From contig NC_086108.1 in assembly GCF_963921235.1 (NCBI RefSeq), positions 45,510,001 through 45,574,000 of the forward strand: a DNA stretch of 64,000 nt, given 5' to 3'. The translations under genes were made by a program, and so were the position numbers. Source of the DNA: Mobula hypostoma. Its lineage: Eukaryota. The notes under the pieces are model-generated. The model was not told the DNA's origin. It did no database searches and saw only the letters and a program-made list of their open reading frames with translations. This document shows, piece by piece, positions 1 to 64,000 of this stretch; the stretch's first letter is position 1, and the number at the start of each line of letters is the position of its first letter.

Positions 1-3000
1 TGGATGCTGCCTGACCTCCGGTTCCTCCAGTATTTTTTAAATTACTATAAATTGCACCTTGCACATTTAGACAGAGATGTAACATAAAGATTTTTACTCT
101 TCATGTATGTGAAGGATACAAGAAATAAAGTCAATTCAATGTGTTGCTCTGGATTTGTTGGGGCTGGAATGACCTGAAGAGTTTTATAAAGTGAGGGTCA
201 CAGAGAAGGTGGATGAGCACTGTGTTTTTCCAAGGTTAGGAGAGTTTAAACCTGAGAGCATAGGTTTAAGGTGAGAAGGGGATTTGAGGGGCAAGTTTTT
301 CCATACAGAGGATGTTGGATCTGTGGAACAACTTGCCAGAGGATGTGGAATAAGCAGGTACAGTTACAAAGTTCAGAAGACATTTGGACACTGATGGATA
401 GCAAAGGTTTAGAGGGATATCAGTATGGATGTTTTCAGCCTTAGGGCCCATTTCCTTTGTGGATAACCCCATAACACTGAAATAGGCACAGAAGATATAG
501 AAAAATGGTTAACATTAACCTAACAGTAGCAATTTATTAGTTTACAAATGGGAATTATGTCAAGGATTTTTAATCTACATTACACCAGCAGGAAGCATTC
601 TAGTGGTGATTATTACATTAGTTGGGTCACATTGGGACCAATACTTTTGGCCCAAATAAGTGGCTGCCCCAATTAGCCAAAGTTTCATGGAAATAGCTAA
701 AAAGATATAAACAAGCCAAACTACCGTTTAACCGAGTAACAAATTATGTACTTAAATACAGCAGTTGTTATAGCCAGGGCTGATAGCGGGGATAAGCTCT
801 CACTACCTATTCAATGTTCCCAATGGCATGTATGTCAAACAGCTTCTGACAACTGAGTCCAGCTCCAGGCCTTCACTAAGCCCAGTGGAACCGTTCTGCT
901 GACGGGAAAAGGGGCAAAGGAGGGTTACAAGCACTCTAAAACCAGTCACGTCGGGCAGCTGGAGATCACCAGCCGAGGCTGGTAGCTCATCTAGGAGAAG
1001 GAAATCCCTGATTTCATATATGAACTGGTGCTTTCCCAGCATGTATGATGAATAAACCCTTCTTGGGCTTCTAGTCGTGTACAGGTATCAATTAAAATTG
1101 ATATCTGTACCTGGCTGGAAGCCTGAGGAAAGTTTATTAGTCTGATCTCAAGCCTCCGCTGCCTGGCAGCTAGATCCACTCATAGGTAAAGCTTTGGGAA
1201 TAAATCCCAAGGAAACAACTAGAGCTGGAGTCCCTAAGGCAGTCCTACGTTGCGTTCAACACAGACTGGCAGCTCCTGTGATACCACTGTTTACCAAAAT
1301 CCGTCAGTTTCTGCCATTCCTTTGGATTCATCAGCTGCATGGATACAGGGAGCCTGCTACATGGGCAGAAGTCCATTCTCCATATTGTACTGCTTTGGCT
1401 TGTGTATCATGTAGACAGCTAGAACGCAATATGCATGGTTAACCCCAACTAATAGAGAGCCTCAAGATTTAAATGAAATATAGAACAAATTAGAACACTA
1501 CCAATACCACTACAGTACTATAAAACTGTCTATTAGTTATCAAAGGAAGAATTCATCCAGTATACACTGCCACATCCTTCTGAATGACGGTAAATGAACA
1601 AAATCAGTGCAGACACTTAGTGCAGATAATGAACTACCTTCATACATTCCTTTGATGATTGAATCCTCTAAATCTTCATTTTTATTGTAACATGAAAATG
1701 CTACAATGCTTGTTTTGCTGCAAAACAGTTCTGAGTGATCTTACTGCTTATTTCTTGCCAACTATCAGTGACAAAAATCGCTGCTCTTTGAAGACAAACA
1801 TGCAACTGAAGCTATTTAAAAATTGTTTGCTCTAATCCTGGTGTGGTGTACTTGTTTACTTCTTCTTTCAAGTATGATTCTACTACTAAACCATGTGTTT
1901 GGAACCTAAGATTTGTATTTTGATGGTGTGTTTTTGGGCTGATTGAGTGATCTGGTGCTTTGCTGTCTCTGAGGTGGTTTGGTGAGGTTTCAGAGTACAT
2001 GGCCTGGAGGCCGGCAAGCCTGGAGAAGGGGCACAAACCATGATCGACTCCATTGCTTCTCTCCAACAAGGATGAAGTCAGTGAGGATAAGAACAGAGGA
2101 CAGGCGGGTGTTCAGTGCCACCTGCCTGCGTTTGACTGATCTACCTCCCGTTCTCACTAGCTACTGTCTGAGTGCAGGAGTCCTGGGATCCATGTTGCAA
2201 GAATTGATCAGCGAGGATGTGGACTTGTTTTGGAGGACTCTGTCGTTCATGTTGCGTGTGTTCCTGGATTCTGGTTACTCTTTTGTTTTTGTTGTTTTTG
2301 AACAGTTTGATCGATGTGGACTGGGGTGCATTGGTGAAGAGTGGCCCTACGGCCAGCAGTAGACTCGTGGTGCAGCGCTGAACTGAACTAGAAGTGAATA
2401 CTACAGGACTCCCGATTTGATGTTTGATACTCTCTGTGTTGTTCACTTCCTTTTTGCTGTTTGTACTACTTGTTCTTTTATTATGCGTTAGGTGTTTGAT
2501 GTTTTCTTCAATGGGTTCCATGGTGTTTCTTTGTTCCATGGCTGCCTGTGGCAGGATGAATATGAGTTGTATTCTGTATAAATACCTTGATAATAAATGT
2601 ATTTTGAACCTATGAATGACCACACGAGTGCACGCGACTTACGCTAGCTTAAAAACTGATTAGCAACAGTCTCCTGTCCCAGTTAAGCAGCATTGTGTCC
2701 CAAATAAATGAAGCGAACCCTGGCCATTATCTTTAAGAGTTGTCCCAAATAAACAGCTGTTCCTCTTAACCAATGGAGTAATTAACTGGAATACATCGTA
2801 TTATTATTTGTATTTTGTAAATTCATTAATTATATATTTCAAGATGTGACTTTTTAAAAGAAATACTTGGAATGCAAAACACCATCTGTGGTTAAAAAAT
2901 ATTGTTTCCTTTGCCACATTTGCCTGTCTTTTCGCTCTACAGAAATAGAACTAATAGCCTTTTGAGAAATGTGGCATGGTGATTAGAATCAACCGACATC

Positions 3001-3001
3001 T

Positions 3002-3081
3002 GAGAAATTTTTCCTTATTTTTGGAGATAACACAACACTGTCCAGTGCTGTGTTATCTCCAAAAATAAGGAAAAATTTCTC
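3002..3081. repeat. Near-perfect hairpin, 39-bp arms with a 2-nt loop
   Basis: 3002-3040 is the reverse complement of 3043-3081 with one mismatch. Confidence 0.95.
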
Positions 3082-3920
3082 TATAAACTCTAAAACAGTG
3101 GAAGTTACATCAAGAATAAGAATGTTAAATGCCAAGTTCAGAGAATTGAATTGTTGGTTTCTATTGTGTAATGCCACACTGATATTGACCTTGTTAATTT
3201 TAGCCTAGCATTCACCACTAATGTTTTGCAAGTTCTAGCAGTCATCTCAATATAATATGGTAAGCGCAATCTTTCCAGGTGACTCATAAACTGGGACACC
3301 ATCATAAAAATGACTTCCTTTTACCTACAGGATTCCACAGTGATGAAAAATGAGGAGAATACTCCCAGAGCGTCAGAGGAACCTTGCAACCAGGTGAAGA
3401 AGAATGCCAAAAGAAGGTATATTCTTTATTCAAAGACCATGAACAACCTTCAGGTTATATCATTGTTGCTACAGATGTCTCAAACAAAGTTGTAAGTTAA
3501 TTTTGGAGTCACAAAAGAAAAGATGTTGGAAATCTGAAATAACACAAAGGAGCTAGAGGAAATTAGCCCATTAAGAAGTATCAATCAAGGGAAATGAACA
3601 GTCAATATTTCAGATCGAGACTCTCCCAGACAACTTTGACCCACAGCAATTCACCTACCACTGAAACAGGTACAGCATCTGTGGCAGATGCCATCTCTCT
3701 GGCCCTGTTCTCATCTCCGTTCAGCAAAGTAACCCATGTTAGGCTATTGTTTATTGACTAGAGCTAAGCTTTTAAAACTATAATTTTGGGGAAAGTTGCA
3801 ATGTTAGGAAATGCTCATGTCTGTTCTGCCTGCTCCTGTAGACTAAAGCAAAAGTAGTTAAATTCTTCTCCTCTTGAGGGTAGAATTTGCATGACCTCAC
3901 TAAGGCAATAATGAGTCACA
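3043..3920 (-). pseudogene. env: Endogenous foamy virus env fragment A (TM ectodomain), decayed and split by an insertion at about 3507-3780
   Basis: Minus-strand pieces, joined across frameshifts, are collinear with PFV TM: EEKNLTTFALVYRSRQ (cf. RIARSLVYYVKQ), PKLTYNF (PKHIYLNN), IYLLLA/SSSPGCKVP (SYLVLASSTDCQIP), AKINKVNISVA (AKIKGIKIEVT), NILILDV (ELLRLDI). The insertion is flanked by the direct repeat TAATTTTGG (3498-3506 and 3781-3789). Confidence 0.65.
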
Positions 3921-4239
3921 AAATATGAAAGATTAGCTTTATTTGTCAACATGCTGCCCAAATGACCCTTCCTCACCATCTTGTCACAGCTATGTCAAAC
4001 ATGGAAGGAGGAGCTGAAATCCAGAGGTGAGACTGAAGATAGAGACACAACAGTCTACAGATCTGGAATCTGAAGCAAGAAAAAAGTCTGCTGCAGAAAC
4101 TTAGAGGGTCAATCAGCAGGTGTTGAGGGGGTGGAAGCTGGGAGAAGGGAGAGAGGAATTGTCAATGTTCTCGGTCAAAACCCAGCATGAGACTGAATGA
4201 CTAATAACATTTGATTAAGCTAAGAAAGAACAGCCAAGC

Positions 4240-5100
4240 AGCCAGCAACTGGACGTTGAAGCAACACAGCAACAACCTCTTACTCAATGTCAGCAAGATG
4301 AAGGAGGAAACCAGAGGTCCATGAGCCAGTCCTCATCAGAGGATTAGAGGTGGAGAGGGTCAGCAACTTTAAATTCCTTGATGTTATCATTCTTGAGGGC
4401 CTGTCCTGGGCCCAGGATGTAAGTGCAATTATGAAGAAAGCATGGCAATGCCTCTATTTCCTTAGGAGTTTATGAAAATTCAGCATGACATCTAAAACTT
4501 TGACAAACTTCTATGGATGAGTGGTGGAGAGTATATTGACTGGCTGCATCATAGCCTGGTATGGAAATGCCAATATCCTTAAGTGGAAAATCCTACAAAA
4601 AGCAGTGGATATGGTCCAGTCTACCAAGGGTAAACACCTCCCCACAATTGAGCACACCTACACGAAGCACTGTTGCAAGAAAGCAACATCTATCATCAAG
4701 GCTTCCCATATCCCAGGTCATGCTCTCTTCTCAATACTCACACCACCAGGTTCAGGAACAGATATTATCCCTCAACCATTGGGCTCTTGAACCAAAGGGG
4801 ATAACTTCACTCCACCAGCCCCATCATTAACATGTTCCCTCAACCAATGGACTCATTTCCAAGGACTCTTCATCTCATGATCTTGATATTTTTTGCTTAT
4901 TTATTTATTATTATTATTTCAATGATTTTGTATTTACATTTTGTTTTCTTTTGCACAGTTGGAGCGGTTTTCTTTGATTCTACCATGGTTATTATTTTGT
5001 TACGAATTTACTGTGAATACCTGCAAGAAAATGAAACTCAAGGTTGTATATGGTGACATATGTGTACTTCTGATAATAAATTTACTTTAAATTTTGAACT
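4240..5100 (+). mobile_element. Rex1/Babar-type LINE 3' fragment, decayed
   Basis: ORF 4521-4790 has the ESILTGCIIAWYG...IIK..HPGH C-terminal motif; the tail is AATAAA...(TTTGAAC)n. Confidence 0.8.
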
Positions 5101-5109
5101 TTAATATTG

Positions 5110-6655
5110 AGAATAGTAAAGAAAAAGATGGAGATGCGTATCAGGCAGGAAGGAGCAGACGAGGTACTTGGAGCAGTATGAGAAATGCAAGAGAACACTT
5201 ATGAAGGAAATCAGGAGGGCTAGAAGAAGGTGTGAGGTTGTTCGAGAAGACATGCCGAAGGAGAATTCTGACAGCTTCTACAGATATATTAGGGACAAAA
5301 GAATAGCAAGGGATAAAATTGGTCCTCTGGAAGATCAGCGTAGTTATCCGTGCATTGAGCCGAAAGAAATGAGGGATGTTATAAATGGATTTTTTGTATC
5401 TGTATTTACTTGGGAGATCCTATAGCAGTGAAGTCATGGACCTTACACAGATTACAGATAATTGCAGGGCCTTAGAAGTGATACTGAAAACGTCCTTAAA
5501 AATGGATGAGGTGCTGGAGTATTGGAGGATAGCTAATGTTGTTCTGTTGGTCAAGAAAGAATCTAGGAATAAGCTGGAAAGTTATAGGCAGTGAGCCTGA
5601 CATCAGTAGATTGGTAAGTTATTGAGGTATTCAAAGGGACCAGTTACTGTATATACAGTAAGTATTTGAATAGACAGGGACTGATTAGGGATACTCAAAA
5701 TGGCTTTGTGATGGTAGCTCATGTCTATCCAATCTTATAGAGTTTTTCAAGGAAGTTACCAGGAAAGTTAATGAAGACAAAGCAGTGGGTGTTCTCTACA
5801 TGGACTTTAGCAAGGTATTTGACAAGGCACCGCATGGGAGATTACTCAAGAAGGTTCAGTTGCTCGGCATTCAAGATGAGGTAGTAAATTAGATTCACCA
5901 TTGGTTTCATGGGCAAAGCCAGAGTGTGGTAGTAGATGGTTGCCTCTCTGACTAGAGGCCTGTAACTAGTGGTTGGAGGAATAACACCTTATATTCCGTC
6001 TGGGTAGCCTCCAACCTGATGGCATGAACATTGACTTCTCAAACTTCCACTAATACCCCACCTCCCCCTCGTATCCCATCCGTTATTTATTTATATACAC
6101 ACATTCTTTTCCTCTCTCTCTTTTTTCTCCCTCTGTCCCTCTCACTATACCCCTTGCCCATCCTCTGGGTTTTCCTCCCTCCCCCTTTTCTTTCTCCCTG
6201 GGCCTCCTGTCCCATGATCCTCTCATATCCCTTTTGCCAATCACCTGTCCAGCTCTTGGCTCCATCCCTCCCCCTCCTGTCTTCTCCTATCATTTTGGAT
6301 CTCCCCCTCCCCCTCTCACTTTCAAATCTCTTACTAACTCTTCCTTCAGTTAGTCCTGACGAAGGGTCTCAGCCTGAAACGTCGACTGTACCTCTTCCTA
6401 GAGATGCTGCCTGGCCTGCTGCGTTCACCAGCAACTTTGATGTGTGTTTATTGAATACAAGCGTCAGGATGTTATGCTGAAGTTGTATAAGATGCTGGTG
6501 AGGCCTAATTTGGAATCTTGTGTGCAGTTTTGGACATTTAACTACAGGAAAGATGTAAATTAGATTGAAAGAATGCAGAGAAAAATTACAAGGATTTTTG
6601 TCAGGATTTGAGGACCTGGGCTAGAGGGGAAGTTTGAATGGGTTCGGAACTTCAG
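5110..6655 (+). mobile_element. CR1 LINE ORF2 fragment, decayed, interrupted by a Penelope piece
   Basis: Motifs FYRYIRDKR, WRIANV..L.KK and YMDFSKVFDK match the intact CR1 ORF2 in this window. Confidence 0.85.
5975..6447 (+). mobile_element. Penelope-like element 3' end (GIY-YIG endonuclease C-terminus plus terminal repeat)
   Basis: Reads EE*HLIFRLGSLQPDGMNIDFS, typical of the Penelope GIY-YIG C-terminus. A pyrimidine tract follows, then the CCTGACGAAGGGTCTC..GAAACGTCG terminal motif. Confidence 0.75.
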
Positions 6656-6845
6656 GCTGAAATCATAGGCAGACAACACCACCAACCATCGATGGCCTGT
6701 GGCATCGCCGAGGTCAGGATATAAGTTAGGGGATTTTTATCCGTCCGCACCTCAAACCTGTCACCATAGAGGTAGTCACTCAGCTTATCCACCACAGCCC
6801 ATTTCAACATCAGAAACTCCATCTTGGGCGTGGGATAGTTTTTCT

Positions 6846-8098
6846 CATGCAGCCCTGAATGAATGGTGTGAAGTGGTTCAGTGTGCTGGACTTGAGGAGT
6901 GCATATTAGCAGATCCCCATGAGTGAGGCCAACAAAGAGAAAATGGCATTTAGATGTCCTCTGGGATTTTCCCAGTTTGAAAAGATGCCCCAGGGCATCT
7001 CGGGAGCTCCTGCAACCTTCCAGCGGGTCATGGAGAAAATGATGGGGGATATGAACTTGCTTGAGGTATTGGTGTATCTGGCTGACCTCACAGTGTTTGG
7101 ATCCACCTTGGAAGAACGTGAAGCGAGGCTACTGAAGGTGCTGGGCTGCTTGAAAGCTGAAGGGTTAAAACTTTCCCTGGACAAGTGCCAGTTCTGCAAG
7201 ACGTCTGTTAGCTACGTTGGGCACATAATCTCATATATTGGAGTAGCTACAGATCCATCTAAGACAGAGGCAGTGACCACCCGACAGGGCGACAGACTCC
7301 AATTGAAAACCACAACAAGTCTCGACCCGGTGCCCTGATCCTGATACAGTACACCCACTAAGCCCTCTCTGCTGGCATCCGTATGCAGTACATACGGCAA
7401 TCTGGGGTCTGCAAAAACCAGCATCTCCTTCAGCAACTGAAAGACCTCTTCACATTTCACATCCCACCTCAGTCCAAAAGGGCTAAGATACTCTTTACCC
7501 TCCTCTCCTTTTGTCCTCCTCCCTTGCTTCCCCAAGGGAGGGTAACCACACAGACCCGGTTTCAACAGGTGACTCACTTTCGCATGGCCCGTCACGAACC
7601 TCCAATAGTAAGCACAGACCCAAGGAACGAGTGCAAAGTGCTCACAGTCTCAGGCCTTGGCCGGGTGGTCACTGCCTCTGTCTTAGATGGGTCTGTAGCT
7701 ACTCCAGCTATGAGATTATGTGCCCAACGTAGCTAACAGACGTCTTGCAGAACTGGCACTTGTCCAGGGAAAGTTTTAACCCTTCAGCTTTCAAGCAGCC
7801 CAGCACCTTCAGTAGCCTCACTTCACGTTCTTCCAAGGTGGATCCAAACACTGTGAGGTCAGCCAGATACACCAATACCTCAAGCAAGTTCATATCCCCC
7901 ATCATTTTCTCCATGACCTGCTGGAAGGTTGCAGGAGCTCCTGAGCTGCCCTGGGGCATCCTTTCAAACTGGGAACATCCCAGAGGACATATAAATGCCA
8001 TTTTCTCTTTGTTGGCCTCACTCATGGGGATCTGCTGATATGCACTCCTCAAGTCCAGCACACTGAACCACTTCACACCATTCATTCAGGGCTGCATG
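6846..8098. repeat. Inverted duplication of about 435 bp of the Gypsy RT
   Basis: About 6846-7281 (+) is the reverse complement of about 7664-8098. ORFs 6919-7338(+) and 7708-8085(-) give nearly identical peptides. Confidence 0.92.
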
Positions 8099-8819
8099 TC
8101 TTAGATTCTTGGGACTGTATACTGGTTGGGGATGGTACACCTGTTCAGAGTCCTATAATCCACACACATCCGTACCTTCCCATTCTTCTTTCTGACCACT
8201 ACTATTGGGGACACATAGGGGCTTCGGGACTCGGTGAAGGTCATGCTGCTGAACGTCTTCCACCTCATCAGGGGCCAGATGCCACAAGCTCTGTCTGAAC
8301 GGGACGTCTTTGGTCACCCAGGTAGTGTGACGAGTGCTTATGGAACAACCCACATCAAACTCGTCAGTGGAAAAGACACCTTCCAGCTTCAACATCTTCT
8401 CTACCAACCTCCTCTTCCAACGCACAGGAACCGGGGAGTCCCTGAGGTTGAATGGCTCAGTGGTCAACTTGTTCCCCTTTACAGAGGGTTTCTCCCCGGC
8501 TTGTCTCACTTGGACACTAGACATTACCGTCACCGGAATCAGATGCGCCAGGGGCATCCGCCACTTGAAAGTGGCCTCCCTCTTCATTGTGTTCCTGACA
8601 ATCACTGCCATCCTGTTTGCCTGTACAACCGAGGGCTTCTGCAGCTCGGGCCTCACCAGGAACCCAGCAGGTAATCCCGACTCCTCCACATGGTCTTCCG
8701 GAGCGCCCGCTGAGAGGCCTTGCCCTCAGGGGTTCTGGGAAATTTGGAGGTCCCCATCACTCTCGTAACTTCCCTGGGCCGTAACACGATTGGCTTTAAC
8801 TGGGTGAACCACACAGTGT

Positions 8820-10686
8820 TGCATGGAGCGACTGAGGAGAACCCAAGTGCAGGGCACAGGCATGGAGACTTGACATGGAGACAGATTTGGACATGACTTG
8901 GACTCGGAACTTGACTTGGGGTCGGAGCCTAGAACTGGACTTGACTTGGACTCGGAGCCTGGAACTGGACTGAACTTGGACTCAGAGTCTGGACCTGGAA
9001 CACAGAGCCTGGAACTGGAACACGGAGACGACAACACCAAACAAAGACTACGTCCACACTACGCTGGATAATTTTGAAAACTCCGGTTTCAAGTGAAAAC
9101 GACAGGCGTCCGCACTAGGCGTTTTTCAAAATATCTCCGTCCACATTAGGCAGATATTTGGGCGAATCTCCTCCTACTGGGCATGCGCAGGACACACAGA
9201 AAGCAAGTGAAGAGGAAATGGTATACTTGGTGCGCGTTTGTCCAGTTACAGACTTGAAAAACTTAAAAGGAATTGCTCTTGGCTCTCGCGCAGGAGGACT
9301 TAAAACTAAAAAAAACAAATACTGGAGCGTATGGAGACAACCGACAGGGAGTTCACAGACAGTATGAGCCAGCTGACGATGAACATTGAAAAACTGACTA
9401 ACTCTGTTGCATTAATAAAGCACCTTGTTAAATATATAAAACATGACTGTGTCAGTGTTATCTTGTATTTCTATACAATGTTACATTAGGCTGTTACACA
9501 TCTGTTGTCAGAGAAGTACTTGCATAAATAGGTAAACCACCTTGGTTCTTGGTTCTTGATCCTCCAAACTATACCGCATGGAATTTAAACTGGAGGTGGC
9601 GGAGGGTGTTTTCTGTCCTTACCTTCATACAAGCAAGGACAGAAAACAGGGCAAAGTGAGTATACTTATTTATTCAGTAAGCTATGGGTCGAAGTACTTG
9701 GTGAGTACATTTCTAACTCTTTTGGCTTCAGTCTCGTTGCTGTCTGTTCTGAAATTGTTAGGTTCTGCGAAGCGCAGAATCAAATATTGCTGTGATTGTA
9801 CGCTCTAGTATCAATTGTTTGGTGACAATAAAGTAATAATAATAATAATAAAACAATGAAATGCCGCGCTGCCGCCATCTGTTCCGGCACGTCATGACAG
9901 CGTTTTAAAAAGCTCCGGTTACCCCGTATACACTGCAACGGATATTAGGCATTTTCAGATTTATTCACTCCGGAGACCGTTTCTGAAAATCTCCATTTTT
10001 GGGGGCTAAAAACGCTGGTTCAGTGTGGACGGAGGGTCAAAACGAAGAGAAAAAGTTTCATTTTCAAAATTATCCGGCATAGTGTGGATGTAGCCAAAGA
10101 CAGACGATTCATATCTTGGCTCGGAGGAGTGGCAAACGGCCAGCAATCCTCAGCTAGACACAAAGAGACAGAATTCCCAACTCGGAGTAGTGGCAAATGG
10201 CCAGACCTACTCAGCTGGAAACGAGATAACAGAAACCACACAATGACAGTCCATTTGTATCTAGACACGGAGAAGCTCATGAAGACGGTCCCTTATTCTT
10301 GGCGGCTCGGAAGATGGTCCCTTATTCTTGGCGGCTCAGATTGGTGACAATCAGCCAGCAAATCTCAGCCCAACATGAAAACGACAGAATTCGCATCTTA
10401 ACTCGGAGTAGCGGCAAAACGGCCAGCAACTCAGCTGGACACGAAAATGACTGAATTCACTAAGCAGCTGCAGGCACCGAAGCAACTTAGAGTCCACAAT
10501 TCTCGGCGGCTCTGGGACGAGCATAGCCGCACTGGCTCCAGTGATGAACCAGCAGCGAGTAGATGTAAGCCGGAGTTTTATGCTGCGGGTTCAAATGAGG
10601 ATCAGGTGACCTAATCAAGGAGCCCAGTGGAACACGGGGAAAATGAAATTAAAGGGAAATGAGTAGTAAATGGACTGGACCGTGAC
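8820..10686 (-). mobile_element. LTR-like element nested in the Gypsy pol, same family as the LTRs at 21391 and 38194
   Basis: Ends GGACCGTGACA (reverse complement TGTCACGGTCC). Shares the GAACCCAAGTGCA and GACTTGGACTCGG short repeats with the other copies. The left boundary is approximate. Confidence 0.6.
9046..10095. mobile_element. Non-autonomous PIF/Harbinger-type DNA transposon
   Basis: TIRs GACTACGTCCACACT and AGTGTGGATGTAGCC, 3-bp AAA flanks on both sides, longer subterminal inverted similarity, no transposase. Confidence 0.75.
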
Positions 10687-13137
10687 ATGCAGTCGTTCGT
10701 CTAAATTTGGTATCCGGCTCAATGCAGCCACGCACTTCCTCAAAAGCAGTTCGAAACACCGGGTGCACGAACAATGTTCGCAGAAGGCTCTTGCCAGCCT
10801 TCTCCTTGCAGGCCCCCATGAGCCTCCTCACAAGGGGGGTGTTGGTCCCCACCAGAACTGAAAAGTCGCCCTTCTCAACGGGGTCCAGACAAACCAGCAC
10901 TAATGTATCAAAGGTCTCAGACACTCCCACATCAGCCTCTGAAAACTCCTGCTTCATTGACAAATAACCATCATATGGATAATCACTAGCACTAAGACCC
11001 CAGGTCTCCAGTGCACCGAATGCTGTCAACGGTAAATGCTTCAGATACCGGTTGTAAAATGAACAGTACAACAACGTGACTTGTGACCCAGTGTTGAGTA
11101 TGGCTTTAGCATAAATACCAGCTATCCATAGTGATACACTGGAGTATGGCCCCACTAAGCCTGCAGGAATATGGTCTTTTGCTTTCGGGGGTTCCTTGGT
11201 ATATTGCTGGGAACGTGTTCCCCCAGAAACACCAGGCCGTTCCCTCACTGGGTCTCCTCTAAGTTTTCCTGACGTCTCTCTCTGTTTAGGTATCCGGGGG
11301 CTCACTCTCCAAGGGGCTCCCGCCGCTCACACTCCCGCCTGAAGTGTCCCCTTAGGGGGTCTGCCTCTCTATCAGTCTCATCATATGGGGGGACCACACC
11401 CGCTGTTAACAACCGGGACATCTCAGTTCTCAACTCGGCCACGACCTCCTTTCCCACTCCCCAGGTTGGGGTAGCCGTGGTCACTTCACCACAAGGGGCT
11501 ACTTCCGAGGACTGTATCCTGCTGACGGAACCCTCACGCATCTCGACGTGTTCTTCTCCTCCCGTACCTCTCTGATCAGCTCAATAAAAGAGGGGGCACG
11601 TCTTACGAGATAGTTGGAGACCCCAAGCGATCAGGTCCTGAGACTGGGGCGTCCTTTGCTATCTGGTCCATTCTTAACTGATCCACCTCAGCCGCCTGAA
11701 TGACCCCACTGCACCACAAACAGCTTAGCTGCCTCGCTAGCCGAGAGATGTAGGCAGAAAGCTTCTCCCTCTTCTCCTGCCGCATGTTCTGAAACCCCGT
11801 CTTGAGCTCCATTGGGCTTCCTGTTGTACCAAATGCATTTTCCAGTGCTCACATGTAAGCGGCAGTGTTAGGTAGGGGGTACTGGGTTTTCACAGCTCTC
11901 ACCATGTCAGCAGCCTGCCCCCTCAAACTCTCAACCAATCTCTGTCGCTTTACATCATCAGAGCACTGCCACTCATCTAACAACTGAGAGGTCTGCTCTG
12001 CCCATCTCATGTTCCTCTTCCCTCCCGGGGGTGGGCGTTACTCCAAAGAATATTCTTAGCTTCTGGTGGGGACCCTGTGCCTGTGCACTGGGCCACTTAT
12101 TCACCAGGGAGGTAAGGGCTGATGCCAACTCAGAACTCTCACTCTGCACTGGGGGACGGGGACTAACTATACATTCCAAATCCGACCACTCCTTCCCCTC
12201 ACTCCTCAGAAATGAGAGAACCCTGTCTTTGAAGTCTCTGCCCCCAGCTACAGGAAACTCAACTTATGAATCAGCCCGCTCTGCTACACACTCCTCCTCC
12301 CGGAAAGTATGGACAGTCCATGGCCCCACCTCACCTGGGGCCCCAATAGTACCAGGCAGTTCCACTGCCAGTACATCAGCACTAGTCTGCAGTAAAATGA
12401 GGTCTGTGCCTGCCATACTTCCACCCCGCAATCATAACTTTGCCGACAACTTTAACAGTACTTAACAGGCGAATTAACAATTCATCCGGAGTACGAATAT
12501 CTAGCCCACTCAACAGGCACGCATTTCTTACTGGTAACCCCATGGATACACACCACCGCTCAACTCCAGCAGCATCCATGCTAGCACAGACTTAAACACA
12601 CAACCCAGTGGTTCAATGTTCAGGGCAATCACACAGCATCCAATGACATCAATCCCGGAATGATACCCCAACAATTGTAACCCCCCCACCCCCCACCCAG
12701 GTTCGGCAGGCTGTGTTAGTCTAGGGGAAGGCAGTCGAAACCCCCACCGAACTGGTGAATTCTCGTTTGTGTGGATGCTGCATAATGTGTTCCCCTGTTA
12801 CAACTCAGTACCATGAAAGATCAGACGGTACACCATATGCAATTAAACAAATGAGCTTTATAATTCTTAAGTTGGCTATAGGGTTAGTACAGAAAACAAA
12901 AAGAAAAAGGGCCCATTTTAATGGAACAGTCTATTGTGCATGTTGGAGCTTACGGTTTTCCATCCTTGGATTCTCCATCGATTTCCTCTGAGTGTCGCTG
13001 ACTCCCGGACTCTCACTCCAAGTCCACTCCATCCTGAGGTCTCCTTTCCCGTCTTCTCTCTTTATCTCTCACCGACAAAAGACTGCGAATACCTCCTCTC
13101 GGACACACAAGAAAGAAACAACACTCCCCTCATTGAA

Positions 13138-13345
13138 CAACACACATCAAAGTTGCTGGTGAACGCAGTAGGCCAGGCAGCATCTTAGGAAGAGGTACAG
13201 TCGATGTTTCGGGCTGAGACCCTTCGTCAGGAAACGTCGACTGTACCTCTTCCTAGAGACGCTGCCTGGCCTGCTGTGTTCACCAGCAATTTTGATGTGT
13301 GTTGCTTGAATTTCCAGCATCTGCAGAATTCCTGTTGTTTGCGTT
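13138..13345. mobile_element. Penelope terminal-repeat hairpin inserted in the Gypsy LTR
   Basis: Inverted arms of about 70 bp (13138-13210 and 13231-13304) match the Penelope end at 6350-6447. Flanking duplication ACTCCCCTCATTG lies at 13123 and 13351. Confidence 0.75.
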
Positions 13346-13469
13346 TTAAAACTCCCCTCATTGGATGGCACACATTCCAAAGCCCCTGTTATCCCTAGTC
13401 ATAACCCAAACACTGCTGCTACAGGGAAACCATTATATTAGCAGTGAAACCTTACAGAGCGTTACATTG

Positions 13470-14128
13470 AAAACAACCTGGAAGAACTGCAGAATAAAAT
13501 TGAACAGTATTTTCCTCCCTTTCAACACAAGTGCATGACTGGGTGAGGGATCCTTCTTCTAAATCTTCTGCTCAGCCTGAGAACTTGACTTTGAGAGAAG
13601 AGGAAGAACTCTGTGAGCTGCACTCTGATCATGCAATCAAGATGAGATTTACTGACCTTCCCCTGAACAAGTTCTGGATTTCTGTGAAAGAAGAGTATCC
13701 TGCCATTCACAGGAAAGCAATGAATATTTTGCTGCAGTGTTCAGCTTCTTACATGTGTGAGCAAGCTTTGTTCTTGTTTAACAAGGATCAAGAGCAAGGA
13801 TAGAAATTGTCTAATTTTTATATAGAAGCTGAAATCTAAATGTACTTATCTCAAGTTTGACCCAGGATTGAGAAATTTATTATGTTTGCCTTATGAGTTT
13901 TTAAAAATTATTAAAGGGAAAGAGATTAATTTCAAGGAAGGTTTTCTAAAAATTCATTCTCTTCTCAGAAGAGCATTGACAATTACTTTTCAATTATTAT
14001 ATATACAACTCGCTGATCTTGATAATGTACCAAGAGCTATAAATATAATAATTTTTATGCAGGTGTTCCCTGAGACCTGAAACTTATTTCAAGTGTTCCT
14101 CCAGGGCAAAAAGGTTGAGAAAGGCTGA
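13470..14128 (+). mobile_element. hAT (Charlie/Buster-like) transposon 3' fragment
   Basis: ORF 13531-13803 is an hAT dimerisation domain (FWISVKEEYPAIHRKAMNILL...SYMCEQ). The end AAAAGGTTGAGAAAGGCTG is TIR-like. Confidence 0.8.
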
Positions 14129-15509
14129 CCTAACGCAAAGGAGAATCAGGAGAGATTTGATAGAGGCATACAAAATTATGAGGGATAATGATAGATAAAT
14201 GCATGCAGGCTCTTTCCAAGCAAGTTGAGGGAGTCCAAAACTAGAGGCATGGGTTAAGGGTGAAAGGTGAAATGTCTAAGGGGAACTTCTTCACTCAGAA
14301 GCTAGTGAGAGTGTGGACTGAGCTGCCAGTGGAAGTGGCGGATGTGGGTTCTATTTCAACATTAAAGAGAAATTTGGATAAATACATGGATGGGAGGAGT
14401 ATTGAGAACTATGATCCAGGTGCTGATTGATGGTACTAGGCAGATTAATAGTTTGGCATGGACTAGATATGCCAGAGGCCTGTTCTGTGCTATAATGTTC
14501 ATGACTCTATACTGTCTGACCAGTCTAGTTCTTCCACCAGTTTGTTTCTTGCTCCAGATTCCAGCATCCACAATCTCTTTCATTAAACATTTGACCAATT
14601 ATGGTGTAAAGGCATCCTGGTAAAACAGAGATCTCTGAAACACTCAGTGGCTTGAGTCATACATTGCACAAAGGAAGGTTATTTGGTTGTCAGAAATCAA
14701 CTGAAATCAACTTCATTGCATGAGTTCCTTGGATCAGTGACTAGGTCCAAGCAGATATTTCATCATTGAATTCCTTCATAAGGTGAGAAATCAGTGAGAT
14801 AATTGAACAATGTTCAATTCATTCATTGTTGTCTAAAGCAAGGCCAAGATGACATTCAGGCATTGGCTGTTGAATGGCAAGCATTAATACCTCAAACTTG
14901 TGAGGAAATGGCCAAGAAGACATTAAATAGTATTACCATCACTGAGATACCATCAATATTCTGGGAGTTACCATTGACCATCAGCTGGACCAACCACAAA
15001 AATACCGTGGCTACAAAAGCAGGTTAGAGGTTGTAGTGAGTAACTCTTCTCCTGATTCATGTCAGGAATGGAATGAAATACACACCAGTTTCTTGGATGA
15101 ATACAGCCCCAATAGTTTTGGAGACCAGCTGGTTCTGCTATAAGTAGAGAAGATGAGTCACACATCAGCAGCCTTTGCTCCAGGGAAAATAAACCCAGCC
15201 TTTCTAATCTCTCCCCATAGGTAAAGTCCTCCAGTCAGGACAACAATCATGTGATTGTCAGCTTCACTACCACTAGTACAAACTCAATCTTCCTATAGTT
15301 TGGTTACTAGAAGTGCATGTAATACTTCAAATGCCAATTAACCAGTGGTTAGTAATGTTGCAACATTATGTACCAACTTTCATATTCTATGCTTCAGACC
15401 ATGCCGATAAGCATGGCATACTTTTTCACCTGTCTAAATACTTGCATTGCCACTTTCAGAACACAATAAACTTGAGCCCCAATGTCAAGCTGTACATCAA
15501 CAATCCTAC

Positions 15510-16031
15510 CATTTCCTTCCTAAATCCAGGAACTCTCTTACTAAAAGCATTCGTGGGATCAGCTTCAGGAGTTCAAGAGATTAGCTCACCCATACGTTCT
15601 CATAGAATGGGTTGTACATGCTGGCCTTGCAGTTCAATAAATTCCAGTAAGTCAACAGGCTTAGTTTCCTGGTTAGTTTTGGTTAAATTCACATTTTCAA
15701 TGGCAATAAAATTTCTAACTACAGTACTTCTGCTCACTCTACCCAATGCCTACTTTCCAGGAGTCACTTGGAGTGAGTGTAGCAATCTTACTCAATTTAC
15801 TTTCATATGGGTTTCTACATCCTGCATTTCAATCATTTGTATTGAAAGGTGTATAGTATGTATGGTGCCAATGTAGTGCCAGAAGCATGGTGAAATGATT
15901 AGGATAATAATCACTTCCCCATTTCCTAACAGATTTGCTTGCTCTCCCACAGGAATATTGATTTGACATAAGCTTTCTCACTGAATATAGCACAAAGGTT
16001 TTGTACTGTCTAGTATTCCTGAAACTGCCAA
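15510..16031 (-). pseudogene. gag: Endogenous foamy virus gag N-terminal domain, decayed
   Basis: One frame with a few stops: (TTG)AVSG...NIP...GEVIIILIISPCFWHYIGTIHTIHLSIQ (cf. PFV NIPRNPLHGEVIGLRLTEGWWGQIERFQMVRLILQ), LLHSLQVTPGK*ALG (FQDLDLPEGPLRFG), DLLEFIELQ (NLLELYEVE). Confidence 0.65.
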
Positions 16032-16189
16032 TATTAAATAGTGGGAAATTAATTAAATTTCTAGTTTCTCTGTTAACTCAATGAAGTTTTGTTGATTACA
16101 ATCTCATTTTGTTGGGAAAGAATTCAATGCTAAATTCCATTAGTACCAGAAGCTAAAAAAATTGACTTAAAACCTTGCAAAGGAAACTG

Positions 16190-17003
16190 CAGAGAACAGC
16201 TAACCAGTTCCAAGTTTTTGGAAAAGAATGAGTAAAATTAATTTTAGCTTCACTTGACGTTCTCTGAGGAAAATAGCTATTTTATGGCTCCTGGCTGCCT
16301 TCAGTGGAAGATTTCAATCTTGGGAAAGAAAGAATAAGTGAAAATGTGTTGAAGCATAGCTATTCAACTTTCAAAGCATGCTTAAATATATTTCTCTTGC
16401 AGGTTTTCTCTCAAAATTTCTCCCATTTCATTCTCAAGCACTGAAGTGAGTGGGAAATCTATCAATAAAGTCAGTACCTTACTTCCTCGGTGAAAACAAC
16501 TGTTCTTGCAATCCAAAATAGTTGTGTTTTGTGGAGAATTTGCAGGCAATGTTGATCCTGTTTTCACTTGATACCAGATCCATGCTTTCTTAAAGAAGAT
16601 AGTGATCATGATTTTGACCTCAAGTTGACTTTCCCTTTCATACGCAATTAGAACTCTATATGCTCCCAACTTGGTTATTCCAGAAAGCAGGATGTGGATT
16701 ATTGAGCAACTGAAGATGTGAAAGTTGGTTTGACAAACTCTCATGTGGTGAAACCATGAAACAGGATTTCCGCACATGTAGCAATTAAAATGGGCAATGT
16801 TATAAAGATTGAAAGCAATTTTAGTAGTGGAGTGGATGTGGACAAGAGAGCTGTGTTCAGAATGGTATAGGGTGCTAAATTTTGAAACAACTCACTAACA
16901 TTGAGATGGGCTAGTGACGGTTGATATGATCAGAGGCTAATGGTACTTCTGGAGGTTTGTGGGAAGACTTGACAGGGATGCACTTCTTTTTGTTCACATT
17001 CAT
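16190..17003 (-). pseudogene. env: Endogenous foamy virus env fragment B (leader peptide and start of SU)
   Basis: ATG at 17003 follows a strong pyrimidine-rich acceptor. LSTSTPLLKLLSIFITLPILIATC is a hydrophobic leader (cf. CATSSRVLAWMFLVCILLIIVLVSC). Also VKPTFTSSVAQ (LGPVIDWNVTQ), LTSVLENEMGEI (LTEMVNEEMQSL) and QEKYI*ACFE (QEQYIHRKCYQ). Confidence 0.7.
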
Positions 17004-17144
17004 ATCTTTAAAGAAAACGAAAATAAAATAAAGAACTTAATTCTGGCTCTGCTAGAATATAAAAAATCTAAACATACTGTATTTTGCAACCAAAACACAA
17101 AGTATTGACCAGCAATGAAGAGCAATAAACATTCACAACAAGGA

Positions 17145-18435
17145 GATGGCTATGGACTGATTAAGAATAGTCAGCATGGCTTTGTGCATGGCAGGTCATG
17201 TCTAACCAATACTATAGAGTTTCTTGAGGCCGTTACCGGGAAAGTTGATGAAGGCAAGGCAGTGGATGTTGTCCACATGAATTTCAGCAAGGCTTTCGAT
17301 AAGGGTCTGCGTGGGAGATTAGTCAAGAAGGTTCAGTCGCTCGGCATTCAAGATGAGGTAGTAGATTGGATTAGACATTGACTTTGTGGGAGAAGCCAGA
17401 GGGTGGTAGCAGATGATTGCCCCTCTGACTGGAGACCTGTGACTAGTTGTGTGCCACAGGGATCGGTGCTGGGTCTGTTTGTGTTTATTATCTTTATCAA
17501 TGATCTGGATGGTAATGTGGTTAAATGGATCAGCAAATTTGCGGATGACACCAAGATTAGGGGTGTAGTGGACAGTGAGGAAGGCTTTCATGGCTTGCAG
17601 AGAGATCTGCATCAGCTGGAAAAATGGGCTGAAAAATGGCAGATGAAATTTTATTGCAGACAAGTGTGAGGTGTTACACTTCGGTAGGTTTTATACTGTG
17701 AACGGAAGGGCACTGAGTAATATGGTAGAATAAAGGGATCTGGGAATATGGGTCCATAATCCGTTGAAAGTTGCATCACGGGTAGACAGGATGATAAATA
17801 AAGCTTTGGGCACATTGTCCTTTATAACTCAAACTATTATGTATATGAGATGGGATGTTATGTTGAAGTTGCCTAAGACATTGGTGAGGCCTAATTTGGA
17901 GTATTGTGTGCAGGTTTGATCACTTACCTACAGGAAAGTTGTAAATAAGGTTGAAAGAGTAGAGGGAAAATTTACAAGGACGTTGCCGGGTCTGGAAGAT
18001 CAGAGTTATAAGGAAAGATTGAATAGGTTAGGACTTTATGCCTTGAAATGTAAAAGATCAAGAGGAGATTTGATAGAGGTATACAAAATTATGAGGAGTA
18101 TAGATAGGGTAAGTGCAAGCAGGCTTTTTCCACTGAGGTTGGGTGGGACCACAACTAGAGATGATGAGTTAAGGCTGAAAGGTGAAAGGTTTGAGGGGAA
18201 CATGAGGGGAAACTTCTTCACTCGGTGTGCCCTGAGGGTGTGGAACAAGCTGCCAGTCCTAGTGCATGCGAGCTCAATTTCAACATTCAAGAGAAGTTTC
18301 GTTAGGAACATGGATGGTAGGGGTATGGAGGGCTATGGCCCAGGTGGAGGTCGAAGGGAGTAGGCAGTTTAAATGGTTCAGCACAGACTGGATGGGCTGA
18401 AGGGCCTTTCTGTGCTGTATTTTTCTATGGCTCTG
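17145..18435 (+). mobile_element. CR1 LINE 3' half, decayed
   Basis: SQHGFVHGRSCLTN, PQGSVLG, KFADDTK and RGDLIEVYKIM motifs, with a CR1 3' tail. Confidence 0.9.
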
Positions 18436-18699
18436 TAGCCACATTAAAACCAAAACTAATCGTTCACTCATATATAGAAATGAACCTTGAACTTCTGTGG
18501 ATTTCCTCTGGCTGTTTCGGTTTCCTCCCACAGTCCAAAGACATACCAGTTGGTAGGTTAATTAGTCATTGTAAGTTGTCCTGTGATTGGGCTAGGGTTA
18601 GATTGGGGGATTGCTGGGTGGTGTGGCTCAAAGGGCTGAAAGGGTTCATTCCATGCTGCATGTCAATAAATAAAATGCATATATTAAAAAAAATTAAAT

Positions 18700-19860
18700 A
18701 TAGTAGTGCAAAAAGAGACCAGAAAAAACCCTGAGGTAGTGTATATGGGTTCATTGTCCATTCAGAGATCTGATGTTGGAGGGAAAGAAACTGTTCCAAA
18801 AACAAAGAGTGCGTGTCTTCAGGCTCCTGTGCTTACTCCTTGATGGTAGCAGCGAGAAGCGAGCATGTCCTGAGTAACGGGGGTCCCTCATGACAGATGC
18901 TGCCTTTTTGAGGCATTGTCTTTTGAAGGTGTCCGTGATGCTGGGAGGCTGGTTCCCATGATGGAGGCCGGCTGAGTTTGCAGCCTCTGAAGCTTTTTCT
19001 AATCCCGTGCAGTGGCCTCTCCAATGCAACCAGTTAGAATGTCCTCCACAGTACTCCAGTCGAAACTTGCAAGAGTTTTTGGTGACAGGTCAAGTCCCCT
19101 CAAACTCCTAATGAAATATAGTTGCTGTTGTGCCTTCTTTGTAAATGCATCAATATGTTGGGCCCAGGATAGATCTTCAGAGATGTTGACACGTGGGAAT
19201 TTGAAACTGCTCGCCCTTTCCACTGCTGAAGGACACTTCATGAGAACGGGTGTGTGTTCCCTTGACTCTTCCTTCCTGAAGTCCACAATCTATTCCTTGA
19301 GCACTGACGTTGAGTGCTGGTCCTGGACTTATTTCCATCTGGCATAGTTTGAATATTGTTGGTTAATTGTTTGTGGTTATTGTATTGCTATATTTATGCT
19401 CTATTCTTGGTTGGTGCAGCTGTAACAAAACCCAATTTCCCTCGGGATCAATAAAGTATGTCTATCTATCTATGTATCTATCTATCTATAAAGTTGCTGT
19501 TTCGACACCATTCAGCCAGTTGATATATCTCACCCCTGTATAACTTCTCCTCTCCATCTTAACTTCTGTCAACTACAGATGTGTCATCGGCAAATGTATA
19601 GATGGTGTTTGAGCTGTGCCTAGCCACACAGTTGAGGATGTAGAGCGATTAGAGCAGTGGGCTAAGCACACATCTTTGAGGTGCAGTAGTGTTGATTGTC
19701 AGGGAGGAGGAGATGTTATTTTTGATCTCCACTGGCTGTGATCTCCTGATGAGGAAGTCAGGGATCCAGCTGCAGAGGGAGGTACACAGGCCCAGGATCT
19801 GGAGCTTGTTGATTAGTACTGATGGTATGATGATGTTAAGTAACACCATGGTCCACATCA
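18700..19860 (-). mobile_element. Rex1/Babar LINE fragment
   Basis: Minus-strand ORFs with DLSWAQHID, KKAQQQLYFIRSL and PQRCVLSPLL. Confidence 0.8.
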
Positions 19861-19941
19861 TTTATTTTATCCTTCATAAATTTTCAATTTCAAGTGAGTG
19901 GGAAGTGGTGCAGTAGCTTGGCTCCTAGTTGTATTACAAAT

Positions 19942-20068
19942 TGTTGGGCATATTGTCCTGAGGTCTGCAGTGAGTGGCAAGCTGCCCTTACTCACCACTG
20001 ATCTAATATTCACTCAGGAATTTATCTTAAAGTTGTCCTTCCTGTGGGTATCCTCCTTGTCTGCTCAG
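19942..20068 (-). promoter_or_regulatory. Possible foamy U5 end plus decayed tRNA-Lys primer-binding site
   Basis: Minus strand reads ...GAGTAAGGG...CAGGACA AT ATGCCCAACA. This resembles the foamy LTR end (GACA) plus AT plus TGGCGCCCAACG after CpG decay and a short deletion. Confidence 0.35.
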
Positions 20069-21850
20069 GAGAGTGAACCCTCGCAAGGCAGCAGGCCCCT
20101 GCGGAGTACTTGGTAAGACTCTGAAAACTTCTGGCAACCAACTGGCAGAGGTGTTCAAAGACATTTTCAGTCTCTCATTGCTACAGTCAGAAGTTCCCAC
20201 CTGCTTTAAAAAGTCAACAATGACACCAGTGCCCAAGCAGAGCAGTGTGAGCTGCCTTAACAACCATTGTCCAGTCGCGCTCACATCTACGGTGGTGAAG
20301 TGCTTTGAGAGGTTGGTCGTGGCTAGAATCAACTCAATCCTCAGCAAGGATATGGACCCACTGCAACTTGTCTATTGCCACAATATGTCTATGGTGGACA
20401 ATATCTCACTGGCTCTCCACACGGCCTTGGATCACCTGGACAATACAAATACCTATGTAAGTCAGGAACATTTATTGACTACAGTTCAGTGTTTTAATTT
20501 GGGGATCAAATCCTTATTGCATCATCAGACCTGATGTGCCATCTTCAAAGTTCAAAGTAAAGTTTATTATCAGAGTACATACACGTCACAATATACAACA
20601 TTGAGATTCTTTTCCTACAGTTCTGATGGAAAGGCAACGGAATCTGGACCTTCCTCTGCAATCAAATCCAAATGACCACAATTTGTGTGGATTGGAAATA
20701 ACATCTTCACCTCACTGACAATCAACACTGGTGCACCTTAGGGATGTATGCTTAGTCCACTGCTCTACTCCCTCTACACCCGTAACTGCGTGGCTAGGCG
20801 CAGCTCAAATACCATCTATAAATTTGCTGATGATACAACCATTGTCGGCAGAATCTCAGATGTTGACAAGAGGGTGTACAGGAGCAAAATATACCAGCTA
20901 GTTGAGTGGTGCTGCAGCAACATCCTTGCACTCAACATCAGTAAGAACAAAGAACTGATTGTGGACTTCAGAAATGGTAAGATGAGGGAACAAACACCAG
21001 TCTTCACAGAGGGATCAGCAGTGGATAACGTGAGCAATTTCAAGTTCCTGTCTATTAATATCTCTGAGGAGCTAACCGGGCCCCAACATATTGATACAGG
21101 TATAAAGAAGGCAAGACAGTGGCTACATTTCATTCGGAGTCTGAGGACATTTGGTATGTCACCGAAAACACTGGCAAATTTCTGCAGAAGTACCCTGGAG
21201 AGCATTCTAACTGGCTGCATCACCATCTTGTATGGGGGCAGGGGGTCTTCTGTCCAGGATCGAAGTAGGCGGCAGAGAATTGTAAAATTAGTCAGCTCCC
21301 TCATGGGTACCAGCCTCTGTCGTATCCAAGGCATCATCAGAGAGCGGTGCCTCAAAAAGGCAGCTTCCATCATTAGGGACCCCCACCACCTGTCATAAGG
21401 CGGTGGCTGGGAACGGACCCAAGTGCAAGACACAGACACTGAAGGACTAGGGACAGGACTAGGATACAGGGTGATGGCAAGGACATGAACAGGAAAACCA
21501 GGAACCTGGAACAGGACTGGGCGAGAGAGCTAGGCAACTGATGCTCATTGGGGTTGGCTGCATAAATACCTTCAGAGACCCAGGCATGGTGGCTGGATTG
21601 TTCTTGTCCTTACTCCTTGTATCCCTTGCTCTGCCTTCTGTTTCCTTGCCTGAACATGGCTCAACAAGAACAGAAACAGGATAGATAGGAAAACCTGGAG
21701 CAAGGGTCGATAGACCGGACCGTGAACCGGAATACGGACTTCATGGACCGGACCATGACACCTCCCAGGACATGTCCTCTTCTCATTGGTGCCATCAGGA
21801 AGGAGGTATAGAATCCTGAAGGCACACACTTAACAATTCAGGAATAACTG
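20068..21850 (+). mobile_element. Rex1/Babar LINE fragment containing a solo LTR
   Basis: ORFs 20073-20534 (NPRKAAGP, PVALTSTVVKCFERLV) and 20748-21398 (LSPLLYSLYT, KFADDT). Confidence 0.88.
21391..21760 (-). mobile_element. Short solo LTR (family of 38194-39317)
   Basis: TGTCA...TGACA termini. Both ends are the reverse complement of the ends of the 38194 LTR. It interrupts the LINE at the DPHHP/GH motif. Confidence 0.8.
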
Positions 21851-22339
21851 AGTACAGGAATTCAGGTACATGGGGAAAAAGCAAAATGCACAAAATGCAC
21901 AAAATGCAACAGTACAAGGTAAATTTTAGATTCATTTTCTCGTGAGTATACTCAAAAATCTATAAAATAGTAACTATAACAGACTCAATGAACGATCGCC
22001 AAACTAGGGCTTTCAACCAGAGTGCAGAAGACAACAAACTGTGCAAATGCAAAAAGAAGAAACAATAATATAAAAATATATAATATTATAATAAATAAAT
22101 AGATGGATAGATAAATAAATAAATATTGAGAGCATGAGATGAAGAGTCCTTGAAAGTGAGTCCATTGGTTGTGGGCACTAATTACAGGCGGAAGAAGTAA
22201 TGGGACTTGTTTTAACTGCTATTCTCTCATCTGATTTCTATCAGATTAAGCATTTAAAATCAAGGCTTTAATTCTGTGGTCTCGCATCTCACAATCTAAC
22301 AATGCAACTTTGCCATGTTAAAAAAAAGCTTAACTAAAT

Positions 22340-23415
22340 AGTTGCATAATTGAATACTGTCTAAAGTCTTTGTCTGTCTGGGAAGCAGCAGCTACCCCAT
22401 CACTGCCAAGGACACAAACCAATTATCCACAACCAGTGCTGGAGACAAGTACCCCATCAATTACCCTACCTAAGAGGATTATGGCATTAGCCTCCTGAAG
22501 ACAATGGATAGTGTGAGCAAAACCCTGCCATCTTCTTCCACAAATAAAAGATACAAAGCAACCCAATGTGCAACTTCTGAATCCAAAATATGGCACACAT
22601 CCCATCAATCTGTCTATTAGGAGTTGTTGCTGGAGACGTCTCCTTTCTCTATATGCAATTTCTGAAGGTCTTTGAATGGATTGGCAAACTAGGCATCTGC
22701 ACATGAGGTTTTCATTTACACAAAAGCCCAAAGCTAGCCACAGACATTATATCAATATGCAATGGGCAGTTCTAGAACGTGCATCTTTACTTGGATGTTA
22801 GTGGAGGAATCAGCTCTAATACCTCCCACGGATATGAGAAGTCTGCCGAAATGTGCCTTCGGAAAACTGAAGAGTGCCTGTGAAAATTATTATGAGAGAG
22901 TAAAGAAGGAAAACGTATTGATTCAATCATTTTAATGTTTACTTACTGACAGCAGTAGAGATAATACATTACCAATTTCCATAAACTTACAGATTTTACT
23001 AATGTACCTATTTAAAACTACTAGTTGAAGAACTGAATTAAATGAAGTGTCCAGCCCTTTTTAATTTTGCCTTTGCTCCGTATTATGAATAGGTTAATTA
23101 GTATTGTTTAATATGATTAATTACTCTTGTTTGAAATAAAAACAACTCTCCAGTTACTGGTTAAATATTTTCAGGGAAACCTATCAGCCAGCAGACTTAA
23201 CACTTGGTGATTAGCTTAGATTGGAACCGAGCAAGGAGCAGCTTCTTGCATTCTGAATATCATTAAGAATTGATCGATGAGACCTAGGAGTGTTTAGAAA
23301 AATAAATATTTTCCTTGTACTTTCAGGAATAAAATAATATTGGTACTCTTTGCTGGTGTTTTATTTTAAACTGTTTCAGTATTAAATGCAAAGTATTCAC
23401 TAGGGTCACTAGGGT
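22340..23415 (-). pseudogene. env: Endogenous foamy virus env fragment C (end of SU, cleavage site, TM through membrane anchor)
   Basis: Collinear pieces: TLVNTLHLIL..KTPAKEY (TVLFSLKNFL..GTPVNEM), RSHR|SILNDIQNARS at 23285-23274 (RKRR|SVDNNYAKLRS), QVLSLLAD (QTLSQISD), GELFLFQTRVI (GIYLLRDHVI), FSYPWEVL (IAHPYEII), NCPLHID (DCPVWAE), ILDSEVAHWV (IHEGDTPAWI), then hydrophobic HWLWIIGL..VSLAVMG. Confidence 0.72.
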
Positions 23416-23429
23416 TTCATGTGGAAACG

Positions 23430-25378
23430 CTAAATAAGAATGTGTTCTGTTTTATATTGGGTTTGGTCCTCCCTGCCAAGGAGAAGATAATTCCAGCTAA
23501 CAAAATAGTTTAACACACAGTCCATTTCTTTTCAGTGATACACATTCTATAAAACACATTTAAAACTCACAGAGAATTTCTAACTTAAACAATTATTTCC
23601 CAATTACAAACTATTTCTAAAACATTTCTTAAACTCAAAGGATTTCCAAAACTTAGGTACAATTGCTGTAAACTAAAACAACATATCATGATGCCGATGA
23701 GTCATTCGTCCTTCACAGAAACTGAAGCTAAAGGAATAGATTCTATTCACCCCATCTTCCTATCATTTTTCTTGATGTTCTTCAATCACTCCTAATAAGC
23801 CTGAACTGATCTCTATATCTATACCTTTTTTTCTGTCACTTGGGTGACTTCACATGCATATGATATTTCCTCAGATGCCCTTTCAACACAAACGGTCTAA
23901 AAACACTTTGGAGACATAGTTCTTATACTTTATACTTCATACTTTATTGTCGCCAAACAATTGGTACTAGAACGTACAATCATCACAACGATATTTGATT
24001 CTGCGCTTCATACTCCCTGGATTACAAGTATTAAATATTAAAGATATTAAAAATAGTTAAAATTAGTAAATATTAAAAATTTAAATTATAAATCATAAAT
24101 AGAAAATAGAAAAATGGGAAGTAAGGTAGTGCAAAAAAACCGAGAGGCAGGTCCGGATATTTGGAGGGTATGGCCCAGATCTGGGTCAGGATCCGTTCAG
24201 CAGTCTTATCACAGTTGGAAAGAAGCTGTTCCTAAATCTGGCCGTACAAGTCTTCAAGCTCCTGAACCTCCTCACGGAGGTAAGAGGGACGAAAAGTCTG
24301 TTGGCTGGGTGGGTTGTGTCCCTGATTATCTTGGCAGAACTGCTCCGACAGCGTTCGGTGTAAAGTGAGTCCACTGATGGAAGATTGGTTTGTGTGATGT
24401 GCTGTGCCGTGTTCACGATCTTCTGCAGCTTCCTTCGGTCTTGGACAGGACAACTTCCATACCAGGTTGTGATGCACCCTAGAAGAATGCTTTCTACGGT
24501 GCATCTATAAAAATTAGTGAGGGTTTTAGGAGACAGGCCAAATTTCTTTAGTTTTCTCAGGAAGTAAAGGCGCTGGTGGGCCTTCTTGGCAGTGCACTCT
24601 GCATGGTTGGACCAAGTCAGGTCACTTGTGGTATTGACTCCGAGGAACTTAAAGCTTTTGACCTGTTCCACTTGTGCACCACCGATGTAAATTGGGTCAT
24701 GTTGTCCGCTACTCCTTCTGAAGTCAACAACCAATTCCTTCGTCTTGCTGACGTTGAGGGATAGGTTATTGTCTTCGCACCATGCCACCAGGTTCTTAAT
24801 TTCCTCTCGGTACTCAAACTCATCATTACCCGAGATGCTACCTACTATTAATGTTTCAAAGCTGTGAAACTAACTTCCTTCAGTACATAAAACCTTCCAA
24901 TTGTAAACACATCATAGTTACAGATACACTAAATAATATTATCCGTTTGTTCTTCAAGCTTCCTTGAACCAAACAACTTAAGAATCAACTTGTCTGTTTG
25001 AAACAATCCAAATTAAACAACCCATTGTCTTAGCAACACACACAAAAAATTCTGGTGAACGCAGCAGTCCAGGCAGCATCCATAGGAAGAAGCACAGTCA
25101 ACATTTCAGGCTGAGACCCTTCGTCAGGACTAACTGAAAGAAGAGATAGTACTGGTCTTTAGACAATACTTGTTTTAAGCCCAAGGTGATTAGTGCTTTC
25201 CATTTACATTTCAAGAACTGTAGACAGACTTCCCTTTACAACCAGAAGTCAAACAACTGTTAGTTGGAAATGTATTTATATCTATTTGTGATCTTACAAG
25301 TGGCAGGTACCGTGATTAGAAAGCAAGATTAGGTAATGACCAAGAGGCCTACTGGCCATGAAGTGAATATCCATCACA
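23430..25378 (-). mobile_element. Foamy-type LTR U3 (about 0.9 kb once the nested LINE and Penelope pieces are removed)
   Basis: Begins TGTGATGG at 25378 directly after a purine tract (cf. PFV AGGAGAGGG|TGTGGTGG). It has an AP-1 site TGACTCA (23698-23704) and TATAAAA (23450-23456). A second partial copy lies at 35146-35308. Confidence 0.6.
23925..24845 (-). mobile_element. Young 5'-truncated Rex1/Babar LINE inserted in the foamy U3
   Basis: Uninterrupted 200-aa ORF 24186-24788 (WCEDNNLSLNVSKTKELVVDFR...RFRNSFFP). The flanks are contiguous in the second LTR copy at about 35205-35215. Confidence 0.92.
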
Positions 25379-25398
25379 ACCTCTCTCCCCCCACCCCC
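25379..25398 (-). promoter_or_regulatory. Polypurine tract
   Basis: Minus strand GGGGGTGGGGGGAGAGAGGT immediately precedes TGTGATGG. Confidence 0.65.
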
Positions 25399-25901
25399 AA
25401 CTGCTAAGTGAAGATTTCTAACCCAGATTTTTCTTACCAAAATCAGCTTGGAGATCAAAACTTCTGCCCAGGCTCCTCTTGGCAACAGACCATCACACCT
25501 CTATTGATTCCAGTAGATTGCCAGAGCTAGTAAAGGCTCTCTTTGCTCTTCAATCTGATGCTCAAAAGTAAGCATTAAGTACTTCCCAATGTAATCCTTG
25601 TGTAATTTTCTCGTGAGAGTATTCACTTCTTCAATCTCAGTTGGTCACTTTTCCCAAATCTCAGAATCTGAATCAAAGGAATCTCAAAAAAAGTCACCAT
25701 TATAATTTCATAAACACATGACCGTAATGTATCAATGTCTATATTATAAGTCCATCTTAGTTTACCTTTAAAATCTTCTTCCCACAAACAGTTCTTGTCA
25801 TTTTCTTGACGCAAATTCAAATCACTGTCTCTGTCACCATTTTTCATCAGATCAGCTGTCAATGTCTCTCAATAAGCTGAAGGTAATTCATCTCTTTCCA
25901 T
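25380..25901 (-). pseudogene. Decayed accessory ORF upstream of the PPT, running toward U3 (bel2 position)
   Basis: MERDELPSAY*ETLTADLMKN...CLWEEDFKGKLRWTYNIDIDTLRSCVYEII, then after a frameshift EIEEVNTLTRKLHKDYIGKYLMLTFEHQIEEQREPLLALAIYW...LPRGAWAEVLISKL. Long open stretches, but no family recognised. Confidence 0.45.
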
Positions 25902-26676
25902 AGAGATGTTTGCACTGCTTCATATGGTACATTACTTTACTCAGGTATCCTGAAAAGTCTCATCAACAAGTTACTGATTGTGCTTTTGCTATCCTCTTTT
26001 GCCTAAAGATTAGTAATCTCACATCTTACTTATAGGACGTTATATCCATCAGTTACATTATTTCACAATATAATAATATACATAAGAAAATGGAACACCT
26101 ACAAAAGTAAGCAATTCGCCTGAGTACAAAGAGTACAATTCGCCTGCTGAGAATCCTGTACCTTTAATTCTAAATTCCCAGAGAGAGAAAAAAAATGTCA
26201 CAATGTAGGGATTGGTTATGTCCCTCCCAGGGAGTGAATACACATTGATATGCTGGAATTCAACATTGTGACACCAACTATACCACCTACATAAGTCTGT
26301 TCCCATTTTAGTGATTCTAGACTCTGCATAAAATCATTTATCTTCCCACTTTACTTTGTCAAGTATTAGACTCGACTGAGAAGAATTGACACATTTTCCC
26401 AATTTCTGTGTTTTCCCAGAAAATTCTAACTGAGCAAGACTACGAAGTCTGCTCTGTCAAACCATGGGATTTTATCAACTAAGTATAGAAATTGTTCTAG
26501 TGACATTAAGTATAACACAAATATGGGGGGTGAGGGTGCGGTGTGGGCATTGTAGATTCTCATTACGTGATTATGATTTTGTGTGTGCTTACTGTGCATG
26601 ACTATTGGTAATGTGTCTTTGTACCTTGACGCTGTAGTAATGCTGACTCATTTGCCTGTATTTATGTTAAATGACA

Positions 26677-27449
26677 TGTTATCTGTCTTGTGAGTATCTC
26701 CTGAGCATGATGTAATTATCTTGTGAGCATGATGTAATTATCTTGTGATGGGCATGATGTAATTGTCTCATGATAGCAGGATGATGTGATGTCATGTGAT
26801 GGCATGTTCCAACCGGTATAAAGGGGAAACCATAGTCTGTTGCGTAGGTGTTTTGTTGGGGAGTCACAGTTGGTGGTTACGCAATTGCAAAAGGAGAAAG
26901 AGAGAGAGAAAGAAAGAGTGAAGTTTGCGGGCTTTGAACAATCCCTATGGATTGGTGTTAATCAGAGGCATTCAGCGCATTTCGGGGGTGACTGACGCTT
27001 GGCACAATCCATACGTGGCACGCAATTTTGTTAACCCTTACATGGTTTGAGTGTTGTGTGGTCACCACTTCGGCGAAAGGTCAGTTACTTTGAGAAAACT
27101 CACTCTTTGTAGTCTCTTCGGAAAAAGGTATTTCTTGGCTGGAATCTGCGTCTGCAGTTTCGTCTATGCTTCAGGAATTGATCGCTGGTTCAAGAAATCT
27201 CTCCCCTCACTTATTTCATAAATCATATGGACTTATTAAATTACCACCTTAAGACTGTGCTTAAGTAAGATCTGTTAAGAATTGTCTTTAAGTTCGACTG
27301 TTTGATAACCGACGCATAACACTATTAACTTCCGTTTAAGTTAGTTGTTTGTTTATTTTTTGATGTTTTAGAGTAGAGGCTAATAAATTTCATTGTTTAT
27401 TTATAAAAACCCAACTCAATTTCATATCTATTACTGCTGGTACATAACA
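26677..27449 (+). mobile_element. Solo LTR, 773 bp, nested in a LINE tail
   Basis: TGTTAT...ATAACA termini with a perfect 4-bp TSD GACA (26673-26676 and 27450-27453), TATAAA near 26817 and AATAAA near 27382. Confidence 0.88.
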
Positions 27450-27825
27450 GACAAGTAAACTTGAATTGAATGGAATTGAATTGTAGGAGTACCACATACA
27501 CAATATATATTTATACCCAGATTGTAAGCAAATAACAAACACATTCAAATTGTTCTACCTTGTGACAATATAACATTTTATGGACTTTGGGGGTCCTAGG
27601 ACTACATTTCTGTTTCCAAATAACTTACTACAAAACAAGTAAAGAGTACAGCATTCCTCAGGGGAAGCTACAGTATCTTTCTCCTCCTGGTAAGTCTTTT
27701 ACCATGCTATAACATAACACACATAATATAGAAACATAGAAACATAGAAAATAGGTGCAGGAGTAGGCCATTCGGCCCTTCGAGCCTGCACCGCCATTTA
27801 TTATGATCATGGCTGATCATCCAAC

Positions 27826-30762
27826 TCAGAACCCCGCCCCAGCCTTCCCTCCATACCCCCTGACCCCCGTAGCCACAAGGGCCATATCTAACTCCCTCTT
27901 AAATATAGCCAATGAACTGGCCTCAACTGTTTCCTGTGGCAGAGAATTCCACAGACTCACCACTCTCTGTATGAAGAAGTTTTTCCTAATCTCGGTCCTA
28001 AAAGGCTTCCCCTCTATCCTCAAACTGTGGCCCCTCGTTCTGGACTTCCCCAACATTGGGAACAATCTTCCTGCATCTAGCCTGTCCAATCCCTTTAGGA
28101 TCTTATACGTTTCAATCAGATCCCCCCTCAATCTTCTAAATTCCAACGAGTACAAGCCCAGTTCATCCAGTCTTTCTTCATATGAAAGTCCTGCCATCCC
28201 AGGAATCAATCTGGTGAACCTTCTTTGTACTCCCTCTATGGCAAAGATGTCTTTCCTCAGATTAGGGGACCAAAACTGCACACAATACTCCAGGTGTGGT
28301 CTCACCAAGGCCTTGTACAACTGCAGTAGTACCTCCCCGCTCCTGCACTCAAATCCTTTCGCTATAAATGCCAGCATACCATTCGCCTTTTTCACCGCCT
28401 GCTGTACCTGCATGCCCACTTTCAATGACTGGTGTATAATGACACCCAGGTCTCGTTGCACCTGCCCTTTTCCTAATAGGCCACCATTCAGATAATAATC
28501 TGTTTTCCTATTTTTGCCACCAAAGTGGATAACTTCACATTTATCCACATTAAATTGCATCTGCCATGAGTTTGCCCACTCACCCAACCTATCCAAGTCA
28601 CCCTGCATCCTCTTAGCATCCTCCTCACTGCTAACACTGCCGCCCAGCTTCGTGTCATCCGCAAACTTGGAGATGCTGCATTTAATTCCCTCATCCAAGT
28701 CATTAATATATATTGTAAACAACTGGGGTCCCAGCACTGAGCCTTGCGCTACCCCACTAGTCACCGCCTGCCATTCTGAAAAGGTCCCGTTTATTCCCAC
28801 TCTTTGCTTCCTGTCTGCTAACCAATTCTCCACCCACACCAATACCTTACCCCCAACACCGTGTGCTTTAAGTTTGCACACTAATCTCCTGTGTGGGACC
28901 TTGTCAAAAGCCTTTTGAAAATCCAAATATACCACATCCACTGGTTCTCCCCTATCCACTCTACTAGTTACATCCTCAAAAAATTCTATGAGATTCGTCA
29001 GACATGATTTTCCTTTCACAAATCCATGCTGACTTTGTCCGATCATTTCACCGCTTTCCAAATGTGCTGTTATCACATCCTTGATAACTGACTCCAGCAG
29101 TTTCCCCACCACCGACGTTAGGCTAACCGGTCTATAATTCCCCGGTTTCTCTCTCCCTCCTTTTTTAAAAAGCGGGGTTACATTAGCCACCCTCCAATCC
29201 TCAGGAACTAGTCCAGAATCTAAAGAGTTTTGAAAAATTATCACTAATGCATCCACTATTTCTTGGGCTACTTCCTTAAGCACTCTAGGATGCAGACTAT
29301 CTGGCCCTGGGGATTTATCTGCCTTCAATCCCTTCAATTTACCTAACACCACTTCCCTACTAACATGTATTTCGCTCAGTTCCTCCATCTCACCGGACCC
29401 TCTGTCCCTTACTATTTCTGGAAGATTATTTATGTCCTCCTTAGTGAAGACAGAACCGAAGTAATTATTCAATTGGTCTGCCATGTCCTTGCTCCCCACA
29501 ATCAATTCACCGGTTTCTGTCTGCAGGGGACCTACATTTGTCTTTACCAGTCTTTTCCTTTTTACATATCTATAAAAGCTTTTACAGTCCGTTTTTATGT
29601 TCCCTGCCAGTTTTCTCTCATAATCTTTTTTCCCCTTCCTAATTAAGCCCTTTGTCCTCCTCTGCTGAACTCTGAATTTCTCCCAGTCCTCAGGTGAGCC
29701 ACTTTCTCTGGCTAATTTGTATGCTTCTTCTTTGGAATTGATACTATCCCTAATTTCTCTTGTCAGCCACGGGTGCACTACCTTCCTTGATTTATTCTTT
29801 TGCCAAACTGGGATGAACAATTGTTGTAGTTCATCCATGCAACCTTTAAATGCTTGCCATTGCATATCCACCGTCAATCCTTTAAGTGTCATTTGCCAGT
29901 CTATCTTAGCCAATTCACGTCTCATACCTTCAAAGTTACTCCTCTTTAAGTTCAGAACCTTTGTTTCCGAATTAACTATGTCACTCTCCATCTTAATGAA
30001 GAATTCCACCATATTATGGTCACTCTTACCCAAGGGGCCTCTCACGACAAGATTGCTAATTAACTCTTCCTCATTGCTCAAAACCCAATCCAGAATAGCC
30101 TGTTCTCTAGTTGGTTCCTCGACATGTTGGTTCAAAAAACCATCCCGCATACATTCCAAGAAATCCTCTTCCTCAGCACCTTTACCAATTTGGTTCACCC
30201 AGTCTACATGTAGATTGAAGTCACCCATTATAACTGCTGTTCCTTTATTGCACACATTTCTAATTTCCTGTTTAATACCATCTCCCACCTCACTACTACT
30301 GTTAGGTGGCCTGTACACAACTCCCACCAGCGTCTTCTGCCCCTTAGTGTTACGCAGCTCTACCCATATCGATTCCACACCTTCCCGGCTTATGTCCTTC
30401 CTTTCTATTGCGTTAATCTCTTCTTTAACCAGCAACGCCACCCCACCTCCCCTTCCTTCATGTCTATCCCTCCTGAATATTGAATATCCCTGAACGTTGA
30501 GCTCCCATCCCTGGTCACCCTGGAGCCATGTCTCTGTGATCCCAACTATATCATAATCATTAATAACAATCTGCACTTTCAATTCATCCACCTTATTACG
30601 AATGCTCCTTGCATTGACACATAAAGCCTTCAGGCGCTCTTTTACAACTCTCTTAGCCCTTGTACAATTATGTTGAAAAGTTGCCCTTTTTAATGCTTGC
30701 CCTGGATTTGTCGGCCTGCCACTTTTACTTTTCTCCTTTGTACTTTTTGCTTCTACCCTCAC
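27826..30762 (-). CDS. CR1 ORF2, 978 aa, APE endonuclease plus reverse transcriptase
   Basis: Uninterrupted ORF with NARSI, GITETW, VYRPP, GDFN, SDH, YRPVSL, YLDFQKAFDKV, QGSVLGP and FADD motifs. Confidence 0.97.
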   Translation of the reverse strand: MRVEAKSTKEKSKSGRPTNPGQALKRATFQHNCTRAKRVVKERLKALCVNARSIRNKVDELKVQIVINDYDIVGITETWLQGDQGWELNVQGYSIFRRDRHEGRGGGVALLVKEEINAIERKDISREGVESIWVELRNTKGQKTLVGVVYRPPNSSSEVGDGIKQEIRNVCNKGTAVIMGDFNLHVDWVNQIGKGAEEEDFLECMRDGFLNQHVEEPTREQAILDWVLSNEEELISNLVVRGPLGKSDHNMVEFFIKMESDIVNSETKVLNLKRSNFEGMRRELAKIDWQMTLKGLTVDMQWQAFKGCMDELQQLFIPVWQKNKSRKVVHPWLTREIRDSINSKEEAYKLARESGSPEDWEKFRVQQRRTKGLIRKGKKDYERKLAGNIKTDCKSFYRYVKRKRLVKTNVGPLQTETGELIVGSKDMADQLNNYFGSVFTKEDINNLPEIVRDRGSGEMEELSEIHVSREVVLGKLKGLKADKSPGPDSLHPRVLKEVAQEIVDALVIIFQNSLDSGLVPEDWRVANVTPLFKKGGREKPGNYRPVSLTSVVGKLLESVIKDVITAHLESGEMIGQSQHGFVKGKSCLTNLIEFFEDVTSRVDRGEPVDVVYLDFQKAFDKVPHRRLVCKLKAHGVGGKVLVWVENWLADRKQRVGINGTFSEWQAVTSGVAQGSVLGPQLFTIYINDLDEGIKCSISKFADDTKLGGSVSSEEDAKRMQGDLDRLGEWANSWQMQFNVDKCEVIHFGGKNRKTDYYLNGGLLGKGQVQRDLGVIIHQSLKVGMQVQQAVKKANGMLAFIAKGFECRSGEVLLQLYKALVRPHLEYCVQFWSPNLRKDIFAIEGVQRRFTRLIPGMAGLSYEERLDELGLYSLEFRRLRGDLIETYKILKGLDRLDAGRLFPMLGKSRTRGHSLRIEGKPFRTEIRKNFFIQRVVSLWNSLPQETVEASSLAIFKRELDMALVATGVRGYGGKAGAGF

Positions 30763-30864
30763 TTTACACCCCTCTGTCTCTCTGCACTGGTTCCCATCCC
30801 TCTGTTGTGAACTAACCTCCTCATGCCTAGCCTCTTTAATTTGACTCCCACCCCCGCAACCATT

Positions 30865-31299
30865 CTAGTTTAAAGTCACCTCAGTAGCCCCCGCTAATCT
30901 CCCTGCCAGGATATTGGTCCCCCTAGGATTCAAGTGTAACCCGTCCTTTTTGTACAGGTCACGCCTGCGCCAAAAGAGGTCCCAATGATCCAAAAACTTG
31001 AATCCCTGCCCCCTGGTCCAATCCCTCAGCCACGCATTTATCCTCCACCTCATCGCATTCCTACTCTCACTGTCGCGTGGCACAGGCAGTAATCCCGAGA
31101 TTACTACCTTTGCGGTCCTTTTTCTCAACTCCCTTCCTAGCTCCCTATATTCTCCTTTCAGGACCTCATCCCTTTTCCTACCTATGTCATTGGTACCTAT
31201 ATGTACCTCGACCTCTGGCTCCTCACCCTCCCACTTCAGGATATCTTGGACACGATCAGAAATATCCCGGACCCTGGCACCAGGGAGGCAAACTACCAT
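30865..31299 (-). CDS. CR1 ORF1 C-terminal SGNH esterase-like domain, 5'-truncated
   Basis: CLPGA, HIGTND and DGLHLN..G motifs directly upstream of ORF2. Confidence 0.9.
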   Translation of the reverse strand: MVVCLPGARVRDISDRVQDILKWEGEEPEVEVHIGTNDIGRKRDEVLKGEYRELGRELRKRTAKVVISGLLPVPRDSESRNAMRWRINAWLRDWTRGQGFKFLDHWDLFWRRRDLYKKDGLHLNPRGTNILAGRLAGATEVTLN

Positions 31300-31809
31300 C
31301 CGGATATAGTAAGATACATGGTGTTAAAAGTCAAAAGTGTAAATCATTATTATATAATGCCATCATTAGCAATAAATGACACATTTACAAAAGTACATTA
31401 TATAAAATCTAAGAATATACTGTATATAAAAAGTTTCCCATGTTAAAAAGTAAATATGGAACATCCAAAGAGGTAAGTGAAAAATAATGTTTGTCATTTC
31501 ATCTTTCTGTGGATTATGTTATTAAAGCAATTATTTACAACAGATGTATCCCAACTCCCCTACCCCTAAAATGAGGCGTGAAACTTGCTTACCCACACAC
31601 ACCAGTGATCAACACTAGGAAAAGGAGAGGAGCAAGGATAACATGATCAGGATTGTCCCTGCTTCTCACTTTTCCAGGGCTAGGATGAATCAGAAGAATA
31701 GGTAAACAGGCGAGAACAGGGCATGGGAAAACAAAGCAGTCATATGAGAGGTAACACGTGGTAGTGCAGATCAGGTATGGGAATTAACAACGACACAGGA
31801 GTGGAGCCA

Positions 31810-34800
31810 TCTGCACAGACCTCAACATTTCAGCAAAGAGAACACTACAAAAAATTAATTCCAATTGCTATGGGAATTGTCCATTGGAAAACTGAGAAAA
31901 AACATGTCACCCGATTTAAAGTAGCACAAATCCACCCGGAAACTATATTCGCTACTGCGGAAGCTAGGTTTATAACAGCTGGAAATGACTAAGCTATGGT
32001 TTCAGCTAAATATTAAGCCAGTCAAGGGCTTAGTCTGAATCTCCAAAGAAACCTTGTGAAAGGAGGTGCTTTTTTCATCTGACTGTAACTCTCATAATGC
32101 ATACAGTAATATTCTTTTAATAGGGTTTCTTCTAGCCATTGTCAGCAAACATCAAATCCTTCTGGAACATTCTTTGTTCTGCATCCATCGTGAATCATTC
32201 CTTAAAACTAGACTTGCATCTCCGTTTCGCAGCATAGGTTAAATCATCAAATTACTCCAAGAGTCATTTCCCTCTTAAACCTTAGAAAGTAGGTGATACT
32301 CTGATGACAGTGTGTCTGAACAGCTTTCGTCATCAGAAATTTCTGCCTTCTGAGTGAACCAAAGGGTCACATCAGTGCTATTATGAGAGTGTGCATGACT
32401 GTTCAAGTAATTTTACACTAATATTTTAAAAATCATCAAAACTTTTAGGGCTGAATCATGTTTTTCTTCTGCCTATTGATGGTAACACCATGTAACTGAA
32501 TATACAGCAATAATTCAAGGCTTTCTGTGTATGTAACATTGTCTACTTAGGAAGTAATGTTACTATATCTGTGTAAGCCCAAAATTTAGCATTACCAATT
32601 GGTCTCTGACTAAAATATGTCATAGACATGTGTCCCCGTTTTCCAAGTTATAGCACGTCTATTTGAAATATAATTGAATTCATAAGGACACCAATAATTC
32701 TGGATAGTTACAATTTTCATTCTAAGGTATTATTTGCACCACAGCACGAACCATTCACAACTGTTTCATTAAATGAGATAGGAAATCTGGGTAGATACAA
32801 TAGGCTATGGGACGAAAATCTCTAAAAAGGTTATTGGACTTATCGGTTTCAGTTGACCAAGAAGGAAAACATTTTTATTTCATCTTACATTCTGCTTCAG
32901 TGCATCTTTTCATTTTATCTTCCCATGCAGAAACCCGGATCAAGGGCTTCAATGAACCATCTGGAACATAACCCAGAAGGGCAGAAAATTGCCCTGCTAC
33001 ATTGATGTGTAACAATGAAGGAAAAAAGTTGCCATAATTGAGAAAAATGGAGACATCTAAAATCTTCATAGCAAGTATGTTCATATACTTGTAGGTGATA
33101 AAGGGAGAGTGCAATGAGATATATGTCTAAAGTAGAAATCTGCATTAAAAAAAATGGGTTTTCACAATGTTCCAGCCCTAACGGTTTCAATGTCATGTTT
33201 CCATGTGTGGGATCATTCAATGACATAGCAGTGTCTATACATTTCTTCAAGTGTAGTGGGATCCATGTCAAGAAATTCTTCTATCGGTTTATCAGTATCT
33301 GAGCTGGAATCTTTCAGTTTGTTAGGGCAGCAGTCCCCAACCACCGGGCCGTGGACCGGTACCGGGCTGCAAAGCATGTGCTACTGGGCCGTGAGGAAAC
33401 GATATGAGTCAGCTGCACCCGTCACACCCACTGTTGAGCCATTACGCACGCGAGGTCATTACCCGCGCGTCATCCATGTCAGCGCGGGAAGGAGATCAAC
33501 TCCTTAAGCTTGCAAATGACGGCAGGCTGAAAGGTATGTTTGACATAACATCTCTGCCGGCATTCTGGATCAAAGTCAAGGCTAAATATCCTGAGATAGC
33601 TGTGAAAGCACTGAAAACGTTGCTTCCATTTCCAACATTTTTCTGTGAAGCGGAGTTTTCTGCAATGAATGCAAGGAAAACTAAATTGCGGAATAGACTG
33701 GACATAAGGAACCCCATTCGAGTATCGCTGTCTCCCCTCACCCCTCGATAGGACCGTCTTGTTGCAGGAAAACAAGCCCAGAGCTCCCACTGATTCAGTG
33801 ATATTGATGTGTTGCAATGATTTTATATGTTCATACGGGGAAAATATGTTCTGTGTGTTTAATATCCAAACGTTACTTAAAATGTTATGATGCTATTTAC
33901 TTATAAGTGACTTATATAACCATATAACAATTACAGCATGGAAACAGGCCATCTCTGCCCTTCTAGACCATGCCGAATGCTACTCTCACCTAGTCTCACC
34001 GACCTGCACTCAGCCCATAACCCTCCATTCCTTTCCTGTCCATATACTTATCCAATGTTTCTTTAAATGATAATATCGAACTTGCCTCTGCCACTTCTGC
34101 TAAAAGTTCATTCAACACTTACTTCAAGCTCCCCTGTCCTCGCCTGATAATTGACTTATCACTATATTCATACGAGGAAAATATGCGTTGTGTGTTTAAT
34201 ATTAAATTTGTTAGATAAACCCTTCTGGAAATGAAATTGAGTGTATTAGCTACTTATCACCTATATTCCGGTTGTGATTAACACACACCCCACCCGAACA
34301 GAATCGCCAAAAACGATTTGCAGAAAAAAAAATCGGCAGGTACACGCATGCACACTGGTGCCCGCGCAAGGCTTCAGGGTCATTGTAGTCTTTCTCGGGG
34401 TAAACACAACGTATTTGACTGCTACTCTTGTCCGTTGGCAACCCTACCCCCCCCATCTCCCCCCCACCGGGTCGGCTGGTCCGCAAGAATATTGTCAATA
34501 TTAAACCGGTCCGCAGTGCAATAAAGGTTGGGGACCCCTGTGTTAGGGTGTTATTGATAATTTCTGCTAGTGGTTCTTTGCCTTCCCTTGCACCTACAGT
34601 ATGTTCATTTCATCTGTAATGCAGTCAGAGTGTATGTTCGAGGCAAGGATTAAAGTTTCCAGTGAATTAGTTCCCATATCACCAAGAGGTAAGGGCCATT
34701 TAATGATATTTAAAATAGAATCATCGTAGCTCACGATCCCCTTAAACCAATATTCACTAAGTCATTAAGTTTTATGGGTGTCCAAGCACTAATATTAAAA

Positions 34801-34880
34801 GTAAAAAAACTGGAAAAACAACATTTCTTTTTGGAATTTGAGTTTGTCTTAGTCTAAAAACAACACATTTTGAATATGTT
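31810..34880 (-). pseudogene. env: Endogenous foamy virus env D (end of leader, SU, furin site, TM with internal deletion, membrane anchor), interrupted by a hAT
   Basis: Collinear with PFV Env: PVF-TFNIS (PVIDWNVT), KEPLAEIINNTL (KKLLTEMVNEEM), EMYRHCYVI (QEFANCYLV), YGNFFPSLLHINV/SRAIFCPSGLCSRWF (LGSFYIPSSLRQINVSHVLFCSDQLYSKWY), SNNLFRDFRPIAYCIYP..ISFNET (KNALFREINVLDICSKP..ILLNTS), RFKR at 32282-32271, and DWL-YLAETIA*SFPAVINLASAVANIVSG...TIPIAIGI (AWIQQLAAATKDVWPAAASALQGIGNFLSG...KPILIGV). Confidence 0.85.
33328..34540 (+). mobile_element. Internally deleted hAT (Charlie-like) transposon inserted in env
   Basis: TIRs CAGCAGTCCCCAACC and GGTTGGGGACCCCTG, perfect 8-bp TSD TGTTAGGG (33320-33327 and 34541-34548), dimerisation-domain remnant FWIKVKAKYPEIA..ALKTLLPFPT..CE..FS. 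Confidence 0.93.
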
Positions 34881-35145
34881 ATCCCTGGTGAATCTGTGGA
34901 ATTCATTGACACATTTGGCTGTGGAGGCCAAGTCACTTGGTATATTTAAGGCAGAGGTTGACAGATTCTTGATTCGTCAGGGCACAAAGAGATACGGGAA
35001 GAAGGCAGGAGATTGAGCATGAGAGGGAAATGGATCAGCCATGATGAAATGGGACAGCAGCCTCGAGCCAAATGGCCTAATTCTGCTCCAATGTCTTATG
35101 ATCCTATGGATCAATGAAGTCTTCCTAAAGTAAGCCAGGATATTT

Positions 35146-35308
35146 ATTGGAAGGTTTTATGCACTCAAGGAAGTTAGCTTCACAGCCTTGCAGCATCAGT
35201 GGTAGGTAGCTGAAGAACTATGTCACCAAAACGCTCCTTAACTGTTTGTGTTGAAAGGACATCAGAGGAAATATCATATGCATGTGAAGTCAACCAAATG
35301 ATGGAAAA
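35146..35308 (+). mobile_element. Second, inverted fragment of the foamy U3
   Basis: Aligns to the reverse complement of 24841-24901 plus about 23828-23923, with roughly 24 mismatches in about 157 nt by hand count. It lacks the Rex insertion. Confidence 0.88.
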
Positions 35309-35319
35309 GTGATATCACC

Positions 35320-35625
35320 TAATGAAAACCTGCACACCATGTGTGGAATAGCCCTTAATCAGCACCCTATACATGAATCAATGCAGGCTGTGAACGAGAC
35401 CCTGCACACCCACATGGTGGTAACACGATTGTCGGTCATTCTTGCACAAGGATCCAGCACAGGGTCCTCCCCTTTTCTCTCTAAGGTAAATATAGAGTCT
35501 GCAGGATTCATTCAGACTCTACAAGGAATCCCAGATGTTTGTGCGTATGTTGATGAGGAATACTGTACAGCCAGCATGCTGGATGAGCATTTAACACAAA
35601 CTGAGACTGTCATTAAGAGAGTGAG
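35320..35625 (+). pseudogene. Decayed LTR-class reverse transcriptase fragment (spuma-like or Gypsy)
   Basis: HPIHES...LAQG...LQGIPDVCAYVDEEYCT...DEHL...ETVIKRV; the YVDD motif has become YVDE. Confidence 0.7.
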
Positions 35626-36399
35626 CAGCAGCAGTAGTGACCGGCTTTGTGGCTGTGAACTCACTTATTGAAATTTAGTTTTGAATGTTATTTGCTTACT
35701 TTTATTTTTTGCACAGTATGTTTTGCAAATTGGGTATTCAACGGTCTCCTTTTTTAATGGGTTCAGTTGGGTATCTTTGGCTGCTGTTAGGAGACAAATC
35801 TCAAGATTATACATAGTATACATACTTTGATAATAAATGTACTTTGAACTTTGAATTTTGTTTCGACTTAATTATCTGGTCATTTGATTACTTGTGCTAC
35901 CATGCTTGATGAATCATTTGGTTGATACCAGTTTAGTGAGTAACCGTTTGGTTAAGGATGCAGCTACTGAAACTCCAGACGGCAAGAGTTAAGCAGGCAG
36001 CCAAAATGTTTGGGTTCCATAGATTTTGCTCCGTTCAGTTCTCTCAGTTGTTACTTTTGGCACTTTGAGTGGACTGAATTAATTGTAGACTGACTTCTTT
36101 AATGGAGGCCCAGATGGTGGATAAAATTGCAAAGTGCTTCACTTCTTTCTTTGGCAATCACATCACAGAGAATGAGGATATCTTTGGTCTTGTCTTCATG
36201 GCAGCTGTTTATTTATCCTCCATCATTTCCAACTGGATGTGGCAGGGCTACAGAGCAGTGATATGATCTGCTAATTGTGAATTTGCTTAGTTATGCTTAC
36301 AGCCTTCAGTTCTCACAAGTGTAATTCCTTCTGTGACTCCATCACGTTGGCGCCTCAGCTTCAGTTACACCTAAACTCAATAAACACCAATTAGCAGAG

Positions 36400-36990
36400 A
36401 GAAGCTGTTGGGCATCTTGAAGTGCGTTAAGGTGGATATATCCCCAGGGTCTGACCTAGTAAATTCTTGGACTTGACAGAAGCTGGGGAAGATTTTGCAG
36501 AAGCCCTTAAGAAATTTTTGCTTCATCTCTAGCCACTGGTGAGGTTCTGGAGTACTGGGGAGCGGCTAATATTGCAGCATTTTTTGAAGAGCTCTGCAAA
36601 ACATGCTACTAGCCAGAGAGTCTGACGTGGGTTTTGAGTAAGTTGCTGGAGGGGATTCTGAGGGACAGGATCTACCAATATTCAGAGAGACAATTTCTAA
36701 TCTGGGAGAGTCGGCACGGGTTTGTGCAGGGAAGTCATATCTCACAAATCTTTTGAAGTTCTTCGAAAGGTAATCACGAAGGCAGAGGAGGGTAGGGCAG
36801 CGGTCGTTGTTTACCTGAATCTTAGCAAGGTGTCTTACAAGAACCTAAAATGCGGGCTAGTCTGGAAGGTTAAATTGCATAGGAAAGGTCTAGGAAAAGG
36901 AAGTGGATTGGTTCATAGTTAGCCTAGTGATAAGAAGCAGAGGGTGGTGGGTGAAGGTTGCTTCTCAAGCTGGAGGCCTGTACCTCGTGG
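36400..36990 (+). mobile_element. Decayed CR1 RT fragment ending in a minisatellite
   Basis: RHGFVQGSHISQI, VVYLNLSK and VGEGCFSSWRPVPRGVP. Confidence 0.75.
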
Positions 36991-37831
36991 TGTACCACTG
37001 GGGTGTGCCACTAGTCGTGTACCACTGGGGTGTGTCACTAGTGCTGTACCACTGGGGTGTGCCACTATTCCTGTACCACTGGGTTGTGCCACTAGTCGTG
37101 TACCACTGGGGTGTGTCACTAGTGCTGTACCACTGGGGTGTGCCACTATTCCTGTACCACTGGGTTGTGCCACTAGTCGTGTACCACTGGGGTGTGCTGC
37201 CAGTGCTGTACTACTGGGGTGTGTCACTAGTGCTGTACCACTGCGGTGAGTCACTAGTACTATACCACTGGGGTGTGGCACTAGTCGTGTACCACTGGGG
37301 TGTGTCACGAGTGCTGTACCACTGGGGTGTGCCACTAGTCGTGTACCACTGGGGTGTGTCACGAGTGCTGTACCACTGGGGAGTGCCACTAGTCGTGTAC
37401 CACTGGGGTGTGTCACTAGTCGTCTACCACTGGGGTGTGTCACTAGTTGTGTACCACTGGGGTATGCCACCAGTGCTGTACTACTGGGGTGTGTCACTAG
37501 TACTATACCACTGGGGTGTGCCACTAGTCGTGTACCACTGGGGTGTGTCACGAGTGCTGTACCACTGGGGTGTGCCACTAGTCGTGTACCACTGGGGTGT
37601 GTCACGAGTGCTGTACCACTGGGGTGTGCCACTAGTCGTGTACCACTGGGGTGTGCCACTAGTCGTGTATCACTGGGGCATGTCACTAGTGCTGTACCAC
37701 TGGGGTGTGTCACTAGTGCTGTACCACTGGGGCGTGTCACTAGTGCTGTACCACTGGGGTGTGTCACTAGTGCTGTACCACTGGGGCGTGTCACTAGTGC
37801 TGTACCACTGGGGTGTGCTGCTAGTGCTGTA
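36980..37831. repeat. 27-bp minisatellite, about 31 copies
   Basis: Unit GTACCACTGGGGTGTG(C/T)CACTAGT(CG/GC)T with variants. Confidence 0.97.
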
Positions 37832-38039
37832 CGTCCCATACTTAATAAAGTGGCCACTGGGTGTATTTTTGTTTTCTTCTGCTGCTGTAGCCCAAATTTC
37901 ATTGTGCTGTTTGTTCAGAGATGCTCTTCTGCGTATCACTTGTAATGAGTGGTTACTTGTGCTACTGTCGTCTTCCTGTTGCCAACTAAAGCATCAAGCC
38001 AGACTAAAATTTATATTTAAAAAAGTTAAATTAAGTAAG

Positions 38040-40320
38040 TAGTGCAAAAGAAGTAGTGAGGTAGTGTTCACAGATTCAATGTCCATTCAGAAATCTAATG
38101 GCAGACGGTAAGAAATTGTTCCTGAATCATTGAGTGTGTGCCTTAAGGCTCCAGTATTTCTTTCCTGATGATAACAATGGGAAGAGGGCATACTGTCATG
38201 GTCCGGTCTATGAAGTCCGCATTCCTGTTCACAGACTGGTCCATTGATCCTTATTCCAGGTTTTTTGGTTTTCCCTTGTTCTGTTGGTGCCTTAATTGAG
38301 GCACATGATTCTCATTTTGGGCTGGCTACATAAACAGCTCCAAGGTTCAGCTTCAGTTTCTGGACTGTTCCCTTCCTTTCCTTCTGACACCTTTGCCTGC
38401 AACCTTTGACTTGTCTGCAACCTCGTCTGTATCCTTGCCTGTATCGTTGTCAAGTTCTACCACCAGACCAAGACTGGAGCCTTGCTGTGTCTAGATAAGG
38501 AACTGTCTATTGTTGTTTGGAACTGTCTCTTTGTGTCCACACCTTTGCTAGGTAGGTCTGGCTGTTTACCGCTACCTAGTGTTGGGAACTGTCTTTGTGT
38601 CCACGCCTTCGTTAGGTAGGTCCGGCCGTTTGCTGCTACCTTGTGTTGGGAACTGTCTCTGTGTCCATGCCTTCGCTAGGTAGGTCCAGCCGTTTGCTGC
38701 TACCTTGTATTGAAAACCGTCTTGTTGTGTTCAGCATTCTGTATATGAGTCCTGGCCCTACGTCCTAGTCCCAAGGAGGGGTCCCAGCTCTGTGTTCCAC
38801 GTTCTTGTCTCTCAAGTCCAAAGCTCCGTGTTCCCATGCTCTAGACAAAGCCCCTGTGTTCTGCATTCCTGTCTCCCAAGACCAAGGCCCTGGGTTCTGC
38901 ATTCCTGTCTCCCAAGACCAAATCTGAGCTTCATGTCCTCATCCTGTTCTGGTCCTGCATCCTGCCCAGGAGTCCCGCGTCCTGCCGCCACGTCCTGTCC
39001 TGCTGCCTTGCCATGTCTTGTCCTCACCTAGATCCAGAGTCCAACCCCGAGTCAAGACCCAGGTTCTGGGTCCCTGTCCAGTCTCTATCTCGGAGTCCTT
39101 GTCCAGGTTTCAAGTTCCTAGTTCCTCATCCAGGTCCCGCTTTCCTAGTCTAGTCCTAGCCTAGGCCCTGTATCCTAGTCTCGTCCAGGGCCTGTGTCTT
39201 GTCCAGCGTTGTTTCTTCCCCACTTCCCTTGTTTTCTTGACACACCTAGTCCAGTTCCTAGTACTTCAGTGTCTGTGTCTTGCATTTGAGTCCGTTCCCA
39301 GCACCCCCGTTATGACACATATTCTGGGTGATGGGAGTCCTTAATGATGGATACCACCTTTTTTAGGCATTGCTCCTTGAAGATGTCTTGGATGCTTTGG
39401 GGGCTAGTGCCATGAAGAAGCTGATTGAGTTCACATCTTTCTTCAGCTTCTTTCGAAACTGTGCAGTGCCCCCCGCCACTACATCAGTCAGTGATGCAGC
39501 CAGTTAGAATGCTCTCCACAGTACATTTGTAGAAATTTTCCAGTGTCTTTGGTGACATAAGAAATCTTCTCAAACTCCAAATGAAGTACGGCCGCTGTCT
39601 TGCCTCCTTTGTAACTGCATTGATATGTTGGGCCTAGGATAGATCCTCAACAAAATTGACACCTAGGAACTTGAAATTACTCACTCCTTCCACTTCTGAT
39701 CCCTCGATGAGGACTGGTGTGTGTTTCCTCGTCTGACCCTTTCTGAAGTCCACAATCAGTTCTTTGATTGTGTAAAGTTGTTTCTGCGACACCATTCAAC
39801 TAACTGATATTTATACACACTTCTGCACGCCTTCTCGTCACTATCTGAAATTCAGCCAACAATGGTTGTGTCATCAGCAAATTTATCGATGGCACCTGAG
39901 CTGTGCCTAGCCACACAGTCGTGGAAGTAGAGAGAGTACAGCAGTGGGCTAAGTGCACATCCTTCAGGTGCCAGTGTTGATTATCAGCAAGATGGAGATG
40001 TTACTTCTGATCTGCACAGACTGGAGTCTTCTGGTGAGGAAGCCGAGGATCCATTTGCAGAGGGAGGTGCAAAGGCCCAGGATATGGAGCATTTCGATCG
40101 GACCTGAAGAAATTATTGTAATTAATCACTGAGCTGTAGTTAATAGATAGCAGCCTGACGTAAGTATTAGCACTGTCCAGGCTACGTGAATAGCTAATGA
40201 GATCGCATCTGCTGTAGACTTGTTGTGGCAATAGGCAAACTGAAGTGGGTCCAACTCCTTGCTGAGACAGGAGTTGATTCTAGCCATAACCAAGCTCTCA
40301 AAGCTCTTTATTACCGGAGA
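38040..40320 (-). mobile_element. Rex1/Babar LINE fragment containing a solo LTR
   Basis: ELDPLQFAY, TYVRLL and a 3' end homologous to the other Rex copies. Confidence 0.8.
38194..39317 (+). mobile_element. Solo LTR, about 1.1 kb
   Basis: TGTCATGG...TTATGACA termini, flanks CATAC and CATAT, internal triplication of about 65 bp. Confidence 0.85.
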
Positions 40321-40379
40321 TGTGATCTGCCTAGGGAAAGCAGTTGGCATGGATGAGTTGGACCAAAAGGCCTGTTGGC

Positions 40380-42030
40380 TTTGCCAAGATTCAGAATGCA
40401 GCAAATAACACCAGTTTGAAGTGCAAGTTAATGGTGTACAAACTTTCCTCATTGTTCAAATTCCTATCTGCAAGGCATTCCACCTGCAGTAATTTGAAAA
40501 CGCATTCTCTATATTAGAGATTCCAGTTTTCCAAGTATCTTTAGGGCAGAAGGTCGTTCTTACTTCAGAGTAACCAGGGACATTCCTTCCTCCTTTGATT
40601 CATTGTTTCACTTTGACTAGTCGACTCACAAACTGGTTTATTGCTCAAATAAATGTTATTTGTTTACTTTTTCATTGATTGCACAACTTGATCTTTTCGC
40701 ACTTTGGGTATTTGACGGTCTTTATTGTGTGGGTTTTTAAATGGGTTCTCTTGTGTTTCTTTGTTTTGTGGCAAGAAGACAAATCTCAAGGTTGTATAAA
40801 GCATACATACCTTGATAATAAATATACTTTGAACTTAAATCTGTCATTTTGCCTCGATGGATGTGGAAAGCACTGCATTATGCTCTCAGTGATCCCCCCT
40901 AATTATTGTGCTCCTCAGAACTTTCCAGTGCATCTTGTATTCTCATGGAACCCAGAAACAGGTGAGCCTGACCCCTATGGTTCTACTGACCCTGACTACA
41001 AAGAGTTTGTTGAATTGAAACTTAGCCTTTTTGAGCATGCAGACTTTGTGGACTTATTGTGTAATATGTAGGAACATGATTAGGTGTAAATTAGGTTGAA
41101 GTTAACCTTTTGAAATGACTACATGCAAGAAATATATACCTCTTAAGAAAACCGCTAATTTAGTGTACTCTAAATTATGTTCTGAAGAGCAGCCAACACA
41201 CGTGAAACTTTACATCAGTGCCTAAGCATTTCTCAGATGTGGGGCATCCAGGTCTAAATATTTTGGCTAAAGTGAGGCCAGAAGCTATTTTTTTTCTGCA
41301 CCTTTCTGGTTTGCAGTGGGCAGGTAGGTAGGCAAAGCTCTGCAAGATCCTCTTGGCTTGTTGAAACCAGTTAATCTTCGGGCAAGAGACAAACTGTTCC
41401 TTCGGTACAGAACTGAAAGGAACAGTCAAAATATGTACTCATATCACATGCTATCACACTTATAAAATATACTCCTAAAATATACTCTTTCATCTTAATC
41501 AGCATGATTTATCGGGACTTGTAGACAACCAGAATTACATCTAACTTTCAATCTATGAATAACTTTCAAATTGATTTGGTGATATACAGTCTCACTTCTA
41601 TGAAAGTACATGAAGTTTTTTAATTAAACGTATTGAGATAGTTACTCATTTCCAAATATAATTAAAGAAATAATTTTCTTTTTTGCTTCTTTTTATATGA
41701 TGCCATTCACAACTGGGTCTGTCTGCTTTTTTGTTTATAAGATTTTATCATTGCTGGAAAGCAGTATTGGTTTCTCGGTGACATTACATATTTTATGTGC
41801 AATTTGCGTATTTCCAAATGGATTAGGTACCAAAATATATTTAACCTAAGCATCTGAGTGCCTGATTCACCTTAACATGGCTGAATTGACCCATTGTTAG
41901 TCTTGCATCCATCAAAGGTTGTGCAGTGCTTGTTTCATCCAGCACGAACTGTGGCTTCCAGAAGAAACTTACCACCGTTTTCATTGGCTCACACAAAAAA
42001 TCATGAATTGGGGATGAATGCAATTAAAAT
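40380..42030 (-). pseudogene. env: Endogenous foamy virus env fragment E (SU and first half of TM), interrupted by a LINE tail at about 40655-40838
   Basis: WKYANC (QEFANC), YFRS-ISVIAC (LFREINVLDIC), HWKVLRS..GITES..VLS...ND (NYAKLRSMGYALTGAVQTLSQISDIND), AINQFVSRLVKVKQ*IKGGR-PW (AVQHLHTHLNHLKTMLLERRIDW), YTINLHFKLVL (WEIGLYYELVI). Confidence 0.65.
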
Positions 42031-42049
42031 ATCTGCAGCATCATTCTAA

Positions 42050-43610
42050 TCTCCTGCACACAGCTCATTCCTCGCATAACCTTTTAGATCTCCCTCAGCC
42101 TCCACCACTCTAAAGAAAAAAAAACCCAAATCTGTATAACCTCTCATTACTGTGCATGCCCTCTAATCCTGGTAAACGTTTTCTCCATTCTCTCCAAAGC
42201 CTCAACGTCCCTGCTATAAGGGGGTGACCAGATTGAGTGCAATATTCCAGATACGACCTAATAAAGAGTTTCATAAAGCTGCAACATAACTTCCTGACTC
42301 TTGAACTCATTTCCTCGAATAATAAAGGCAAGCATACCAAATTCCTTACTTACCACCCTATCAACCTGTGTAGTCACTTTCAGGAAACTATGGACTTACC
42401 CAAGATCTCTCTGCACATCACACTGTTAAGGGTCTTGCCATTATCAGTGTACTGTTTCTTTACATACCATCTCCCAAAGGACTACACTTCACATTTGGCC
42501 ATTTTAAACTTCATCTCCCATTTCTCTGACCATGTTTGCAACTAATCTATATCCTTTTGTATCCTTTGGCGATCTTCTACACTGTCCACAATAGCACCTA
42601 TCTTCATATTGTCATGCAGGTTATTTATATATATCGCAAACAACAGAGGTCTCAGTATAGGTCACTGTTGAATACCACCGGTCACAGACCTCCAGCCACA
42701 AGAAGTCCCATTGACTACTACCATCTGTCTTCTATGGGTAAGGCCATTCTGAATTCAAATGGCCCATTCACATGGACTCCAAGCATCTGAGTCTTCTGGA
42801 TGAGTTTCCCGTGAAGGACCTTGTCAAACGCCTTACTAAAATCCATGTAGCCAATATCCACAGCTCTACCTTCATTAATCACCTACATCACTTCCTCAAA
42901 AACTCAATCAGATTAGTCAGAAGACACAATTTGCTGTGCACTGTCATAGTTATTCTCTCTAATTTCCAAATACTCATACGTCTATCCCTAACAATTATTT
43001 CCAAAGACTTCCCTACTACTGATGTGAAGACTTACATTTAAAGAAGTCATAAAATAGTTTTCAGGTTTATTCCTATTTCCCTTCATAAATAATGGAGCTA
43101 CTAATCAGTCCTTCGGGTTCTCACCAGTGGCTAGAGAGGATATGAAGATTTTGGTCTTGGCCCCAGCAAGCTCATGTCTTAGCTCTTTCTGTAACCTGGG
43201 GCATATCCAATCAGACCCTTGGGACTTAACTATCTTAATGTTCTTTAAGAAACCCACTTACCTCCTTTTTTTTCCAAAATGCCCAAGCCTATTAGCACCT
43301 CCACACTGACCGCTCTACCTTCCACAGCCTCCTTGGTAAATACTGATGCAAAGTACATCCATATCCTTTACCTCCATGCACACTTTCTCTCCATTATCCT
43401 TGAGCGCTCCTACCCACTCCCCAGTTGTCCTTTTTCTCTTGTTTTATGTATAACATGCCCTGGAATTTTCTTCAACCCTACCAGGCAATGGCCCCTCCTG
43501 GCTCTCCTAATTCCCTTCTTGAGTTATTTTCTGCCGCCTTTATTTTATGTCTCCATTTGATTTTCAATTCCATAATGTCACATAATCTTGACTAAATTCA
43601 CCACCTCTCT
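42050..43610 (-). mobile_element. Decayed CR1 LINE
   Basis: Reverse-strand similarity to CR1 ORF2, for example IRSYLEYC and the RT region. Confidence 0.75.
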
Positions 43611-43614
43611 AGAT

Positions 43615-46540
43615 ACCTGTAATTAATTATTTAAACAAACAAGAATGCTTAACTAAACTATATATATATATACAAGATTACTCAAATACACTGTACTGAA
43701 ATACCAAATACACAACTCTTCTCCATGCGTGACTATAAACTCCAACTCGATAGAGAATGTAACTCAACTATATTCATGGTATAACACAACCACTATATAC
43801 AGTCATCCCACAGCAAAGCAAATTTTCAATTGTCCCATTCAGGCCTGAAGATTTAATCACTGTGAAGGATTTCTTACTCTTGTGGGATAAATTCTTTCCT
43901 GACAAAGGGGGAGCACTATGTATGGCAGGTGGGGTTTGTTGTTGTGAAACAAGCTCAAGTTCAGACCCTCCTCTGCAGTGATCGTAGAAGTTTACTCTGA
44001 CACTGCAGGTAGGGGTTCTGACGGCTCTGGATAATGTTTTTCTCCTTTTCTCTCTCTGTATCTACATCTATCCCTTTCTTTTTCATGTTCCTTCTCTTCA
44101 TGCCTTTCTCTTTCTAATCCACATTCTTTCTCTCCATCTCTTCCCTTTTTCTTCTAGTTTGTGTATCTTGATCTTGTAGCGGTGCATTTAGTTCACTGGA
44201 ATATTCTTTAATTTAATAATCCTTCTATTGCTCCCTTTACGATCTGATCTCTCATCTTGGTTTCCTCATTCACAACGTTACCTCATGAATCCTCTGTTTT
44301 TGTATCTCCATTGACTCGTTTCTTTTTGGCCTTCCATTCATCCAGCTGGGCTTTGGTCTTTGCATCTGCTTTTACAAGCAGCTTTTTATCTCCCTCTTGA
44401 TGTTCATGCAAAAAACTTAATGGATGCAGAGTAGATTTACTCACAAAAGCTGAACGCTTGCAACTTTCCTCAAGGTCGTTGAACTCTCTCTCAGCTTAAA
44501 ACTAAGCCATATTTCACAAGCAACTGCCTGATTAGAATACTAGACGCTTTCTCAGATATGTTACCTACAAAAACTGTTGTAGTTGGACCACTACTTTCAT
44601 CACTTTCACGCCTCCTCTGAGCAGCATGGTCCTCCTTGGTCCAATATGCTTTCCAGCCAGAGGCACAGAGGTTACCACCAACACCTGTTTGTCCTCTTTT
44701 GGGTAAAGGTTCATGGTGTTTGACATGGAGACAGTTGTGGCATTGTCCAGTACCTTTCTTAATTCTCTTTAGGTTGGCTTCATTGCAGGGATGAAAACTG
44801 TGGATGGATCTCCGATCAAGTCATAGTTGGCTCAGCCCACTGTACTGGTCCTTCTATTTTATCACACACAAGCCCAATATGGCTGGCCGGTTGTTGCATT
44901 TCACTGTTACGAATGCCATTCCCACAGGAATTATCTTTTTTCTGGTATGAGTTTTTAGTTGGATATCTGTAGGCTTCAGTTTCGTATCTTTAAAATGTGT
45001 TCAACCTCATTTTGTGGAATAACTTTAAAACTGAACCAGTATCCAATTCCCATTTTAATTAATTTGCTGGTCACTTCTGGTGTAAGCCATATTGCTAACT
45101 TTCACACCGTGAATCTCAAGACTGATTTTTTATCAACGGCATGCAGATTAGTGCTCTTTTTCAAAGTACATCTTGACTTTTTAGCTTTTTCTCTTCCCTG
45201 TGCAATCCACTTATTTTTGTCTGCCTGACATGCTCTGTGTATATGTTCAACCTTCTTGCACTATTTGTAAGTTTCACCTTTAAATCTGCGTTTGTTTGGT
45301 GTATGTGAGTCCCTGCCACAAGGGTTTAGCCAGTTAGGTTTCTATTTAGACACTGCAATTTTATTCACACTCACCTTCATTCCAAACTGCAAATCAATTG
45401 TATCTCTATCTGCTGTTTCCGTTGAAATAGTGATTTCCATTGCTCGTTTGTACATAAGCTGTGCTTCAGTTAGGAGCTGTTTTTGGATGCTTTCTTTTAC
45501 GATTCTACAAACTAAAAGATCTCAGTGCATCATTAAGACCATTACTAATCTGACAATGCTGCAATTCAGCCAGGTACATTGAAATGGACTCCCCTTCCTT
45601 TTGATTCCTTTTTAAGAAACCTAAAGCATTATGCAATTAACAATGGCTTTGGTTCAAAATGTTATTGCATTACATTTACAACTGCAACAAAGCTAAGTTC
45701 GGATGGTCTGGCTGGAGCAGTCAAACTTTAATGCAAACTGTATGCTTTTAAGCCCAATGTACAGCAGACTTGGCACTTGCTTCTCATTGGCTATTTCATT
45801 TGCTTCAGAAGACTGTTCCAATTGCTTAGTATACATGAGCGGATTACCTTCTGTGTAATCAAACTCGGTGAATCTTTCCAATGTATCCAGCCATTCCTGC
45901 TCTTTGTTAAGTGATTACTATCATGCAGTACTCACTGTTTATGAACTCAGCCATTTAGGGCCAGTCGGTCGTGACTTCCCTTCTGAAGAACGTGTGCTGC
46001 TCTGTTTTGACATTGCTCTCACAGTGCTTTTTTTAGTTTGAATGTCTTGCTGCACTTTAACAGATCGGTAGCAGTCTCGGATTCATTTTAAAAATACTTT
46101 GTCACCGATAAGACATAGGAGAACAGAATTAGGCCATGTGGCCCATCGAGTCTACTCTGACATTCAATCATGGCTAATCCTTTTTCCCCTCCTGTCTTTC
46201 AGATTATCTTAAATCTAAACTCTTCTATAAACCTGAGTTTTGTTCACCAGCTTTATGTACTTCATCAACTCTTTTTTGGTTAAAATCTGTATGTTATGTT
46301 ATGTTACCAATGTTATGTTATGTTATGTTCAAAACATTAAACTTATTCAAAGGGTCCAAAATGCAGGTGTAACTTCACCTTTTACTTTAAGCCAGGTGCA
46401 CACGTTTCACGTGGTAGTGTAATGATCTATGCAATTAATGTATTTTTACATTTAACCTGTAATTTAATTGGGCAAGAATGCTTAACTAAACAATATATAC
46501 ACAAGATTACTCAAATATTATTAAAATATCCAATACACAA
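43615..46540 (-). mobile_element. Decayed Gypsy (K02A2.6-like) element with LTR remnants at both ends
   Basis: Direct repeat ACCTGTAATT..CAAGAATGCTTAACTAAAC..ACAAGATTACTCAAATA at about 43615 and about 46455. Gag-like remnant at 45693-45881 (LEQSSEANEIANEKQVP). Confidence 0.65.
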
Positions 46541-47894
46541 CATTAAGGAGTTGTGGTCACTATTCCAATCTTGTTCTCTCACTGAAAGCTCTGGCACCTG
46601 GCCAAGCTCATTATCCAACACCAGGTCCAATATGGCCTTTCCTCTGTTGGGCTATCCACATATTGATATAAGAAACCCACCTGGATGCACCTAACAAATT
46701 CCTCCCCATCTAAACCTCTTGCAGTAAGGAAGTCTCAGTCTAAATAAGGAAATTTGAATTCACCCACCACAACAGCCCTGTCATTGTTACGTCTTCCCTG
46801 CCTGCATATTTGTTCCTCAATGTCCCAGTTGTTGTTTGGGAGTCTGTAGAATAATCCCACCAGACTATTTACATCTTTCTTATTTTTGAGTATTACCCAC
46901 AGGGGCTCAACGGATGAGCCCTCCATGATGTCCCTTCTGAACGCAGCTGTGATATTGCTTCCTGTGAAGTTAAGTCATTCAGACAAGGTTCTAAGTTGTT
47001 CCCTGATTTATATGTTTTTTTTTCCTTTGTTCTCACTTTGTGGGTAATGTTGTTATGGCCAGATTAATTGACAATCCCTGATTAACCATAGAAGAATGAG
47101 ATGAAATGCCTCTTTTGAAATAGTCAATCTCCCTGGTTATGGTAGTGCCACAATTGGACACATAGTCACCTGATACCAATCAGGGTGCTCTAAATGCTCT
47201 CAATATTCCCAAGCAAGAGAAATTAAAATCATGTGTTGAGATGGTTGTCATTTTAAGTGACGGGTTATAAACTCACCTTGGACATGGTGGAAACTACTAT
47301 GTAAACACTAGTGATACTTATTTGTAAAACATATTTTAGTGTCTTTAAACTTCTTTATAAAATCTTTACAGCTTCACAGATCTCAATATTCTCCCTAATA
47401 CTGGCCCTGCTGATTGTCACACTTTCATTAACCTATCCTTCGGTCTAAACATTTGATTTCCTGTATTAATCTCACTTTATTTGGTTCAAAGATTATGTAT
47501 TTTATCTGATGACAATATTTTCAGATAGTATACTTAAGGCAACACATAATTGGAAGTTATTTTACTTAAACAGTCAATCATCATTCACCAAATTTAAGTT
47601 GCTGTACTGTATGTCCTAGTAGTCCAATAAAATAGGTCAAATTAATGCAATATTAGACCTTTCTGCAGTTTCTTTGCTGACACCTTATCACCATTCCATC
47701 ATTATTCCATGAAGCACAACTTCACAAAACAGGAAGATGATCTTGTCTTATATTATTTAGATTGAACTATGGCAACTGAAGTTCTTTTTTTGTGATCTAT
47801 TATGCATTTTCAAACTTTTGCATTAAACCAAATTACTTTTAAGAGGTGATCAGCTATGAGCTGTGATATTTATCTTTTTTCTCTAACATTGTAC

Positions 47895-48520
47895 AGGACT
47901 ATGAGGCTTTTATGAGTTTTATACCTTTGATAAAGAACAACCAGTCTCCTGTTAGGTGGAATCTTCTCACACAGACCATACTCCAGACCATCAAATCCCA
48001 TAACCTGCTGCGGGAAGTGAGACTGTGGATGCCGAATCTGGAGCAAAAAACATAAAACTTCCTTCAACAGTTTGTTTTTTTATGCTTTTTTATTTGATAT
48101 TCATGTTGTTTTCTTTTTAATGAATGCTTTGAAATGCACCAGAGCACATGGAGAATACTACTGCTAGTACCACATAGTAGTGTTTCAGATCTCACTGCAT
48201 AGCATTTCATCTCCTGTCAATTGTGTCAAACACTCCTTATAGTGGTATCAGTGTTTCATATGTATCTTCCAAAATTTTTTTCATTGACATTACTATACAG
48301 CTTGCCGGAGATGAATTTCCACATATCTTTTGACTGTCAGTCTGGTTTTGGTACTTTTGCACACCAGCATAATGTTAAATCTGAGCATGGAACAGCTGTA
48401 TCATGAACTTCATCTCATTTCTCCCGAGAAAATTTGAAATGAAATTGTAATTGATCTTGCAGGACAGACCACTGTAGAAGTTGTAACAGAGAAAATTATT
48501 TTAAGGTCCAATTTCTCTCT
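47895..48520 (-). pseudogene. env: Endogenous foamy virus env fragment F (TM ectodomain and anchor)
   Basis: KICGNSSPASCIV..KKILEDTYETLIPL*G (QPCGNSSDTSDCPVWAEAVKEPFVQVNPLKNG), YAVRSETLLCG...ILHV (YLVLASSTDCQ...IVTV), then TVEGSFMFFA...LWDLMVWSMVCV..LFFIK as an anchor-like end. Confidence 0.65.
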
Positions 48521-48559
48521 TTCTAATCACTCCCAGCATTATTTTCTAAATTTCCTAAT

Positions 48560-49480
48560 TTCGTTTGTTTTAGATCTTCATTCCCTGAAATTCTGAATAT
48601 GTCATATGCTTCTTTCTATTTCCACATCATTGAGGTGAAAACCAGCATTGTGATGTTCATTAAATCCTCCCATAGAGCAGATTTGTTGTCTCCTCTTTTG
48701 TCTACAATTGCAGGTTGTTAAAACCTACCACATGGTGACTATTTTTAGCGTAGAATTAGGATTCTTGCTAAAGAACTTGAACTCAGATTGAAAAACATCA
48801 AATATTTGCGTACGTACGAATTGTATCAAAAACATTTTTCACCACATCTGTGTTCTACATTTCTTGATGGCATTAACATAAGCCCTGCCTGGCATCAATA
48901 ATCCTATTTAATTAAATATTTCTAAAGTGAAAATCTGCAGTAATCTAACCTATTCACTTATAGGCAGCATCTAAGCCAAGTTCAATCATATATTAATTTA
49001 AAATCCATACCACCACACTTTCCAGAACAAGTTTTTGGATAGTGATCAAGTGAGAGAGTGGAGACAAATTTTTTCATAGCTACTCCAAGGAAGCTGCCAA
49101 ACCCAAACCACCATGCTGGTTAAGATTAGCCAACACTACCATGTCTTGTGGTTCATTACCTACTGAAGGGAGACCTCCAGCTGCTTTCTCTGATAATACT
49201 CACCGATAACTTTTACTTCATGGTGGTTTTATCATTGGCATCCCATCTGTTTTTTGTTTGAGGATATAAATTACAGCTTATCATATTTTTGAAAATCACA
49301 TTCTATGTACTTCTAAATCTAACAAATATGAAAGAACAATGAAATTTACCTGAGGAGGTTGAAAACTTAGTTGTGTGGGAGTTGAAGTCTGTCATTTTAA
49401 CACAAAAATAACTTTTCCTGTTCATCATTAACAAAATTACAGTTACATTTTCATGGGTCTTGAATATAAAATATGTGTTG
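48560..49480 (-). pseudogene. gag: Endogenous foamy virus gag (capsid region) directly upstream of env F
   Basis: HEVKVIGE (HIRSVTGE), GGLGL, SYEK-FVSTL (TWDSAVATL), LGLDAAYK (EGVATAYT), GLLMPGRAYVNAIKK at about 48906-48860 (GYLPGQAVVTALQQ), QIFDVF (AVYEIL). Confidence 0.72.
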
Positions 49481-51144
49481 CATTATATATGAGCATTTAT
49501 ACACGTGTGCTTTGCTGTGTTCACGTTCCTGAATGTAGTATAAGAGAAGCAGGCAAAGGTAAATCAAAAGAAAGATAACGGGAAGGAGAAATGTAAAATT
49601 CTGTGGGAAATAAGCTTTAAAAGTAACTTTTAATGAAATTAGATAGAATACAATAGAGGCAAAATTGGGGATGATTTATGTTAGGCAGCTGTTCCAATAC
49701 TCTGGTCTTATCAAAATTCCAAGTTTTTCCCCAATGCATTTTCAAACTTTTAGAGAGGAAATTCAATTTTTAGCCATAAAACAAGATGGTTACAAGTTAA
49801 AAACTTGGGTCATCTTAGTCCCAATGTGAGTAATCAGGACTTTCTTGCTGTCACATTTGATTGAGCTTTAAAATAGTGAACACCTCTCCACTTCACAAGA
49901 TATAAGACTTGCTTTATTATGAAATTAAATCGTGGTTTAGGCTTTGGCTGGTTATTTTATCCAGTTTTGAGCAGCACACTGTAGAAAGGATGTCAAGGCC
50001 TTGGAGAAGATACAGAGAACATTCTAAACAAGATGACATGCTGGTAATGTAGAAAGGTTTTAAAAGCTAATGTTCTCCTTGCGGCAAAGAATGATAAGGT
50101 GATCGGTGTCTAAAATTTTGAAGGGTTTCAGTAGAGAAGAACTTTTTCCATTTACTCACTGACAAGAGACACTGAACTAAATGACTGGTAAAATAACCAA
50201 GAGGAAGAAGAGAGGAATTATTAACCCAGTGAGTTGATATTATGTGGAAGTCTCTGTTTAAAAAGATGGTAGTAACAGGATTATCAGTAAATTTCAAAAG
50301 GGAATTATTGGAGTAAAACTCTGATAATCTGATGTCTAATTGTCTGGACAACATGAGCCTGAATCCAGCATGGAAATGGGCTGTGACCAGATCTGTGTAT
50401 GGATTGGTACAGAAGAGTATGGAAAATCAGAGGTCAGAGTGTAAGTTGGTGCTGCCAGAACCAGAGTCTGGAGTATTTATATGTGTCTTACTCCATATAA
50501 ATTCACTGGGTTTTGTGGAAAATTTATTGTACCACCGCGAAACATGTAAAAAGTGAAATAAAAGTATGCTTGAAGACTGACGTCTAATGGTCTGGAAAAT
50601 CTGCTAATCTAACACCACCAAGATCCCAAGGGTTCTGAATTATAAGACTTGAAAAGGGAAAAATAAGGCATGAGTGTGGGGGAAGTGCACAATGGTAGAA
50701 CTCATCAAATAGGTTTTTCAAAGAGTCTTTATTTCTAGAGTGGACTTAGTGGTTCTATACCACCTAATAGAAATTTACAAAGTGAAGAATGATTTTAACC
50801 ATTATGCAAATACTAATTTTCTAATCAAGGACATCAGGTTAATTGATCTTCAGTTCCCTAGTTCTACTCTTATTTTTCTTAGTATAAACTGTTTTCAATT
50901 TAAATGATTCGAGGGAATTCTGAGAGATGGTTTTTAGGGCAATGTGCCATCTACTTAATTTACAGGAAAGCTCTGGGACAGAAACTGTCTTACTTTAAGG
51001 ATTTATACTTTTTACAGAAATATCTGTCTGATACTTTAACTTGAATGTGCAGATCTCTAAATGTACTTAAAATTAGCAAGATAATAATCTCATTTTATTG
51101 ATATCTTTATTTGTACCATAAATTTGCTTAAAATTTAGAGAATA

Positions 51145-52318
51145 CACTCAGCAACCACGTTATTAGGTACATCCTGTTCCTAACGAAGTGGCCAACAACG
51201 TGGAACCCGGTGCGGTCTTCTGCTGCTGTAGCCCAACAACTTCAAGGTTCACCGTGTTGTATGAGGGGTGATTGATAAGTTCATGGCCTAAGGTAGAAGG
51301 AGTCAATTTTAGAAAACCTAGCACATTTATTTTTCAACATAGTCCCCTCCTACATTTACACACTTAGTCCAGCGTTCGTGGAGCATACGGATCTTGGACC
51401 TCCAGAAAGTGTCCACAGCAGGGGTGATTGATTAAGTTCATGGCCTAAGGTAGAAGGCGATGAGTTATACAGCTCTTGTTACATGCACGTGCAGTTCAAC
51501 TCTTTGACTGAAAATGCAAAAAGTTTGAAATTAATAACTCATCGCCTTCCACCTTAGGCCATGAACTTATCAATCACCCCTGGAGCTATTAACTGATGAG
51601 TTATTAACTTCAAACTTTCTGCATAATCACTCAAAGAGTTGACCTGCATGTGCATGTAACGAGAGCTGTATAACTCGTCTCCTTCTACCTTGGTCCACAA
51701 ACCTATCAATCACCCCTGCTGTGGACACTTTCTGGAGGTCCAAGATCCGTATGCTCCAGAACCACTGGTCTAAGTGTGTACATGTAGGAGGGGACTATGT
51801 TGAAAAATAAATGTGCTAGGTTTTCTAAAATTGACTCCTTCTACCATAGGCCACAGACTTATCAATCACCCCTCGTGTGTTCAAGGATGCTCTTTTGCAT
51901 AGCACTGTTGTAATGCATGGTTGTGTTAGTTACCATCACCTTCCCTCTGGCCATTCTCCTCTGACCTCTGTCATTAACAAAGCATTTTTTCCCCCACAGA
52001 ATTGCTGCACACTGGATGATTTCATTTACCCCACCATTCTCTGCAAACTCTAAAGTCTGTTATGTATGAAAATCCCAGGAGATCATCAATTTCTGAGATA
52101 GTCAAACCATCCCATCTGCAAGCAACAATCATTCCACGATCAAAGTCACTTAGATCACATTTCTTCCCAGTTCTAATGTTTGGTCTGAACCACGACTGAA
52201 CCTCTTAACTATGTCCACATGCTTTAACGAATTGAGTTGCTTCCATGTGATTAGACGATTAGATATTTGCATTAACAAGCAGGTGTGCAGGTATACCTAA
52301 TAAAGTGGCTACTGAGTA
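51145..52318. mobile_element. Non-autonomous Tc1-like element with a nested mariner MITE
   Basis: TA-CACTCAGCAACCACGTTATTAGGTA at the left and TACCTAATAAAGTGGCTACTGAGT at the right. A related piece lies near 37840-37980. Confidence 0.7.
51262..51875. mobile_element. Palindromic mariner-type MITE with arms of about 280 bp
   Basis: TA-TGAGGGGTGATTGATAAGTT...ACTTATCAATCACCCCTCG, near-complete self-complementarity. Confidence 0.85.
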
Positions 52319-52319
52319 T

Positions 52320-55300
52320 TGAAAATTACAGAAAAGTACAGGCCCTTTGGCCCATAATGTTGTGTTGACCTTTTAACATACTCTAAAATCAATTTAACCC
52401 TTTTCTCCAACATAACCTTCCATTTTTCTATCATTTATGAGCCTGTCTAAGAGTCTCTGAAATGAACTTGACGTATCTGCCTCTACCACGACCTTTGGCA
52501 GAGCGTTCCATGGACCCACCACTCTCTGTGGTAAAAAAAAACTTACCTCTGATATCCCCCCTACACTTTCTCTGATCACCTTAAGATTATGCCCCCTTGT
52601 ATTAGCCATTTCTACCCTGGGAAAATGTCTCTGGCTCTCCACTCGATCTATGCCTCTTATCATCTGTAGGGATTTGTCAAGTCTCCTTTCATCCTCCTTT
52701 GTGCCAAAGAGAAAACCCCTGGCTCACTCAACCCATCTTCATTAGACATGCTCTCCAATCCTGCACGTCTTATCCTAGTAAATCTCCTCCACACCTTCTT
52801 GAAAGCTTCCATGTCTTTCCTCTAATGAGGCAACCAGGACTGAAGACCATATTCCAGGTGCGGTCTAACCAGAACTTTGTAGAGCTGTAACATTATCTTG
52901 GGGCTCTTGAACTCAATCCCCTGACTAATGAGGGCTAACATACCATACGCCTTCTTTACAACTCTGGCAGTTGACGTGGCAACTTTGAGGGATCAATTAA
53001 TATAGACCCCAAGATTCCTCTGTTCCTTCACACTGCTTTCAAATTCAACCTTTCAAAGTGAATTACGTCATGATTTTCCAGGTTCAACTGCATCTGTCAC
53101 TTCAAAACCCAGCTTGATGTCTCGTTGTAACCCACAACAATCTTTTACACTATCCGTAACACCATCAGCCTTTGTGTCTTCTGCAAACTTACCAGCCCAC
53201 TCTACCACTTCATCATCCAGGTTATTTATAAAAATCACAAAGAGGAAGGGTCCCAGAACAGATTCCTGCAGAACACCATTAGTCATTAACCTTCAGGCAG
53301 AATACACTTCATCTACGACAATCCTCTGCCTTCTGTGGCAAGCCAATTCTGAATCTATGTAGCCAAGTTTCCCTAAATCCCACGCCTCTTGATCTTGTCA
53401 AATGCGTTGCTAGACCTTAAGATCATAGTACCATAATACATCGGAGCAGAATTAGGCCATTTGGCCCATTGCTCCGCCATTCCATCATAGCTGACTTATT
53501 ATCCCTCTTAATCCCATTCTCCTGCTTTCTCCCTGTAACCTTTGATACCCTGACTAGTCAAGAACCTATCAACTTTAAATATACTCACTGACTTGGCCTC
53601 CACAGCCATCTGTGGCAATGAATTCCACAGGTTCACCTCTCTCCGGCTAAAGAACTTCCTCCTCATCTCTGTTCTAAATGGATGTTCCTCTATTCTAAAA
53701 CTATCCTCTCTGCTCTCAGACTCAACCACTATACATCCTCTCTACATCCACTCTATCTAGGTCATTCAATAGGTTTCAACGAGATCCTCCCTCATTCTTC
53801 TAAACTCCACTGAGTACAGGTCCAGAGCCACCAAAATCTACTCATACACTAACCATTTCTTTCCCAGAATCATTCTCATGAACCCCCTTTCTAATGCCAG
53901 CACATCTCAAGTTCCTGGGTGTCAATATGTCTAAAGATCTAACCTGGCCCCAACAATCGATACAGCTATAAAGAAGGCAAGACAGCAGCAATATTTCATT
54001 AGGAGTTTGAGTTGATTTGGTTTGTCACCTAAAGCTCAAAAACTTCTACAGATGTACCATGGAGAGCATTCTGACAGGCTGCACAGGATCAAAGTAAACT
54101 GCAGAGAGTGGTAAAATTAGGCAGCTCCGTCATGGGTACTGGCCTCCATAGTGTCCAAGATACCTTCAAGGAGTGGTGCCTCAGAAAGGCGGCGTCCATC
54201 ATTAAGGACCCCCATCACCCAGGGCATGTCCTCTTCTCATTGTTATCATCAGGAAGGAGGTACAGAAGCCTGAAGACACACACTCAGTGATTCAGGAACA
54301 GATTCTTCCCCTCTGCCATCTGATTTCTGAATGGAGATTGAACTCATGAACACTACCTCACTACTTTTATTTATTTCTGTTTTTGCACTACTTACTTTAA
54401 TTAAGCTATTCAACATACATTACTTGTTGTAATTCAGTTTTTTAAAATACTTATCATATATTTTGCATTGTACTGTTGCTGCAAAGTTAACAAATCTCAT
54501 ACAACATATGTTTGTGATATTAAACCTGATTTGATCTTTCCTTAGTTAAGGGGCCCTAAACTGTTCACAATACTCCAAGTGCAGTCTGGCCAATGTCTTA
54601 TGAAGCCTCAGCATCATATCCTTACTCTTATGTTCTTGTCCTCTCAAAATGAATGCCAACGTTGCATTTGCTTTCCTTACCACTGACTCGACCTGCAAGT
54701 TAACCTTTAGGGAATCCCTTTACTCCACTGATTTTAGAAAATATTCTATGCCTTTATTTCTTCTCCCAAAGTGCATGATCATATACTTCTTTGCACTAAA
54801 TGTTCCATCTGCCACTTCTTTTCTCAATCTCATAATCTGTCTAAGTCCTTCTGCAGACTCCCTGCTTCCTCAACACTATCTTCCCCTCCACCTATCCTCA
54901 TATCGTCAGCAGACTTGGCCACAAAGCCATCAATTCCATCTTCCAAATCACTGACGTATAACATGAAAAGGAACGGTCCCAACATCGGCCTCCACAGAGC
55001 ACCGCTAGTCACTAGCAGCCAACCACAAGAGACCCTCTTTATTCCTATTCTTTGCCTCCTGCCAGTCTGCCAATCTTTCCTGTAATACCGGGGGCTCTTA
55101 TCTTGTTAAGCAGCCCTCATCAAAGTCCTTCTGAAAATCCAAGTAAACAGCACCCACTGACTCTCCTTTGTCTAACCTGCCTGTATTTTCTCAAAGAATT
55201 CCAACAAATCTGTCAGGCAAGATTTCCTGTTAAGGAAACCATGTTGAGTTTGGCCTATCTAATCATGTGCCTCCAAGTATCCCGAAAGCTCCTCCTAAAT

Positions 55301-57690
55301 AATGGACTCCAACACCTGGTTAAAATGGCATTACTAAGCACATGTGACAGCTCTCTGGTTGTTAAAAAGTTAAGAAATCTGACTGAAAACAACACTAACA
55401 ATAACTTTTCTGAGGTAAATTCTGTTAAATTATTGCTGCAAAAACTAAAGTTTCATCGCAGATGGAGTTCCAATGCAAATGGCAAAGTACATCTGGCCCG
55501 GGTGCAAGGTTGGATTGCTCTGGGTGCCAACCTGATTTGAAGAACTTGAGAGCAGTTTCAGGCTGAGTGGCAAAATCTGGGCCCAGAGCTACTTGGCAGC
55601 ATGGTCTAGTCCTGGAGCCTTTCGCTGCAGTGGCAGCCAGCTCGTAGTACAAGGTACGATTCATTTTATAGACAATTTAAATACCGGCCCAGATCAGAGC
55701 CGAATGACAATTTCACTCGCTCTCCACGATATTCACCCCTCTCTCCAGGGCACTGAAGCTTTTTGCTTTTCCGTTGTTTGGTCAAATTAAACACCGGCCC
55801 AGGTAGACTGAAGATACAAGGTGTTGGGATCAGATGCAAGAGCCGATTTTGCTCGTTCTCCATGGTGCTGAGGTTATGAAGACTGTCCTGGCTGCTGTGC
55901 TCCATGCCTGCTAATATGATGAACTGATAAGTGAGGCTTCGGGCCTACTCTGAGTTGCTCTGGTGTTTGGACTCAATTTTGGTTTCAAATGTTATTGTTG
56001 CTCCAATTGTTTGCTTGATATCCATTTTTATTCTTTCTCTTGACATCAGCTGTTGGTTTTTTAAAATTTTTCTTTACTCTTTAATTGGTTTCTTTTGGGA
56101 TTCTTGCTTTGTGGCTACCTGTGAACAAACAATTCCCAAGGTTATATAATTTATACATTCTTTGATAATAAATGTACTTGAATCTTGAATCTTTCCAGCC
56201 ACAGAAGTCAGGATAATTGGCCTATAATCCATATACACAACATCCACACTCTACCTTCATCAATGTGTTTTGTCATGTCCTCAAAGAATTCAATCAGGCT
56301 CGTGAGGCATGTCCCCTCCCCTCACAAAGCCATGCTACCATCCCTAATCAGACTATGCTTCCCCACATGCTTGTAACTAAGAAACCTCTCTGATAATTTG
56401 ACCACCATTGAAGTAAGACTGTCATTCCCAACAGTATCCCTACTCCCTTTCTTGAATAAAGGAATAGTACTTGCCTCCTTCCAATAATGTTGTAGTACTC
56501 TTGTAGCCAGTGAAGATGCAAAAGATCACCAAAATCACCAAAGCAGAGCAATCTCTTCCCTCACTTCCTATAGTATGCTGGCATCTATCCCATCCAGCTC
56601 CAGGGACTTCTCTAACTTCATATTCTTCAAAACTTCCAGCACATCCTCTTTCTTAACATTGACATTTTCTAGCATATCAGCCTCATTTACACTGTCCTTG
56701 TAAGCATCAAGGCCCTGTCTCACTAGTGAGTACTGAAGCACAGTATTCAATAAGGATCTCCCCTCCCTCCTCTGGTTCTGGGTACGTTTCCCCATTCATC
56801 CATTATCGGTCCTACCCTCACTCTAGTCATCCTGTTCTTCATATACATGTTGAACATCTTGGGGTTTTACTTAATCTTACTCACCAAGTCTTCTCATGCC
56901 TGCTCGAGCTCTCCTTTCCATTTTAAAGTTCCTTCCTATCTACCTTGTAACTCTCTAGAGCCCGGTTTCATCCTTGCTTTCTAAACCTTAAGGAAACTTC
57001 TTTCTTCTTCTTGACTAGATATTTCACATCTCTCGTCTACCATGGTTCCTTTTGTCAATCATGCTTCCTTCCCTCTACCATCATTCCTCTGCCTCAGTAG
57101 GATAAACCAGTTCAGAACCATATAGAAGAGCTCCCTAACCAATGCCCAGTTTCGGTCGTGAATTTCCCTGAGTGCATTTGTTCCCAATTTGTGCTCCCAG
57201 GTTCCTGCTGAAGAGCATCATAATTCATCCTTCCCCCAATTATTTTCCCATACTGTCTGTGCCTATCCCTCTCCAAAGCTATTGTTAAGCTCAGGGAGTT
57301 GTAGTCAATGTCTCCGAAATGCTCACCCACCAAGAGTTCTGTCACCTGACCTGGTTCATTGCCTAGTAATCAATTATGGCCTCTCCCCTATTCGGCCTGT
57401 CTACATATTGTGTCAAGAATCCTTCCTGGACACACCTAACAAATTTTCCCCCATCTAAACCTTTTGCACTAAGGAGATGTAATCAGTACTAGGTAAAATA
57501 AAATCATGACACCATTCCAAAATCTGCCTCCCAATCCGTTCCTCGGTGTCTCTGTTGTTATGGGGGCGGGGGGGGGGGTTTCTACAGAATACTCACAATA
57601 GTTATTGCTCCCTTCCTGTTTCTGACTTCCACTGACACTGCCTCAGTAGTCAGCCCCTCCAGGGCAACCTCCCTTTCTGCAGATGTGATA
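52320..57690 (-). mobile_element. Nested decayed CR1 fragments (mostly minus) with a plus-strand Rex piece at about 53905-54530
   Basis: Several RT and 3' fragments, including ESVLGPFLFVIFINNLD, KSADDMRIGG and EHFGDIDYN. Confidence 0.75.
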
Positions 57691-57699
57691 CCATCACTA

Positions 57700-60600
57700 A
57701 TTAACGGGACTACAGGAGACAGATAAATGGGTGACTGTCAGGAGAGGGAAGGGAGAACGTCAGATAGTGGAGAGCACCACTGTAGTCATCCCCTTCAACA
57801 ATAAGAACTCCATTTTGAGTACAGTTGGGGAGGGGTGACCTACCTGGGGAAAGCAACAGTGGCCGTGCCTCTAGGACTGAGTCTTGCCCCGTGCCTCAAA
57901 AGGGTAGGCAACTGAAGAGGATGGCAGCAGAAATAGAGGGTCCAATTGTCGGGGGGCAGATAGACAATTCTGTGGACGCAAAAAGGAAACACGGAATGTA
58001 GTGTGCCTCCCAGGTGCCAGGGTCCGCGATATTTCTGAGCGTGTCCACAATATCCTGAAAAGGGAAGGTAAGCAGCCAGAGGTCATGGTATGTATTGGTA
58101 CAGATGACATAGGTAGAAAAAGGGAGGAGGTCCTGAAAACTGAATACAGGGAGTTAGAAAGGAAGCTGAGAAGCAGGACCTCAAGGGTGGTAATCTCGGG
58201 ATTGCTGCCTATGCCACGTGACAGTGAGGGTAAGAATAGAATGAGGTGGCAGATAAATGTGTGCTGAAGAATTGGAGCAGGGGGCAGGAATTCAGATTTC
58301 TGGATAATTGGGACCTCTTCTGGGACAGGTGTGACCTGTACAAAAGGGACAGGTGGCACTTGAATCCGAGGGGGACCAATATTCTTGCGGGCAGGTTTAC
58401 TGGAGCTGTTGGGAGTAGCTTAAACTACTATGGAAGGTGGATAGAAGCCAGTATGAGAGAGCTAAGGATGAGCCAGCAGGTTTACAAGTAGATGATGGGT
58501 GTAACATGAATGTAAGGAAGGACAAGCCAAAGATTGAGTACAAATGCAGACAGTGCGAATAGTTACTTTGTACCACAGAGGCAAAATTCAAAAGGACAAA
58601 GAATGCAAGACTGAAGGTGTCGTATTCAAATGCACGCAGCATTCAGAATAAGGTGGATGAACTCACAGCGCAATTAGAGATTGATCAGTATGACGTTGTA
58701 AGACTCAGCATCGTTGAGTCGTGGCTGGAAAAAGGCCATAGTTAGGAGCTTAACATCAAAGGATATACTTTGTATTGAAAGGACAAGCAGGAAGGCATAG
58801 GTGTGGTGTGGCTCTGATGGTAAGAGATGGAATTACATCATTAGAAAGAGGTGACGTGGAGTCAGAGAATGTTGAATATTTGTGGGTGGAGTTAAGAAAC
58901 TGCAAGGGTAAGAAAGACATTATGGGAGTCATATATAGCCATATAGAGATGTGGGGTTGGGATTGCAAAGGGAGCTGGAAAAGGCATGTAATAAGGGTAG
59001 TGTCACAGTTGTAATGGGGGACTTCAATATGCAAGGGGATTGGGAAAATCAGGTCGGTGTCAGATCACAAGAGAGGGAATTTGTTGAATGCTACAAGATG
59101 GCTTTTTAGAGCAGCTTGTGCTTGAGTCTTCTCGGGGAAAGGCTATCTTAGACTGGGTGTTGTGTATTAGCCCAGATCTTATTAGGGAGCTTAACGTAAA
59201 GGAAGCCTTAGGAGGCAGTGATCATATTATGATTGAATTCACACTGCAATTTGAGGGTGAGTAGCATAAGTCACATGTATCTGTATCACAATGGAATAAA
59301 GGGAATTACAGAGGCATGAGAGAGGAGAACTTGCCCAGGTGGTTTGGAGGAAGCTACTGACAGGGATGATGGCAGAGCAGAGATGACTGAAGGTTCTGAG
59401 AATAGTTCACAAGGTGCAGGATAGATATGTCCCATGGAAGAAGAAGTTCTCAAATGGCAGGGGTAGGCAACCGTGGCTGACAAGGGAAGTTAAGGATTGC
59501 ATAAAAGCCAAGGAAAGTATACGATGCATTGGCCTTCATCAATCATGGAAATTGAGTTTAGGAGCCGAGAGGTAATGTTGCAGCTATATAGGACTCTGGT
59601 CAGAACCCACTTGGAGTATTGTGCTCAGTTCTGGTCGCCTCACTACAGGAAGGATGTGGAAACAGTAGAAAGGGTGCAGAGGAGATTTACAAGGATGTTG
59701 CCTGGATTGGGGAGCATGCCTTATGAGAATAGATTGAGTGAACTCGGCCTTTTCTCCTTGGAGTGACAGAGGATGAGAAGTGACCTGATAGATATGTATA
59801 AAATGATGAGAGGTATTGATCGTGTGGATAGTCAGAGGTTTTTTCCCAGGGCTGAAATGGCTAGCATGAGAGGGCACTGTTTTAAGGTGCTTGGAAGTAG
59901 GTACAGAGGAGATGTCAGGGGTAAGTTTTTTACGCAGAGAGTGGTGAGTGCATGGATTGGGCTGCTGGTGACAGTGGTGGAGGCAGATATGATAGGGTCT
60001 TTTAAGAATCTCCTGGACAGGTTCATGAAGCTCAGAAAAATAGAGGGCTGTTGGTAACCCTAGGTAATTTCTAAGGTAAGGACATGTTTGGCACAGCTTT
60101 GTGGGCCAAAGGGCCTGTATTGTGCTGTAGGTTTTCTATGTTTCTATGTTTCTATGAAAGGGCATATAAGGTAGCAAAGGTGAGTGGGAAGTTGGATGAC
60201 TGGGAAGCTTTTAAAGTCCAACAAAAGGTAACTAAAGAGTTATAAGAAGGGAAAAGATGAAAAATGAGAGTAAACTAGCTGATAATATAAAGCAGGATGC
60301 TAGAAGCTTTTTCATAGAAACATAGAAACATAGGTGCAGGAGTAGGCCATTCGGCCCTTTGGGCCTGCACCGCCATTCAGTATGATCATGGCTGATCATC
60401 CAACTCAGAACCCTGTACCAGCTTTCCCTCCATACCCCCTGATCCCTTTAGCCATTCACTTATATAAAGAGTAAAAGGGAGGTGAGAGTTGATATTGGAC
60501 CACTGGAAAATGATGCTGGTGAGGTAGCAATGGGGGACAAAGAAATGGCAGATAACTTCATAAGTACTTCAGAATCAGAATCAGGTTTATTATCACCGGC

Positions 60601-63120
60601 ATGTGTTGTGATATTTGTTAACTTAGCAGCAGCAGTTCAATATAATACATAATACAGAAGAAGAAGTAAAAAAAATAATAAATCAGTAAATCAATTACGG
60701 TATATGTATATTGAAAAGATTAAAAATCATGCAAAAAAACCTGAAATAATATATATTAAAAAGGTGCAGTAGTGTGCATGGGTCCAATGTCCATTTAGGA
60801 ATCGGATGGCAGAGGGGAAGAAGCTGTTCCTGAACCACTGAGTGTGTGCCTTCAGGCTTCTGTATCTCCTACCGGATGGTAACAGTGAGAAAAGGGCATG
60901 CCCTGGGTGCTGGAGGTCCTTAATAATGGGTGCTGCCTTTCTGAGACACTGCACCTTGAATATGTCCTGGGTACTTTGCAGGCTAGAACCCAAGATGGAG
61001 CCGACTAAATTTACAACCTTCTGCAGCTTCTTTCAGTCCTGTGCAGTAGTCCCTCCATACCAGACAGTGACGCAGCCTGTCAGAATGCTCTCCATGGTAC
61101 ATCTATAGTTTTTGAGTGTATTTGTTGACATACCAAATCTCTTCAAACTCCTAATGAAGTATAGTCACTGTCTTGCCTTCTTTATAACTGCATCGAAATG
61201 TTGGGACCAGGTTAGGTCCTCAGAGATCTTGACACCCAGGAACTTGAAACTGCTCACTCTCTCCACTTCTGATCCCTCTATGAGGATTGGTATGTGTTCC
61301 TTCGACTTACCCTTTCTGAAGTCCACAATCAGCTCTTTTGTCTAACTGACGTTGAGTGCCAGGTTGTTGCTGCGACATCACTCCATTAGTTGGCATATCT
61401 TGCTCTTGTACACCCTCTCATCTCCATTTGAGATTCTATCAACAATGGTTGTATCATCAGCAAATTTATAGATGTATTTGAGCTGTGCCTAGCCACACAT
61501 ACATGGGTATAGAGAGGGTAGAGCAGTGGGCTAAGCACACACTCCTGAGGAGCAGGCGTACAACAGTCTTCACTGTAGAAGACACAAGTAGTGTGCTAGA
61601 GGTCCATGAGTGTCAGGGAGCAGGAGTGAGTGCCATTGCTATTGGCAAGGAAGAAGTGCTAGGCAAATTGAAAGATATTAAGGTGGATGTCACCTGGGCC
61701 AGATGGACTACATCCCAGAGTCCCAAAAGAGGTTGCTGAAGAGATAGCTGATGTATTGGTCATGGTCCTTCAAGAGTCACTTGATTCTGGCATGGTCTCA
61801 GAGCACTGGAAAATTGCAAATGTCACTTCTCTCTTTAAGAAGGGAGGAAGGCAAAATAAAGGAAATTATAGCCAATTAGCCTAACCTCAGTAGTTGGGAA
61901 AGAGTTGGAGTCTATTAAAGGATGGGGTTTCAGGGTACTTGGAGACAAATGCTAAAATAAGTCAAAGTCAGCATGGTTTCTGGAAAATCTGTTCTTGCCT
62001 GACAAACCTGTTCAAGTTCTTCAAGGGAGTAACAAGAAGGGTGGAAAAAGGAGAGGCAGTGCGTGTCATTTAGTTGGATTTTCAGAAGGCATTTGATAAA
62101 AGCCACCCATGAGGCTGCTTAGCAAGATAAAATCCTAGGGCATTACAGGAAAGATACTGGCATGGATAACAGAATGGCTGACAGGCAGGAGGCAGTGAGT
62201 GGGAATATAGGAGACTTTTTCTGGTTGGCTACTAGTGACCAGTGGTGTTCTTCTGGGGTCAGTATTAGGACTGTCACTTTTCACATTGTTTGTCAATGAT
62301 TCAGATAATGAACTGATGGCTTTCTGGCAAAGTTTGCAGATGTTACGAAGATAGGCGGAGGGGTAGGTAGTGCTGATGAAGCAATGTGATTGCAGCAGGA
62401 CTTAGACAAATTAGAAGAATGGGCAAAAAATTGGCAGATGGAACACAATGATAGAAAATCTATGATAATGCATTTTGGTAAAAGGAACAATAGTACGTAC
62501 TATTATCTAAATGGGAAGGTTCAAACATCAGAGGTACAAAGGGACTTGGGAGTCCTCGTGCAAGACTCCCAGTAAGCTAATTTACAGGTTGAGTCTGTGG
62601 TAAAGAAGGCAAATACAATATTGGCATTTATTTTCAAGGGGAATAGAATATAAAAACAAGGAGATAATGCTAAGGCTTTATAAGATGCTAGTCAGGCTGC
62701 ACCGGGAGTATTGTCAACAGTGTTCGGCCCCATATCTCAGAAAAGATGTGTTGTCACTGGAGAGAGTCCAGAGAAGGTTCACAAGGATGATTCAGGGAAT
62801 GCAGGGGTTAACACATGAGGAGCGTTTGGCTGCTTTGGGCCTGTACTCACTGGAAATTAGAAGGATGTGGGGGGATCTCATTGAAACCTACTAAATGTTA
62901 AAAGTACTAAATAGGGTGGATGTGGAGAGAGGTAAGGAGGAATTTTTTTAGCCAGAGAATAGTGAATTGGTGGAATGTTCAGAACGCTTTGATCGGTCAG
63001 GGCATCAAGGGATATGGCAAGAAGGCACATTTTTGGGGTTGAATGGGATCCTGATGAAATGATGGAGCAGACTCGATGGGCTGAATGATGTAATTCTGCT
63101 TTTATGTCTTATGGTCTTAT
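57700..63120 (+). mobile_element. Near-full-length decayed CR1 (esterase ORF1 and broken ORF2) with nested CR1 (about 59515-60155) and Rex (about 60570-61550, minus) insertions
   Basis: ORF 58001-58267 has CLPGARVRDI..IGTDD. Endonuclease and RT remnants include SPGPDGLHPRV and QQDLDKLEEWA. Confidence 0.85.
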
Positions 63121-63614
63121 GTCATTCTCTCACCTCTGTTACATCCCTCCCTGCCCTTTTGAAACATCTACACCCCAGAACATCCAGCAGCCATTTCTGC
63201 CCTTTTGAGAGCCAAGACTCTGTAATGGCCACAGTGTTCTGGTTCCATATGCTGACCAATGCTCTAAGTTCTTGATTGTTCCTGAGACTTATATTAAAAT
63301 AGACAAACTTCAACCATCCAACTGACTGCAATTTATCTCTATCAACTCCCTATCTTTCCTCAGTCTCTCTACACACTACATCTACCTGCACACCTACTAC
63401 CTACTACCCCAACCTCTGACCTATCAAGCAGGTTTCCATCCCCCTGCCAAACTACGTTAAAACCTCCCCAACAACTCCAGCAAACCTGTCTGCAAGGATT
63501 TGGTCCCCCTCAAGATCAGGTATAAAATTTTGCACCAGTCATTCCTTCCCCAGAAGCGACCCCAATGATCCACTAACCTGAAACCCTCCCCTGTGCACCA
63601 ATTCCTCAGCCACT

Positions 63615-64000
63615 TCAAACTTTCTGCAGTTTCACTCAAAGAGTTGAACCGCACGTGCATGTAACAAGAGCTGTATAACTCATCTCCTTCTACCTTAGGC
63701 CACGAACTTATCAATCTCCCCTGCTGTGGACCACCTGGAGGTCCAAGACACTCTCGTTACATGCACGTGCAGTTCAACTCTTTGAGTGATAATGCAGAAA
63801 GTTTGAAGTTAATAACTCTTCTCCTTCTACCTTAGGCCACGAACTTATCAATCACCCCTGCTGTGGACCACTTCTACAAATAAGGGATCCGTATGCTCCA
63901 TGACTGCTGGACTAAGTGTGTACATGTAGGAGGGAACTATGTTGAAAAATAAACGTGCTAAGTTTCTAAAATTGACTCCTTCCACCTTAGGCCACTAACT
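63615..64000. mobile_element. Second copy of the mariner-type MITE, running off the window
   Basis: Matches about 51600-51860, with an internal rearrangement. Confidence 0.85.

Follow-up and report, generated by a model that had tools for sequence, protein, structure and literature searches.

Foamy elements of vertebrates and the Mobula family

Endogenous foamy viruses (EFVs) are the chief fossil evidence for how old retroviruses are. Invasion of the germ line by foamy viruses is called rare (PMC3386198). The coelacanth element CoeEFV and the EFVs of amphibians, reptiles and birds share the arrangement LTR-gag-pol-env-accessory-LTR and an Env related to Pfam family PF03408 (PMC3386198, PMC5512871, PMC6955096, bioRxiv 2020.12.18.423569), and their Envs are full length where a length is given (1016 aa; 2949 nt). 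For cartilaginous fish, the chimaera element CmiFLERV is a foamy-like endogenous retrovirus (ERV) of which only pol was detected, outside the tetrapod/coelacanth foamy clade (PMC5512871), and endogenous foamy viruses of this group are in print (Wang, Chen & Cui 2023, J Virol 97:e01816-22, PMC9972966).

Here, a window of 64,000 nucleotides from Mobula hypostoma was analysed, in which an initial annotation had read the 3' half of a foamy provirus. The unit is probably the decayed 3' half of an EFV from a short-env family with 38 copies or more (of 361 candidate places, 40 were scored and 37 fetched), which likely multiplied in a single germ line burst from a master already without a working envelope. 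The elements of cartilaginous fish in print reportedly come from sharks and rays, carry canonical foamy motifs and have a Pol basal to that of other vertebrate foamy viruses. The present family may well be one of the lineages of Wang et al. (2023). With its true foamy Env and Gag signal it adds a data point near the root, although such elements are already published; less expected is the way it spread, a short-env master giving rise to dozens of copies and a sub-master with a frameshift to more. Features in common with the 16 exogenous mammalian foamy genomes used for comparison are homology in SU and pre-membrane TM, the Gag central domain, Pol, a primer site of Lys type and an LTR whose TG(T/G)-type start lies behind a purine tract. 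Compared by description with CmiFLERV, the family differs in having mammalian-type Env and Gag signal. It resembles CoeEFV and the other EFVs in layout and in an Env related to PF03408, but its env is ~270 codons short in all measurable copies, whereas theirs are full length where a length is given.

Organisation of the provirus

The window contains the following features (nucleotide positions; strand).

23469-34888, minus: provirus unit, pieces collinear by paralogue order
34549..34888, minus: env 5' piece (leader peptide / SU start), matching upstream of env in paralogues
33328..34540, no strand assigned: remnant of a DNA transposon, presumably hAT type, within env and itself containing a CR1 3' scrap (target-site duplication [TSD], terminal inverted repeats [TIRs], empty site)
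31790..33327, minus: env main piece (frameshift-tolerant Env profile, tiles, backward extension)
31310..31789, minus: accessory-position stretch, piece 1, common to paralogues
27732..31303, minus: young CR1 LINE insertion (coding content, 6-bp TSD)
27478..27731, minus: accessory-position stretch, piece 2 (paralogue matches)
26521..27477, no strand assigned: unrelated solo LTR nested in a short repeat remnant (empty site in paralogues)
25400..26520, minus: accessory-position stretch, piece 3 (paralogue matches)
25379..25399, minus: polypurine tract (run of purines preceding the LTR, seen also at three paralogous 3' ends)
25152..25378, minus: 3' LTR, U3 start (TGTGATGG); L004 and L011 have 5' LTRs starting at this base
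25032..25151, no strand assigned: scrap in U3, presumably Penelope type (high-copy 120-bp piece)
24859..25031, minus: 3' LTR, U3 middle (paralogue match)
23926..24858, minus: LINE 3' end in U3, presumably Rex type (RT C-terminus; absent in L003, L008 and L011)
23469..23925, minus: 3' LTR, U3 end, R and U5 start (paralogue homology; decayed poly(A) signal at 23520-31)
35149..35668, plus: inverted same-family remnant, with U3, gag and RT pieces fused

The collinear minus-strand order proposed initially is kept in paralogue L008, which matches the window in order (34786-34541, 33325-31304, 27740-27478, 26507-25184, 25032-24858 and 23923-23497) and lacks the later insertions. Many of the 26 mapped copies with env show empty sites for the hAT-type and CR1 elements, and the solo-LTR site is empty in L008, L009, L012-14, L019, L028 and L032. 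Neither the collinearity nor the foamy identity was refuted when noncollinear pieces and a lack of significant Env alignment were looked for copy by copy. The duplications ascribed to the insertions were all found: 8 bp around the DNA transposon (33320-27 / 34541-48), together with TIRs and an empty site in paralogues; 6 bp around CR1 (27726-31 / 31304-09), which retains the end of an esterase ORF1 and an open 1012-codon endonuclease/RT ORF2; and 4 bp around the solo LTR (26677-27449, TG...CA). The DNA transposon had no Pfam match, and we take it to be hAT from its TSD/TIR pattern. These insertions, with those of the solo LTR and of the Penelope- and Rex-type pieces and with deletions at both ends, broke the window copy, for which no present coding function was detected. 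Divergence between the window and the other copies is 0.24 (Jukes-Cantor, 43 alignments), and that of the one LTR pair is 0.165.

The env 5' piece starts at about reference residue 55, with reference tile 166-195 ending at ~34560; it lacks ~90 nt of the paralogues near 34785 and did not exceed shuffles when scored by itself. In the main piece, which has many stops and frameshifts, SU (reference 181-405) lies at 33330-32720, followed by a short unmapped middle and by the pre-membrane helix and anchor (reference ~913-976) at ~32020-31820.

The purine tract and the TGTGATGG that follows it were borne out as the LTR boundary, since two paralogue 5' LTRs begin there behind unrelated flanks, the true start being the second TGTGATGG, at 25378. 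The promoter motifs placed in U3 fared differently: the AP-1 site (23704-23698) is private to the window, no paralogue having the motif even with one mismatch, and TATAAAA at 23456-23450 lies outside the provirus, in unrelated flank beyond the end of LTR homology (23469). U3, which had been thought long, is short. AATAAA is found at 23520-31 in five of six paralogues, so the last LTR piece is R/U5, and U3 would measure ~0.5 kb if a TATA-like site at ~23820 is used (exact in one of five copies; a putative promoter). The whole LTR is ~1.1 kb with a U3 of ~0.5-0.6 kb, a difference from exogenous mammalian foamy viruses, and its last 210-230 nt are lost in the window. An accessory region of about 2 kb had been annotated; its length stands (1877 nt from env to LTR, a 1.9-kb stretch that is family-wide), but the genes in it were not confirmed: in none of the 10 stretches tested did Tas or Bet score clearly higher than in shuffles. 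In the EFVs of coelacanth, amphibians, reptiles and birds, too, the accessory ORFs show no likeness to Tas or Bet. TATAAAA occurs at Env codon 879-891 in all 16 exogenous foamy viruses, whereas none was detected at that position in the family; TATA motifs of an internal promoter were not enriched at the expected ~32090, at the edge of the unmapped env part, and such a motif was likewise not found in the stork EFV.

Foamy homology of Env, Gag and Pol

Env was scored with a frameshift-tolerant profile (own script) built from 16 exogenous foamy genomes, 5 of whose 16 Envs were Pfam-checked. The window reached 33.0 bits (shuffles: 18.1 ± 2.0, none of 60 reaching the window score; wrong strand: 20.0; reversed profile: 18.6). 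Among paralogues, 25 of 26 exceeded all 12 of their own shuffles, and lentiviral and betaretroviral profiles scored mostly at shuffle level. Thirteen of 64 Env tiles were above the null, 10 of them ordered at 3 nt per residue and 3 out of order, and backward extension supports reference residues 913-953. These scores are modest. The claim of a foamy SU with a TM anchor holds as homology in SU and in the part of TM that comprises the pre-membrane segment and the anchor. Off-the-shelf searches with single frames of the window were blank for Env; the signal needs frameshift-tolerant scoring. Twelve single window frames gave no Pfam family; one of 17 natural paralogue env ORFs matched PF03408 below threshold (E = 0.0017); and the PF03408 profile run over the genome under a strict filter returned nothing, its control also being silent. 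Reference Env on unjoined window segments gave three ordered matches by hmmsearch and tblastn that were not significant (iE 0.15-4.5). Three env frames and a paralogue ORF, searched against PDB sequences, gave no foamy match, and there was none from 5.8 billion proteins (two env ORFs and one pol frame) and none from 1.84 billion representatives (one env frame); a protein atlas held no usable match, metagenome loci held none, and a sequencing-run search listed no RNA run as carrying the element. The RFKR furin site annotated at 32282-32271 was not upheld: R-x-K/R-R, conserved in exogenous mammalian foamy viruses, is absent in any sense frame from all 27 paralogues spanning the site, and it occurs in 4 of 1016 other windows of the env piece.

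The Gag central domain scored 43.3 bits in L004 (shuffle maximum, 18.7), 23.5 in L002 (18.1) and 21.3 in L011 (20.1), with L010 at the null; the foamy Pol profile gave 226 and 212 bits on paralogues; and all eight PDB matches of a paralogue integrase ORF were prototype foamy virus integrase. In an RT tree of rows fitted to the foamy profile (two family copies; references without fish or amphibian foamy-like elements), the family branched as the sister lineage of the 10 mammalian foamy viruses included (UFBoot 92), apart from lentiviruses, betaretroviruses and three other RT lineages of the genome. Decayed matches to a tRNA-Lys1,2-type primer site follow three 5' LTRs (L010, L011 and L105); the window has no primer site, there being no 5' LTR in it. 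The only provirus with both ends mapped (L004/L003) has a 4-bp TSD, a feature of foamy viruses. It is very improbable that the family is a foamy-like, other class III or lokiretrovirus-like ERV whose Env likeness is due to chance or composition. No library search reached its own cut-off for Env, and no signal of Tas, Bet or an internal promoter was detected, as such an origin would have it, but the Env tiles are ordered over 240 SU residues with controls at the null, and Gag central domain, Pol, primer site, TSD and RT tree agree on foamy.

A shortened env in all measurable copies

The anchor-to-anchor length of env was 731-796 nt in all 16 uninterrupted copies, against 1578 nt expected, so that env is ~270 codons short in every measurable copy and falls below the fusion-competent length of ~980-1020 residues. 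Eight extra stretches inside the env of copies proved to be other repeats. Reference Env 406-900 could not be mapped, pooled scoring and anchored extension giving a weak signal at 493-533 only, and the place of the loss is for that reason approximate: the missing part would lie between residues ~535 and 890, where the junction of SU with TM and the greater part of the TM ectodomain are found. An Env of this kind would retain leader peptide, receptor-binding part and anchor, and would presumably be incapable of membrane fusion. As all measurable copies are short, the family probably had no working envelope of its own while it multiplied. Among the 40 of 361 places scored, 37 of them fetched, there was no full-length parent. 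L016 and L074 were considered as holders of the missing TM part and rejected (a high-copy repeat and a small element with inverted ends), as were the other RT lineages that a foamy RT query had turned up, considered as a source of full-length foamy env (scattered scores without ordered signal at 14 loci); one of these, L088, reads as a class I element, presumably, on its TM motif. Gap runs in multiples of three made up 4 of 7 shared and 10 of 65 private runs in SU, and 1 of 9 shared runs in the env middle, a hint of coding constraint in SU.

Mode of spread

The copy tree is star-like (28 copies; internal branches 0.18 versus terminal 4.18). Three loci, the window, L001 and L028, form a subclade with 11 diagnostic substitutions in common and a 5-nt frame-breaking indel absent from the 25 others. 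Segmental duplication was rejected as its source, no unique flank being held in common in the stretches fetched; gene conversion could mimic such a subclade. We favour a germ line burst from one master that had lost its working envelope, in which copies would have arisen by intracellular retrotransposition, Gag and Pol being supplied by the element itself; the alternative is that an intact virus helped. IAP is a comparable case, an env-deficient amplified ERV with its own gag and pol. The copy burst of MuERV-L, with its own gag and pol and env lost or broken, is similar, the differences from both being that the parent here is a foamy virus and that both ends of env are kept. Primate foamy genomes retrotranspose inside cells (PMC3705263), although reports of efficient intracellular retrotransposition concern primate and not feline foamy virus, which counts against the favoured route; env-less ERVs are stated to proliferate more easily (bioRxiv 2021.11.23.469661, citing Magiorkinis 2012). 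If retrotransposition was the route, the family would be natural evidence for one that reviews deem possibly specific to primate foamy viruses (PMC3814592, PMC3705263). No description of an env-shortened foamy family was found in literature searches on foamy elements and env loss, the text of Wang et al. (2023) lying outside this coverage.

It is possible (although unlikely) that the family was instead a defective passenger, with Env (Gag and Pol too, perhaps) coming in trans from an intact coinfecting foamy virus and with repeated reinfection of the germ line fixing the shorter genome. Foamy budding needs Env (PMC3705263), and a star-like tree fits one short epidemic; against this, no helper with full-length env was present among the 37 fetched copies or downstream of the 14 other RT loci, and any helper would have had to last until the subclade with the frameshift arose, ~0.05 substitutions per site into the history of the family. 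We regard it as quite improbable that an early-branching foamy virus of cartilaginous fish used a native, compact Env of ~715 residues (leader, receptor-binding part and anchor, without the ~270 residues that the known foamy Envs use for fusion) and made its copies by ordinary reinfection. The same short form in all measurable copies and the lean of shared SU gap runs to multiples of three (4 of 7) would suit such an Env, and divergence, not deletion, could be what keeps the env middle from being mapped; however, the 16 exogenous Envs have 979-990 residues, the coelacanth Env 1016 (PMC3386198) and the sea snake env 2949 nt (PMC6955096). A conserved basic cleavage motif is likewise missing at the tested site (0 of 27), the solved structure has its fusion core behind the furin site (PMC11468914), and a subclade with a frameshifted env spread nonetheless. 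Were a native compact Env real, either fusion would rest on another architecture or the protein would serve budding alone.

Two features had been overlooked in the initial annotation, the shortness of env across the family (~270 codons) and the inverted U3-gag-RT remnant at 35149-35668. Beyond its U3 part, the joined form of the remnant recurs at none of the other 39 places scored. A CR1 scrap (34886-35108) separates it from env, and it matches the foamy Pol profile with an iE of 1.7e-4.

The family and its order in the assembly

The non-repeat pieces at 23469-34888 all come from a single multi-copy family. Its env-like piece had 361 candidate places in the 3.48-Gb assembly, whose repeats suggest a ray or shark; 40 of the places were scored (all matched) and 37 of those fetched. 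The collinear minus-strand unit proposed by the initial annotation held up: one paralogue (L008) carries the pieces in identical order and lacks the hAT, CR1, solo LTR, Penelope and Rex sequences, the empty insertion sites were found again in many copies, and the target-site duplications of 8 bp (hAT), 6 bp (CR1) and 4 bp (solo LTR) are all real. The window copy lacks its 5′ half and the final 210-230 nt of the LTR. The features concerned are:

23469-34888 (-): 3′ half of an endogenous foamy virus
27826-30864 (-): CR1, a young insertion within the old provirus; its endonuclease/RT frame is open over 1012 codons, and the end of an esterase ORF1 is present as well
35149-35668 (+): inverted 520-nt remnant beside the provirus, in which U3, gag and RT pieces of the foamy family are joined with no spacer between them
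6846-8313: element carrying RT sequence; both arms of its 390-nt inverted repeat (98%; 6846-7235 and 7709-8098) match Pfam RVT_1, which suggests either an inversion-duplication within the element or an artefact of assembly
36844-37926: tandem array in which a 27-nt unit recurs ∼40 times, long open frames being present on each strand

At the 39 other scored places, no more than the U3 part of the inverted remnant was present, which points to a likely local rearrangement, perhaps of the window provirus's own 5′ half. A query starting with the family's U3 gave 562 candidate places versus 361 for env, reflecting many more LTRs of this family, with solo LTRs probably among them.

In paralogues, gag and pol lie upstream of env. 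The Gag central domain scored 43.3 bits in one copy (L004), slightly above null in two others and at null in one; Pol scored 226 and 212 bits, and all eight PDB matches of a paralogue integrase ORF were prototype foamy virus integrase. In an RT tree of 33 rows (fitted to the foamy profile, with X at breaks; L011 left out as too short; the “gypsy” label of the outgroup rows is an assumption), two family copies formed the sister group of 10 mammalian foamy viruses (UFBoot 92), separate from lentiviruses and betaretroviruses as well as from three further RT lineages of this genome. Each of three 5′ LTRs terminates in CA, with a decayed Lys-type primer site behind it; a 4-bp target-site duplication flanks the sole provirus with both ends mapped. 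Three or more further ERV lineages, outside the foamy clade and younger than the foamy family, are represented among the places found with the foamy RT query (L079-L092, on several contigs); L088 and L089 are 97% alike across 9.6 kb, L088 having a class I-type integrase end and a TM motif.

A degraded and shortened Env

Since library searches with single frames of env returned no Env match, we built an Env profile from foamy reference genomes (fetched by primer-site motif; the 16 with foamy layout used, the Env of five Pfam-checked) and scored it frameshift-tolerantly. The main env piece of the window reached 33.0 bits (reference residues 232-400), whereas dinucleotide shuffles gave 18.1 ± 2.0 bits (0 of 60 reaching 33.0), the wrong strand 20.0 and the reversed profile 18.6; the 5′ env piece on its own did not exceed the null. 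A significant Env alignment was thus recovered, and the proposed match to mammalian foamy SU and TM anchor is borne out, the anchor end by reference residues 913-953: backward extension supports these, and the C-terminal anchor therefore amounts to more than a stretch of hydrophobic residues. One of 17 natural env ORFs gave a sub-threshold match to PF03408 (Pfam; E = 0.0017, profile 339-394). With the foamy Env profile, 25 of 26 paralogues scored above all 12 of their own shuffles; lentiviral and betaretroviral Env profiles stayed mostly at shuffle level (maxima 25.1 and 23.8, in single copies). Because the copies have common ancestry, the paralogue scores amount to several noisy readings of a single signal. 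A tile scan covered 27 copies: of 64 tiles, 13 lay above the 95th percentile of a null set (83 tiles), and 10 of the 13 are in order (reference 166-405 at 34560-32724; 947-976 at 31824), the other three out of order. The RFKR furin site also proposed is confined to the window, with 0 of 27 paralogues carrying it.

The env of the family is short. Reference residues 405-931 occupy 1578 nt in foamy env, 757 nt in the window and 731-796 nt in all 16 copies with one uninterrupted alignment (env of the remaining fetched copies is interrupted by deletions or insertions), and 23 copies span 32200-31990 with 206-232 nt each. Env measures 979-990 residues in the references and is given as 1016 residues in coelacanth (PMC3386198), with a sea snake env of 2949 nt (PMC6955096). 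Eight extra stretches within env were rejected as the missing part, all being other repeats; one of them barely outscored its shuffles, over 10 residues that lie out of order. Neither the tile scan nor pooled scoring mapped the env middle to the reference. Signal is weak up to ∼residue 533 and clear again from 913, which would place the loss between them, a region that holds the furin site, fusion peptide, central helix and most of the TM ectodomain in a solved structure (PMC11468914).

Mode of spread

A tree built from the SU part of 28 copies is star-shaped: its internal branches sum to 0.18 and its terminal ones to 4.18, with a mean tip of 0.15. Its sole supported clade joins the window with L001 and L028 (contigs C1 and C58), which have in common 11 diagnostic substitutions (in 659 columns) as well as a 5-nt indel, near 32710, absent from the 25 other copies; a further 2-nt indel is common to the window and L001. 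As fetched, their flanks have nothing in common but dispersed repeats. Therefore, unless the pattern is due to gene conversion, a sub-master whose env reading frame was broken still gave rise to copies at three places.

Env is required for foamy budding, and intracellular retrotransposition is possible for primate foamy genomes but poor for feline ones (PMC3705263, PMC3814592). We rank first, and consider probable, that the family would have spread by intracellular retrotransposition from an env-deleted master. Complementation by a helper comes second and seems rather unlikely. A natively short Env ranks third, and we give it very little credence. Against an env dead from the start, and in favor of a native one, gap runs divisible by three make up 4 of 7 shared runs in SU (10 of 65 private ones), though in the middle 1 of 9 shared runs is so divisible.

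Endogenous foamy viruses of cartilaginous fish are already in print, and the window element is one of this kind. A 2023 J Virol paper on them reportedly covers sharks and rays. No description of a family-wide short env or of the spread of a frameshifted sub-master turned up in the literature searches on foamy elements and env loss; that paper may describe them. One published spuma ERV is presumably from a catshark, its species being taken from its name. This catshark-coded element is described without Gag or Env domains (PMC10699275), and chimaera foamy-like elements by pol only (PMC5512871).

LTR and accessory stretch

The LTR begins with the second TGTGATGG, at 25378 behind a purine tract, and two 5′ LTRs begin at the identical base, confirming the polypurine tract followed by TGTGATGG. 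The regulatory motifs assigned to U3 fared less well: no paralogue carries the AP-1 site, and LTR homology stops at 23469, so that TATAAAA at 23456 is flank. AATAAA at 23520-31 occurs in five of six paralogues. With a TATA-like site at ∼23820 (exact in one of five copies) as its end, U3 would be ∼506 nt in the window and ∼0.6 kb in L008; given this, an LTR of ∼1.1 kb and primer sites at 1062-1763 in the reference genomes, U3 is short rather than long as first described. The claimed accessory region of ∼2 kb stands as a family-wide env-to-LTR stretch of 1877 nt, its accessory coding less so, as the 10 stretches scored gave no clear Tas or Bet signal. Accessory ORFs of the coelacanth element (PMC3386198) and of amphibian elements are likewise reported without likeness to Tas or Bet. 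In a provirus on contig C91 (L003, 7320-7499), the accessory stretch is deleted in full and env runs nearly straight into the 3′ part of the LTR.
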